Shown: piece after piece, positions 1 through 64,000 of the stretch
Layout of the letters: every line of letters starts with the position of its first letter
How positions within the stretch are numbered: position 1 is the first letter of the stretch
DNA from: Takakia lepidozioides
Taxonomy: Eukaryota; Plantae; Bryophyta
DNA: 64,000 nucleotides
Direction: 5' to 3'
NCBI GenBank assembly: GCA_030704615.1
Contig: CM060734.1
Span: 62,000,001-62,064,000 of the forward strand
Notes under the pieces: generated by a model
The model's input: the letters and a program-made list of their open reading frames with translations, nothing else
The model's database searches: none
Told to the model about the DNA's origin: nothing
Translations under genes and position numbers: made by a program

Positions 1-352
1 TTGTTCGACCACCAGACATAGAGACATATCCAGTTTGGATGGGTGTGATCATGACAATCTCAGATGTTGCTCATGACCGTTCAGATGAGAGATATCAACA
101 AGTCCTTCTGGAGTGGTGGAGACCTAAAGGTGTTGAGCGGAGGACGTGGATAAGTATAGAAACTGTTGGGACAAAACTTGGGAGTTCGATGAATCTGATC
201 CACCAAAGTGGATACATATGAATTATGTGGTGTGGACAATGCGACCTTGGAAGAACACCTCCAAGTGGAGCTCTAGACGTATTGGAAAGGCCGAAGCAGT
301 TAAAGCGAAAGCAAATCTATATGCTGCGAACGATCAAAATGAGTTTGATTAA
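1..352 (+). pseudogene. 3' end of a frameshifted, probably transposon-associated ORF
   Basis: Two overlapping frames (…VLLEWWRPKG… then …KYRNCWDKTWEFDESDPPKWIH…FD*) join by a frameshift near 140. It lies directly before the palindrome array. Family not identified. Confidence 0.3.
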
Positions 353-359
353 GATCAGT

Positions 360-2600
360 GTAGAGAGGTGCACGGGAGATCTCCCGTGCTAATTTGACGA
401 CAATATGTGTTAATGTTGATCTTAGTAGTGATTGCCAGGATTTTGTGGGAGATCCTTTGACAATCAGAAGTTAACATTGAATTCTCTGTTTCAACCATTT
501 GAACCTTTCAATTTCTGAACATCTATATCTCTAGCAATTTGAACCCTGACTGCCTGCATCTCAGTGAAAGTTTAGTTCTGGTTAATTGTATTTTACGCAC
601 TTAGCACAGGAGATCTCCCGAGCTACAGATACTTGACTATTGCAGACTGATACGATTAATATTCTCATTCACCATAGCGCTCATTGAATAATATAGTTAT
701 GAGTCCCAATTTGGTTCGTTATTTGATCATGATATGTCGGGGTCCGAATATCGTATTTTCTTCCATAGCGGAATGTCCTTTTATATATCTATTTCAACGG
801 TGGCCCCTTCTTGGGTGATTGCAAACTAGAGTGAACAAAAAATGGCAGATCATGAGTACATAAAGAGTACATAAATGATGATGTGGCAAATCCTCAACCA
901 TCGGATTCGCTTCAACTGACAATCTTGATCGTCTATTATTGACTGTTAAAACCAAGATTTTCAAATTGCGATAATATCAATTCACAATTTTTTTTTAAAT
1001 TTGATCATAATCAACCCTGCATTTATGGTGAATGAATGCGTCTAATGAAAAAAAAAATTGTTATTTCAAAGAATTTAGTTATAAAGGACTTTATGAAAAT
1101 AGCTATTTTTTAGGCTCAATATAGTACATAATTTTTTTTAGCTTCATATTTTTGAATGATAGTTTTCATTCCAGATTCTTCATTCTCCAAAGCAAGGTTG
1201 AGAGAGTCCTTTTTCTTGACTTTGTTCTAACTCCTATATTAAAAAAGTCCATAAGGTCTATGATAATTTACCACTATTCTATGTCTGAAAAAAATAGTGC
1301 CGTGACAGCAAAAAATGGACACTGTAGGCTGCAGTCACCCTCTTAATCTAATGTTGTAAGTTGTATCCTCACGATGTTGTTATTGATTTTCAGGTATAAC
1401 ATGAGAGGTCTCCCGTGGTATGTCTCGTTGTTTTTTTAAATTACTTTCTAGATTCTTTTCTGATCTGCGGACAAATAGTTTTTGTTCTGATCTCCAAAAT
1501 TTTAAATTTTTGAATGGCCAGTGGATGGGAATGGTTGTACATTTTTATTTGTTTCCATCTGATGGTTCCACGCATTTCGTATGTCGGACGGCCGATTTTC
1601 CATGGTGGTTGATGGTTTTCTCCCTTACACATAGTGCTTGGTAGATGTTCCGTGCTACAGTGACTTGACTATTTCCGATGATGATTATTATATTTTTCTT
1701 GGAACTCATTGTAGAATATAGTAAGGATTCACACATGTTTTCATTTTCTAAAGATGATGAGGATTTTGTCTGGTCCAAAACCTTCATATTTTCCCTTGCG
1801 GAATGTCGTTCACTACTCCGATTTTAACGGTGACGTCTTATGACGCCGATGTTGGAAATTGTATTTTCGCGATTGTGCTATTGATTTCAATTGTAGCACG
1901 AGAGATCTCCCCTGCTATGTCTCGACATCTGTTCGGCATTTCCTGGATTCTTATTTGGTATTCGGAGGGTGACAAATAACTATTGTCTTACCGGACAGTT
2001 TTAATTTCTGGGTGACCAGTTCATGTGAATGTTTGTAGATCTTATTTTCTTTTAATTTGACGGCTCAACGTTTCTCGTATTGAGCACGGGAGATCTCCCC
2101 TGGTGGGGGGGAGGTCTTAAAGCACCAGCAGCAAGCTGATATTGTACTTGAAAATTGTATTGGACATGATATCAAACCTTGTATTTGTCGGTTCAATGCA
2201 TTTCATTTGTTATTTCATGTCCTCAATGTGACAAAGATTTTTCTATCCCTTACGTTTCAATAATTCAAAAACGTTGGCAGAAATAATCCATTCAAAAACA
2301 TGTTATTGGCAAATAATGTTACTGGCAAATAATCCAAATGTTATTGCTATGTTATTTGCCAGTTTCTGCCAAATTACATAATCCAATGTTTCTACCAATA
2401 ATTTTGAGTCACGACCCATTGTGGTTTTAAAGCTCTTACTTGTTTCGTATGTGATATTGACATGCATTTGTTACATTTTTACGGGAAAGCTCCTCTCATC
2501 TTCTCTCACCATTGACATGTAGTAATCGAATGATTCGTTTCGCGTAAGTTGCGAGAAACTACCTATCGAGTGCACGGGAGATCTCCCCTCTGTGAATATA
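360..2600. repeat. Diverged ~497-bp tandem array with recurrent palindrome GCACGGGAGATCTCCCGTGC
   Basis: Perfect 20-bp palindrome at 370-389, with degenerate copies at ~604, 1397, 1585, 1633, 1894, 2083 and 2570. 1397-1620 aligns with 1894-2110 and 604-810 aligns with 1633-1840. Confidence 0.75.
813..1340. mobile_element. MITE-like non-autonomous DNA transposon
   Basis: 21-bp TIRs GGGTGATTGCAAACTAGAGTG / revcomp GGGTGACTGCAGCCTACAGTG (17/21). TCTT on both flanks (809-812, 1341-1344). AT-rich interior. Removing it restores alignment with the sister repeat unit at ~1825-1900. Confidence 0.75.
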
Positions 2601-2811
2601 CTCACGAGCGATATCCTCAAATTCAACATAGGTGTATTGCTTGTCATTTATTTTGCAAAGGACGGTGCTACTGTTCGGACCAATCCTGGAAAATCCAAAA
2701 TTGTAAGCTTTAATGCATTGTTAATACTGAATATAATGTATTTTTTTTCCATATTTATTAATTATTTATAATTATTTGACAGATGTCCAGATTTCATCCT
2801 TTTTATTTACT

Positions 2812-3470
2812 TAAAATGGTGTTCTATGAGCAAATGCTACACGAAGGCGTGAAGCCCAACTACATCATATTTGTTTGTGTTTGCAATGCGTGTGCAAGCC
2901 TGGGAGCTCTGGAAAAGGGGAAAGAGGTCCATGGTGACATTGTCAAAGCTGGAATGTACCAGACGTCATTCTGAACAGTGCCCTGGTGGACATGTATGCC
3001 AAATGTGGGTGCATTGAGGATGGGAAGGGAGTTTTCAACACTATGGCTGAATAAGATGTAGTTGTGTTGATGATATCTACCTTCTTTTGAATGGCACTTG
3101 GTTGTCAATGTCGTCCATGTTGGTTGTATTGCTAACTTCACCACTTCAAGATCACAACTATATTGAGCAGCCATGGATTTGACTTGTATGAGATCGCATT
3201 TTTGGTACACACAGCATGTTAGAGTGGCCCTTCATAAGATCACTCTTCGTTCATAGTGGTTATTATAAGTTATGGTTGTGGCATGGGTGTGGTTGGGAAG
3301 CCCTCCAACTACTTGAACAAATGCAACATGAAGGCTTGAAGCCAAATGGTATCACCTTTGTATGTGTTCTCTTTGCATGTACCCATGTGGGCTTGGTGGA
3401 TGAAAGCTGTCACCACTTTGATTTCGTGAGTCGGGATCATGGCGTCACCCCTACTCCTGAGCATTTTGTA
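2812..3470 (+). pseudogene. PLS-class PPR gene fragments
   Basis: YEQMLHEGVKPNYIIFVCVCNACASLGALEKGKEVH; frameshifted ALVDMYAKCGCIEDG…; HGCGWEALQLLEQMQHEGLKPNGITFVCVLFACTHVGLVDE. Contains stops, frameshifts and an unrelated insert at ~3070-3270. Confidence 0.9.
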
Positions 3471-5118
3471 AATTGTGCAGGTGAGGATTTGGCCACCATC
3501 CTTCAACTTGTTGGTGTTTCCATTCTACCTCATTCTGCTCAATCATGGCATATTGTTGTGACCTTGCAGGTCCTATTTTTACTGGGGAGGAGGAAAATTT
3601 GCATATGTTGTCCTGATGTATAAAACATTGGTTGTGCAGGCTGTGCTAGAGACTGGCCAGAGTAACGCATGATAGGTCAAAAAAGGACGATACTGAAGAA
3701 GAGAAGTATGTGCTTTGAGATTGTTTCCTTGACATACTTTCTGAGAACCGTTAAGAAGACTTTGTACCCTAGTTGTAGCATGGCACAAAGGCATATCGGT
3801 CTAGTCTATCTCCTCGTAGAATGATTTAGCATATCCCAACAATCGGAGGCTTGACACGGTGTAAGGTCCTTCGCTAGTAGGGTAATCAAGCTTATAATAG
3901 TGCACCTAAGCAGCATATCAATATTATCCAATGCTGAGGCTAAACAAGGCAAGGGAGGTGTCTATGGATAACTTATGACATAGCTTATAATTCCCAAGTG
4001 AAATAACAAAATTTGGATGGAAATTGAAAAACTTATGGAGGTAAGCATGCAAGGGGGTCAATATGCGACGCGAACATATTAATTGCTTTAAAGGAGTTGC
4101 TTGACTAAGTTCAAATGGACTATTTATGACAGGGAAGACTTTGAATGGTTGTGATGGTCTATTCACATGGCAGCAAGGAGATGGACCAATGACCGTAGGT
4201 TGACCATGTGTTTCACCACGACAGTGTTGAAGCTTGAGTGCTCATCTACAACGGCTATGGGCCTCGATATGCACAGTAGTGAAGCGTGTGTGTAGCGGTT
4301 ATTGGCTCTTGACCATGTGGGTTTTGACAGAGACAAATCGCTATCTTCTGTCATCTTCTCTCACCTTCTCTCCCACCTGTACACCAGATTCACATTCTTT
4401 TCAATCATTTATCTTCTATGCACTTCTTGCCTCCCACCAGCAAACAATCTCTTCTCTTGTATACTAGATTTTATTTGCTTTTGTCGGTTGCAGCCTACAT
4501 TTTACTTGCATCATTTATGCCAGTGTCAAAGCAAAGCAGAGCTAGCGGAGAATGAGCGATGACGACAGTGTCCTGTAGAGCTAACGAAGAAAGAGCGCTG
4601 ACGATAGGCCATGATTCTCGAGTTACTGTGCTTTTTAATTGCAGCTCTCATGCCTAGGTAAATGCTCAAAGACTAAGGCTATGTTGCATTGATGCTCTTG
4701 GCCCCCACATTTGTGGTTCTGCTGTGCACACTTGCCCTGCCAGTCTTTCCCCCATTGTGTGGAAGTGTGTGCATGTAATCGCGTGTATGAGAGGAGCTGG
4801 ATATGGTGACTACATAAACAACAACCTTACAAGCACTACGAGTAAGTGTTGGTATTTTTCATCTCCTGTCAACATAAGGTACGCAAGAATCTAAACCTAC
4901 ACGAGTCTTCTCTGTCACTTTCGATCATATATTTCCAAAAGAAAAATACAACTTAGCATCTGTCTAACATCTCAATATTAGCTTATTCATGGAAGCAATA
5001 ATATGTCTCTACAAAACAGATTATAAGCTATGGCTTCCTACATACTTGAGATCTACAAACCTGAGGTGAATAATAGATGCAATAGCCTAAGATGATCTTA
5101 GACATTTAAGGTTTTATC

Positions 5119-7480
5119 TTAGCCACTCTTCAGTGAAGGGGTAGCCTGTCCTGATGAAAGTAGACCTGGAAATGAGGGAACAACTGACCTCTGAGCATCA
5201 TGATGCATGACATTACTATTCATAGTTGCCAATGGTAGTCGGACATTCTCGCCATTTCCTCGGCGACTTGCCCTCATCCTTTGTAAGGCTCTCGCCATTG
5301 CTGTCTTTTGCAAATGGCTAGTAAAACCATAGTTCATCCCATGATAGATTCTCGGAGTTAGCTCCATTTGGAATAGTATTATGGAATGTCTCACCCATTT
5401 TTTGCACATTCTCAGAACTCTAGTAAGCTTCAAAGACTTATTGGTTTCTTTTCTCAACAATTTTTAATGCGGCCTTCTCACTCGCCTTCTGTCTTGCTGT
5501 ATGGGCATCTCTCTCCTTTGTACGAGCCCTCTCCTCTTTCAAGAGTCTCTTATTCTCTCATTCTTTTTCAGCCTTCCCTTAGTAGAGCCTTCTTTATCAT
5601 AATGGCTATGTATTCATCTACAGTCATGATGATGGAATTTCCATAATCCACCAAAGGTTCTGTGCCTTTCGTAGGACGTCAAAGAAACTCTGGCAAAACA
5701 AACATATTTGCAAGAGAGGACTGATCATTGCTTGAATACTGAGCACACTGAACATCCATACCTTGAGTAGAAGGCTCATGAGTGAAATTTTGCTGTTGTG
5801 GTAAGACATAGTATTGCTGGTCCACAGTAGCATCTATAGGCAGTGATGATGTAACAAGCACTTCATCACTTCCTTGCATAGTAATGTCCACAGTAGGATC
5901 TGATAGCCCCTCTTGCGTTTCTGCTCCAATTATAATGACATCAGGTGTTACTCCCTCATGGCCAGTACAATGAACATTATCAGTATGCATTGACAACAAA
6001 ACGTCAGTTGCTGCCTTGTTGCTGCCTCAGTCTCCCCTTCACTGTCGCTTGAAGGAACAACTTGAATGTTAGTGAATTGTTGGGATGACATTGTTTTTTC
6101 GTCCATTGCACGAGGATTTAGAGGCCAAATGCTAGTAGTTCGAAAACCTGCCATAATGTTTGCTGGTGTTAGAGCCTTCTGCAATGCTCGGTCAACCCAA
6201 CTAGCCAATGTAGACTTATCTGGTTCATTGAAATGCCTCTTAAGCATTTTAGAATCACGTGTAACTCTGAACGCAACTTTGAAATACTTTGAAACAAGAC
6301 ACATCCAATGGCTGAAGTGCATGTGACGTGTGCATTGGGAGTGTAACCATATCCAAGCCAATTTCCATAGCAAATGAAATAGCTTCTAGTGTCACATGAC
6401 TTCCATGATCGTCGAATATTAAAAAATGACGATCTTCAAGGGAAATATGTGGGACACTCTTCTGGAAGAAGGATAGCCACTTTGTGAATAACTTTGTTGT
6501 CATCCAAGCTTTCCCTTGTATAGCCATACATGGGCCCGGTCCACAATCCTTAACATAGTTTGCCATTATCTTCTCACCCTTGAAGATAAAGAAGTTGGGA
6601 AGGTGCTGATCTGCATTCACAACTACATTGACTGTTAACCATTCCCTGGATTTTGGAATAGTACTATAGACAAAATTAGAGCCTTTCTTTGCAATTACTC
6701 GTGCGCCAGAGTTACGGCCAATTTGTATACCAGATTCATCCGAGTTTCAGATATGTGTGGGTGGATAATTGTGTTTGTCATAGAGAAGCTGTAAATTGTT
6801 ATAGAAACCTTTGCAATGCTATGAAGTAAGAGCCTTTGCTCTAGCAACTTCTAGCCCTTCTGCCATCCGGAGCGATAGTTGTGGATGGCGGCGTTTGAAC
6901 CATTTCCACCACGAATCCCCTGGAATCCCTATTGTGAATGGAGTAACTCTGGTTTGAGTGAGCTCTGCTACTTTCAACCTCAGTTGAAGTTTTGTGATAG
7001 AATGTGCAATATCCTGCATTTTCAGAACCCATTCAACAAGAGTTGTTTCTTCACTTGGTGTGAGTACTGCCTTTGCTCCCACTTTCCTTTGAGTAATCTT
7101 TCCTGTAAAATGATCTCTCGATGAAGATTCAGGAATACTCCAATGATGTGCAGCTTGTCTTTGACTCATCTGACCTGTTTCCACTGCATCCATAGCTTCT
7201 TCAAGTTGATCATCAGTCCATTTGCCCCGCAAGACCTTGTCTCCAATTTTTTTTTGGATCCCTTGAAGTGCAAATCTTGCTGCTTTCAGGTTTTTCTTTT
7301 GCTCTATTGTTGTACCAGCTTGAGTCAGATTTTGGAGTGGTAGATATGATAGGAGATGATGGTGGAACATCTTCCAAAAGACTATTGTGAGATTGTCGAC
7401 GTTGTGGTAGAGAAGGTTGAACAATTGTTTGCTGTCCTTGAAGAAGCTCTTGAGATGATCGTCGAGTGCTGGCTACCATG
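5119..7480 (-). mobile_element. Decayed pogo/Fot-like (Tc1-mariner superfamily) DD35D transposase
   Basis: HTH_psq-like RGKWTDDQLEEAMDAV…MSQRQAA and CENP-B HTH (…WWKWFKRRHP). Catalytic NSDESG / LIFDDHGSH / HALQPLD with 35 aa between D2 and D3. In-frame stops at ~6819 and ~6748 and a frameshift at ~6290. Element ends not resolved (possibly ~3.9-8.5 kb). Confidence 0.9.
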
Positions 7481-8697
7481 TTTGATGTCTAAACTAATCT
7501 GATTTGAATTATATCTTAGACATAATGGTAAAAGCTTAAACTACTTTGGTGGAATGTCTATAAGTGCAGGAAACTCATATCCCACCTCTTTAGCCTACTG
7601 ACCCCAAGTTTTCTTCTTTGGTTTCTCTTCTACGTAATGTATATCTCCTGCAGTAGCTGGATTTCTTTGTCTTATCCAACTCTCTCTATAAATTTTACCA
7701 AATGCTAGTGATGTAGTTTTGCATAAGTATGATGAATTGTGCAACCTGTGATGAACTGATAGAAGAGATCAAACTTAGGCCATTCTAAATCTATTCGCTC
7801 ACCTTGTTGCTTTGTAATGCCTACAAGAATATCTGAATATTGAAACTATGCGCTTCCCTTGGCGTGTCTTCTTAGCTCTCCTAGACCATTCAAAACTCTG
7901 AAATTCTGCAAAATGTCTATTGACAAGAATATCAACTGGATTTGTTCCTTCTATACTCAATCTTGAACTTGAAGCATCCATTCTGTGACTTTGAAGAGAA
8001 AAGACATGAATAAGCTATGTTCCATAGATAATGAGGTAATAGAGAAAGCAAGTTGCAAGACAACACGAAACTGAGCAGGCTGGAAAAGAAAGAAGAGAGA
8101 AGAGAGTGTGCATGCAGGAGCAAGAGACGTGAAACCCATCAGGTTCATGACTATGAATGACATATAAGATCCACATATTTTTTATCAACATTTTTAATCC
8201 TATCAAATCGTTGATAAGTAATTATGCACCTTTGAAAACTCTTATTGTGGCAAATAATATGAGCACATGCAATTTTCTGCATTTGATGGTATGTGGGTGA
8301 TAGCTTAGGGATACAATACAAAGTGTGCAAAGCAAAGGAACCTCTTTGGCGGGACGGATGACATTCAATTTGTTGAGCTTTAGATTGAAAAATGTGCTCA
8401 CATCTGTATAATATCGTACGGGTACTGGTGTATCTCCACTAAATTCAATTTTGAAATCCGCGCTGGCATAGTGTTAATATCGTAATGGCAGAGGTGTATC
8501 TCCGTGTACTTTGGGGGGCCCATAGTGTGAGTGATCATAGGCTGAATGCACAATTATTATTTGCAGGATTTGCAGCAGTCATGCTGCGCAGTAATATGTA
8601 CATGCACGGTGATAGATCTGGTTACCCTAGTGCGGAGCAATGCGAAGCCCTAGTTTCTCAATTGCGATTCAATTAAAACTCTCACTCCCGAAACTAC

Positions 8698-8930
8698 ACC
8701 AACAGTTGGCAACTCAGTTGGACAGTGCATGCTACCCAGATGGTTTTGGGGTCAAATCCTCTTACCTTAATAGCTGTGGTGTGTTCTGGGCGGTGTCCCA
8801 TGCGTTGCCTTCACGGCCAGGTTACTCTGAAAGAGGTTATTTTTTCCTCTCACTCTAACTAAGAGGCCTGATTTGTGAGCTGTCGCTCCCAGGTGTTTCC
8901 CTTTGATATTTTCAAAAAGAAAGAAAAAAT
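8698..8930 (+). mobile_element. tRNA-derived SINE
   Basis: A-box-like GGCAACTCAGTTGG and B-box-like GGGTCAAATCC near the 5' end. A-rich tail at 8914-8929. 7-bp TSD AAACTAC (8691-8697 / 8931-8937). Confidence 0.7.
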
Positions 8931-8972
8931 AAACTACTACTTAATTTTAATTTCTCAATGCGAAATTAAAAC

Positions 8973-10429
8973 ATTTTTGGTACAAGATTCAGTGTGGCAA
9001 GTGATGGTCTTCTTCTTACTCCCCAGCCTTTCGAGCTTCCCGCTAGGTCGGACTGCTATGACATTAGAGTATTCTGCTCAATTTCTGGTAAAGCTGATCC
9101 CACCCCCCTGCTTGAGCTCCAAGTTTACAGTGGCTTCTTCGTATGGTTCCTATCGGCTCCTGTCGGTCAATTGCAGTTTGACCCAGGAGAGTGGCATTGG
9201 ATGAGCAAAAACAAGGATCACTTCTTCTCTTACACGGTTAAGATAGGATATTCTCTACTGATGCCAATCAAACCTTTGACAGGAAATGGTCAAACAAATG
9301 GGCTCACCTTGGCGGACAACCAATTCATTGGAAACTGGGCAGACATATGGAGAAAACAGAGATCTTCCAAAGTGTCTGCCTTTCTTTGGAAAATTGCCAA
9401 TCGTAAATTCCAGTTGGACACTACATCTTTGACCCTCCTTTGAAATGTGCCACATGCAATAGAAACGCCCCTGAGGATCTGGAACATTGCTTAGTGTCCT
9501 GCCCATTTGCTGGTTCAGTTTGGGCTCGTGCTATCTCCCTTTATTCTTCTTGGGACATGGATCTCATATACCCCATTTCTGCTCTTCTTCTCAATATCAA
9601 AGATGGCAGATCCTTCTGCTCTTGCCAATTCCCTGTTTGCAGAAACTTTTGTTCTTAGTTCACTTAGACATGTTGTCTGAGGCTCGCAAGGCATGGGATG
9701 TTTTGGCGGCAGCTCTTTCCAGGTGCAATAACAGAAGGAGAAACCAACTCGTTGCAGCATTTGACAGCTCGTGGGGGAGGGGAGGGTTCTTCTGTAGACG
9801 GATTTCAGAGTCAAGAGTTCAATGGTTCGAAGACCTCCCACCCTGCTGGCAGTTCCATAGGAGCCAAACGGTCCTCCCTCGAATCTGAAGAAGGAGAAGT
9901 GAATTGGAGGCACAAAAGAAGTCTTAGAACGGCAAAATCTAAGGCGCAGTTATCATTTGAGAATCCCAAAAGGAAGCGGGGTTCCTTTTGATTACGAGAA
10001 GGATTCTGATTCTCTACCTTCATTTTTGGAAGATTTGATCATTTCTTTGGTCAGTCAGGCTGGGGCCAGGGTACTTCTTTCTTGATCTATGCTTCTTGCT
10101 CTCCTCCCTGCCGCTAGGGTTATTAGTTACATTTTCTGTCTTGCCATAGTTGTCTGCTGCTAGTGCTACAATATGGTGTAGTTAGTTTATGGCTCCAGCT
10201 CAGGCCCTGCTGATGGAGTGGAGCTCCCCACAGAAGTTGATGCTTGGCTCTTCTGCCATGCCTTAGCTTTGTCCACTTTATCTCCCCCCTCTCTTTAGAT
10301 CTACAGGCTCAGAGTGGCTCAGTCATCACCCTTATGGCTCTCTGTAAGGTTATTTTTTCTTTACCTCATTTTTAATTTTATAGGGCTACTATCCCCCCAT
10401 TCTTAAAATTTAAGAAAAAAAAAAAAAAA
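8973..10429 (+). mobile_element. 5'-truncated L1-clade LINE (ORF2 3' end, 3' UTR, poly-A)
   Basis: zf-RVT-like FFSYTVKIGY…WADIWRKQRSSKVSAFLWK and CCHC knuckle CATC…EDLEHCLVSCPFAGSVW. Frameshifts present. Poly-A at 10415-10429 and short AAAAC duplication at the ends. Confidence 0.9.
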
Positions 10430-11166
10430 CTCTCACTCCCGAAACTACTACTTAATTTTAATTTCTCAATGCAAAATTAAAACTCTCGTTCCCGAAACTA
10501 CTACTTACTTTTAATTTCTCAATGCGAAATTGAAAGATAGATGAGATAGTTTATCGTTTTGGTGCAAGTGCACCCTATAAATGCACACCACCTCAAAACA
10601 TTTAAATCCAATGACCGCGGTTTAAAAACATACAACCCCCATGACCGTGGGTTGTGCTCACGCCATGCTTAGAGGATACCAAAAACCCCCCACATACGCA
10701 CCACGTCGGCCATACTTTTTTATGCAGCTCCTTGCCGTGAGTTGGGGTACATAATGTGGTAGGTGAAGGTGCTGCTCTGCGATGAAGACCAATCAGATTC
10801 TTGCGTTTCCTGCCAGTGCGCTCCACTGCCGCTCGTATGGTAACGGCCTTAGTGAAACCGAGGTAAGAGAGGGTGGGGAGGATTTGACAGGGCCCCGCCG
10901 GAGGAGACCAGGCTGCCGGAATCCGGCAAAAGTAACGACAGATGGCACGAGTGCATGAAGTTCTTACCTTCTTCCGAGTGTCCTCCCGCTTGTGTTGCTT
11001 AGAAGCTTTTCTGCTGTGCCATCTTTGAGGGGAGTTTGCTCAATTTAGGGTTGCTTCGACATCTTCTACGGCCCCACACTCGAATTGGCATTCCAGGAAG
11101 CTGATTCATTGAATTGTCATTTGATCAATAGGACTGGCGGAGAGCTTGTGAGGAACAAGATGGTCC

Positions 11167-12450
11167 ATGGCTCTGCATATTAGAGAAGGGTTGGCAGGGA
11201 GGAGGGAAGGGCACCCTTCAGCTCACCTAATGTGTACCTCTTCTTCACCAGCAATTTCTTTTCATTCTGGAATATGCGGCAGGGTGTCTCACCAAGAAAG
11301 CTTCGGAGGCGCATGTATTTCGACTTTGTCACTAGGGGTCTTATGCCCGCAGAAAAACTGTCTAATAGGCGTGTCTCCACGAGCGATGTATGGCTCTGAT
11401 GTGCTCCCAGGAGTGGCACGCCTTAGGGTCAGGCGAGCGGGCATACATCGGGGAGTTTCACGGCCTATGCGTTCCTCATGTGACAAACACAGCAGTCTGG
11501 CTTGTAGAACCAGCGTTGCTTTGGGATGGAGGAGGAGTACTCGACCCATCAGCCAGTTTTGCTCCATTGGAGGTAAGGGCTTCTCAGCAGGGTCTGAACA
11601 GAGGAGATTATCTGTAGCTGCAGTTCGATCTGGTGACAGTGATGCAGAGGTTGGGGGCGTCACCAGGAGGGCAGCCATAGTCGAGCGCAGCGAAAGCGCT
11701 ATTGAAGAGCTATTGCTTTTCTTTTTTCAGCTAGACCTCGCTATGCGATTGCAGCGGGCATTGAACCAGGATGCTTATGAAGTGGCGCAACAACTGCGCG
11801 AGAAAGTTGCAGAGGTAGAACAGGAAGTGGCCCGTCAGAGAGAAGCGAAGATGGGATCTTCATCCAAGGATGAAGCCCAAGACAATTCTATAACAATTTT
11901 GCAGCTAAGAGCAGAGCTACAGAAATCGATAGAAGAAGAGAACTATGCTGGGGCGGCTGCCCTGCGTGATAGATTATCTTCACTTGAAGCTGAATCCTTA
12001 GCGGCACAAGCAAGAGCGTTGGCGTTCCAGAAGCGCGACTTTCAGTTTCACTTAGGTCAGAAGATCAAGCACAAAATGTATGGCTACCGGGGCGTTGTAT
12101 GTGGGATGGATCCCTTGTGCTGTGAATCGGGGAAATGGGCAGAAGCGGCTGGAGTTGATGAGCTTCCTCGCGGCAGAAATCAACCCTTTTATCAGGTGTT
12201 GGTAGATATTAGAGAGCAGCCATCATTGATGCTGGCTTATGTGCCTGAAGAGAATCTTTCTTGCCCAGAGGAGGCTGACCTGGACCCCTTTGATCATCCG
12301 TACACCTACTTTTTGTTCTACGGTATGGATGGGGCAGGAGACTTCATACCATGCAAGCAGCTAAGAGAGAAATACAATGCACCCCGCCGGGAGTTGCCCT
12401 GGGATGAGGATGGGGGCAACTTGCCCTCTGGTACTGGAGGCCCTACTTGA
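11167..12450 (+). CDS. ClpF: Chloroplast Clp protease adaptor ClpF (UVR + YccV-like domains), intronless CDS
   Basis: Ser/Arg-rich transit-peptide-like N-terminus; ELLLFFFQLDLA; UVR motif (LQKSIEEENYAGAAALRD); YccV-like FHLGQKIKHKMYGYRGVVCGMDP…NQPFYQVLVD…AYVPEENL…FDHPY. Confidence 0.93.
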   Translation: MALHIREGLAGRREGHPSAHLMCTSSSPAISFHSGICGRVSHQESFGGACISTLSLGVLCPQKNCLIGVSPRAMYGSDVLPGVARLRVRRAGIHRGVSRPMRSSCDKHSSLACRTSVALGWRRSTRPISQFCSIGGKGFSAGSEQRRLSVAAVRSGDSDAEVGGVTRRAAIVERSESAIEELLLFFFQLDLAMRLQRALNQDAYEVAQQLREKVAEVEQEVARQREAKMGSSSKDEAQDNSITILQLRAELQKSIEEENYAGAAALRDRLSSLEAESLAAQARALAFQKRDFQFHLGQKIKHKMYGYRGVVCGMDPLCCESGKWAEAAGVDELPRGRNQPFYQVLVDIREQPSLMLAYVPEENLSCPEEADLDPFDHPYTYFLFYGMDGAGDFIPCKQLREKYNAPRRELPWDEDGGNLPSGTGGPT

Positions 12451-13283
12451 GTCAGCTTCACTCTGATTTATAAAGCGATTCTGCTACTTCATGAATGCTG
12501 GAATCTGTTGTATCTATGTCCAACTTCCATCTACTGGTGGGCACCTGACCCCACGTCGCTCCCTTTCTTTGTTGGAAACAGAGACCTAGGTGCATTGCAG
12601 TTGCACTACTGTGCAAATTGTTGTTAGTCCTTCTTCTGATCCAGATGGGAAAAGTGAGAGTATGTACTGCAATGGCCCACCCCCAACAGGGTAGTATCCA
12701 CAAGGCAAAGTGGCTCTTTAGTTATGCTGGCCTAGGCCAGAGTCTTGTGTCTCTATTTATTGCAAAACAGTTGACCTGAAAGTGAGAACTGACATTGAAG
12801 AGGAGGTTGACACAAAGAAAGGCAGGGTTATACATATGAAGAAGTACCCAGACCATATTTCTAGCAAATAACCAAGGCGATCCTCAACAGTGGCAAGTGT
12901 GATGTCCTTGTGTGAAAGCAGTCTTGGTATGAGAGGGAATTCTGGCATAATTCTGACATCATCAGCCAGTTAAGGAAACATGATGTCCCCATCAACTAGG
13001 GACGTTTAGGGCATATGTGTGCAGAAGAAATTTCACAAGCAAATTTCAACATGCAATCTGTATTTTATAAGAACAGATTATTGCAGGTGTTAGAGCTTTG
13101 CAGATGGTACACAATCCAAGCAGGACAGAAGGGGCTTTCATAGGCCAGACATCCAAATCTGAGGTGTATGCAATGGATGTTGAGATGATGGGAATGGACA
13201 GATTTGTGCACCACATCCTGCAATGGAAGTGTAGGTAGTGCGAAAACAAACAGCAAGTGACTTGTTGTTGAGCACCAAAAAAG

Positions 13284-13308
13284 TGGATGGATGGATGGAT
13301 GGATGGAT
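13284..13308. repeat. (TGGA)n microsatellite
   Basis: Direct reading of tandem TGGA units. Confidence 0.9.
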
Positions 13309-13359
13309 GTGATATGCTAAATGTGGCTAGCATGCATCCAGGGGAAAATATGTTTTGGC

Positions 13360-13735
13360 CATGCAGGCAATGGGGCAGAGGATTTCATCAACAAATACCA
13401 AAGAAATCATGTTATCAAGCATATATGCTGCAGCTGGCAGATGGGATGATCAAAGCAAAGGTGAGGCAATTGATGGAGGATACATGTGCTATTAAAGAAC
13501 CAGGGCACAGTTGGATTGAGATCTACAGGCGGAGTGCTTGCATTTGTGGTTGAAGTCTCATCCACAGATTAAGGAAGTCAATGCTGGACTGAACAGACTG
13601 TCTGAGCTGATGGAGGAGGCCAGGTATGTGCTTCACACTCGCTTTGCATTACATGATGTCCATGTCATCAAGAATCTTCAAGTGTGTGGGGACTGCCACA
13701 CTGCCGCAGAGTTCACCTCAAAGATTGTTGGGCGA
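13360..13735 (+). pseudogene. PPR E/E+/DYW fragment
   Basis: KEPGHSWIE (PG box), SHPQIKEV…LHD and IKNLQVCGDCH. The HSE segment is deleted and there are frameshifts. Confidence 0.88.
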
Positions 13736-13954
13736 CTACGGGATGAAGATGGGTCAGACATTTCTCGACAAACATGCCAGATTTGAACAGGACATGAAAA
13801 CTTCAGCATTAAATGTTCCCAACTGGTGTAGTAAATGCCTGAACAAAACATCAGCTTAGACATTTTTTTAGCTGGCTATATCGGACACCTTGCAGTCCTT
13901 GCACGGTTCAAATGCTTTGGTAACCTTGATGGGCCTGAATGAAAATAAGTGCCT

Positions 13955-16942
13955 TCACAGTAATTCTGAGATCTGTCACATCCAATGTCAACAGAATGTT
14001 CAATTGGAGCTGAGCAACTTCTAGCAGGAAATACATGGGTTTCTCTACTTAGAAAGTTGTCAGTGAAGTAAAAAGAGGTCAGTAGAAAACCCACACTTCA
14101 TTGCTGGACCAGTCCAACAACAGTTTCAAGACAAAAAATGTGTCAAAGACAGGAAAAGACTACTAACATGAATTGGCATCTCATCGATGACAACACCACA
14201 GCTCTCCTCAATGCTGCGCAGCATGCCCACCTCACCTCCTACAACCATGCTTATCACGATGCCACCTGTCCGGATGCCCAAATCCATGATTAGGAACCCA
14301 TAATAAATCAACTGCGGTCAGGATGTCTAAAATACAACAAGATGAACACATGAAATTTTGGTCCTTCGACGATATGTTCCTTTCAGAAGACCCACCCTAT
14401 TCCACAATCAATTCCCAAGAAAATCTTGCCATCATTGAAATGTACAATTTTCTTGACTTCCTCAGATGTACAGAAACATCTATTATTTGCTAAGTTGGGA
14501 AAAACAAACAAACAAATGACAGTTACAATCTACCAAAGAAAGCCAAGATTTGGATGCTCTCTACACATTAGAGATTTAGTACTGTTTCAATTGAAATTTG
14601 TCAAAAAGAAACTTCATCAAATGTCAAACTTAAGATTGTGCCTCCTCCATGGGCTCTACTAGAAACTTGTGTTTTTCATGTCCAAGGCTTCAATTCTTTG
14701 ATCCTCCAACAAAGGGAACGACCAGAAGGACACGGCAGATCCTAGCTGGTACACAACTGACATGAGTGTCCTCACCTGAAACACCACCAGAAGTTGTACC
14801 CCCAGTGACACTTGGCGCACTTGCTAAACATGCTGCCATCCTCCTCATAAATGCTTCCTGCCATCCAAGCACTTGGGTTACCGGTCTGGATAAAAGCTTG
14901 ACAAAGGAGTACATAAATATAAGAATATTCTGTGGCTGCTTCCCACCTTCCCACCCCACACAAAATCTCACATAGCTGTCCAGAGATCTCCATTTCCTAT
15001 AAAAGAGTACAGGTTTTCCTATTCTAGTAGGCTGATGACCATGTCAGTCACTACAAATGTGACAGAAACGCCCACATAAGAACAAGTGTAACCTTTTTAA
15101 CAGGCAGGTCATAGTGGATTAGAACCCGAGCACCAAGAGAAGGCTCCCCTAATGCTGCCGCTGGCAGACATGCATCAGTTGTCACCAGAAGGCCTGACAT
15201 CTTTGGTTGTGCCCTTTCATCTTCATTGCTTTCTGATTGGAGTACACTGCTCTCAAAAGTACTGTGGGTCCAGTCTGCCACCACTGCGTGGAAATTGGTG
15301 AGCGCCTCTGTTCGCTCTGTTTCTCCCTGATCACTATGCTGTGGTCCCAGAGCACATACCAGTGAGTAGGAAAGCCTCGCACATCACTCGCAACTCCTTG
15401 ATAAAGATTCAAGTGTCATACATACCATCTGAGACTTCATGATAATAACTCAGGAATAACTGAAGAAGAATGTATTTCACCACCAAAAGCAGTACTCTCC
15501 ATGATTGCAAGACCAGTATAGAGGGACAGGTCTTGCTTGAAACAGTAACATAAGAACATGTATGTTTACGTTTACATGGTATTCTTATACAAATATTACA
15601 CAGCATGACTGATAGTTATTCCTTCAATGGCCAAGGGAGAAGGTTCATGTGATGTCACAAGAAAGAAGGATGAAAAGACTTGACAAACTTAAAAGAGACC
15701 AGAATATGTGGAAATAACGTGGGCTCTTTTGTCAAGGTCAACACAGTAATACCCGCGTATGGACTAAATACCCAGTCAAGGATTATGTACCTACACTCAT
15801 ACTGATCCCTCGATATAGAGGAGAAGAAATGGTGGACAACAAACCAGGAATACAAGAGAGAATTGCTGGGAAGCAGAGACTCTGGCACAGACAGCATCCA
15901 GACTGTCGCGAGCACTGCAACAGATAGCTACAGGCAGGCTAGCCCTGCGGGCCAGCACCATTAGCAAATCAACCAGAGTTTCCTGCACAACCAAACATGA
16001 CGTCAGGGTTAGGGCTTTTATTACTATGAAGTTGTCTGACTTGTAAATTGTGAATCACAAAGACCATCTTGCATACTAGAAAAAGCCCTTCCTTCACAAT
16101 GAGTATATAATGCATATAAATCATACCAGGAATTGCAACCATGTAATCTTCACAGCTATCTTGAATTTTGGTAGGCCTGGTGACACAAGAATGAAAATGT
16201 GCATATGCTAATTGAACTAATTCGCTGCTAAGGGACCTGTGCATAGCCACCATCTTATACTGTTGCCGATCCACTGCTATGTAGTACTGCTGTAATGCTT
16301 CTCCCTCCCGATGCCTGAAAACCACGCAGCGAGGTCCATAATTTGCTTAGTGCCTTGCCACCTTCACCTTAATGACTACGAAATTTGCAGCCCCGCAAGA
16401 CATCGAGATTCACAGCCATAAGTCCACATTGCAGTGCAGCAAATCACGTTTCCAGTCAGCGTCAGGTTCTAAGAAAGTTGCCAACCGCAGAGCTTGGGAT
16501 AAGCAACTTAATCATTTTACAGCGGTGACATGCTGCGATCAATTCCTATACCACCCGACTTCGAATTTGCGAAGAAGCGTACTGGCCAGTTCTCTTGCTG
16601 GATCATTTGATGAAAACTCTTGACAACAAGGAAGCTTCGAACTGCGTGGTGATACTATGCACCTGCAGAACTAACGGAGCAGGGCCATAGAGTCTGCATG
16701 TCGATATCAAATGTTGTGCTTGCCGTCTAATCGAGTGAAAAATATCCAATCCTTGCGATCAAACCATAGACCCTCCGGGAACAGAACTAACTCACGGAAA
16801 AAGCCGTAACTGTTAACCTATGGCAGGGTTGACTGAGGAAGTAGGAGTTGGATGGGAGACAAGGAAAGGTTGTGGAGCCATGAGTGGCAGACCTGCGAGG
16901 AGCAGCGGCCTGCGGGTCGGCGGACGCATCCACTGCTGCCAT
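13955..16942 (-). CDS. eIF4A-like protein with only a degenerate C-terminal RecA domain (7 exons)
   Basis: Exons ~16942-16893 (MAAVDASADPQAAAPR), 16314-16251 (…LQQYYIAVDRQQYKM), 15982-15845 (ETLVDLL…PVAICCSARDSLDAV), 15338-15093 (HSDQGETER…LLVTTDAC…VLIHYDLPVKK), 14857-~14810 (EAFMRRMAAC), 14265-14168 (IVISMVVGGEV…EMPIH) and 13972-13955 (ISELL*). GT-AG sites. Resembles the plant eIF4A-like family from memory. Confidence 0.85.
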
Positions 16943-18371
16943 TGTGAGCTGCCTCGGGCCAACACCAAACAATCCCTTGCTCTGCAAGCCAGGGTTTATG
17001 CGGGTTTATCAAGTTAGGGCTCGCTTCCACCCTTCCCATATTTACAGTAAAAATGTCATTTGCTCCAGACATTCCGAACATTTTTCCCTTAGTTCTGTTC
17101 ACTTTTCCTGTAAATTGTTTATAAAAAGGGTAGAGAAAGAATGGCTCGTAGATTTAGGCCCGTGTTCGGAACAATTCTCGCATCACTCGCTCAAGCCTCC
17201 ATCCCGCATCCTTCATCAAACGCTTATGGATCGTTTAAACAGGTTGGTTTACTTTGAAAATTCGTCTTGTGCCAAACTTCTCAGTCTAGTAATACCTTTG
17301 AGGTCGGGTAGATGGGTCATCGATGGCCGTCTCTGGGTGCGCTGATGATGTGCAATCCGATCGCCGTGCAAGTTACTTTATGTCGGCTTCATTAAAAGAC
17401 GGTCTTATATCTAAGTATCATACGATTGAAGTACCCAAATCAGTTTCAGAGGATATGCTCAAGATTGTGGCGCTTGAAAGCAGATAATTGTGGGCAGGAC
17501 ATTGTGATCAGATTGTTTCGTCACCTTACAACTATTGTCGTTTAAACAAATCTTAGATCTCTAGAGATCTACATCAAATCAATTTGTCGGCCATTACCGC
17601 TGAGAAATTATGTACATAGTCGACCTCCCTTCCGAATCACTTCTGTTTGCAGCTTTGTATTATGTTTGTGGATCTGCTTCCAGCCAACCCATGATCTATC
17701 TCACAGTGAAGTGAGGGCCATGCGGTGCTATGAATAACAATATCGAATTTAACCACATTTGTTCTGGACGTAACACTAAACCCACGCTAATCTAGATATT
17801 TACGTCTAATGTTTAATAATATCCGTGATACACTTCAATTTGCAGCAAAGTACTGAACGGTGGCATGCAGAGTCCAGACTCTGCCAAGAATAGCTTGATT
17901 TATAAAAAAAGAAAACTTGGCCCGGAGAACTTAGATATCGATCTAAAACGGGGTTTTGAGCTCGAGAGAACACAATGATGCTGCAGCCAAACTCTATTTA
18001 AGAGTGTTCAATGAAGAGAGTCTAAGAAGGCAGTGGCTGAGTTCATCACCTACGTGTATAGATAGATGCCATCTCACTTGGATATCTCCATATATCCTCT
18101 CGGTAGCCCTCACTTAGAACTGTTTGTTTTGTAGAGACCAAATTCACAATCGAGTTGGTATCTGTAGGATTTCAGAACCTAGGTAGAGGTTTGCTTTTGG
18201 GGTTTTGCAGCAACTTCCTCAAATTCGTACACTTGGTCCTCCAAGTTGATTTTCGCAGGACGATCTTAGAGTGAGTACTACTTTTGGAAGCACTGGCCTC
18301 CTTATACTCGATTGAATTTCTCTCTAGACACAATTTTAAGCATAGATCTGGATCATCTTGCCAGAGTCACA

Positions 18372-20459
18372 ATGTCGAAGTCTTCATCAAGCATGCAGAA
18401 CTCGTGCTTGATACGACTGCAGCGCGATATCAAGGAGCTGGCGAGGGAGCCCATGGAAGGCATTCATGTCTGCGTCCATGAGAACAATATGAGGGGCATG
18501 TGTCTGGTTCTTTCGCCACTTGTTGGCCCTTTTCATGGTCTCCGACTGCACCTGGATGTCAGAATTCCAGAGTCCTATCCCAAGTGCCCACCCACAGTTT
18601 CCATTCAAACGCCGGTGAACCATCCCAATGTGTTCGGCAGGTATATTTGCTGCGATATTTTGAAAGCTGTGGACAATAACTCTGACTTCACAAACTACAA
18701 TGGAGGCTACACCCCCGCGTATCTCCTCAAGTACATCTTCCTTCAGCTTCTAAGCTTCTTCTCCGACGAGTATGTGGATCAAGACTATGGCGGCCGGCGG
18801 TTGAAGGTCGACACCAGTCGATCATACTCGTCAATATTCGATGAGTTCAGAATTTCTATGTCAGAAGTAGTGAAGAAATTCAGTTGTCAAACGTGCGGAT
18901 TCAACGTTCATTTGGGCGCAGTGGTGAGCGATTCTAGTATGCATATTGGCACAACGTCGAACTCTCCGTTGCCGTCCATTTCTTCTTCAGTAATGGAAAT
19001 AGACATGTTCTGCGAGGAAGATGATAATGAAGCTTGTGTTCTTGACAAGTTGGGTAACGACTGCTGGCTGACTATTCTGGATATGCTCTCAGATCAAGAT
19101 ATGCTTAAATTATCGCATGCTTATCGGGGGGCGAGGCGGGTGATGACCACCCACAACGTTCTCTTGCGCAGGCAGCTCATATGTTTCTATCTTCGCAAGA
19201 CATTTCTTGAATCCGTGCTTGGCATAGGGATCAGTGTAACCTTTCCTTCTCCACGAAAGGCAGAGAAAACAGTCGCGGTGTTCGATTTATTCTCGCACGA
19301 AGCTTTTCAGGAACACGGACTGCGCAAGGGGATCTGGGGCGAGAGATTCGAGATTTTTCTTCCAGTCATTCTAAATGATGAACACTTTCGCCGCGCAGAG
19401 CCGATCATTCAACAAGCAATGGTACAGTTGGTGAATTGGAAAGTAGACAGCTCTCTCAACGGTTCTATCAACGGAGCCTGGACCCCCTTCATGGTTTTGC
19501 AGACCATTCCATCGCTGATGAATACAATGGTGTTCAACCTCGTAAAATCCTGTGATGAGGAAGCCGAAGTTTCAGCGCTTGCAGGGACGACGGTGCTCAA
19601 GGCCTCTGAGAAAGCACTGCAGGGATATTGTCTTTTGTTCCATCTTTTCTCCAAGCTTTCGGCACGTTATCCAGAGGTTGAAGATGAAATCCGCAGAAAA
19701 GTTGGGGTCTTCATGCAGGATAGGGCAGGCCGAAGCAAGACTGCAACTCCCAATCTAGGCGAGTTTCTCACGTATCTTCTGTTGATCAAGGATATCAGTT
19801 GGTCAGAGTTTTGTGGCTTTTTCCTCGAAGAACTCCTCGCACGGAACGTGGTTTGGTACCTCGGTGCAAATCCGCATCTTGCGCACTTAGAGCCACGGAC
19901 CCATGTTTCTCAACTGAGGCTTCGTGACACCTTTCGTGCGAGTGCAGTATCCTTGAAACTCGTAATGTTCCAAATGATTTTCTTTTTCAGGATGAGAGGG
20001 TCCACAGACGAAATTGAGCAACGCTATGGATATCCATCCGAGGAGATGAGTTCATCTCTCTTTCGGCTCATCAAGGACATTTACGCTGTGAATGACTGGG
20101 GTGTTTTTCTGAAGCTGGTGAGATATCAGATTCCGGAGGGAGTCGCTTGGCAACCGCTTGTCGCTCACATGCTGCAGAACGCTATTCAGCTCAGCGAGCA
20201 CAGAAAGTACCATGAAGTTCCTTATACACCTCTTCAACTTTACTATTTTCGACAGCGCGTGGAACCTTCATGCCCCGCACCTACAGGGTGGGATCCTCGC
20301 ATACAACATCAGTTGTCTCCTTCAAATTTTAGGTCAGGCCGGAGTTTCTTTCCTGGGAACCCACAGAAAGGAAACAACCATAATCTAGGAAGAGGTCACC
20401 CCAGATCCCATACTGGTGTTTCAGGGCAAAGGAGAAGCTTTTCCGGTGGTAGGATGTAG
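18372..20459 (+). CDS. Intronless ~695-aa protein: N-terminal ubiquitin-conjugating (E2) domain, CxxC, F-box-like motif, large uncharacterised C-terminal domain
   Basis: RLQRDIKEL…GPFHG…IPESYPKCPPTV…HPNVFGRYICCDIL (HPN motif plus Cys at the catalytic position); CQTC; LDKLGNDCWLTILDMLSDQDMLKLS. Uninterrupted 2.1-kb ORF with first ATG at 18372. Confidence 0.88.
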   Translation: MSKSSSSMQNSCLIRLQRDIKELAREPMEGIHVCVHENNMRGMCLVLSPLVGPFHGLRLHLDVRIPESYPKCPPTVSIQTPVNHPNVFGRYICCDILKAVDNNSDFTNYNGGYTPAYLLKYIFLQLLSFFSDEYVDQDYGGRRLKVDTSRSYSSIFDEFRISMSEVVKKFSCQTCGFNVHLGAVVSDSSMHIGTTSNSPLPSISSSVMEIDMFCEEDDNEACVLDKLGNDCWLTILDMLSDQDMLKLSHAYRGARRVMTTHNVLLRRQLICFYLRKTFLESVLGIGISVTFPSPRKAEKTVAVFDLFSHEAFQEHGLRKGIWGERFEIFLPVILNDEHFRRAEPIIQQAMVQLVNWKVDSSLNGSINGAWTPFMVLQTIPSLMNTMVFNLVKSCDEEAEVSALAGTTVLKASEKALQGYCLLFHLFSKLSARYPEVEDEIRRKVGVFMQDRAGRSKTATPNLGEFLTYLLLIKDISWSEFCGFFLEELLARNVVWYLGANPHLAHLEPRTHVSQLRLRDTFRASAVSLKLVMFQMIFFFRMRGSTDEIEQRYGYPSEEMSSSLFRLIKDIYAVNDWGVFLKLVRYQIPEGVAWQPLVAHMLQNAIQLSEHRKYHEVPYTPLQLYYFRQRVEPSCPAPTGWDPRIQHQLSPSNFRSGRSFFPGNPQKGNNHNLGRGHPRSHTGVSGQRRSFSGGRM

Positions 20460-23213
20460 AAGCAAAGGCAACTGGTAGTTGCAATCTCAAAGACATCATG
20501 GGTGAGGTCAACAGTGCAGTAGCATTTGCATACATTGAGTAGAGTGAGAGGAGTAAATGCAATTTGTGTCCACATCACTAGAACGAGCCAGAGCAGATTT
20601 TGTATCTTCACTCTCCCACAACCTACGGATAGAGACTTGCAGATGGGAACACCTACCGCCTATGTCCAGCTTGCATAGGGCGCAGCCAGGAAATTGAAAC
20701 TGAAGAACACTTCTTCTTCTACTGCCCTCTATACTACGAGATCCGTGGGAGATTCCACTGTTTATTCAGAGGAACCTAAACTCTCACTGATATCTTCCAC
20801 TATGAGGATAAAAAATGCTTGGCAGCCTACCTGCACGAGGCCTTCACCCTTAGACAATCGCTAGAACATTAGTTCTTATTCTTGGGTTCTGGATTTGTTC
20901 CTCTCTCATGTTTTCTTCCATTTTGTCCCATAAGCTCTATGAGCTTTCCGCGGACGTTATAAAGCACCATTTCATTTCATTTCATTTCTCCTTTCAACAT
21001 GAATAATGTGAAGTCTGTGCATCGAAATCAGAGGGCAATGTTCAAGACTAGTACATATTGTCGTCGAACATCTCCGTCCTGTCCGCCTATGCTAGTCACG
21101 TCACAATGTGATAAGAATACTTATCAACCCATGTCCACCACAACTGCAAAACTTTCAAAATACCATCGGCACCTGTAGTGACAAACCAACACAAAGCGAA
21201 CAGCGGGAAACCTGTAGATAGTACCTAAGCACAAGGCGATAGTCTTTTCCTCACTTGCATCAACTTGCAGTTACAGTTCTTCCGTTACAGCAGTGACCAT
21301 GCGATGCTACAGATGTGTGCACCAAGTTCAGCTTCATGCCTACTCACCTCCCATTGATCGGGGAAATCGTCGTCTCATTGTTTCTACGTAATATAATACT
21401 TTGTCTTCTTCTTTAGTAAAGATATACCTGTCTCGTGAAGCTTACAAGGGGGCAACCTCCCTCAGAGCAGCTCTACAGAGCAAAAAATGGTATCAGAGGC
21501 ACTTCTCTGGCGACTAGTGTGGAAAGCCTCGTGGAAGCACAATGCAGGCACAATGCACGGATGCATCTCGCGCGATGAGCGTGAAGGTAACTTATGTGAA
21601 AGCCTGACCCGGCACCTGCAACCATGGATGCAGTGAGGAACCAATTGGCTTGGTTTGGTCATGTACATCGGCGCACAGTCAAGACAAAATGAATCTCTCC
21701 ATTTGGAGCCCTGATCCGATATAATGGAGCTGATTCTTGTAAGGCTGTCTGTTGAGCGCATTAAGTTCCGCCAGTAGTAGTGTCTTAGAAGTCTGTGATC
21801 AGCCCGTCCGAGAGCTTTCACTTGGCTTGAGCCTCAGAGATTCCTTTTGGGATGTACTATAATTTGAGGTTATCAAACCTGTAGAGTATTACTGAGGCAT
21901 ACTTGTGGACAATCTGGCTTTGGAAGACTCTCTCACAGAGGTGTATAATTCAGCAACCGAGCTCTGGAGCATGGGGGTGCAGCTGTGTGCGGTCGCAGTC
22001 TCAGCCTTATTGCCAAAGGCACTATGAGGCCTAGAAATCTAGAGCTTGAGGTCCTGTTGGATTCTTTTGTGATTTACAGTATATGTCAGGACTGAACTAT
22101 GGTGTGCAACTATTTTGAACAACAAGGAGTCCTTAAGGCTTCTACTGAGAGCACCATGTAAACGTAGAGAATTGTCATGGTGCGAAAAATGGACCTGCTC
22201 AATACTGGACCACATGGCAATAACGGAGAGCGTCAAATCGATAGTAGAGCAATGGCAAAGGGTAGATGCCAACCCAAGCGGAGAACTCACATGCAGGAAC
22301 GCAAGGGAACAAGATCCCAAAGGGTTTGCGGGTGTGGCTGCGGCAGACTCTTCCTGTCTCGCACCCTGCTTCTTCTCTCTTTCTTTCCCTTTTGCAACAC
22401 ACAACCTGCAATCAACCTTAAGATGTTTTATGCACTGCATCCTGCAGAGGCCTGCAGCATCGAGACCTGTGTGGATCCTTCATTTGTAGTTGAATCCTCA
22501 TTGATCACATTTCGAGACTCCATTTTTCTTCCCTAGTCCTCAAGATGCACTCGAATTTGTGCCCCCTCCTGTTTCTGCATCCTGTACTCGTGAGTACTGC
22601 AGTTTGCAGCCCTGGATTCAAACTGCGTGTGTCGTGAATTTCCCAGATGACAAAACAGTAACTACTGATCTACGACAGCACGATATCTTATTTGGAGACA
22701 TGCCCGAGTCTCCTGTAATCTGAGCGAGGAGGTGGACCATTGGGGCTGAGCCATACAGCCAAGGATTCCGTATGCATCTCCGTTCTTAGCTGGAAAATTC
22801 CAGGCTTTTTTCATATACGTGTTTTCAGGTGAATGCTTTTATGTTATATCCATGGACGCGATTCTCGAGGGGTTTGCGAGTTTGCTACACCTTTCAGTCA
22901 GGCTGGATAGCTAGCTGCCCGCAAAACACTGCCTCTTTGCTTAGGCATTGGACGAGCAGGGAATACCATAAGAAACTTGAGCATGATCGAGTCGTTGTAA
23001 CCGTTACCGGGGTTCTGTATGCTTAGCGACTGTGATCGAGTTGCTTTTGCAGAACTCTGTTCTACATTTGGTGAAATTGGGGAAGATTTGGTGCCTCTCC
23101 TTCCCTCTGTAGATTAATGTTGTGATAACGGACAGAATCCAGAACGGCGTTCCTACATTTGGAGAAAATAAGGGGAAATTCCAGTGGCTTTCCTTCCGTA
23201 TTCTTCGAGACCC

Positions 23214-24164
23214 ATGGAAACTGTTACGATATCGGATTTTACAACTCGAGGAAGACCATGGAAGCCAGCGCACAGAACATCAGACCGTTCTTCTGAAGAT
23301 TTGAATTCGACAGAAACTATTCCACCTATCCAGGATCTGAAGCGCAACTCGAAGAAAGGGAGGTTGGAATTTGCAAAGCTGAAGCAACTCACTTTTGACA
23401 CCGACACTGTGGCATCGCAAATTCTTAACCCGCTCAAATTCTTCAATTTGAAGGAAGGGAGGGAGCGGGCCATGTGGAAGGGATACAATCCTACGGCATA
23501 TCCCCTCAATATGTCATCGTTTTCAAGACGAAAGAAAAAAGGGAGAATATACAAAGATCTTGACGCTATCACCAGACCTGTAAGTCCCCTTTTTGTCACG
23601 GCAAGTAAGGATGTCACACCAAAGGATGTTCAGCACACGATGGACTCACCGAAACTAAAGCCTTGGAAGACTACAGAGAAGGCAATGAAGCTAAGGGAAA
23701 TCAGCAAGTGTTGGCATCAGGAGTGCGTTAGCTCGACAACCATTCAAGAATGCTTGACAAACACGCTGAACAGTAAGTACAAAAAGGAGTTTGCAACTGG
23801 AAGGCTACCTTCGTTGGAGAGGTGCAAGCAAGATGACTTCAAAGCAGAAGTTGGCAAAATTTTGAAGCGCCTCACAACTGCAGGAGCACTGCAACTACCG
23901 ATTCTTCGGCTCAAACGAAGGCTTGTGAAAGAGTGTGTTGATGAGGTCTTTAGCAACGGTATGGGAGAACAATACGTGAAATTGGAAGAATACTATCTTG
24001 GACTGGACTCTAAGCCTGCTCAACAGGACATAAAGAGTCGAAAGCACCTCAAAGAGATTGCTACAAAGGTGACAACTGATTTTGCTGACGTTCAGAATGT
24101 AATTGGATATATGTTGGACGAACTCAGCTTGGCAGAATTCGGCAAAAGAGCAACCGAGTTGTAG
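23214..24164 (+). CDS. Hypothetical basic protein, 316 aa, no recognised domain
   Basis: 951-nt open frame with protein-like, Lys-rich, helical C-terminal composition. A possible splice acceptor at ~23184 means upstream exons cannot be excluded. Confidence 0.6.
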   Translation: METVTISDFTTRGRPWKPAHRTSDRSSEDLNSTETIPPIQDLKRNSKKGRLEFAKLKQLTFDTDTVASQILNPLKFFNLKEGRERAMWKGYNPTAYPLNMSSFSRRKKKGRIYKDLDAITRPVSPLFVTASKDVTPKDVQHTMDSPKLKPWKTTEKAMKLREISKCWHQECVSSTTIQECLTNTLNSKYKKEFATGRLPSLERCKQDDFKAEVGKILKRLTTAGALQLPILRLKRRLVKECVDEVFSNGMGEQYVKLEEYYLGLDSKPAQQDIKSRKHLKEIATKVTTDFADVQNVIGYMLDELSLAEFGKRATEL

Positions 24165-24993
24165 GTAGGTAGAACTCTCCAATGCTCTTTATCGATAGTG
24201 CAAGAGCAGTGTGATGCATGCGAATGTGTGTTCATATCCAGACGGATGTCTTACCCGGTAAGATCTCTTGTGAGGCATTTTGTTCAGCAATTTGCATATT
24301 TCAGTCTCTCAAGCGTTATTTAGATACTAGACTTCCATTGTCAAATCTTGTTATATCCGAGAAAGTAGGGGTAAAGTTGCTGCCCAGACATTTTCCTGGA
24401 TTTCAAATTCCTGGCCAGACCAAAGCATTCGAAAATTTGGGAAAACAGGATGGCAAGTTGCATGGCTGAAGAACATGGCTGAATAAGGCAAACTCTGCCA
24501 TGCTCGGGGTGAAAGCTGGAATATGATATTCTAAGGGACAAAATCGTGGGATCTGTGGAATTAGGTTTTCCAGACAAGGTACTCAGCTGCACAAAGGAAA
24601 TTTTCAGCCAGGTTTTGAAGTTAGTACTGAATCCAAATCCAACAGCACGTAGAGCTACCCAGGGTAATGGGGTGCTTTCTGACCACCCATGGATTTCAGT
24701 TAGCCTTCAGGCAACAACACTCACTGATTGTCGGTCAGTGGTTATGATCAGCAGTTCACCCAAATACAATGACATCATCCCTCAAACCACAGTTTTCCTA
24801 CGATCGAACCACAACTGCTTCTACGATCCACTTTCTTTACACAAAGTAGTTTGAAGCTCTCCTACATCTCGAAAGCGGTGTTGGGCCCTGTTATGGTTCT
24901 AAAATCCTGCAACGGGATTTACCATGACAACTATATATATCTGTTAAGTGACAGGTCTCAGTGATCTCCGACATGAGCACAAACACATTGCTT

Positions 24994-27900
24994 TCAGTGC
25001 ACAACAGCAGTATCCTTGTTGAAAAAGTGACCGATGTATTCTTTCCTGCAACCATGCAAAATATCATGTTCTTATCATACTAGAGCTTTTGCACATCAGA
25101 ACTTCGGAGATATGCGATGGAGACATTCCTACTTTCTCGGTGATAAGCCAATCCAATGATCTACATGTGGCAATTGACTAATGTATTTCCTCCATTCCAT
25201 GAGTGTTTCAGCAAAGCTTTCTCTGATCATGAACAGAGCTCCGAAGATCAGAAACTTCATGAAGTACGATCCCACAGTTAATTTAGAGCTCTGTATTCTT
25301 GAGTGAAGGGCCACTCTCCGACATTTGGACACAACTCATTTGTTCCAAACAGATGACCCAAAAGAGATGTCACTTTTAGGAGTCTTCCCAACAGACTGCA
25401 CTGCACGTCCTGAATTACACAACCCCTGGCTAAACTTCCTTAAACCCACATTCTTTCAGACTTCACTAACAAGGCACTCCAAGGAAGTAAAAGTCAGGGG
25501 CAAGGGTGAAATGGCACAGCATACCTGATAGGATGCTCATCTTGTGGTCGGTTGTACGGAGTCCATATGGGAGCCCCCACAAACAGCCTCATAGCCTACC
25601 ATTACAGAAACCAAAATTAAAGTATATCAAGCAGAGTCACATCACTACCATGCGGAGTACAGCCACGGACATTAACAGTTCAGTAGGTCACTTTTGATGC
25701 AATTCAACAAGAACATCACTGAGTTGACACAGGTGGATCTCTGGCTTTTAGGACAAATTGGGGACATGCAAACTCCATCACAGGGACCGTCACAGAAAAG
25801 AGGGAGGTGCCTTGCCCAGAAACTGTGTCACAGAAAGCATTCATACACTAAGCACAACATGCATTCCTCCCATCCGTAAAACTGGACTGCTAAAAACCCA
25901 AGGATAAGGGAGCAACAACCTTAATGTAGTTGTTTTCATCAAGAGTGAAGCGGTGGTAGCTTCCAGCAGGTAGCACAATCATGTCACCTTTCTTGACCCA
26001 TATCCGAATCCAGCGATCACTTGAATCTCGCACATCAAAATATCCTGCAATCACGTGCATCAGATTATCCAGGACAAGCATATTGCAAGAATACCCTCAT
26101 GGAGACCCTCCTACCCGCCTCCCTCCCTTGTCCTAACTCCACTCACCTGCCTATCCTGTTCTGGAAAAAGCTGATTCGGAACATATTCTACATCTTCCCC
26201 TTATTCAGATACTCATAACCACCACCACCACCACCTTTACCCACAGCGGAGAGGATTAATAAGGAGAACCAAAGGCAGGCACTGACCACTGCCCTCCAAG
26301 CAGTAACGGATGTCCTACCTCCACTCACCTGCCTATCCTGTTCTGGAAAAAGCTGATTCGGAACATATTCTAGATCTTCACCTTATTCAGATACTCATAA
26401 CCACCACCACCACCACCCTTACCCACAGCGGAGAGGATTAATAAGGAGAACCAAAGGCAGGCACTGACCACTGCCCTCCAAGCAGTAACGGATTTCCTCA
26501 TCGGTGTGGATATGCTCTTCGTAGAAACTCTTGATTTTAGCCTCATAGTTGGCCAGCTTCTCTGGGCACACTGTTATTATATCCTGTCCCATGCCACCTT
26601 CCATATGAGGGTTACTTCTCCACACTTCCTCCACTTCAGATATCATCTGCGGCTCTTATGGTATCTCTCCAAAACAGGTACAATCCAGCCCTTTCATTGG
26701 ATAAAAAGGATGTGACATAAACTTTCGCCACTACTAAGGCAACTCAGATCATGACTGTTTATCCACCATTGTCACTGGTTGCTATGAGGATATTTGATCT
26801 TGTGCTTAGTATTACAAGGACTCTCCCTACAGGAATGAAACCAACAAGTACCACCACCACATACTTCCATAAGGGCTCTAAAACATCATGAACCTCTCTT
26901 TTAAGAAGGATTTCCTGAGTTACTTGGCAGCAACACAGCCTCCACAACTGCACAGGATGTTTCTCCACTATTGTTTGTGCCCCTTAATTGGTCCTGGACA
27001 TGTCTATACAATCCCAACATGCACAAATCGTATTCCACCAAGAGCTTGACAGGGTTGCATATTAGCAACCATGCATACTCTTCCACTGCACAAGTGTGCC
27101 ACTTAGCCACTCAGCAGTGGAATATTAACAGAAGACTTTCAAATCTCGCAATAAGGCACAAATCACACAATATGACAGGATGGAACCATAATCAATCAAC
27201 CTGAAAATAAAAGAGGCAACCATCACAAACCTCATAGTCATAGCCCCGCTCCTTCCGAATTTTTTTGAGTTCTGGATCATTCTCATATCTATCCGCATCC
27301 AGCACCCAATGCAACACTCCCAGCTCTGCAACCCATGGGATAACCTTTCAGCTTTCCCACCCGAAAGTGGCTACAAAGAGGGAATTGAAATATATATAAA
27401 TCAAAGGCAGCAGGCAGGGAGAAAAAGTATAGCTCCATTGTTTAAGGGGAAAAAAAACGACAGAGGAGAAACTCATGACCCATGAGATACCAAACCCGCA
27501 ATGATCCAGCTCGAACTGTAACATTCACTTCAGTTCATTCGGGTACAATTCGACAGGTACACATAACAGCCAAACAAAATAGTCGAAGGAAGAGTCCAGT
27601 TGAGACTTGAATCTAACAGAGTTATTAGCACCTCACACAACCAAATATGTGTTCCCTCATAAGGTAAGGAGTGGTTAGGTGAAAACCGACCCTACCCTTC
27701 CTGGCCATGTCTTCTCCTACAGTAGGAGTCAGCGAGGACCGTCTTACAGAGGGAGACGTGAACGTCGAATTGCGGTCATATTAACAACTGCCCTTGCAGA
27801 GATAGTAGGACACAGTATTTCAAAGTTGAATAAGGCATAGAGAAGGTGCGCACCTGCAAGGAGCTCATGGGGGACATATTGGGGCGGGTCGAGATGGTGG

Positions 27901-28220
27901 GGAAGCCGTTGATCTTCCTCCGAGGTGTCCATATACCAGGCTTCCATCAGTGGTCGCTCAACCTATGCAAGATTCAGAAGGAAAATCAATCCACAATTTC
28001 TACACAAATTGCTGTGAAAATCTCCGCACTTTGTTGGTAACTGTCAAAATCGAACCCCATTCATTCACAATGCGGAAGGCTAAAATCATGGCATCAACAC
28101 GTCTACCCCCGGTCCTGGTCGCTGAGAAATACAACACCGGGTACATTAAACCGCACACCAAGATGTGTAAACAAAGACAGAGCAACGACGTGCGATTGTC
28201 ATGCACACCTCCAAACCCAT
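24994..28220 (-). CDS. ARD: Acireductone dioxygenase (methionine salvage cupin), 7 exons
   Basis: MGLE|[23 protein letters not shown]…|ELGVLHW…|[39 protein letters not shown]|YFDVRD…[11 protein letters not shown]…|[17 protein letters not shown]…|[17 protein letters not shown]. Metal-binding EHxHxDEE and H intact. Confidence 0.95.
26130..26493. repeat. Near-identical 182-bp tandem duplication across an ARD exon/intron boundary
   Basis: 26130-26311 and 26312-26493 differ by only a few substitutions and a small CCA-repeat indel. Confidence 0.95.
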
Positions 28221-29404
28221 GACTCCTCTCTCTCACTGCTTCAATTTCCCGTTCAGCGTCCTCTGCAGCGCTACCTCAGTAGGTATCTCTTTGCCAGAAA
28301 TTATTGGCAACCATGAAGCACCCCCCTCCCACACATCGTAGCTTCTCTAACGGTGCTGCCTCCAGATACACTGCACCTGACGCCCGACGGACGCGAATCA
28401 TTCCTCCCTCAATTCGAGATTCCAAGTGGCCCACCTGCGCCGGACAGAATCACCCAGACGCACACCGACGTCGTTAGGTGACGGAATAGCACCCCCATCC
28501 GATGAATAACGGCGATGCGGATGAATGTGGTCCCACTAATTGTAACACGCCTTCTCTCAAGCCCCTCGGCGGACCCCCGCAGTCACCCATAAATCATCCA
28601 TACACAATCGTATAGATGAAATTCACGTAACAGAAATGAAACTTCCACACATGGGAACACATAAGTAGCGAGTGCCCGGTACTATTGACCTTGGATTGTA
28701 CGATGGATGGATGAATGAATGGGTGGATGATGCCTTGAAACCCTGTTCACCACTTAGTTCACGCCATGTGTCCCTTGTTTGGATTATCTGACTTATTCAA
28801 AAGGGAAAAAAGAGAAAAGAAAAGAAATAGAGAGAATGGCAAAGCGTACAAGGGAAGGAGAGGCTATGGCGGAAGTGACTGCACCGCTCTTCTCCCTCTC
28901 GCTCTCGCTTCTGTGAGGCTCTCGTCAATTCGCTCGACCGAATCCTTCTACTCCGTGAATTCCTACTGTTTTTTGGTCTACCACATTATCTCTCCTCTTC
29001 TTTATTCTCTGGCTGGCGAGGTATTCTGGTCTTTGCTCGAGTTTACCCACAGGTTTTAGAATCTGAGACTGGTGAGGCTGTCACACCGGTTTTCTGCAGG
29101 TTGCATAGAAGGAAGACTCCCTACCGCCGAAATTAGGGGGCCTTGCCGTTATTACGGGCTCCAGTAGACCCTCTTCTCAGATAGGCCCTCTTGTTTTTCA
29201 AGTGCTGTATTATCAATTGCGTTCCTCTGTCCGGGAAGCCGAGGTTATTGGGAAGGCGAGGTTCTTCATGCTATCAGGTCGTTTGCTCAGAGAATGGAGT
29301 CAGGGTGACGGAATTTCCATGACCCCAACATCACCTCCCTACACGCCGAAGCCCCTGCCCTTGTCCGGTGTAACATACGAAGGGCCTTGTGCGACTAGAA
29401 CAAC

Positions 29405-29738
29405 ATGGGCTTCGTAGATATTCTCAAGAAAATCGAGGATGCCTTATCATGGCACAAGGCAGGCAACAACAAAAATGATGTGAACCCGAACGTGAATCCG
29501 GTCCTGCTGGTGCCAGGAATTGGGGGTTCCATACTAAACGCAGTCAGTGAATCCGGGCATAAGGAACGAATTTGGGTGCGTCTGTTTGCGGCGGATCACG
29601 AATTCCGGTCCAAGCTTTATTCCTTCTACAACCCCGTTACAGGTGCAATTTGTTGTGTTTTATAGTGTCTCTGGGTTTTGTTATCTGAGCTTTCTACATC
29701 ATAAGACCCCGTTTGTGCGTGCGAGAGAGAACGTTGCT

Positions 29739-29778
<40 letters not shown>

Positions 29779-32261
29779 AGGTGGGGTGGGGGGGGGGTGA
29801 GGGTGTCCTCCATGTCTGGGACCTGGTGCCCGGTCGGAGTCGAGCACAAAGGAAAGAGGATTGTGGCGGCCGGACTATAAAGGCTCTATCCAGTCATGGA
29901 GAATAACCATTTAGCGTGGTTCTTGCATCTTAAATTTTCTTCCAAAAGGCCTCCTGAGGTCCGAATTCTTGTAAATACACCCTGGGATTAGGACTGGTGC
30001 CGGTAGCTGTAGAGTATCGAAGAAGGGAAGAAGGGAGAAGTGGTAAAGGGCAAAACGGTGGGAAGGTCACGAGCAAAAGGATTGGTTGGTTGGCAGGAAG
30101 AACCGAGTCGTTAGATTCCAAGACTACAATTCAGGTCCCCGACGATCGGCATGGCCTCTACAGCTGTGACATTCTTGATCCTGATGTGGTACTGTGTTTT
30201 TACTCTCTTGCAACTGGTTTTTGTTATTTTGATATCTGGCTCACTTGACAACTAGTTGATCTTCTCTTATCCTTCTAAAGGGTTGTGACACAAAGAGAGG
30301 CACACCTTGATGCTATGTCTCCCTTCACGAGAACACAGGCCATGGAGCAGCTGAGTGCCAAAAACACAGCTTTCCCAAAAAATTCTGAAAATTTGCTGTG
30401 GGTGATGGCAGATACTGCGGTTGGACACTGTATACTATTTCCACGATTTGATCAAGGAAATGCTGGATTGGGGCTATGAGGAGGGAACAACATTGTTTGG
30501 CTTTGGCTATGATTTCCGCCAAAGCAACAGGTGCTTGTTTTGGAAACAGAGGTCATTCTGGTCCTAGGTCTCTGTTGAAATATAACAGTGGCCGCTGATG
30601 TGAATAATCATTAGTTTGCCAACTAGTAAGGGAGAACATTCTGGTTGGATTTGCTGGGGAAGGAGCTTTGTTTCATTGCTTCCAATTCCGAAACGGACAT
30701 GTTTAAGATGACGGTCTGAAATTACACCCCTTACTTTTTTCAATGTTTGGTCCTGTTTATTCAGGCTTTCAGACCACATGGAGGGATTTAAAGCAAAGCT
30801 GGAGACTATGTATGAGGTATCTGGTGGCAAGAAGGTGGACATTGTGGCCCATTCTATGGGTGGCCTATTAGTGAAGTCATTTCTGGCACTGAACCATGAG
30901 GTAATGAATTGACAAGCTGTAACCATTTGTTCCAGATTTTCTCTCCACTAGTTTACATTCGGGAAAATAAATGCCGGTTAAATTGCAGTAAATTGGGTCG
31001 ATATTTCTGTAGGCCTTTCTTGGAGGCTCCACCACTTAGAGTCACTTTACACTTGGTTTAACAGGGTTTAAGGAGAAACATGTAGGAAGACTGTCCTGCC
31101 AGTAGTGTAATTCATGTGGGAATCAGGATGTCTCATATACAACTCTTAGCATATCAAATCCATTAATAGTTGGTAAACAGAATGTTGTCCTCGTCCATTT
31201 TATATACCCAAGTGAATTAGGGTCTTTGTTTAGAAGACCTGGCCAAGCATTCACATCTTGCAGTTGGTACATGGAAGATAGCCTTCATGGCTAGCAGTTG
31301 TTCCTCTTTTCCCTCTTCCTGTGCTTGCGCAATTTACACATGCTCTTGTAAGCTTGTGAGTCGAAGCAAACTTAGGATGATGGGATCCACTTCGGACTCT
31401 TGTCTTTTCCTCCCTCTCCCCCTCTCCCTGACAGGTTATAAGTGGGCTTATCCCTATCCTATCTGTAGCCAGGGTGAGTCTAAGTTCCTTTCGGCTCCCC
31501 TTGTCTCCTTCAAATATTGATAAAATGTGTTACTTTGTGGTTGGCAGGTTTTCCAAAAATATGTGAATTCCTGGATTGCTGTTGCTGTACCCTTTCAAGG
31601 TGAACAATATGCAAAACACTCCATTCATGGAAGTTCATGTTTAGGATTGAATTTATAACCACACTTGATACATCAAAACTTGATAAAGGTGAAGGATAAA
31701 GGATAAAGGAGAATCTGCAGAGTTCCTGAAATAAGAGTGTGTGTGGCAGGGGCTCCTGGGTTCATTACAGACTGCCTGCTGACAGGTGTTGAGTTTCTCA
31801 AAGGCTGGCAGCGTGAGCTTTTTGTTGCCAAGTGGAGTATGCATCAGCTTGTATGCCTCTCCCACACCTCCCCACTTTGGCAGTCATTTTGTCCTTTCTA
31901 TGAACTGGAAGATGCTAGAAGCGAACATGCTTTACCACCTTATTGTGGCAGTTTTTCTCCATTTCTGAGTGCAGCCCAGACGTAGCAAACGGAGTGTGCT
32001 GAATGTTCAAAAAATCAGCAATCTCTTTTCAAAGGAGGATAGAGAGACACAGAGACAGAGAATTGACTTCTATTGAGTATGTGATTGTATCCCTTCCAAT
32101 TTCAGCTTCGTCTATCCTGTTCTCGCTGACAGAGACAGAGAAAAAGAAGAATTTATGACATTTGTGGGAGGCCCAATTACAGTAGAACCACAGAAAGTGA
32201 AGAACAATTGAAAACTCAAGCAAGAGAAAAGAAAAAGAAAAGAGAATCTGTGTGTGTCTGT

Positions 32262-32315
<54 letters not shown>

Positions 32316-35300
32316 CTTTTTATGGGATCCTTTGTCCTGTCACTTGCAGCTAATTGAGTGCCCATCGGTGTACGAGCTAATGGCAAATCCAGACTTTCAA
32401 TGGGATAATGCACCTGAGCTACGGGTATGGCTGAAACGAACAGATTCTAATGGAGAAGAAATAGTGGAGATGGAAGCATTCGGCCCCAGGGACTGCGAGA
32501 ACATAATGAGCACTGCTCTCCGAGGAAACACGGTGCAATCCCTTTCCTATGTAGTTGTTGATTTATCACTCAGCCAGAGTACAAGTAAAGGAAGCCAGCA
32601 TGCCTTTGGTCCACCATCTGTCGTAGCTCCCATTTAATTGGATTGGATGTGACGTCAATCTGTAGTACTGGTGGCGTGCTTCCTTTCACCTGCCAAACAA
32701 TGCAATCATTTGATCAGATTGTGATGTGTCCATGACTACAGTGGTGCCTAGATATAGTCCTGTCACCCCCACTTTCTTATTCTAATCATTAGTAAAGATA
32801 GTTTTACTTATTGACAAGGCACTGATGTTATGAAATACAGCTGTAATCCTTGGTAACATTTTACCCACGGCCAGCAACACACTTCCAAGGCTGATGAGAT
32901 TTGAAATTTGGTAGTAGCGTAGATTGCAAAGCGTATAGCTGATTCCAGCACTGCTAACATTGGTCTCTACTTCACAGCTATTCTGCATGTCTGGTTGCAC
33001 TTTCAGTCACGTTTTGGTGAGAGTAGTGGATGTTGAAGCCCTATAACTGAGCTGACGACAGGTCTGTGATATTTGATGTTAGTCATTCTTTTGTTTCAAA
33101 GGAAGAGCAGTGGCAGCTGGTGGTACTGAGAGGATCTCTTTATGGTGGGGCTTGTTATGTGCTCTATGTTGTTGCAGCTGGATTACAATGGATCAACTGT
33201 ACCGGTTCCATTCAATAAGGCCATCTTGGCTTGGGCAATTGAAACCCAACATATCCTTGAGACGGCAAAGCTTCCCAAGGGCATCAAATTCTATAATGTG
33301 TTTGGCACATCATTTGAGACACCTTTTCATGCCTGGTTGTTTTTCTCTCCCACACTCTTTATCCTTTTCTTATCTCTTAAGGAGGAAAGGGGCAAGATCT
33401 CAGATCAATCTTTATTAGAAACTCTCTTCAGAAAACTCCAACCAGGCTAAGTCTCTAGAATCCATTCAAGTGGGGGTGCTTAAGGAGTGTATGTCAGCAT
33501 GCTCCAAAACAGCCAATGTGGCTGTTCGGGGTGAGTTTGGCATTCCGTCCTTAAGCTCCCGACGAGATGAATTCAAGGTCAGATGGTGGGGTCAGCTGCA
33601 ACATATGCCCAACACCAGATATCCTAAGTTAATCGACTCTATATCTTGGAAACAGGACCGCCCTGTCAAACAGGCTAAGTCCTGGCAGAAGAGAGTAGAA
33701 GAGATTCTCAAGGACCTGGACCTGGAGCCGCAAGTCTTGACCCTGCTGGATAAATCTGACTTAGAGGCTGTAGTGTCCAAAGCCATGTCTGTTGCCATGA
33801 GATTGTCTGATGAAAATGAAGTTAGGCAGAAAACTTCAAACTCAGGGCAGGAAGCCTACCTTTGAACAGCAAACAGAAGCAGAGAGGAAAGGGAGAGTGC
33901 AATTGCCCGTTGTGTGGGCAATGTGAAGACAGTATTCATTTTCTGATACACTGTCCGGGGTTCTCTCACCAAAGAGACGCTCTCTTCAAATCTATCATGG
34001 GAATTGTGCCTGTACCCCTGTTTACCAACTTTGAAAGTCTCGAGGCTGAGCCAAAATCCCAGGCCCTCCTGAGGCCTAGTTTTTGGGCAAATCACACACA
34101 GCAGATTGATGCTTGTGTGAAGGGATTTCTAGAGGATATCTGGAAAACCCGGATTAATTCTATATATGAAGGTAAGTCTTACTACCAACGTCAGCCCCTG
34201 ACCGAGGTAGGTTCTGTCCCTTTTGTTCCCGCTCAAACTGGGCGCGGGGTCAATGGCCACAAGGCTACGGCAAACAACGTCTTATGAGTACAATCTCTTC
34301 AGAAAACACCTCAACCAACCAAGAAAAGCCATAAAGGCAACAAATAAGGTGAAAGTGCCAAAACAACGGCACGAGGCTGTTGGAAACAAGAAACCCTAGC
34401 TTCTCCAACTAGCTTGAAACTCCAGTCAAAAACTCAACAAAGTTGCGGAAACAATATGAAGAGGGAGGCTGTGAAGCTGCCTTCTGATAGACCAGAAATA
34501 TCCTGACCCAAAGAACAAAGTGAAGGATGCCAGATCCTCACTCCTTTTAGACACCAGAGTCGTGCTGAAACAGGCAGCTCCACAGAAGTATACTCAATGG
34601 GAAGGGAAACGGGGCTGTTTGTAGAGTCAAACGGAAAGGAGTGAGGGGGAATTTCATGGGTTCTCAAGTGGTTCTATCAAAGACTCGCTCTCAGTCACAC
34701 TCTCTCTGTAGACTCTTCTGAAGCCAATAAAGATGTGTGTTTTTAGTCTTCAGTCTACCTACTATTTTATATCATTTCATTTGTTTGTAGGACTTGCTTC
34801 TAGATCAATTAGTGACTTGTATACATTGAGTCTCGAGATTAAGGTTGAAGGACAGTCTCTTGTCAGACACCGGTGTTGGGTGAGTTTTGAGTATCTCCAT
34901 TTTCACCCTAAAGCCTGAATCACACTTTGAGATAAGCTTGCTTAGCTGATGCATCTGTGTCATATGTCGTGGTGCAGCTACGGGAGTCAGAAATGTCCGC
35001 TTGAGAACTTGAATGAAATTCTGAAGACAGAGGTACTGTATGTGTTGCAGACCCGTTTATGACAGAGCATGCCCTAGTTTTGGTGTAGGATTTGTGTGTT
35101 TCTGTGCATGATGGCCCTTGGCATGACCTCTGATAATCTCTCATTTTGGGTCCTTCCTCATAGCTACCATCCAAATTGGTTGAGAGTTCGCATTTTTTTC
35201 TGATGCCACAGCTCTCTACTTCTCCCTTTCTGTCCTCTGTCAACCAACTACCATGATTATTAGACGTTCAGTAATACTGTAATTGCAGATGGACATTGCA

Positions 35301-36745
35301 ATCCTACAAAGTGTTCTGGAGGTTTAGTATTAGACTGAAGAGTCCATATCTAATGATGAGGATGAGTAATGGGAACCTCTCTCTTGCACTTCTTCTGGGC
35401 CTGCTGTGAATGTAATAGTTGTTCTGTTTTTCTTGTCGCGTTTCTGAACCGACTATGAGTGGTCTTTTATACAGGCTGAGTTCTCTTGTGTGGATGGTGA
35501 CGGAACTGTTCCGTGCGAGTCATCTTGTGTAAGTCTACTCTCAATACCCGTTGTTTTCCTGTCCCTAACGTTTGACGGTCCTGACATCTAGTTATAGCTA
35601 CAAAGAAGTTATCATTTGGTCTTGGGGGTGAACAACTCCGTGTCGAACTAGGAAGATTTTTATCTTAACGGGATAATCTTCCCTCTCAGCTGAGCTAATC
35701 CTATGTTCATGTAATCCTACAGGTTGGTGAAGGTACGTTTTTCGCTGTTTGGAAGTATAGAGAATGCACTATGCTTTGGGCCCATCTATTTATTCTTGAA
35801 GGAGTTAGCAGTCAAAAGACTTTGCTTGTGAATAAACTCTTAGGATCAGAATGCGGAGAGCTTAGTTTTAAACCAATTAGTTTGAATGCCAGAATGGTCA
35901 TGTTTGGGCTGGCTCAAACTGTCAGATCCAATTCTGCTCATGGAAATCTGTAGCTTATGTATTTGTGGTGTGTAGGCGGATGATTTGGATGCAGAGGCAA
36001 GGGTTGGGATACCAGGTGACCATCGTGGCATCCTCAATGACAGACGTCTCTTCCGTACTATCAAGCACTGGTTGAATGTCGGCGAACCTGATCCCTTCTA
36101 CAATCCATTGACAGATTATGTTATTATACCGACGAAAGAATTTGAGTTTGAAAGCCACAAGGAAGAGTGTATCATTGTGGCTGGCTCAACCACTGTCCCT
36201 GCTAACTCTCAGCATCAGGGGACCATTTGTGAGGATATTGAGGACTACACTCACAATCCTGACAGGGTAGAGTTTGTGGCCACAGTGGCAACAGGTACTA
36301 CTCCTTGCTGCTGCTTGTTTTCTGGCTCTTCCTGTTCTTCTGTTGCAATGGATACTACTTATTAGCCTCCCTCTATCTTCTTGGATGTTATGATTTTGCA
36401 TTCTTCCATCGTTACGCCAAACGTGAGATGCCAGTACATATTGTGAAAATACTTAGGCCTTCGTCAACTATCCAAGAATATCTGTTTCAGTGTTCCACCA
36501 TTTTTTCCTTAGGGTTGGGATCAGCTTCGGATACACGGGCCGAAGCACATGCACATGTCACTGCGCATGGAAAGCACGCAGGGGAAGGTGACAAAGAATG
36601 TTTTGGAGTGTCAACCATTGGTGTGGCTGAAGGACCCAACAAAGGCGAGACCTTGGCAGCACTAGACCAGGCTATGGTTGCTGCTTCAGAAGAGGCTAAG
36701 GCTGCAAATGTGATGGGAAAATGGGTGATGTCTGACAAGGCTTAA
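29405..36745 (+). CDS. LCAT3/LCAT4-like phospholipase A (~12 exons)
   Basis: PVLLVPGIGGSIL…ERIWVR; LFGFGYDFRQSNR; lipase motif IVAHSMGG (exon ~30764-30900); LIECPSVYELM; VDGDGTVP; GDHRGIL. GT-AG introns. Confidence 0.92.
29740..29776. repeat. (GA)n microsatellite followed by a G-run, in LCAT intron
   Basis: Direct reading. Confidence 0.95.
32263..32314. repeat. (GA)n microsatellite in LCAT intron
   Basis: Direct reading. Confidence 0.95.
33437..34293 (+). mobile_element. 5'-truncated non-LTR retrotransposon 3' end (RTE/RTEX-like) in LCAT intron
   Basis: TANVAVRGEFG…WWGQLQHMPNTRYPK; FKLRAGSLPLN…CPLCGQCEDSIHFLIHCP (CCHC). Flanked by a 14-bp direct repeat TCTCTTCAGAAAAC (33423-33436, 34294-34307). 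Confidence 0.85.
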
Positions 36746-38174
36746 TACTTGACACAATAGCTCAAGTTTCTTTAGTGGTGATGGCGTCTGGATAAGCAAA
36801 TGGAGCAAGAGGATTGTGTATAAGTGATTTGTATGAAGGTTATCATGGGGTGGGTATGCCTAGGGTGCAACATTATTCAGTATGACGTGAGTCTGATCGA
36901 CTCCACACATTCTCATCAACACTGCTCTCAAGAGTTGTGCTGGAAGGTGAGGACAGTGAGGCCTTGTTCATTAGCAAGTCAGGCCTTGGCACTGCACGAC
37001 ATCACCATCAAATGGTGCTGTGAATGCATACAGTATTTGAGCGTGTCAGTGATCTTATGGAAGGACCTCTTATGGAAGTCTAGGGGTGGTTTCATGTCCA
37101 GGATGTGTTCAGTATGCAAGTGATTCTGAGACTGCGAACATCAGTTACTCTCTACTGACAACCTAAAGTGTACATATGAAAAATTGCTTGGCAGCCATCC
37201 GGAGCTGTGAGCATAATTGTCACGTTGTGTAAGATATACTGCAATTTGATGTACATAATTTCTAGCTTGAAAGGCTGGCTCCATGTTCCCGAGTTTCGTT
37301 CCATCGATTTCGTCGCAGAATGATTTTTGGATGGAATACATCAAGGTTGTCTTTCTGGAACTAGTAGGGAAGTGATAGGGAAGTTCTGGTTTCGAGAGAG
37401 AGAAGACTACAGCTAACACAGTAACTTGCATGATTAATGGCCCACTTTTTCTGATCTGTCACAAACTGTTTGTCATTGCTAGGCTGGGTTTCTCAAGGGG
37501 TTCACACTCCACAGAGACATGTATGTCCTACATATTGTGTCTGTATCATAATTGTTGCAGTAGTGATAACCAAATGGGCAACCTAGGTCTCTGGTAGCTG
37601 ACTAAGGAGCTCTTAGCCGTGCCTATCTTGCCAACAACAGTTAGTAAATCTACTCGACAGAGCGGGAAGGAGTCCTGCACTAACACTGACTAACACATAT
37701 CTGAACCTTCTTAGGTAAGCATGGTTAGCGACCCTGGTACGCATGCCCACCGTGAGTGCCTGCTTGCGTAACCCATTTCTGAACATTTCTGAGAATTAGG
37801 ATCCGGAGAAAATAATCGTGAGATGTAGCACCTCACTCCCTGTTACTGTGCCACATTGATTAAGTGCTGACTCTGATACAATGAGCTTGTTAGCGTGGAC
37901 TTGGATAGGGAATTCAGGCTACTTACATGAGCAGCAGAAGGCTGTTTTATAGTCTACCATTTATGAACAGGACAGGTTCCTAGAGTGCGCACTGGTTTCC
38001 TTAGCTGCCTATGTCCGGAAAGTTGTTGAGATGTTTCAGCATCCAAGGATGGTTGTGACGGTTTCATTTTTGGAGTAGGAAGTAATTCAGGGTCAAGGAA
38101 TTCCCTTTTGGTTTGTGGGATCGCAACAAAAACCCACAGCAACCATGCAATGCTTAAGAAAGGGTTTGGCATGC

Positions 38175-38737
38175 ATGAAGTCAATTGTTCCTGTAGTATG
38201 GTGGTAGTGCTTGGTATCTGTGGCCAAATTTATGCTGTGATTATCAGCACAGGGATTAACCCCAAATCAAAGCCATATATGTCTATGTTTTTATGGTTAT
38301 GCACATCTGGCATCAGGCCTGGCTTGTGGACTCGCTGGCCTCTCGGCAGGCATGGCCATTGGCATTGCTGGTAATGCAGGTGTCAGGTGATTTGTGCCGT
38401 TGTTTTTTTCACTCTTCCTATCATATTTTGATTGATTGCATTGGTTTGCTGCCATATGTGATAGGTTGACAGGTCTTATGTTTCAAACTCTTGATACCTG
38501 TTTAAACAAACATGCAGGGCAAGCCCATGCAATTTCAGTGATGAGTAAGTTGAACAGGACTTTTATGAGTGATGGCTTAAGCTAACAAAAGCAAGGGTGG
38601 TGTTTGGACAGAGCAAATGCACAGCAACCGAAGCTGTTTGTGGGGATGATTCTGATCCTCATCTTTGCGGGGCTTTATACGGTCTCATTGTGGGTATTAT
38701 CTTGTCATCTCGTGCTGGCCAATCACGTGTAGACTAA
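38175..38737 (+). pseudogene. VHA-c: V-ATPase 16-kDa proteolipid subunit c pseudogene (3' half, one intron)
   Basis: MKSIVPVV…[13 protein letters not shown]…[18 protein letters not shown]…GVR|[40 protein letters not shown]. Several frameshifts, the EAL segment is deleted and the 5' half is absent. Confidence 0.92.
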
Positions 38738-40907
38738 GTCACACTTGGCACAATTATTTCAGGTAAACATGTGTTACTACAGTGTGCGCTAATCCAACAA
38801 GCTCACTGATCATGGGGTTTAGGAAGAAATTCCATGTGTATAGTTTTGTTTCAGCCATGAGTTTCCATTAATTGAAAAGGGGACTTCAAACCCATTGAGC
38901 CAGGAAGGCTTTGGCAGCACCTTTTAATTAGGTTTGCGCACGCTTAATCATGTAAATAATTTAGGAAGTGTTGGGAAGCATTCAATCTGTTGATGCAATC
39001 CATGCCCCAGAAAGACTTTGGTGCACCGCAAGACAATTTTTGCACTACTCACGGTTTGGCAACAAGTGTGTATAGTGTATACGCATCCTTTAAGCGGCAA
39101 GACCTGCAGTGCTCCATGGTTGCAAATGGTATCTTGCAGTAGAGTCTCATTGCTACCAAACAAGATTGTGAAATTATTTGTGTCTTTAACCAGATTTAGA
39201 ATTCCCCGTTATGCCGGCCAAGTTTGTCAAGATGCAAAACTGTCCTGGTGAATCCTTCCTTCTCTTGCGTAAGGTTTTGAACTGCAATTGTGGGGGAAAA
39301 CCGGGCCATGATGGGTGATTGCTTCACTGGCAGGTTCAGCTCCTCTTCTCCTTTGCTCACTCACAATAATTACTGGACTACCCCGTCTGAATGTCAGACA
39401 TTATATTGAGTTTAACTGGTGAAGTTCTTACCCGAGGACTGCCCTGGATTTGAGAGAAAGGGCAGAGCCGAATATCCAGGAAAGTGGGCAAGAAAACCTG
39501 TTGTACAACAAAGCTCAAAAAATATTTTCCCAACCCCTGCCCGGATTTCAAGAATGTGCCAGGTTGAGGGCTGTAATCCAGAATCTCTCAGGCAAGAGCA
39601 TTGTAATCCAGCGACAGGCTATTCTGGTTTAGGATGTCACTATATTTACAGAGAGCAGTGCTTAGGTGTCATGTGGTATACACTGTACAGTCTGTGCCTC
39701 AATTGTGTGTGAGACAGATGTATCTCAAAGACACAGACACTTCCAGATCAGAAAGTTTAGAATAGGGCGTTTGACCATTGTACTGATCAATTTCATCATC
39801 CATATTAGGAAGTTGCTCGAAAAAAATGGAGGCCGGTCTGTCAGACATTACCCACCTTCCTCCTCGAGTCTTTAGTTTCCTATATCCTGTAGTGGCTGAT
39901 TATGAACATGTCAAGGAGGATTGGCAAGCATTTACTCAGAATACCTGCTCTTACTCCAGATCATTTTCCAACTCTAAACAGTAGAAACTAGATAAACACC
40001 TTCTGAATTCTATGAGGGGAATTCCCAGACCCAATGGCTTTCACAGGCGTGAGGTTCAGCACAGGGGGTGGGAGCCCAAGCGCCTGCGCCCCGTTCTTCT
40101 GCGCAAGTACAACGTTCCAGTACATGATTTTGAATCAGGTGCCATCAATGGGCTCCAACAGCACTTCCCTTCTGCCCACACCTTCTGTTTCTTAGAGTGG
40201 AAGGTTGTACCTTCACCCTCAGGAAGGCATGGGATGGCATTCCCACAGGAAGGCAGGCAGGCCATGGCATTCACTCTCAAGAGGTGTGGTCAAATACAAA
40301 GGCTGAAACCCCAAAGGGCACTATACCCCAAAGTGAATGCCCAAAGGGAGATTGCTTTGCTATGCCCGCAGAATATATAGCCAAAAAAGTGAGCTGGCTT
40401 GCCATGCCAAATTATTGTACAAGTGAACCACAGAACCCAACCTCATGTAGTTTGTTCTGCTGTGCCTGTATTACCTGTGATCCAAACCCCATCTCAGATG
40501 GGTTGGAGGCCATTGATACAAATTATGCTACTGACGTGCAAAAACTACGATGGACAGTGCCTCCCATCCTGCTAGTATGAGCTATACAGGTTCATATTGC
40601 ACATGAATAAAGCCACCTAGACTGGAGGAACAACGCAGTTTTTGCCTTTGAGCTAACTGCCAGTCTCCTGCCATGATGTTACATCCTCATTGGTAAGTCC
40701 AAACAGAGGAGAATTCAAAATTTCTTTCAGGGTTATTATGGTCCTATCTATCTACATGACAGTTTTGCATACTGCCCTGTCTGTGTAATTGGGGTTAGCC
40801 TCACTGTACACACAGTACCACCTGCCCAAACATTTTGGAAATGCAATGAGGAGTACTGCTCATCTGGAGTAACCAGCTGTATCAAAAATGGGAAACAAAG
40901 ACAGAAA

Positions 40908-43693
40908 TTAGATTCTGTCAGCGATTTTGCTCAGCGCATCAGCTAGTTTCTGAAGCACTCCAACCAAGCTGTCTGCCTGCTCCTTGCGCTGGGCACGGTC
41001 AAGTTGCGCATTGTGATTGTGAGCATCAGTTTGGACCTGAATACTGTGAGCCAGTGCAGCCTGCATTACCTTGCCACTGCTCTCCAGGGCCAGAACCAGC
41101 TGCTCCTTGTATGTGTCATCGTCAGCATCCCGGAATGCACGGTTTCGCTTCTTACGACCACCGCTCAAAAACGCTTTCTGATCCTCCCTTCCACCTGCAC
41201 AGCATGCAGTGTTTGAAGCCATTGGCACACAATACTTCCAGCCAAATGTCCTCACTCTAGAATGGGGAAGGTGAACATGCTCTTCATACATGTCTAAAAT
41301 ATGCAGGTCAAAAAGTCTGACCACTATATTAACAGCTAACTGAAGATGGGAAAGGATGCAGAAGATAGGCCTTACTTGAATGAGAGGTGAAGGCACCATC
41401 CAGCTGGGCCATATCAGGTACATCGTGGTCATCATGGTCCTGCTCCAGTTCGGGAAGTAATCTAGCCCCGTGGATGGAAGGGCGGGAGCTGTCAAACAAT
41501 GAGACAGGAACCATGCTGGGCTTTCCCCCAAGCATCCCATCAATGTCTGCAAAAACTTCTGCATCATACTTTCCTGGCAGTTTGTTCTCCCTCCTTTTTT
41601 TACTCTTCATCACCTGTGAGGATGTTGTAGATTTCAGATATAAGTTCTAATGTTCACCTGGTTGGAGCCACTGCAAGGACCAAGTTCAGAAGCATTTTCC
41701 TGGCCTTCAGTAAAAATACTGATGGACCAAAGTACTGATTTTCAGCTAAAAGTGGAGACCAGCCCCCAAACAACTTTACAGAAGCAACTGACTAGGGGAG
41801 AATTATTTTGACTAAGAGCTTCCTGCCATAACTGCCATAGGAACTCCTCTAGGAGACTCCTAGACACCTGGTATGAGGGCTGGGGACCATACCAGAAACC
41901 ACAAGCTCACACACCCTACATTGTTGAAAGGGTTTCTGACATGATAGTGAAAAGGTTCACATCAAAGTGTATTGAAAACAAAGTACCCAATATGAGTCCA
42001 CTCCGCTCCGCTTGCGCCAATCGCGGATCTTCTTATAGTCATCCCACAGATTGCTCCACCGCTTGCGGCACTGCTTAGCATCCCGATCCACACCAGAGGC
42101 TTTGCAGTAGGTTGAGACAGACTCCCACTTCTCATCAGCTGTAACCAACTTCTTCTTGTTGGGGCCCAGCATTTTTAGCTCCTCCTCACGCTTACGCTTT
42201 GCTGCCACCAGAACACGGCTCTCATGTTTTGTCCATCGCGGATTGCGAGCCCCCTTGTCATCACCTTCTTGTTCTGCTAGTGCTGCATTCAATGGCACCA
42301 GAAATGGCCTCTATCATATCTCACTGTGCACATTTTAACAGAAAGTGTGTGCCTGTGATGTCAACATGACCGTTAATGCTTGAAACAGACGTGTGCCTAC
42401 CTGAGGGTGGGGAAGAACTGCCATCACCCTGACCAAGGTCAGCTATGTCATGGTCATCATGGTCCTGCTCCACTTCTGAGAAAAGGCCATCCTCCGTTGT
42501 GTGGAGGGCATGGTCAAGTGCAGCATCAGGCGAATCGCTGGGCTTTCGACCCAAGAACGCGTCCATCTCGGCAAACACCTCCTCATCAAAGGCACCTGGC
42601 AGCTTCTGATCCCGCCGCTTATCGCTTCGCATCACCCAATATGACTCAAGACTATTCAAGCGCTGCCAGTCCCTGAATACAAACTCAGTAACATTTGTTT
42701 CTCTAAGAATATCTGCGAAAATAAATGCATATCTCATTCAACCTTCCCCTTGAAGAATTAACTTTGATGGCCCATTGGATTTTGTTTTAGTGGGGCTAAA
42801 AGTTTAAACATTTGTTAGTACAGATATCAGGGTAAGCACCCTCTGTGACATGCTTAACCCTGGATTCACAGCACATGCACCACCGACCGGCATTTGTTTC
42901 TCGGATACAATGTGGGCATTAGGTGGGTGTGTAACATGCTCTTAGAAACCATGCATTATTATGGTTCACCTGTTTGGCCTTCCTACAATGCAAACGTCCT
43001 GCTTCCTGTCGAAGTAAAATAACCCACTAATTTCACTCTCTTTCAATAAGCTTTGCAGAAAGGGGGTAGATCCAGGCCTCAAGCAAACACCCACACCAAA
43101 CTTATGCCAGATGAAGTGACATCCCCGTTGTCCACTCAAATTGGAGATGTCATCAAACACACTGGGGTGAAGAATCATCTTCAACACAAGCGCAACAATC
43201 ATAATTCTTTAATCGCAAGAAATAATATGGGGCTTTCAAAGCAGCCTGGATCTTGTGGACCCGAAAGGCAACACAAAGGAGCTGCGGCGGAAGTACCATT
43301 TCACCAGAATGGCCTCAAAGTCAGATTCAGTTCCTGATAATTCTGGTGGGAAAATTACCAACACACAGCATCCACGGAAGCAAGAAACGCATACCTGATC
43401 TTTTTGTACTCGCCGAAGAGGTTGCTCCATCGCTTGCGGCATTGGCGCGCATCCCTGTCCACCCCACTAGATTTGAGCAACACATACACATATTCCCAGC
43501 GCTCCTCACCTGTGAGCCGACAAGCATCTTCTTCTTGCTTTTTCTTGGCGGCCACCAGCACGCTGGTCTCATGCTTGGTCCAGCGGGGGTTGCGAGCACT
43601 CTTGTCATCTGGACCATCATCCAGATGCTCTGCCATAGCCACCAGGGAACCCCCATTTCCAGGGTCACTCACAGCGCCAATGCCCTCCGGCAT
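40908..43693 (-). CDS. ASR3/SH4-clade trihelix transcription factor with two Myb/SANT-like trihelix modules (5 exons)
   Basis: Two copies of RNPRWTKHE…W…GVDRDAxQCRKRWSNL…YKKIRDW…SYWVM…KLPG…EQDHDDHD. ASR3-type C-terminus QRKEQADSLVGVLQKLADALSKIADRI*. Confidence 0.9.
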
Positions 43694-45679
43694 AGCTGCC
43701 CTGCCTCCTCTCACACCACTTTGCTGCAATCCTGGGGAGGGGTGGGTGGGGCTGAGGCGCGGCGGAGTGGTGGCGCGGGGGGAGGCGGGGGCTAAGGCGC
43801 ACTATGGGCAGTGAGGTGAGAGATGACCAGAGAGGTGCGGGAAACACAATCTGCAAGTGAGAGGTAAGGAGGTAGAACCGGCCACCTCTTCTCATAAACC
43901 AATCCAACATTCTCTCCAACACGTTCTCTCAGAGACTCTTCACGCGCAATCTTCCTTCAAATTCTTGGCAATCATCCCTCGCGTCGCAAATCCTTGCCTT
44001 CAAAATCTCACAGGGCTCAAGCAAAGCGTTTAGGGTTAAAGACCAGCAAGCTGTCCGAGGGAGCGACCGGCGCCGGAAGCAGCCGGTATCTTTCAGGATA
44101 ATATCGGGTTAAAGTTATCATCTTTAAGAACTCGTATAGAATAATTAAGTCAAAGTCATGGATTTCAAGTCTTTTTACCGGGAGCCCGGCTGTAGGAGGT
44201 CATTATTTTCAGTAAACTACTTAATCGGGCGGGACTTTACTTGAAAACTGCCAAGAACGCTGTGAGACGGATGAATAAGACGTTCATCCATTTAAACGGA
44301 ACTGTTAGCTGACAAGTGGGATTAACCTTCGATTGGATGAACGTCGAATTTCATCACTATGTATTCCTTTATTTCATTCACACTCGATTCACTCATTCAG
44401 CTGTGGATGAATGTGTGATGGACACGTTGATTGGGGACGACGGGCACGTGGCGGTCATCTCTGCAAGGCCCGCTTCCTTCGAGCTGTGAAGGTCGCGGGC
44501 CGCATCGTTCTGCACGGAATTCGCACAGTGCGACAGTGCGGTTTCATGTTGCTCGTGTTGAATTCCTTTTCTGGTATGACGTTGAATCGTACATTTGAAA
44601 TGTGGAGTAGAGGTAGGATTCTTTGGAAGTTTAAGGATTGGGTCTGCATTGTGGAACCAAAAGCAGCGGAATCCTACTCCTCAAGTTGATAGGACCGACG
44701 CAACATTTTTTCTTGTGTTGTTCTCAGTGTGAATTTCCTTTTTTCTTGATACTTGTTCGAGGTTTCTGGCACGCCAAGGGAAACAGACCCGTTTACTTCC
44801 TGTGTTTTGTCTGTTGAAGCTGAGATTCCACAATTTTGTGTATGGAAACCTCGGCCTTCTTAGTGAACGTGACTCCGACGGGGAGAGGGTCTGGTTTTTC
44901 TCTTCTCATGGTGAATCCTTATGAGGAATATGCAATTATGTTTTTTGAGTTACCAGTTGTACCTTCAAAGTTATGAAAAAATAAGTACTGTCTGCTCCCG
45001 TCTGTTTCATAATATTTGGGAGAGACGGAAACCTATAGGTGACGATATTTTGGCAAATATAGAGAAATCTAGTAAAACAAGAGGCTGAATGGAACACATC
45101 GGAAGTATAACCTTGCATGTTCTCACTTTGCTAGCTCGAAAAGTGTCTTCCAAGGGAATGCATGGTGAGAACAGTTTTCGTAGCATTTGAGGATTGAGAC
45201 TGCACACACAGCTCTTCCTCAAGGAGATAAAAGGCACGAATATGCCCTGATTCTGCTGGTCCAAGGTGTTCCTTGCGAAAATTTGGCAGGTTCAAGATTT
45301 CTAATTACCGTCGCTTTCTTACTGAATGGCAGAAAAAGAATATGACAAGGACCAAGAGGTTCCAGGATGGTCTCAGTCCTGTCGTTGATGACAAATGTTG
45401 CAGTTTAGTAGGCGGTGAGAAATTTTGTCGAGCTGCTTGTTTTTGAGGATTGGGTCAGTAAGAGGAGTGGGTCAAACTGGTCACTCTTACTGCAGGTGAG
45501 AAGAGTACAGATGGTTTGTCCCCTTTGATCTGCTTACGATATGAAATTTATGTTTGCTGCAGGGGTCTCTTCTCCTGTTCTAACAGAGTTTCCTGTATCT
45601 CTTAATTCTCATCTTTTTAACCAAATTATGGCTGTCAATCACAGGGAGTTTCAAGGAGTGGTAAAGGAAGACAGTAATA

Positions 45680-48600
45680 ATGAGGGGTCCTGTTCAAAGG
45701 GGTCATTCAGATGTTTCGGGTCCCTTGAATATAAAGCTTGGGGAATTGCTCAAATATCATTGGAAAGATTGGCTGCTGATTGTGGGCCTCGTAGTCCTTG
45801 AGATTCCTCTTCAGAACATCCACCCTCATAAGCGCTATGTGGGTAGATGGATGTTTGTTACGGGAGAGCTGAGATACCCATCAAAGAGAGAGACAGTCCC
45901 TGTTGCGGGTGTGGCGGTATGTCTTCCTCATGTTTCTCTTACTTTGTTGGTTTCTGTGGACTATTAGAACACAATCACTTCTTCTGTTTTCTTCAATTTC
46001 TTTTTCAACACATTATAACAGCAGTTTGTCTGTAAATTGGGTGTGTCAAAAATGCTGAGGGTGAGCCTTGGCCCCAGACCTGATGTCAGTGGAAAAGTTT
46101 CTCTTCAAAAATGTTGCCATCCAGTTGTGGCACTGCAGGCCTTGCAATTGGTCTGGACATTGATCTCACTCATGTTGTGGGAACTCATAACTGCTGCTTT
46201 TCTGATGCTGCTGGCCTTAACTTCAGTGTTCACCACTTCATTTGGTTTCGTTGGTGGGCTGAAGGTTAGACCATAATGTTTGCACTCGTGGATGTGAGCA
46301 GGTCGTTGCTTTGGTGATACCTGTTGTGGTTGTTTTGGGTTATTATTTTCAGAGAAGAGAAGTCAGAGATTTGCACCAAGCTGTACTTGGTATGACTTCG
46401 GCCCCCTTATGTGCAGTTCCAGGAATTGTGTATTTGGGCATTGGCGATGAAAATGTGGATGTGCATATCCTCCTTAGATGATTGGGCTCTCTTGCTAGTG
46501 TTTGATTGGGTTGACAATACAGTTTGTTTCTTATTCAGCGCAATTAACAGCATGTTGGGGTTCCTCCTTCCCCATCTCGTCACCTGTAATCATTCACACA
46601 CATCTGGTCATGGATCCTGGTTGTTACTGAATTGGTGCTCTTCTCCTCCAGGACTTTTTAGTGCAGTCATACTCACTGCAGTGATTACGGATTCCCTCAA
46701 GGACGGAGTGGGGCGTCCGAGACCAGACTTTTACGCCCGGTGTTTTGGGAGTCCTACTGCCCAAGATGTAATTACAGTCTGCAGTTGTCTTCTATCATTT
46801 TTCCCTCTAGCATTGTCCATATCTTTGTGCTTTCCGGATAGTCTCCAGAAACAATTGGTGTGGCATGCATCGAAGCCCAGTGAGGGTACAATTTTATGTC
46901 TTCTATATGCAATGTTTACACACAAATTATGGAGATTCTTCAATGTAAAGTTGTGTGGATTGGAGAAATTCTGATGGTAGCAATGTCGAGTTGCTCAATG
47001 GCAGTATTATGATTCAGATGGTAATGTGGCATGCAATGGATCTGCATCTGTCATCCGGGAGGGCCGCAAGAGTTTTCCCAGCGGCCATGCGTCTTGTGCG
47101 TTCTGAACCTCTATTTGCGGCTATATGCACACAATAATATTGGACAGGACTTGTCTTCAGTTGGTTTCTACAGGAAAAATCCTGGCAATGTGGGAGTGCT
47201 GTATACAATCTGCTTAAGTTGTTGTGGTTACTTGGTGGTGCTCAGGGTCATTTGCTGGAATGGGCTATTTGGCCATGTATCTGGCAGGCAAGTGTGGTAT
47301 GTTTGATAGGAGGGGTCACTCTTGGAAGCTGCTGCCAGTAAGCTGTCCCCTGCTCTGGGCAATCTTTGTTGGAATATCACGTCTAGAGGACTATTGGCAC
47401 CACTGGACAGATGTATTTGGTGGGGCTCTTATAGGTAAGACAATTAGCCCCTGCCACATTACTTCCACTTGGTGACCACAATACCAGCAGTGTCGCTCCT
47501 ATATGTTTGCGGGACATCTAAATGCTAATTACTTGGTGCTCATTACTAAAGTGGATCTCTCACTTTCAGAAGAAGCAATGAGCTTAATGCAGGCTTATCT
47601 AAAGACACAGACTCCCCCTCTCTTCTCTCTTGCTCTCTCGCTCTCTGTGTCTCGCCCTACCCTAAATGTCCTTCCTTTGTTGCCACATTAGTTTTAGAAT
47701 TTTACACTGGTTCTTTCTGCGTTCTGGGTCCTCTGGGCCTCGCATGTCGGTTATAAAAAATTACCCTTCTTTCTTTCTTGCACACAGGTTCTGTTTTCCC
47801 ACTTCCATCAGTGTCATTGCTCTCTGATCCTCCTCAGCCCAGCTGAGATCACCGACAGCTCAAGGTTATGTAGAGACACCTGCTGCAACATTAGAGGTTA
47901 TTCTGACAGTATCCTCACCATGACTACTGTGGCCTGGAAGGTCATCGCATATATTACTGTTTTATCTTTTGATACAGCCTCTTATCTACACCGACGTTGT
48001 TGATACCCAAGAGTTTGAACTTGGACCGCAGCTGTTTATATACTGTTGAATGCTTTGACTGCCAGCAACTATATTGAAGGAAAGTGAACAGAGGAGTACC
48101 ATGGGTTGGAAGTTGAATATGATAATGGAGAACTGCCTGGAACCTGGTGGATTGATGAAGCACAAGTTTTGGTCCGTTTGCAATGCAATGTGTATCAATT
48201 GGTGGTGTGCAACAAAAAACTGCATTGCTGATTTGTTGCATTCGCAGGATTGGGTGCAGCTTATTTCTTCTATCGCCAACACTTTCCAAGCGTGTTTGAC
48301 AATGATGGTGAGTCTTTATTGTGGTCAGTTTTTCCTGCAATCCTTCTCCATTAGTGGTTGTTCTGCTCAAACTGGGCAACCGTCCACAAGGCTACAGCAA
48401 GCAACGTCTTATGAGTGCATTCTGTAAGGATCATATGGGATGTTGATATTTGGATGCCTTGCAATTATAGTTGGTATCAACCTCCACAAAAAGGGGCAGT
48501 AGTTGCTGTAGTTAATGCATGCTTCCAGTCAGGCACTGCCATGCTGCAGTTGTTGAAAAGCATGTTCGGGACAGAGGTAGAAGATCTGGATGTTGCCTGA

Positions 48601-48836
48601 CCTTGGGTATTTGTGCTTATCTCCAATTATTTTGTATCAGCTATATATGAGGTAGAATACTAATTTCTCCATGTATTTGTGCAGCTGCAAATCCATATGC
48701 ACATTGGGGAGGTGCTTTCTCTCCCGAGATGTTGGCCCCTCAACTTAGCTGGGATTTCCATCCTTCTGCTCCTGCTGATGTGCCATATCATCATTTCCGT
48801 AACGGTGCACCAGATAATTTGGAAGGGGCATCTTGA
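45680..48836 (+). CDS. LPP: Lipid phosphate phosphatase (PAP2 family), 7 coding exons
   Basis: Motifs [17 protein letters not shown] and [12 protein letters not shown] all intact. Exons ~45680-45916, 46302-46389, 46651-46767, 47005-47095, 47246-47453, 48248-48308 and 48685-48836. Confidence 0.93.
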
Positions 48837-50200
48837 AAGTGCAACTGATGGATAATTTCAGTCTTCTGTTGTGTAAAGAGCAACCTGTGAGCTTCTACGT
48901 CAAGTTTGATTTTGATCACCCTGTTTGTCAGTTAGAAGTATAGCCTTCATGGCTGATAGATTGTACGCAAAAGGCCTGGAATTGAATGTTTCAAGGCCTG
49001 CCCTTCTAGATCAGACTTCTGGATCTCTGTTTGTTGGCACCGGAAAAGACACAAGCTGGCCCTTTCATTTTTGTTTTTGACCTTGATCATATGCCTCTTG
49101 AAGCTCAATTATGGTGTCAACGTTATTTTTTCTCCTGATGTACATTATTCGTGAATCCATGGTGGATGTAGATTGTCCTCTTGAACTTCTCTTCGCTTTG
49201 ATGTCTAAAATGAAAGCCCTCTCAAGTGATGGCCGCCTTCCATAATCAGTGGCAAGAAGAGTTGTCCATGTTCTGTGATTGTTGAATTCTCTTTCCACTT
49301 TCAGTCTGATTTTCTTACCCACCGCAAATGTTTGGATGATGGCAGGAGATGAAAAGCTATCACAGGCTTAACGTGGTTTAGCCTGGGGCGCACCCCACCG
49401 CTGAACAGTTGGTGCCCCTGTCCCTCCTTCAACTGCATTTCGCGAGGGTTGCATTTGGCAAGGGTGAGGTGATTAACATGGGTTTACAAACTGTCAGTTC
49501 TTGAGTTGAGGGGCCAATGTATTTGCATTGTAATAGTGAGGGTTATTTTATTTATGGACGTTTAAGCCATACTCCATTGGGTGGAGATGGAGGTAGAGAG
49601 GAGTTAGTAACACATCAAGGAAGACGTGAACTTCTTCAAGTGGCCCCAGTAGCATGGGCCACTCGACACAATGTAATGATTTCACTGGCCGTCTCTGGGC
49701 AATGCTAGAGAAATAATACATCATGCAGCTCTGGGAATCGCCAAGCCTGACACATTCATTTTAGCAACATCTTTTCATTCTGAGCTGTGGGACATGCTTA
49801 GTACAAGGCTTCTTTCATTGGCCCTCATCTCTGGGTTCACGGAGTGCAGAATGTTCTAGTCTTGCTTCCTCCTTTCCATATAAGATCAACCAATTCTGGA
49901 ACTGATCACCTTCACCAGAAGTTGCACAGGCACAAGGAGAAGACAACTGGGATCTGGGATATGTACTCTGTTCTTACACCACTATAGAGCCCTTGTTTTT
50001 CCCTTCTAGAACCACCCTCAGATTAGCAGGATATTGCTCTAATAACAGCTCAAATGCTTGCAAATCAAAGAGCACCAAGTAGCACACTGACCGTCCGATT
50101 CGGAACATCTTGATGCTGGGACGGCTGGGAAGCATCGGAGATGAGAGACTGGTGTGTCTCGGCCATGGCAGCCTGCGCTGTGTTATAACTTAGTGGAGGG

Positions 50201-51055
50201 ATGGCGTGCGGGAGATTGAAGGGTGTGGCGGGGGCAAGATTGCGGGCAATCTCCTCTCCTTGTCATTTGAACTCTTTTCGCAACACATCGGTTGGCAGCA
50301 GAGTGTCGACGTCTCCATGCGGCAGCTGTTGTGCGGAAACTTGTCACTGTGGGAGAATCCCTGCCCTGTCTTACCCGGGAAGGCAGTGCAGTGACAGCGG
50401 GATGCATTTTTTGTCCCATTGTTTCTCTTCAGATTGTTGCGAGGATGTAGCTGGAATCAATCCTGAAGCTCCAGACCTATCTTCTTCTTCTGCCGTTGCT
50501 TTCGCCTGCAAGTCTCGGTACTCGGCGAATTTCTTGAGGCCGGGTTTGCTTCCTCCTTTTGCCGAGAGAGTTTATGATCAGATCGATCGGGACTTGACAC
50601 TCAATGACCACATTAATTCTCCTTCAAAGATCGCTTCCTGGTCTGATGCAATTCCAAACTTCTCTGCTGGGATTGGATCAAACCATTTTTCAGGGCTCCG
50701 AGTACGAAATTTTCCTAGGCCTCCAAGTGCACTCTCTCACAGCCGTGTTTCTAGGCCTTTGTGTGTAAGAAATTTATCAGCGCATGTTGAGAAGGACGAG
50801 TACAATCACGTAGTGGATGACATCAATTCCAAGTTTGCGGAAGCCAGGGAAGAGATTGAGCTGGCTATGGAGTCCAAAGAGACGGTATACTTCGACGAAG
50901 AAGCTGAGACTGCAAGGGCTGCCGTGAGTAAGGTGCTGGAAAGATATGATGGTTTGCTTGCAAGGCTACCGGAGTCTGAAAAGGGAGCCTTGCAGAGATC
51001 TATGGGACTTAAGATTGAGCAACTCAAGGCTGAGCTTTCGCAGCTAAATGAGTAA
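50201..51055 (+). CDS. EMB8/embryogenesis-like organellar protein, intronless
   Basis: Conserved C-terminal helical domain INSKFAEAREEIELAMESKETVYFDEEAE…LQRSMGLKIEQLKAEL. Long Ser/Arg/Cys-rich N-terminus. Confidence 0.8.
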   Translation: MACGRLKGVAGARLRAISSPCHLNSFRNTSVGSRVSTSPCGSCCAETCHCGRIPALSYPGRQCSDSGMHFLSHCFSSDCCEDVAGINPEAPDLSSSSAVAFACKSRYSANFLRPGLLPPFAERVYDQIDRDLTLNDHINSPSKIASWSDAIPNFSAGIGSNHFSGLRVRNFPRPPSALSHSRVSRPLCVRNLSAHVEKDEYNHVVDDINSKFAEAREEIELAMESKETVYFDEEAETARAAVSKVLERYDGLLARLPESEKGALQRSMGLKIEQLKAELSQLNE

Positions 51056-53239
51056 GCTAAAAGCTGGTTTTGTTGCTCATCATACCCGTTGATCCTCCGC
51101 AATTTTTCCAAATTAGGTGTTGGCATGGTTCATGGATTTGATGACTCCGTTGAGCATATCTGTCAACCTGATACTGAACTTAAACGATGCCATGATAAAC
51201 GACATGGGGAAGGCGAGGGGTTGGGGGAGTGATGAAATTAGGTGTACTTTAGCCATGATGGTCCCCGCAGGTTTAGGGCAAGGAGGAGTTTTAGTACTCT
51301 AAACGGCAGCTTCCCTTGTAACGGGAAGACGATTACAATTGCACGAAAAACTGCTGGCATTGCCAGTCACAATGCCAAATACCGGCACAGTGACAGCGGG
51401 TATCCTCCAAGGCATTTAGGATTGGAACATGGTAGTTTTTGGTAGGAAGGTAAATTGTTGGATTCTGCAGTCTTCGCCAATGAAAGCAGCGAGAGGATAA
51501 TCCAGCTGAAGTCCCTTTTAGCCTCTAAGTTCACCGAACTTGAATGGAACAGCACCTTGACATCACCAACGACGTCTTCTTGTTCTTTCCTTTTTGGACA
51601 TTTTCTGGGCTTATGATTGCAGACGTACATGTGGTTCAAGTAGTTGAGTAGTGGTTGACTTTGTGCAGTGCAATGAATTTTCAGTCTTGAAGCTGTATAT
51701 TCTTTGCCCTGCCTGAATCACCATGTCTCTGAACCTGGATATTGAGCACTAAGTAGTCCTTGAAGTTACCCTGTCGAGTAGTTACAGGTAGTTTTCAGTG
51801 TAGTCAATATTGGCTTGTGGAGTGTGGCACACAAGTTGAAATGTTTGCTAGTGTCATGTGGAGCCAGGTGGTTGTGACCGCATTGAGCTTTGTTGGATTA
51901 GAGACTTCAGGTTGACTTCAGGTTGCTCTTTCTCTACTTTGTTTTACTCCCTCACGGCATGTTCACAGGGATACAACAAGCAATTTGATGAGTACACCTC
52001 TTGCCATTGACCTTCTAAAACACCAGGTATGGGAAATTGAAGCCAAGGTTAGGTTAAAAAAAACTTGGGCCTTTGTCCTCATGTTATTGCAATCTTGGAC
52101 TGATAATCTGTTTTATCGAGGTCATTCATTCTTCTTGTTCAGCAAATGTTACTACATGCCTCTGAAATGTGAGTTCTGCGTTTACTAGGCTCTCACACTG
52201 ATGTTACTAGATGTCTACCTTGATACTTGTTTCTTTGATTGAAACCAAGTTGAGTAAGGTTCATGGAGACGGGCTGTTAAACAGTACACTTCCTATGTGG
52301 GCTGAATGAGATGTGGTGTTGTGGCACAACTCTACTGTGAGTGTCTTTCAGTCTTTGCCAAGTGTGATTTAAGGTGTGCTTCACACTCTGCACATTTGCT
52401 GAGGTTCAAACAAGTGTTTACAGGTATGTTACAGTCAAGCAGCCCAGCTGGGAGGAAGGGATCCTCTGTGCTAATCTTTGTTCATGCCAATCAAAGGCTT
52501 GCTCTAGTAGTGGGACTTAACCTTCTAGTGCTGTTGCTACTGGCCTTACTGACCTTCTCTAGGAGAGTTTTACATCTTCGTGCCCAGATTGATTTCTTGC
52601 ACCTGACCATGCCACTTACAAAGTTATCGAAATCGGCCAATCGTTGCTTAGCAAAAGCGGGCCTCAGTCGATCTGCAAAGAAAACTGACGTGCTCACTCG
52701 AGAAAGATGAGATGGTTTTGAACCAATTGTCAGCTCCATTGACAGGGAGCTTGAGGCTGACCGAGCAGATTCAAGTTATAGGGGTCTTGATCCTGAGCAA
52801 GTAGATTGTAACTGGTTTGCTGGTGCTTGGTATACTGAGATTTGTCAATCTTTCCAGATATGTTGAGGTTGACCAGCTCATGCTCCTACATGCATCTCTT
52901 GTATCTGAGAGGCATGGTAAAAGGCACTTCAAAACATTGCTCATATGTAATAACAACCAGGCACGAGTATGAAAAGGTGACAGCTGGCAGTAGTCAAAAT
53001 TACTGAAGTACGTACTGCTTTGATGCGTGTATCTTTGTCATTGAGCAGCTCAAAAATTGTTCCCAGAGCTGGCTGTGATGGCAAGGAACATGTTAGAAGC
53101 TAAGGATCAATTCAATGAGCTTTCCCATTCGAAGTAAAGCCATCAAAGATTTCTTGTGCTCTTGACCAGTGTGGCACCACGCAAAGGCTTCTTGATGTCC
53201 ACTTGTTGAGCCCAAAACAGGGGGGTTCGAGTAACTCAC

Positions 53240-54693
53240 AGTGATGTAGAATGACGGGCCATGAGTGAAAAACTGGGCCAACGCCTTGGCCAACAAAGTT
53301 CTCAACTACATCATAGTTGTACCAGTCAGCTATGTCACTGCATATGCCCCATCCAAGGTGGTGGATATGAGGAATACGACATTGTAGCTGCTAACAAGGT
53401 CAATCATAACTTTCAGGGCCTAGGTTTCTCAGGAGAAAACAGAAGCCACTCACTTGATGATGGAGCCAATTTTCTAGAATTCCACACCAGGCGCACAAAC
53501 AGCAATGGCCTTTTCCAGGCATTCCCTTGTCACCTGCCTGCGAACAAGAACTTCCACTTGTAACAAGAAGCCATTACTTGGTAAACTGCTGGAGTAAAGC
53601 GGTCTTTGTTCCATCCTTATAGCCCAAACAAACCCAATGTTTGTTCTGCATTGACTAGCAGACAATGATGTCCATTGTGTCCATGTCAAACAACATAGTC
53701 TGAGGAGCTTACAGGGTCACAAAAGTTAGGCACCCACCGATACCAATTGTCTGGCATCATCATCCACATTGCCACAGAAAAAAAGTCTTCGATGTGTCCC
53801 CATGGTACCCCTGCCAGTTCCAAGCACAACGCTCAACCAAAGCTCCTTGATGACATAAGAAAATTCTCTCTACACAGCAAAATCTTGAAGAGAATGAAAT
53901 CTTTTCTCCAGGACATTAAGCCCATCAAATGCGAGCTCCTACATCTCCATGCAGATGCCCTGACTTCTCTAAAGATGAACAGGAGTCCAAAGGAGATAAG
54001 GACATGATTGTGTTAGGTGATCTAAGATACAGTGTAGGTTCTTACAATCAGGATAGCACCAGAATTATTCAGGTACAGAATGGACTGCATTGCAATAGAT
54101 TATTTCAGAAAATCATTGACACAGGCCTTGTAAGTCCTTCATGACCTACTAGCCTCATCCCTCACTTTCACAACTAGCCAGAATATATGCTTGCAGCTAC
54201 TATGCTAGGTGTAATATACGAAGAGTGAAGGTTATCGAATACAAATACTTGGAAAATTTGCAAAATTGCTTACATGCAAATAGACGGTCACATCAATGTT
54301 GACAATATCTCCATCCTGGAATGTGCCCAACTCAAATTCATCAGAGGGATCACCAAAATAAGAGTGAAGAAAATATATTTAGCACCATGCTTTGGCTTGT
54401 CCGTAGTGACCCAAAGACCTGTAAGGACTGGGACAGATGAAGCAGCACATGAAGGGAGGAAGCAGAAGTGGGAGCCAAGCACCCATGCTGGACAGGTTCA
54501 GTAGGAGGCTGGCTGATTAACGAGACAATACCTGCAGAGGACGGGAGTCTGGAATGCCATGGCAGATACATTCATTCACAGAAGTACAGACACTTTTGGG
54601 GAAGCCACCATAGCCGAGAGGCGAGGGATATACACCTGCATCGATGATCATCTTGTGGACTGCCTTATCAATTTCATCAGTTGTCACTCCTGG
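53240..54693 (-). pseudogene. Organellar methionine aminopeptidase 1 (MAP1B/C/D-like) partial pseudogene with introns
   Basis: Exons PGVTTDEID…[64 protein letters not shown] (in-frame TAG at 53474) and FVGQGVG (metal His changed to Gln). N- and C-terminal exons not found. Confidence 0.88.
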
Positions 54694-54849
54694 CTGTGAC
54701 AACACTACCCTTAATGAGCTCCTGCTCTATCTACATGTATCAAATTTGTTGGACTCAATGTGAACTGACCAGCACACAATCAATTACTCTTCAAATCTTC
54801 AAAGATTGCTGGATCATCTGCCCCAAGATAATGTGAACGACATTTACTG

Positions 54850-55480
54850 AAACAAGGATGAGGCTGAGGACTTCATCAACAAAATGCCGGTCCAACCAGA
54901 TGCCGTGGTGTGGAAGGCCTTGCTTGGTGCCTGCAGAAATTATGGGAATGTGGAGGTGGCAGAATGTGTGGCAAAATCTATTCTCAAGTGGGATCAACAG
55001 GACACCACAACTTATGAATTGCTATCACTTATCTATGCTGCAGCTGGCAGGTGGGATGATACTGCAAAGGTGAGGAAAATGATGCAATTCAGAGGTCTCA
55101 GAAAGCAGCCAGGCCGCTGCTCCATTGACTTTGGTAAACGGGTCCACATATTTGGTGGTAGATGACAAATTGTATCCACAAATTAGGAAATCCATGCTGA
55201 GCTGAGAAGATCGTCTGGGCACATGAAGGAGGCGGGGTACGTGCCTGACACACGTTGTATTGCATGATGTGGAGGAGCAAAAGGAAATTCTCTTTGCCAC
55301 CACAGCAAGGTGGCCAGATGGGTACGGCACCGGGGACACCTCTTTGATTCATCAAGAACCTTTGAATGTGTGGTGACTCACAGCCACCAAGTTCACCTCA
55401 AAGATTGTTCGGCGAGCAATTGTTGAAAAGGATACCAGCCGCTTCACCACTTTGAAGATGGGTTTGTTCTTGTGGATATA
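54850..55480 (+). pseudogene. PPR E-E+-DYW pseudogene
   Basis: MPVQPDAVVWKALLGACRNYGNVE…KQPGRCSI…, followed by a multiply frameshifted DYW. Confidence 0.92.
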
Positions 55481-56579
55481 GTGAATTGATGTTGTGAGTG
55501 GCTTGCTTCATTCATTGAAAGCATCCAGCTACTTGGTTCATTCGCCAATGCCCTGGGAATATAGACTATGACATCCTGTTAAAGGCATTTCCTCCTCCGT
55601 GGCATAACAACGCAACAAGAGCTGATTGCGGAGTCTACCCACCAGGAGGTGGAAACTAAAGCCCGAGATTGCGCTTTGCACCCACATGACCAAAAGCAAT
55701 CTGATTACATCAGATCATGCTAGGAAACAAAATGTGTATGCCTACATTACTGCTTGAGCACCCAATTTGACCACAGATATGACACGTGGCTCTCATTGGA
55801 TTGCATAATTGTATCTCATACAAGAAAGAAAAAGAAAGATACTGCAAACATTTTCCTTACCAACAGGAAGCCAGGCAGAGTCTCGTTTGTGGAAATGATC
55901 TTCACTCTACCTGGGAAAGGTATTTGCTATATGATCTGTAGTTATGCTTGGTTGGGTAGTTGTGCCTTGCCTGTGCATAACCAGAGTGATCCTGGGTGTA
56001 ACACATCCCACCCTTAGCACAAGAGTTTAGCGTTCACACCACATCACAAGGCAAAGTGGTTCTTGTCGTGACAATGCCCTCACAGCCAAAGAAGGAGCAG
56101 TCGACCTCTCCCTCTCATTATGGACATATCCATGAGTTTGGTGTAATTGTATCAATATTAATTGAACCAATACGATGGATCTTGACTCCCTAAGTTTTTG
56201 AGTCCAAATTTGAGATATTGGACAGTTACTGGAAGCAAGAGATTTAGAAAAAGAGGTTTGCTTTCGGTGATGTGGATATTGGATATTTAGGAGATCTTGT
56301 CGCTTGTTTGAGATTAGCATCTCAAGTACTTATTGAGAACACTGGGAATCATCCCAATAATCGAGAAAAAACAAACCACAGAGGGGAAAAGGGGGTAGAA
56401 AAAGTTAAGAAGATATTCACGTCATGTCAAGACATGGACAAGACCCATAAGGGTCATTGTCAATTAAAGACATAAACAGCCCTAGACAGGGCACTATCTC
56501 ACACTTCCATTCTTACACTGCTTCCCGGGACACTTGCAGTATCATCGATTGTTGCATGAAACTATGTACAATTGTGTTT

Positions 56580-56876
56580 ACTGGACAGATGAAGGAGGCA
56601 GGGTATGTGCCTGACACACGCTTTGTATTGCATGATGTGGGGGAGGAGCAAAAGGAATTTTCTCTTTGCCACCACAGTGAGAAGCTGACCTTTGGTTTTG
56701 GGATGATCAGCATGGCCCCTAGGAGGACTCTCCGGCTCATCAAGAATCTTCGGGTGTGTGGTGACTGCCACACCTCCACCAAGTTCATCTCAAAGATTGT
56801 TGGCCGCGCAATTGTTGTACGGGATGCTAACCGCTTTCACTACTTTGGGGTTTGTTCTTGCAGGGATTTCTGGTGA
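56580..56876 (+). pseudogene. Isolated DYW-domain fragment
   Basis: [16 protein letters not shown]…HHSEKL…[11 protein letters not shown]…CSCRDFW*. No PG box or PPR repeats, and a 2-aa deletion in the FHxF-(ED)-G segment. Confidence 0.9.
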
Positions 56877-57094
56877 AACAATTTTTCCTGGAAAGATGCG
56901 AGTGTCTTGCGTCATTCATTGATCTGTGTAGCTACTCAATTCATCCACCATCTCCGGAGAATATTGACCATGATGTACTGTTGGTGAATTGGATGTGTAT
57001 GACTCCCTCACAATAGAACATTGGTTTGTGCCTGTTGGAGTTCAAGTTTGGGGGACAGTCCAATTGCCTACAGTTCGAGAATTTCCTTAATTTT

Positions 57095-57190
57095 GGGACA
57101 TTGCCAAGGATTCTGCAGGCACCAAGCAAGGCCTTCCACGCCACAGCATCTGCTTTGAGTGGCATTTTATTAATGAGGTCCTCTGCCTAC
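57095..57190 (-). pseudogene. Short PPR E-domain fragment
   Basis: EDLINKMPLKADAVAWKALLGACRILGNV. Confidence 0.85.
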
Positions 57191-58347
57191 TTCTTTACAA
57201 AATGAATGTGGAGAGAGAGGGCCACGATAAATAGGGGCACCAGCTTGATGAAAACCTACAATAACTTGTCTAACACAAATTCTCAACCAGGTTTGTGAAC
57301 CACATGGCGTGGCTAGTTGGGACCGTACACAGTTCTACAACGGTTTTCGAATGAGCCCACAAGGCGTGCTTGCACTTCATAACAGGTTGGCTACCTGCTC
57401 ATACATCACCACGCAAGTGTTGGGTTTGTCAACATGCTCAACGATTATGAATCTAATCAAACTAACTAAGTTCAGGATCCCGTGCAGGGTTTCACTTGTG
57501 GGCATCCAAGTAGCCTTCTGAGACTGGAGAAATTCAATTATGACAATTATGCCTGAGAGATAAGCTAACATGGTCCTGGTTTTACAGATATGATTTCAAA
57601 TCCTGGTGTTCTCATATCCTCGTGAACGGCTTGCTAAGTGCCGAATTCAGGTTGGCAGATAATCCACTATGGTGCTCATTTGCTGTGCCCTAGAATATAC
57701 CCCTCTTAATTTGGGATGAGTCTTTCCTAGGGTTTCCTCACAGGTTTCAAAATCCTGTAGTAGGCCGCTTATATTGCAAAGAAGCAAAGGAACAAAGAAG
57801 GGAAGAGCAGATACCTGGCGGTAAAGAGGGGACCAAAACTGGAAGTCTACCAAAGATTGCATGAGTTTGGAATAGGGCCTGGGTTGAACACCCATTTATT
57901 GTTCAAAAAATCAAAAAGATTGCTTTGTGAGACTGATGTCTGCATACAAGGACCCCCCGCATTATTTCCATGTTGTTAGCTAAGACATCAATCATCATCA
58001 CTGTTGCTGTAGACTGCTGGCTGCCAACAGAGGTGACACTATCACACTGTTTAAGAAAATGGTAGAGTATCCAGTGCCCATTTAAAGCAGTTGGGGAAGA
58101 CAAAAAGGCATAATAGGGGGAGAGAATGACCTTAATGAGTTGAGGACCCTTTAGCTGAACATGAGAAATGTAGCGCTCCACGAAGAATTTAAACCCTATT
58201 TCCACTTCCGCATCAAGAGTGTCATCACAGCGCTTGAGGACCTGAGACTTCTGACAACACGGCACAAAGTCTTCGTAAAAAATGCTTCAAAAATTTAGTG
58301 TATTTTGCGTGGCCTTATAGGGCATAATCTAACGCGAAAGCAGGCCG

Positions 58348-58438
58348 GGTGCCCGTAAGCAACTCTCCAGGCTGGCGCGGTGCGTTACACAGCGGACCGC
58401 CCACGCCAGCCTGGAGAGTTGCTTACGGGCACCACTAG
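58348..58438. repeat. Perfect 30-bp inverted repeat (hairpin) followed by CTAG-T
   Basis: GGTGCCCGTAAGCAACTCTCCAGGCTGGCG at 58348-58377 and its exact reverse complement at 58404-58433. CTAG at 58435-58438. Confidence 0.9.
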
Positions 58439-58683
58439 TCCAGTCAGCAGGAAATTCTACCACAATTTTTACTGCACAGAGGAGCGCCAGAAAATTTAAA
58501 ATTGTTTTTTACGCTCGATAAAGAGGTGGAGCAAGGGCATTCACCTGTTTAAGGACCCTGTAGAGACTGACTACATCTCCGAGGAATGAGAGCAACTCGT
58601 AGTGGATTTTAATGAGCACTTGGATGACATCTCCAAGTAAGTTACTATCCCAAAGTTTCATGTCCAATATCTTGGCTACTTAA

Positions 58684-59436
58684 CCCCTAAACGACGACGC
58701 GACCTGAATCAGTCCTTTGCCACGATCCACCTTTTGTGGATCTGAGTGGATGGAAGTGGGTCCCGAAGGTAAAGTGAGGGTGTTAGGGAGAAGCAGGCGT
58801 GGGAATTTAAAGCGCCCTGAAATATTAAAATCTCTGCTCCCTAGAATTTTTCAAAGTGTCAGGGTCTGGAAATCCAGCGTTGACTTGCCTACGTGGCAAG
58901 CCAAATGAGGAATCTTGGAAACAACATCTAGGGCTCAGATTTTATCAAAATGCCAATTGTTTTTGACAAGGCACTATATAAAGTTAGTGTGCTCTTACTT
59001 ACTAGAGGAATTAGAAAACAAACAACATCATGGTTGTACTTGGGTAAGAAGTCAAACCATGATAATTTACCCCCCAGATTTCACATACAAAGCAGCCTAT
59101 TTGTATTTGGGGGAGAGAGTCCCTTGGGTGCCATATATCAGATTATGGGGGCATCTGCCTCAAAAATTTCAACTGGACACTTGAATTTAATGGTCAAACC
59201 ATTTTTGCCATCCAATTTTCGAGTGGGCTACAAAAATTCACAATAGTATTTTGTTATAATCTACCCATTCCAACGGTGGATCTTCCTAATTTTCTGGGGG
59301 TAGATGACTGTGGTAGTCAAGAATGTATTTGTAAGGTTCAAATTTTTGGATGATTCAAGGTAGCAAGATAGAGCTCAAGACAGGCAGGTCTGTACACTTT
59401 TGGGGGTGGCCCAAAAGAGGTCTCATCCTTTAAGGG
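58684..59436. mobile_element. Non-autonomous TTAA-flanked element, piggyBac-like termini
   Basis: TTAA|CCCCTAAACGACGACGCGACCT at left versus revcomp TTAA|CCCTTAAAGGATGAGACCT at right. TTAA at 58680-58683 and 59437-59440. No coding capacity. Confidence 0.55.
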
Positions 59437-59820
59437 TTAAGTTGGTTGTATTAGAAAGTCAATCAAACAAAGAACTTCAGATAGCCTAGTGGCGCCACCT
59501 TGTACTTGATCTAGGGGTTCAGCTGCAAATCAACTAGAACAAGTGGCCATTGCTTACTAAATGTATTTAGTGTGTACATATCGACATTTCTATTAAATAC
59601 TAGATGGTCTTGTGGACAAATATAAACAGTTTTAAAATTATAAAAATTTACAATATAGTACAATATTTGCAAAAGTAGAGTAGAGGTCCATGGTTGCATC
59701 GTCAAAGCTGGAATTGTACCAGATTGAAGGTGACCAAATCAGGGGTCACCCCTGCCTGTAGGATTTGCTCATAGATCTCAAAAGCTTCCTTACCAAACCC
59801 GTGCTGAGCATATCTTGCAA

Positions 59821-60480
59821 TCATCGCACTCCAGAACAAATCACATCTTCAAAGTGGTGGAAGCGGTTAGCGTCCCATACAAAAATTGCTCGGCCAACAA
59901 TCTTTGAGATGAATTTGGTGGAGGTGTGGCAGTCACCACACACTCGAAGATTCTTGATAAGACGGAGAGGCGTCCTAGGGGTCGTGCTGATCAGCCCAAA
60001 ACCATTGGCCAGCTTCTCACTGTGGTGGCAAAGAGAAAACTCCTTTTCGCTCATATGTCTCCAAAGCCTCCCTACCAGCTCCATGCTGGGCATATCCTGA
60101 AATCATTGCACTCCAGGAGAGCACATCTCGTTCAGCCACCAGGCTGGCACATGCATTGAGAACGCACACAACCGTTACCTGGTTGGGCATAACCCCTTTC
60201 TGTTTTGCTCCAAAGCCTTTATACCACATCCAAGCTGAGCATATCCTCCGATCATCGCACTCCATGAGACCACATTTTGTCGAGCCATATTGTCAAACAC
60301 TAGATGCACATCTGTCATGTTCCCAAAATTGGCATAATGTTGGCAAGGGCAGTTTCCAGGACGATATTTGGCTCAATTCTGGCTTTGAAAATATCAGCAT
60401 GGATCTTTTTGCCCTATTCCAGGTCTGCTAGGCTGGCTCATGCATTGAGAACGGAAAATCCAAGCACCATGTGTTTGGAA
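59821..60480 (-). pseudogene. PLS-PPR/DYW pseudogene (internally deleted)
   Basis: MPNQVTVVCVLNACASL…[23 protein letters not shown] joined directly to [12 protein letters not shown]…CGDCH…[11 protein letters not shown]. Frameshifts present. Confidence 0.9.
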
Positions 60481-60604
60481 GTTGGCAATTAGGTGTGGCT
60501 TCAAATGTGTGGAAAACATGTCCAATAATGCACAAGCTACTAATATTGTGATAAATTGTCCACTCATCTGAGCAGCTGTAAAAGTCAAGCCAATATGAGC
60601 ACTC

Positions 60605-60705
60605 CTTACCCATTGGATCATAGTGTGGCCCGCATCCTTAAAGAAATCATCTGAGGGCCGCTTTCCTGTGAGAATCTCCAGGAGCACCACACCAAAGCTG
60701 TACAA
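60605..60705 (-). pseudogene. Receptor-like kinase fragment (subdomain IX-X)
   Basis: YSFGVVLLEILTGKRPSDDFFKDAGHTMIQWVR. Confidence 0.8.
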
Positions 60706-60883
60706 GCAGATGAAAAAACTTACATTATGAAACCACCACTTTGAAGCATCCGAGAAAAACTCCAGCCAGAGCTGTTTGTTGCTCATTGCTTGATCTGCGT
60801 GCAGACACTACAAGAGCATGCGAGCTCTGTCATTTCCCTTACTCTGAGGAAAATCCTGGTAGGCATTACCCCCTAAACACATT

Positions 60884-61590
60884 TTATTCAGCCGTATTCT
60901 CAAACACATCAGGCACATACCCAGCCTCCTTCATCTGCCCAGACAATCTACTCAGCGCAGCATGGATTTCCTCAATCTGTGGATGCATTTTGTCATCCAC
61001 AATGAATGTTCGCACTTCGGTGTTGACCTCAATGTAGCTACGACCTGGCTCCTTCTGCACACCTCTGGCCTTCATCATTTTCCAAACTGATGTGGCATCA
61101 TCCCACCTGCCAGCTGCAGCATGGATGTCTGATAGCAACACATAAGTTGCGGCATCTTGTTCATCCCACTTGAGGATAGATGTTGCCGCACGTTCAGCCA
61201 TCTCCACATTGCCATGGATTCTGCAGGCACCAAGCAAGGCCTTCCACACCACAACATCTGGATTGATTGGCATTTTATTAATCAGGTCCACTGCCTCATC
61301 CAGTTGTCCCGCACGTCCAAGAAGATCCACCATGCAGCCAAAGTGCTTTACTGTCGGAGTAACACCATGATCTTGACTCAGGGAATCGAAGTAGTTCTTC
61401 CAGTAGGCCAGTGTGGCTGCATGCAGAGAGAACACATATAAAGGTGATATTGTCCGGCTTCAAGCCGTTCTTTTACATTCCTTCAAATAGTTGCAGGACC
61501 TCCCTATGACAACCATGTTGGGCATATCCTGCGATCATCAAATACCCACGACACCACATGTCGTTCAGTCACATTGTCAATTACTCCCTT
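60884..61590 (-). pseudogene. PLS-E-E+ PPR fragment
   Basis: HGVTPTVKHFGCMVDLLGRAGQLDEA…KEPGRSYIEV…MKEAGYVPD, truncated before the DYW core. Frameshifted upstream repeats. Confidence 0.92.
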
Positions 61591-61904
61591 TGCCCCTCTA
61601 ATCAAGGTCATTGCAAATCATATTCACTTTCATCTTCAAGCTCTGGAGAAGATCCACCACCCACACCAGAAATATAACAGCACTCTAATTTCCTTCCACT
61701 ATCACCAGAGACAGTCAAAATCCCCCCTTCACTAACTACCTGTAGACCCCGCTACTGTTTCATGTGGATCTATGGTACAGAAATGCGCCCCTCAACAATA
61801 CATCATGGCCATTATTCTCAGGAAATGGTGGATGAATTGAGTAGCTACACAGATCAAAGAATGAAGCAAGGCATCTGCACCATTCCAACAAACAAGACAA
61901 CGTT

Positions 61905-62000
61905 TCACCAGTAATCCCTACAAGAACAAACCCCATCTTCAAAGTGGTGAAAGCGGTTAGTGTCCCATACAACAATTGCTCGGCCAACAATCTTTGAGAC
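61905..62000 (-). pseudogene. DYW C-terminal fragment
   Basis: [30 protein letters not shown]. Confidence 0.9.
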
Positions 62001-62934
62001 CAAATGTACTGAGAGGCTTTATACACAGGATTGAAAACTTTCTTGCTCTCATGAGTCTTCAAAATGGTAGATACGTTCGGCGCTTATGGCCCCTCTCTAG
62101 TCCCTGATGGTGATTTGTAGGCCTACCCTCCACAAAAGGATATGCAAGACAATCGCAGAAAATCATCTTTCCAAAGAAAGGCAGGGCATGACTGCTGAGC
62201 CATGGGAGGATGCTGTTTTGAGTGTCTCATCAAACTTCCAATGTAGGAATAAGATAATGTAATCGTCCAATGGGTGGGAGAACCCATGGCCAGCAGATGC
62301 ATGCATTGAGTGGGAATGATCTTGGAATAAACAAGAGTATGCAATTCTCGTAATACCCATTGTAGGCAGGTCATGTTTGTCCCATATGGCCGCTGCAAGA
62401 AGTCTTTGATCAATGTGCACGCCCCACTGCACAAGCAATCCACCACATCATAAATTGAGCTTGCACCCACAAGAGAGCAGGCTCTTGCTTTTCACAAGCA
62501 GTCCCTGTGAGAGACAACTGGGTCTGCAGGTCTTTCAACTTACATTTAACATGCAAGTCCTTCGACAACCATGTTGCAAAACTGAAGTGTTAGCTTGTAA
62601 TAATTGATGTGCACACTTAATTTGGTCCACAACATGCCCTTAGATATGAGCATCCTGGGTGGGACAGGCCACCTATGTCTACCTATTAGCCCCCCAATAG
62701 ACAAAAGTGGAAAGTGTCAGTCCTCACCTCATGAAATGTTTTCTACCTCAGTGATGCCAAACATTGAAGTTTGTCAACCAACCCACCATTTTCAGTCATA
62801 AGAAACTACATACGGTGCACTAAAACTTTCTCATTACACGAGAAACGGGACAGTGGAATTAATAATATCACATCGTAAAATGTAAACTAGATTTTACTAT
62901 TTTTCAAGGAAGTATCGATCTCATCGGCAAACCA

Positions 62935-63290
62935 TCAACCTGGGAATAAGTGTCGACACTGTTGATACAGGCACCTGTCTGCGTGTTCCAAAATTTAATA
63001 CAGCGATCAGCAGTACCCCCTCCAGACGCGAGTAAGTTGGCCTAGAAGGGGCACCAGGCAAAGTGACAGCTGCATCCCAAATGTGGAGCAAGTTGTCATT
63101 GCCTCCACTTGCTAGCTGTTGGCCTGACGGTGACCACTTGAGGCCACACACCTCCTGATTGTGTATCACTTCTTGTTGATTCATTACCCCAAACTTTCTC
63201 TGCCTCACAGAAGCTATTCAATGCTTGGAAAAGAGCCCAAAAGAAAACAACCTTACCATCATGATTGATGATGTGGCTGTCACGACCAAA
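62935..63290 (-). pseudogene. CDC20: CDC20/Fizzy WD40 gene fragment
   Basis: RDSHIINHD…[30 protein letters not shown], then after a deletion/frameshift [28 protein letters not shown]. Confidence 0.88.
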
Positions 63291-63754
63291 ACACGTTCAC
63301 AAGCCTAAGCAAGCAAAATGATGTGATCTGTGGAGCCTTTGCACGAAATCCGAAGCTGATCGAATGAGGGAAATGCCACGGTTTGCATTGAGCAGCGAGA
63401 CTGTTGAGAGCTTGCAAGGTGCACGATGGCGGAAAACGCAGAGCTCCTGCAGTTCAAGAACTTCAAGAACCGGGCAGTCCGGGCAATTCCAAAACAACTT
63501 GGCGCTTTGGGGTTTTTTGCACGGGCAATCAGGGCAGACTCGACAGAATTTGACGACGAAACGTGGCAACGATGACATGGGGACGAAAACGTGGCACTTT
63601 GGCACCCTATTCCTGCTCTACGCTAAACTAGCTTCCGACCTTCGGTCATCGCTAGAATAAGCAAGCGGCTCCGCCACAAGAGGCTCTAGCCTTGCTCTCT
63701 CCTTCGGTGATTCTCGGGTTGTTGTTATACTTTTTCCACGAGAATCATGTGATA

Positions 63755-63882
63755 CCCTCCATAGACTAGGCATGGATAAGCCTAGTTCTCCCCATAGGCA
63801 AGACCTCTATCTCTTGCGGGTCCCATCAACCTTCCATAGACTAGGCTTAATGGATAAGCCTAGTTCTCCACCTAGGCAAGAT
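63755..63882. repeat. Two ~48-bp direct repeats, each containing an ACTAGG…CCTAGT hairpin; probable TE sequence running off the window
   Basis: TCCATAGACTAGG…ATGGATAAGCCTAGTTCTCC…TAGGCAAGA at ~63758 and ~63833. Confidence 0.6.
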
Positions 63883-64000
63883 GTTGGTATCCCGATTCCC
63901 TAATGCCTCTATCCTTACGGGATAAAGCCAACAATAGACGAACCTTAAGTGGACAATTTTAATTAATTCGCATGGATAGAGTTCGGAGCAGCGCAACATA

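What the first reader, a model, noticed from the sequence alone, without database searches (positions are those of the whole stretch)
18372..20459. Intronless E2 + F-box-like + large unknown domain fusion: candidate self-contained ubiquitination module, possibly horizontally acquired
Seen: an intact 2.1-kb single-exon ORF next to an intron-rich neighbour. It has a UBC fold with HPN and a Cys at the catalytic position (YICCDIL), a lone CxxC, an F-box-like segment (LDKLGNDCWLTILDMLSDQDMLKLS; the usual Pro is Gly) and a ~430-aa C-terminal domain (CFYLRKTF…VLGIG, FDLFSxEAF, ASEKALQGY, PNLGEFL, LARNVVW). Established: canonical plant E2s are ~150-200 aa, and F-boxes normally sit in separate SCF substrate receptors. 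Inference: from memory this architecture matches an uncharacterised family I associate with fungi and some protists, not angiosperms. That points to HGT or differential loss. The protein could bring its own E2 to SKP1/CUL1, or act as an E2/E3 hybrid. Possible GT-AG 5'-UTR introns (~18183-18258) hint at host-style expression.
Basis: partly seen in the sequence, partly recalled or inferred. Interest (0 to 1): 0.8.

Follow-up and report, generated by a model that had tools for sequence, protein, structure and literature searches.

The report
Fungal-origin E2–F-box ligase in moss
A moss-type plant genome carries an intact, intronless gene that came long ago from the ancestors of mycorrhizal fungi and joins three ubiquitin-system parts in one protein (an E2 enzyme, an F-box and a UBR4-like E3 module), so it looks like a self-contained protein-tagging machine whose function nobody has tested.

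Summary
The ORF is real: 18372-20459 (+), 695 codons, no stop. It has a UBC/E2 domain with HPN and Cys93, a CxxC knuckle, a diverged F-box and a roughly 400-aa C-terminal domain.

The host is not an angiosperm. It is a bryophyte, probably a moss: the ClpF neighbour is 77% identical to Sphagnum, and a PLS-E+ PPR gene lies nearby.

The architecture belongs to a large uncharacterised eukaryotic family: 2,326 cluster representatives, found in fungi, a diatom and Naegleria.

In a careful ML tree the window protein groups with moss and Selaginella orthologues (100/98). That plant clade is sister to Glomeromycotina (100/98) and nested inside Endogonales, chytrids and Dikarya. An AU test rejects fungal monophyly without plants (p = 1.5e-6).

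This indicates an ancient fungus-to-plant transfer, probably before mosses and lycophytes split, followed by vertical descent and many losses. Li et al. 2018 had already proposed fungal origin for what is very likely the Selaginella copy.

What I found described in no paper searched: the C-terminal domain folds like the UBR4 hemiRING-UZI E3 module (Z 19.8; yeast Ubr1 Z 10.6), but it lacks UBR4's C2HC zinc ligands.

The most likely function is a single-chain E2-E3 enzyme that may also dock to SKP1. This is untested, and expression is unproven.

The parts
18372..20459 (+). Complete single-exon coding sequence (695 aa plus stop)
   Evidence: ORF listing. One tblastn hit in the window at 100%. The source DNA run covers 17000-20609 in one contig at depth about 53, the same as the flanks.
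18381..18875 (+). UBC (E2) catalytic domain, residues about 4-168. HPN is at residues 84-86 (18621-18629) and the catalytic Cys93 at 18648-18650.
   Evidence: Pfam UQ_con E 8.4e-14. PDB sequence hits to UBE2A/UBE2N. The family UBC profile hits Rad6-type and UBE2D-type E2s at about 1e-25. Foldseek matches E2 structures. H84 and C93 are invariant in 21 diverse members.
18885..18896 (+). CxxC knuckle (C172, C175) just after the UBC domain
   Evidence: Nearly invariant in alignment A5, but a CxxC in this position occurs in only 58 of 100 UBC-bearing family members. Model pLDDT here is about 92.
18951..19022 (+). Disordered linker, residues 194-217
   Evidence: pLDDT below 50 in the full-length model. 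Variable and gapped in the alignments.
19038..19175 (+). Diverged F-box, residues 223-268 (three helices). The Pro of the LP motif is Gly228.
   Evidence: The homologous segment passes Pfam F-box/F-box-like in relatives, including Naegleria P0023 and P0163. The profile hits solved F-boxes. Structural matches to SKP1-bound F-boxes: Z 4.5-5.4, rmsd 1.6-2.2 A. Loss of the Pro is shared by all plant and Glomeromycotina copies.
19176..19406 (+). RING-like (hemiRING-like) subdomain with a long beta-hairpin, residues about 269-345. C271 and H338 are invariant.
   Evidence: It is part of the Z 19.8 match to the UBR4 E3 module, which starts at UBR4 residue 4833. RNF4 RING matches model residues 47-112 at Z 3.8, rmsd 1.8 A. 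C271 occurs in 120/123 and H338 in 119/123 UBC-bearing members.
19407..20267 (+). UZI-like helical bundle, residues about 346-632
   Evidence: VIA-align aligns model residues 44-387 (protein 266-609) to UBR4 4833-5183: Z 19.8, 297 residues, rmsd 4.1 A. Yeast Ubr1 1218-1641 gives Z 10.6, and everything unrelated scores Z 5.4 or less. S412, K456 and R491 are near-universal.
20268..20456 (+). Conserved C-terminal extension (residues 633-667) followed by a disordered Arg/Gly-rich tail (671-695)
   Evidence: Alignment A1. pLDDT below 50 from residue 671. An RG-rich tail is also present in Glomeromycotina copies but not in Ceratodon.

Best explanation
This is a functional, single-copy nuclear gene of a moss-type bryophyte. 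It descends from an intronless gene of the stem lineage of arbuscular-mycorrhizal fungi (Glomeromycotina, or a close extinct relative). The transfer probably went into an early land plant before mosses and lycophytes diverged. The gene was then inherited vertically and lost in most plant lineages.

The protein is a one-chain ubiquitin-ligase assembly: a catalytically competent-looking E2 (UBC) domain, a short zinc-knuckle-like CxxC, an F-box, and a RING-like plus helical module with the fold of the UBR4/Ubr1 hemiRING-UZI E3 module.

Inferred mechanism (not shown):
1. E1 charges Cys93 with ubiquitin.
2. The C-terminal UBR-type module engages its own E2~Ub in cis and positions or activates it, as UBR4 does with UBE2A in trans.
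3. The F-box, which sits where UBR4 has its E2-affinity helices, either docks the enzyme to SKP1 (with or without cullin) or serves as a structural spacer.

The substrates are unknown.
For: Gene reality and host:
- The ORF is intact.
- DNA depth is even across ORF and flanks in one contig, and exact short contigs occur in two other samples.
- Neighbours are plant genes: ClpF is 77% identical to Sphagnum, and there is a PLS-E+ PPR gene.
- G+C and GC3 are like the host's ClpF.

Family:
- The C-domain profile finds 2,326 cluster representatives (741 at E<=1e-30), and 122 of 177 fetched proteins carry an N-terminal UBC.
- Named members are Glomeromycotina, Endogonales, chytrids, Mycena, Dactylella, the diatom Seminavis and Naegleria.

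Transfer:
- IQ-TREE (LG+C20 PMSF) on the C-domain gives plants 100/98, window plus mosses 96/89, plants plus Glomeromycotina 100/98, and then Endogonales 98/95.
- The AU test rejects fungal monophyly excluding plants (delta lnL 63, p 1.5e-6).
- The UBC domain alone also groups plants with Glomeromycotina (SH-aLRT 95).
- Plants and Glomeromycotina share loss of the F-box LP proline and a D-C/A-W motif, whereas Endogonales keep LP.
- The gene is intronless in Rhizophagus, Ceratodon, a metagenomic moss and here.
- The Ceratodon and Selaginella copies sit among plant genes on Mb-scale scaffolds.

Constraint: dN/dS is 0.23 between two moss copies.

Fold:
- AF2 gives pLDDT 86.5 and pTM 0.85 for the full length, and pLDDT 89.5 for the C-region.
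- UBR4 E3 module: Foldseek E 1.7e-4; VIA Z 19.8 and 19.5. Ubr1: Z 10.6. Both come top in a Foldseek-independent search of 48,161 chains.
- UBR4 biology is taken from PMC10873205.
Against: - No biochemical or expression evidence. The only possible RNA trace is one 194-nt contig in a run whose RNA label is a guess.
- The UBR4 zinc ligands (CxxC...HxxC) are not kept. Only C271 and H338 are invariant, so the RING-like part may be zinc-free or may not bind E2 at all.
- No sequence-level similarity to UBR4 or Ubr1 was detected, so the relationship rests on predicted structure.
- The F-box lacks the LP proline and fails Pfam thresholds in the plant/Glomeromycotina clade.
- I could not inspect model coordinates or PAE, so a cis E2-E3 contact is not shown.
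- A single ancient transfer requires at least six losses: no liverwort, Sphagnum, Diphasiastrum, fern or seed-plant protein appeared, although these taxa (named) are in the database. Physcomitrium did not appear either.
- The AU groups were fixed after the tree had been seen.
- Several tree rows are of unknown taxon.
Confidence: 0.6

Rival explanations
1. The gene has the same fungal origin, but plants received it more than once or more recently. For example, an unsampled or extinct sister lineage of crown Glomeromycotina could have donated it separately to a moss ancestor and to the Selaginella lineage, or it could have moved from plant to plant. On this reading there was no single transfer into the land-plant ancestor.
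For: The distribution in plants is very patchy. Only Ceratodon-type mosses, this moss and Selaginella were found, although liverworts, Sphagnum, Diphasiastrum, ferns, conifers, angiosperms and zygnematophytes are in the same database. The stems leading to the Selaginella (0.44) and Bryopsida-type (0.69) groups are long.
Against: Plants are monophyletic at 100/98 and their internal topology mirrors the species tree, with mosses separate from the lycophyte. The loss of the F-box Pro and the D-C-W motif are shared by all plant copies. Two donations from the same unsampled lineage is less parsimonious than one, but it is not excluded.
Confidence: 0.22
2. No transfer occurred. The family is ancient in eukaryotes and the plant copies are vertical survivors of differential loss. 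Their place beside Glomeromycotina would then be a phylogenetic artefact.
For: The family occurs in distant eukaryotes: Naegleria, a diatom, and, by Atlas cluster labels, rotifers and ciliates. The window protein has a short branch (0.33), so slow evolution could inflate its similarity to slow-evolving fungal copies.
Against: Nesting is supported at three successive nodes (100/98, 98/95 and deeper) under a site-heterogeneous model. The AU test gives p 1.5e-6. The UBC domain tree gives independent agreement. There is a shared rare F-box change. No green-algal copy was detected.
Confidence: 0.06
3. Functional rival: the protein is an ordinary SCF substrate receptor or SKP1-binding protein. Its C-terminal domain binds substrates rather than acting as an E3 module. 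The fused UBC either supplies ubiquitin to SCF-bound targets or is a non-catalytic (UEV-like) binding domain.
For: F-box proteins normally carry a C-terminal substrate-binding domain. Members without any UBC domain, such as the Naegleria F-box plus C-domain protein, keep the same invariant C-domain residues. The C2HC zinc site that UBR4 needs for activity is absent.
Against: HPN and the catalytic Cys are invariant over the whole family, which argues against a dead UBC. The only strong structural relatives of the C-domain are two E2-recruiting E3 modules, both solved with a Rad6-type E2. The F-box has lost its most conserved SKP1-contact proline in this clade.
Confidence: 0.3
4. Artefact: fungal (mycorrhizal or endophyte) DNA mis-assembled into a plant scaffold.
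For: The best sequence matches are to Glomeromycotina. Bryophyte samples often contain fungi.
Against: One source contig spans 17000-20609 at the same depth (about 53) as the flanking single-copy DNA. Plant genes lie on both sides in the window. A host-wide high-copy LINE-like repeat sits 160 bp downstream. The protein is only 45-52% identical to any fungal sequence and groups with other plants. Orthologues lie within plant chromosomes in Ceratodon and Selaginella.
Confidence: 0.02

Closest known systems
UBR4 (and Arabidopsis BIG) hemiRING-UZI E3 module; PDB 8B5W and 8BTL (PMC10873205, PMC11668491)
   Same: The fold matches over about 300 residues: a RING-like beta-hairpin subdomain packed on a helical bundle (Z 19.8, rmsd 4.1 A). 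The first invariant Cys (C271) falls about where UBR4 Cys4838 does, inferred from the start points of the structural alignment. The module sits at the C-terminus of the protein. In UBR4 it recruits and mildly activates a Rad6-type E2.
   Different: There is no detectable sequence similarity. The C2HC zinc ligands are reduced to one Cys and one His. There is no UBR box or giant scaffold. Here the E2 is fused in cis and an F-box precedes the module.
Yeast Ubr1 RING plus following helical domain, in complex with Ubc2; PDB 7MEY
   Same: It is the second-best structural match (Z 10.6, 262 residues, Ubr1 1218-1641). It is likewise an E2-recruiting module of an N-degron ligase.
   Different: Ubr1 has a full two-zinc RING, a separate Ubc2-binding region and a UBR box. 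None of these is seen here.
E2-E3 hybrid enzymes UBE2O and BIRC6 (from my own knowledge of the literature)
   Same: One polypeptide carries a UBC domain plus the elements that select and modify substrates.
   Different: Those proteins have no F-box and no UBR-type module. Their UBC lies centrally or at the C-terminus, and they are not related to this family beyond the UBC fold.
SCF F-box substrate receptors (SKP2, FBXW7, Cdc4 and others)
   Same: The three-helix F-box superposes at 1.6-2.2 A on SKP1-bound F-boxes. Relatives pass the Pfam F-box models at the homologous segment.
   Different: The LP proline is lost in the plant/Glomeromycotina clade. This protein is below Pfam threshold. An E2 is fused upstream. 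The downstream domain is E3-like rather than WD40, LRR or Kelch.
Selaginella 'ubiquitin-conjugating protein' reported as fungus-derived (Li et al. 2018, PMC5982333: R. irregularis ERZ95571.1 and S. moellendorffii XP_002963132.1)
   Same: Very likely the same family. It pairs a UQ_con-only annotated protein of Rhizophagus with one of Selaginella, and the direction of transfer is the same. My tree puts the Selaginella copies in the same plant clade as the window protein.
   Different: That paper treated it as a Selaginella-specific acquisition and did not describe the F-box or the C-terminal fold. The moss copies found here push the event back and widen it. I could not match the accession numbers directly.
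PpMACRO2, a Mucoromycota-derived macro2 gene in bryophytes (Wang et al. 2020, PMC7181705)
   Same: It is a precedent for a gene passing from mycorrhiza-like Mucoromycota fungi into early land plants and being kept in bryophytes (abstract).
   Different: It is an unrelated protein family, and it has a demonstrated developmental role in Physcomitrium. No function is known here.

Membership tests
Ubiquitin-conjugating enzyme (UBC/E2) superfamily | UBC fold recognised by Pfam UQ_con above the gathering score | tested here: met
   51.8 bits against a cut-off of 27, E 8.4e-14. Foldseek matches many E2 structures with TM (by target) 0.7-0.79.
Ubiquitin-conjugating enzyme (UBC/E2) superfamily | HPN motif and catalytic Cys at the canonical spacing | tested here: met
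   H84-P85-N86 and C93 are present. H84 and C93 are invariant in 21 diverse members and C93 is nearly invariant in 59.
Ubiquitin-conjugating enzyme (UBC/E2) superfamily | Forms an E1-dependent ubiquitin (or UBL) thioester | not testable with these tools
   This needs an in vitro charging assay with a C93A control.
F-box proteins | Sequence match to Pfam F-box (PF00646) or F-box-like (PF12937) | tested here: not met
   The window protein gives no hit at E<=1. The homologous segment of relatives does pass: 19 and 14 of 59 members, for example P0023 at 4e-9 and P0163 at 2e-8. The family profile hits solved F-boxes at E 0.003-1.
F-box proteins | Three-helix F-box fold | tested here: met
   Model residues 1-48 of the C-region superpose on FBXL17, FBH1, FBXL5, SKP2, cyclin F, FBXW7, beta-TrCP, Cdc4 and others at Z 4.5-5.4, rmsd 1.6-2.2 A.
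F-box proteins | Conserved Leu-Pro at the start of helix 1 | tested here: not met
   L227-G228 in the window. The Pro is also lost in every plant and Glomeromycotina copy, but kept in Endogonales, Naegleria and the diatom.
F-box proteins | Binds SKP1 | not testable with these tools
   No complex prediction or binding assay is available.
UBR-type hemiRING/RING-UZI E3 module (UBR4, Ubr1) | Shared fold of the RING-like subdomain plus helical UZI bundle | tested here: met
   Foldseek E 1.7e-4, prob 1.00. VIA-align Z 19.8 and 19.5 for UBR4 and 10.6 for Ubr1, ranked first and second among 48,161 chains, with the next unrelated match at Z 5.4 or less. A UBR4-family Atlas cluster also appears (TM 0.36).
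UBR-type hemiRING/RING-UZI E3 module (UBR4, Ubr1) | C2HC zinc site (UBR4 C4838, C4841, H4887, C4890) required for activity | tested here: not met
   Only C271 (where UBR4 has C4838) and H338 are conserved. The second Cys position is L/T/S and there is no HxxC. The upstream CxxC is present in only 58 of 100 members, so it cannot be a general substitute.
UBR-type hemiRING/RING-UZI E3 module (UBR4, Ubr1) | Detectable sequence homology (Pfam E3_UbLigase_R4 or a profile hit to UBR4/Ubr1) | tested here: not met
   No Pfam hit at E<=1. The family profile searched against all PDB sequences at E<=10 finds no UBR protein.
UBR-type hemiRING/RING-UZI E3 module (UBR4, Ubr1) | Recruits and activates an E2~Ub | not testable with these tools
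   This needs discharge and auto-ubiquitination assays.
Fungus-to-plant horizontally transferred genes | Recipient sequences nested within the donor group with strong support | tested here: met
   Plants plus Glomeromycotina 100/98, then Endogonales 98/95, then chytrids and Dikarya. AU p 1.5e-6. The UBC-only tree agrees.
Fungus-to-plant horizontally transferred genes | Gene physically integrated in the recipient genome (not contamination) | tested here: met
   Even depth and a contig spanning the ORF and its flank. Plant neighbours here and in Ceratodon, Selaginella and a metagenomic moss.
Fungus-to-plant horizontally transferred genes | Absent from the recipient's sister lineages (green algae and other plants) | tested here: inconclusive
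   No algal, liverwort, fern or seed-plant hit in two word-indexed searches, although such taxa are in the database.

The most novel reading that the evidence does not exclude
The gene is a molecular relic of the very first plant-mycorrhiza contacts. On this reading a stem-Glomeromycotina fungus donated a complete one-chain ubiquitin ligase (E2 + F-box + zinc-poor UBR-type E3 module) to the common ancestor of living land plants. That would place physical intimacy between the two lineages before crown embryophytes. It would also reveal an undescribed, pan-eukaryotic class of self-contained E2-E3 enzymes in which a UBR4-like module works on a fused E2.
Probability: 0.3. Interest if true: 0.8.

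Novelty: new variant of a known kind. Interest (0 to 1): 0.62.

Why it matters
Evolution. The finding turns a one-species HGT note (Selaginella, 2018) into a clade-level event. The topology is: Endogonales, then Glomeromycotina beside a plant clade made of mosses and a lycophyte. This gives a relative-time link between stem arbuscular-mycorrhizal fungi and early land plants, and adds a second example beside PpMACRO2 of Mucoromycota genes kept by bryophytes.

Ubiquitin biology. The fold result says that the recently defined UBR4 hemiRING-UZI module is not confined to giant N-degron ligases. It also exists, in a version lacking UBR4's zinc ligands, in thousands of compact proteins fused to an E2 and an F-box. 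These proteins are 600-750 aa, intronless in several species and predicted with high confidence. They would therefore be convenient for testing how a UZI-type module activates an E2, and what an F-box does next to one.

Tried and rejected
- The full-length word-index search timed out. I repeated it on residues 240-660.
- A word search with a 57-sequence alignment did not reach beyond the first search.
I used 59 sequences instead.
- Rfam found nothing in the window.
- Ten flanking ORFs (13-29 kb) gave no Pfam hit, so the 'intron-rich neighbour' stays unverified.
- I considered that the post-UBC CxxC together with C271 and H338 rebuilds the UBR4 zinc site. I rejected this as a family rule because only 58 of 100 UBC-bearing members have a CxxC there. 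It could still hold in this clade, but I could not check coordinates.
- I tried to assign the fused UBC to the Rad6 subfamily, which would fit a UBR-type partner. Rad6-type and UBE2D-type E2s tie at about 89-91 bits, so this is unresolved.
- dN/dS for the window gene itself is not measurable because dS is saturated.
- RNA evidence: no listed holder is on record as RNA. The single 194-nt exact contig comes from a run whose RNA label is a guess.
- Li et al.'s accession numbers could not be matched to my protein ids.
Full report
**1. The observation**

The ORF listing reports one long ORF at 18312..20459 (+). Its first ATG is at 18372 and gives 695 aa. At the local G+C of about 47%, 695 stop-free codons have a chance of roughly 1e-16 (my calculation).

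The N-terminus aligns with the N-termini of all homologues, so 18372 is the likely start and no upstream coding exon is needed. tblastn finds a single copy in the window.

Pfam finds UQ_con at residues 15-133 (E 8.4e-14) and nothing else above threshold. PDB sequence hits are E2 enzymes such as UBE2A and UBE2N.

**2. The host genome**

The evidence points to a bryophyte instead.
- The window carries a PLS-class PPR fragment with E and E+ motifs at 60887-61435 (-) and a ClpF-like ORF (UVR + YccV) at 11167-12447 (+).
- The best ClpF match is a Sphagnum cluster at 77% identity, followed by liverworts, Diphasiastrum and Ceratodon.
- At 77% the host is not one of the sequenced Sphagnum species.
- Earlier notes by other agents call this genome a moss (Takakia or Sphagnum-type). 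I only confirm 'bryophyte, probably a moss'.

The DNA is genuinely part of this genome.
- In the likely source run, one 3,874-nt contig covers 17000-20609 at depth about 53, against about 57 for the downstream single-copy flank.
- Two runs from other samples hold exact short contigs inside the ORF: 20086-20279 in a run guessed to be RNA, and 19185-19359 in a plant metagenome.
- Base composition resembles the host's ClpF gene.

So this is integrated host DNA, not fungal contamination. Transcription is not shown.

**3. The family**

A word-index search with residues 240-660 returned 23 proteins of 640-730 aa.
- Most are from Glomeromycotina: Geosiphon, Acaulospora, Rhizophagus, Glomus, Funneliformis, Gigaspora, Scutellospora and Diversispora, at 45-51% identity.
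- Plant hits are the moss Ceratodon purpureus, Selaginella moellendorffii and two unnamed moss-like sequences.
- A Naegleria F-box protein also appeared.

An exhaustive HMM search with a profile of the C-terminal region found 2,326 cluster representatives at E<=1e-3, of which 741 were at E<=1e-30. Of 177 proteins fetched, 122 have a UBC domain N-terminal to this region.

Named members beyond those above are Endogonales (Jimgerdemannia), many chytrids, Mycena, Dactylella and the diatom Seminavis. Atlas clusters add Ascomycota (some with an inserted TerD domain), rotifers and ciliates.

The fusion is therefore the standard architecture of a large, unnamed eukaryotic family, not a local accident.

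**4. Phylogeny**

A careful IQ-TREE analysis (LG+C20+F+G4 PMSF; 55 rows, 411 columns of the C-region) gave the following.
- Plants are monophyletic (100/98), split into Selaginella paralogues and a moss group.
- The window protein is sister to the Ceratodon-type sequences (96/89).
- Glomeromycotina are monophyletic (100/97), with Geosiphon basal.
- Plants plus Glomeromycotina group together (100/98).
- Endogonales and an unnamed sequence join next (98/95), then chytrids and Dikarya, then the diatom-type sequences and Naegleria.

Further tests agree.
- Forcing the fungi together without the plants costs 63 lnL units and is rejected (AU p = 1.5e-6).
- A tree of the UBC domain alone also joins plants with Glomeromycotina (SH-aLRT 95) and then Endogonales (84). 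The gene therefore moved as a unit.
- A rare character agrees. All plant and Glomeromycotina copies have lost the Pro of the F-box LP motif and share a D-(C/A)-W motif. Endogonales, Naegleria and the diatom keep LP.

The gene is intronless here and in Rhizophagus, Ceratodon and a metagenomic moss. The Selaginella gene model is about 310 nt longer than its coding sequence.

The Ceratodon, Selaginella and metagenomic-moss copies lie among ordinary plant genes: Dof, SWI3, LHC, P450, PPR and an amino-acid transporter. Two moss copies differ with dN/dS of 0.23.

The best reading is one old transfer from the Glomeromycotina stem, or a close extinct relative, into a plant that predates the moss-lycophyte split, followed by many losses. 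No copy was found among liverwort, Sphagnum, Diphasiastrum, fern, conifer, angiosperm or zygnematophyte proteins, although one search shows that these are in the same database. Two donations from the same unsampled fungal lineage cannot be excluded.

**5. Prior literature**

Li et al. 2018 (PMC5982333) list a Selaginella UQ_con protein (XP_002963132.1) paired with R. irregularis ERZ95571.1. They state that Selaginella acquired it from fungi. This is very likely the same family, but I could not match accession numbers.

They did not report moss copies, the F-box or the C-terminal fold. Wang et al. 2020 (PMC7181705) provide a precedent for Mucoromycota-derived genes in bryophytes. I found no paper describing a UBC-F-box-UZI architecture.

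**6. Structure**

With a 59-sequence alignment AlphaFold2 gives mean pLDDT 86.5 and pTM 0.85 for the whole protein. Only residues 194-217 and 671-695 are disordered. The C-region alone (residues 223-695) gives pLDDT 89.5.

The N-terminal part matches E2 structures.

For the C-region, Foldseek has only two significant PDB hits, both the UBR4 E3 module: 8B5W and 8BTL, E 1.7e-4. VIA-align gives these results.
- UBR4: Z 19.8, 297 residues, rmsd 4.1 A, aligning protein residues 266-609 to UBR4 4833-5183.
- Yeast Ubr1 residues 1218-1641: Z 10.6.
- Both rank first and second in a Foldseek-independent comparison with 48,161 chains. The next matches, at Z 5.4 or less, are F-boxes.
- More than 15 SKP1-bound F-boxes align to residues 223-270 at 1.6-2.2 A.
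- The RNF4 RING aligns to residues 269-334 (Z 3.8).

F-box homology is also supported by sequence. Among 59 family members, 19 pass Pfam F-box and 14 pass F-box-like, at exactly the homologous segment. The family profile hits the F-boxes of SKP2, KDM2B, FBXW7 and Cdc4.

**7. What differs from UBR4**

UBR4 activity needs a C2HC zinc site made of C4838, C4841, H4887 and C4890 (PMC10873205). Here only C271 (aligned with C4838) and H338 are invariant, in 120 and 119 of 123 UBC-bearing members. The second Cys position is L, T or S, and there is no HxxC.

The CxxC after the UBC domain could supply two ligands in this clade. It is present in only 58 of 100 members, so it is not a family rule. No sequence similarity to UBR proteins is detectable.

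The fused UBC resembles Rad6-type and UBE2D-type E2s equally well.

**8. Mechanism**

Shown:
- an apparently catalytically intact E2 domain;
- an F-box fold;
- a UBR-type E3-module fold;
- strong conservation and purifying selection.

Inferred:
- The C-terminal module holds or activates the enzyme's own E2~Ub in cis, as UBR4 does in trans with UBE2A.
- The F-box occupies the position of UBR4's E2-affinity helices. It either links the enzyme to SKP1 or has become a structural element, given the lost proline.

I put about 0.6 on the overall package: a real gene of fungal origin encoding a single-chain E2-E3. Within that I put about 0.8 on fungal origin and about 0.45 on the cis E2-E3 mechanism specifically.

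The main functional rival is a conventional SKP1-bound receptor whose C-domain binds substrates.

**9. Verdict**

It is wrong on the host (not an angiosperm) and on timing (ancient, with orthologues that follow the plant tree), and part of it was already published. The identification of the C-terminal domain appears to be new.

Noticed in passing
window 20620-20990: A very high-copy repeat starts about 160 bp after the stop codon. Summed contig depth reaches 1e5-5e5, against about 53 for unique DNA, and it is present in all four runs. It reads like the 3' end of a LINE ORF2, with a Cys/His zinc-knuckle motif, and ends in a (CATTT)n tail.
   Followed up: partly
window 6822-7424 (-): A 201-aa ORF with HTH_psq and HTH_Tnp_Tc5 domains, so a pogo/Tc5 (CENP-B-like) transposase remnant. 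Li et al. 2018 list a CENP-B-like HTH_Tnp_Tc5/DDE_1 gene among their fungus-to-plant candidates.
   Followed up: no
window 11167-12447 (+): A single-exon ClpF-like gene (UVR + YccV-like). At 427 aa it is longer than the 330-360 aa of most plant ClpF proteins, because only about 60% of the query aligns. The best match is Sphagnum at 77%.
   Followed up: partly
window 60887-61435 (-) and 46411-46971 (+): A PLS-class PPR fragment with E and E+ motifs (an RNA-editing-factor type), and a weak PAP2 phosphatase fragment. Both look like exons of larger genes.
   Followed up: no
window 20382-20456 (protein residues 671-695); P0003, P0007, P0010: The window protein ends in a short Arg/Gly-rich disordered tail. 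Glomeromycotina copies have long RGG-type tails at the same place, but Ceratodon-type moss copies have none. The window copy also has the shortest branch of all plant copies.
   Followed up: partly
P0016; P0024, P0169, P0170, P0171 (Selaginella): Selaginella has at least two diverged paralogue groups of this gene. One group has several near-identical copies, and one gene model is 1,118 aa long.
   Followed up: no
ESM Atlas clusters: An Ascomycota subfamily of about 930 aa carries a TerD domain together with UBC, F-box-like and the same C-terminal fold. A rotifer cluster of about 594 aa also has the fold. Naegleria and about a third of the fetched members lack the UBC domain altogether.
   Followed up: no
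L002 (Logan SRR32476553 contig, protein P0026): An unnamed 822-aa member is sister to the Endogonales copies (100/100) and keeps the LP motif. Its organism is unknown. If it proved to be a plant, the transfer history would need revisiting.
   Followed up: partly
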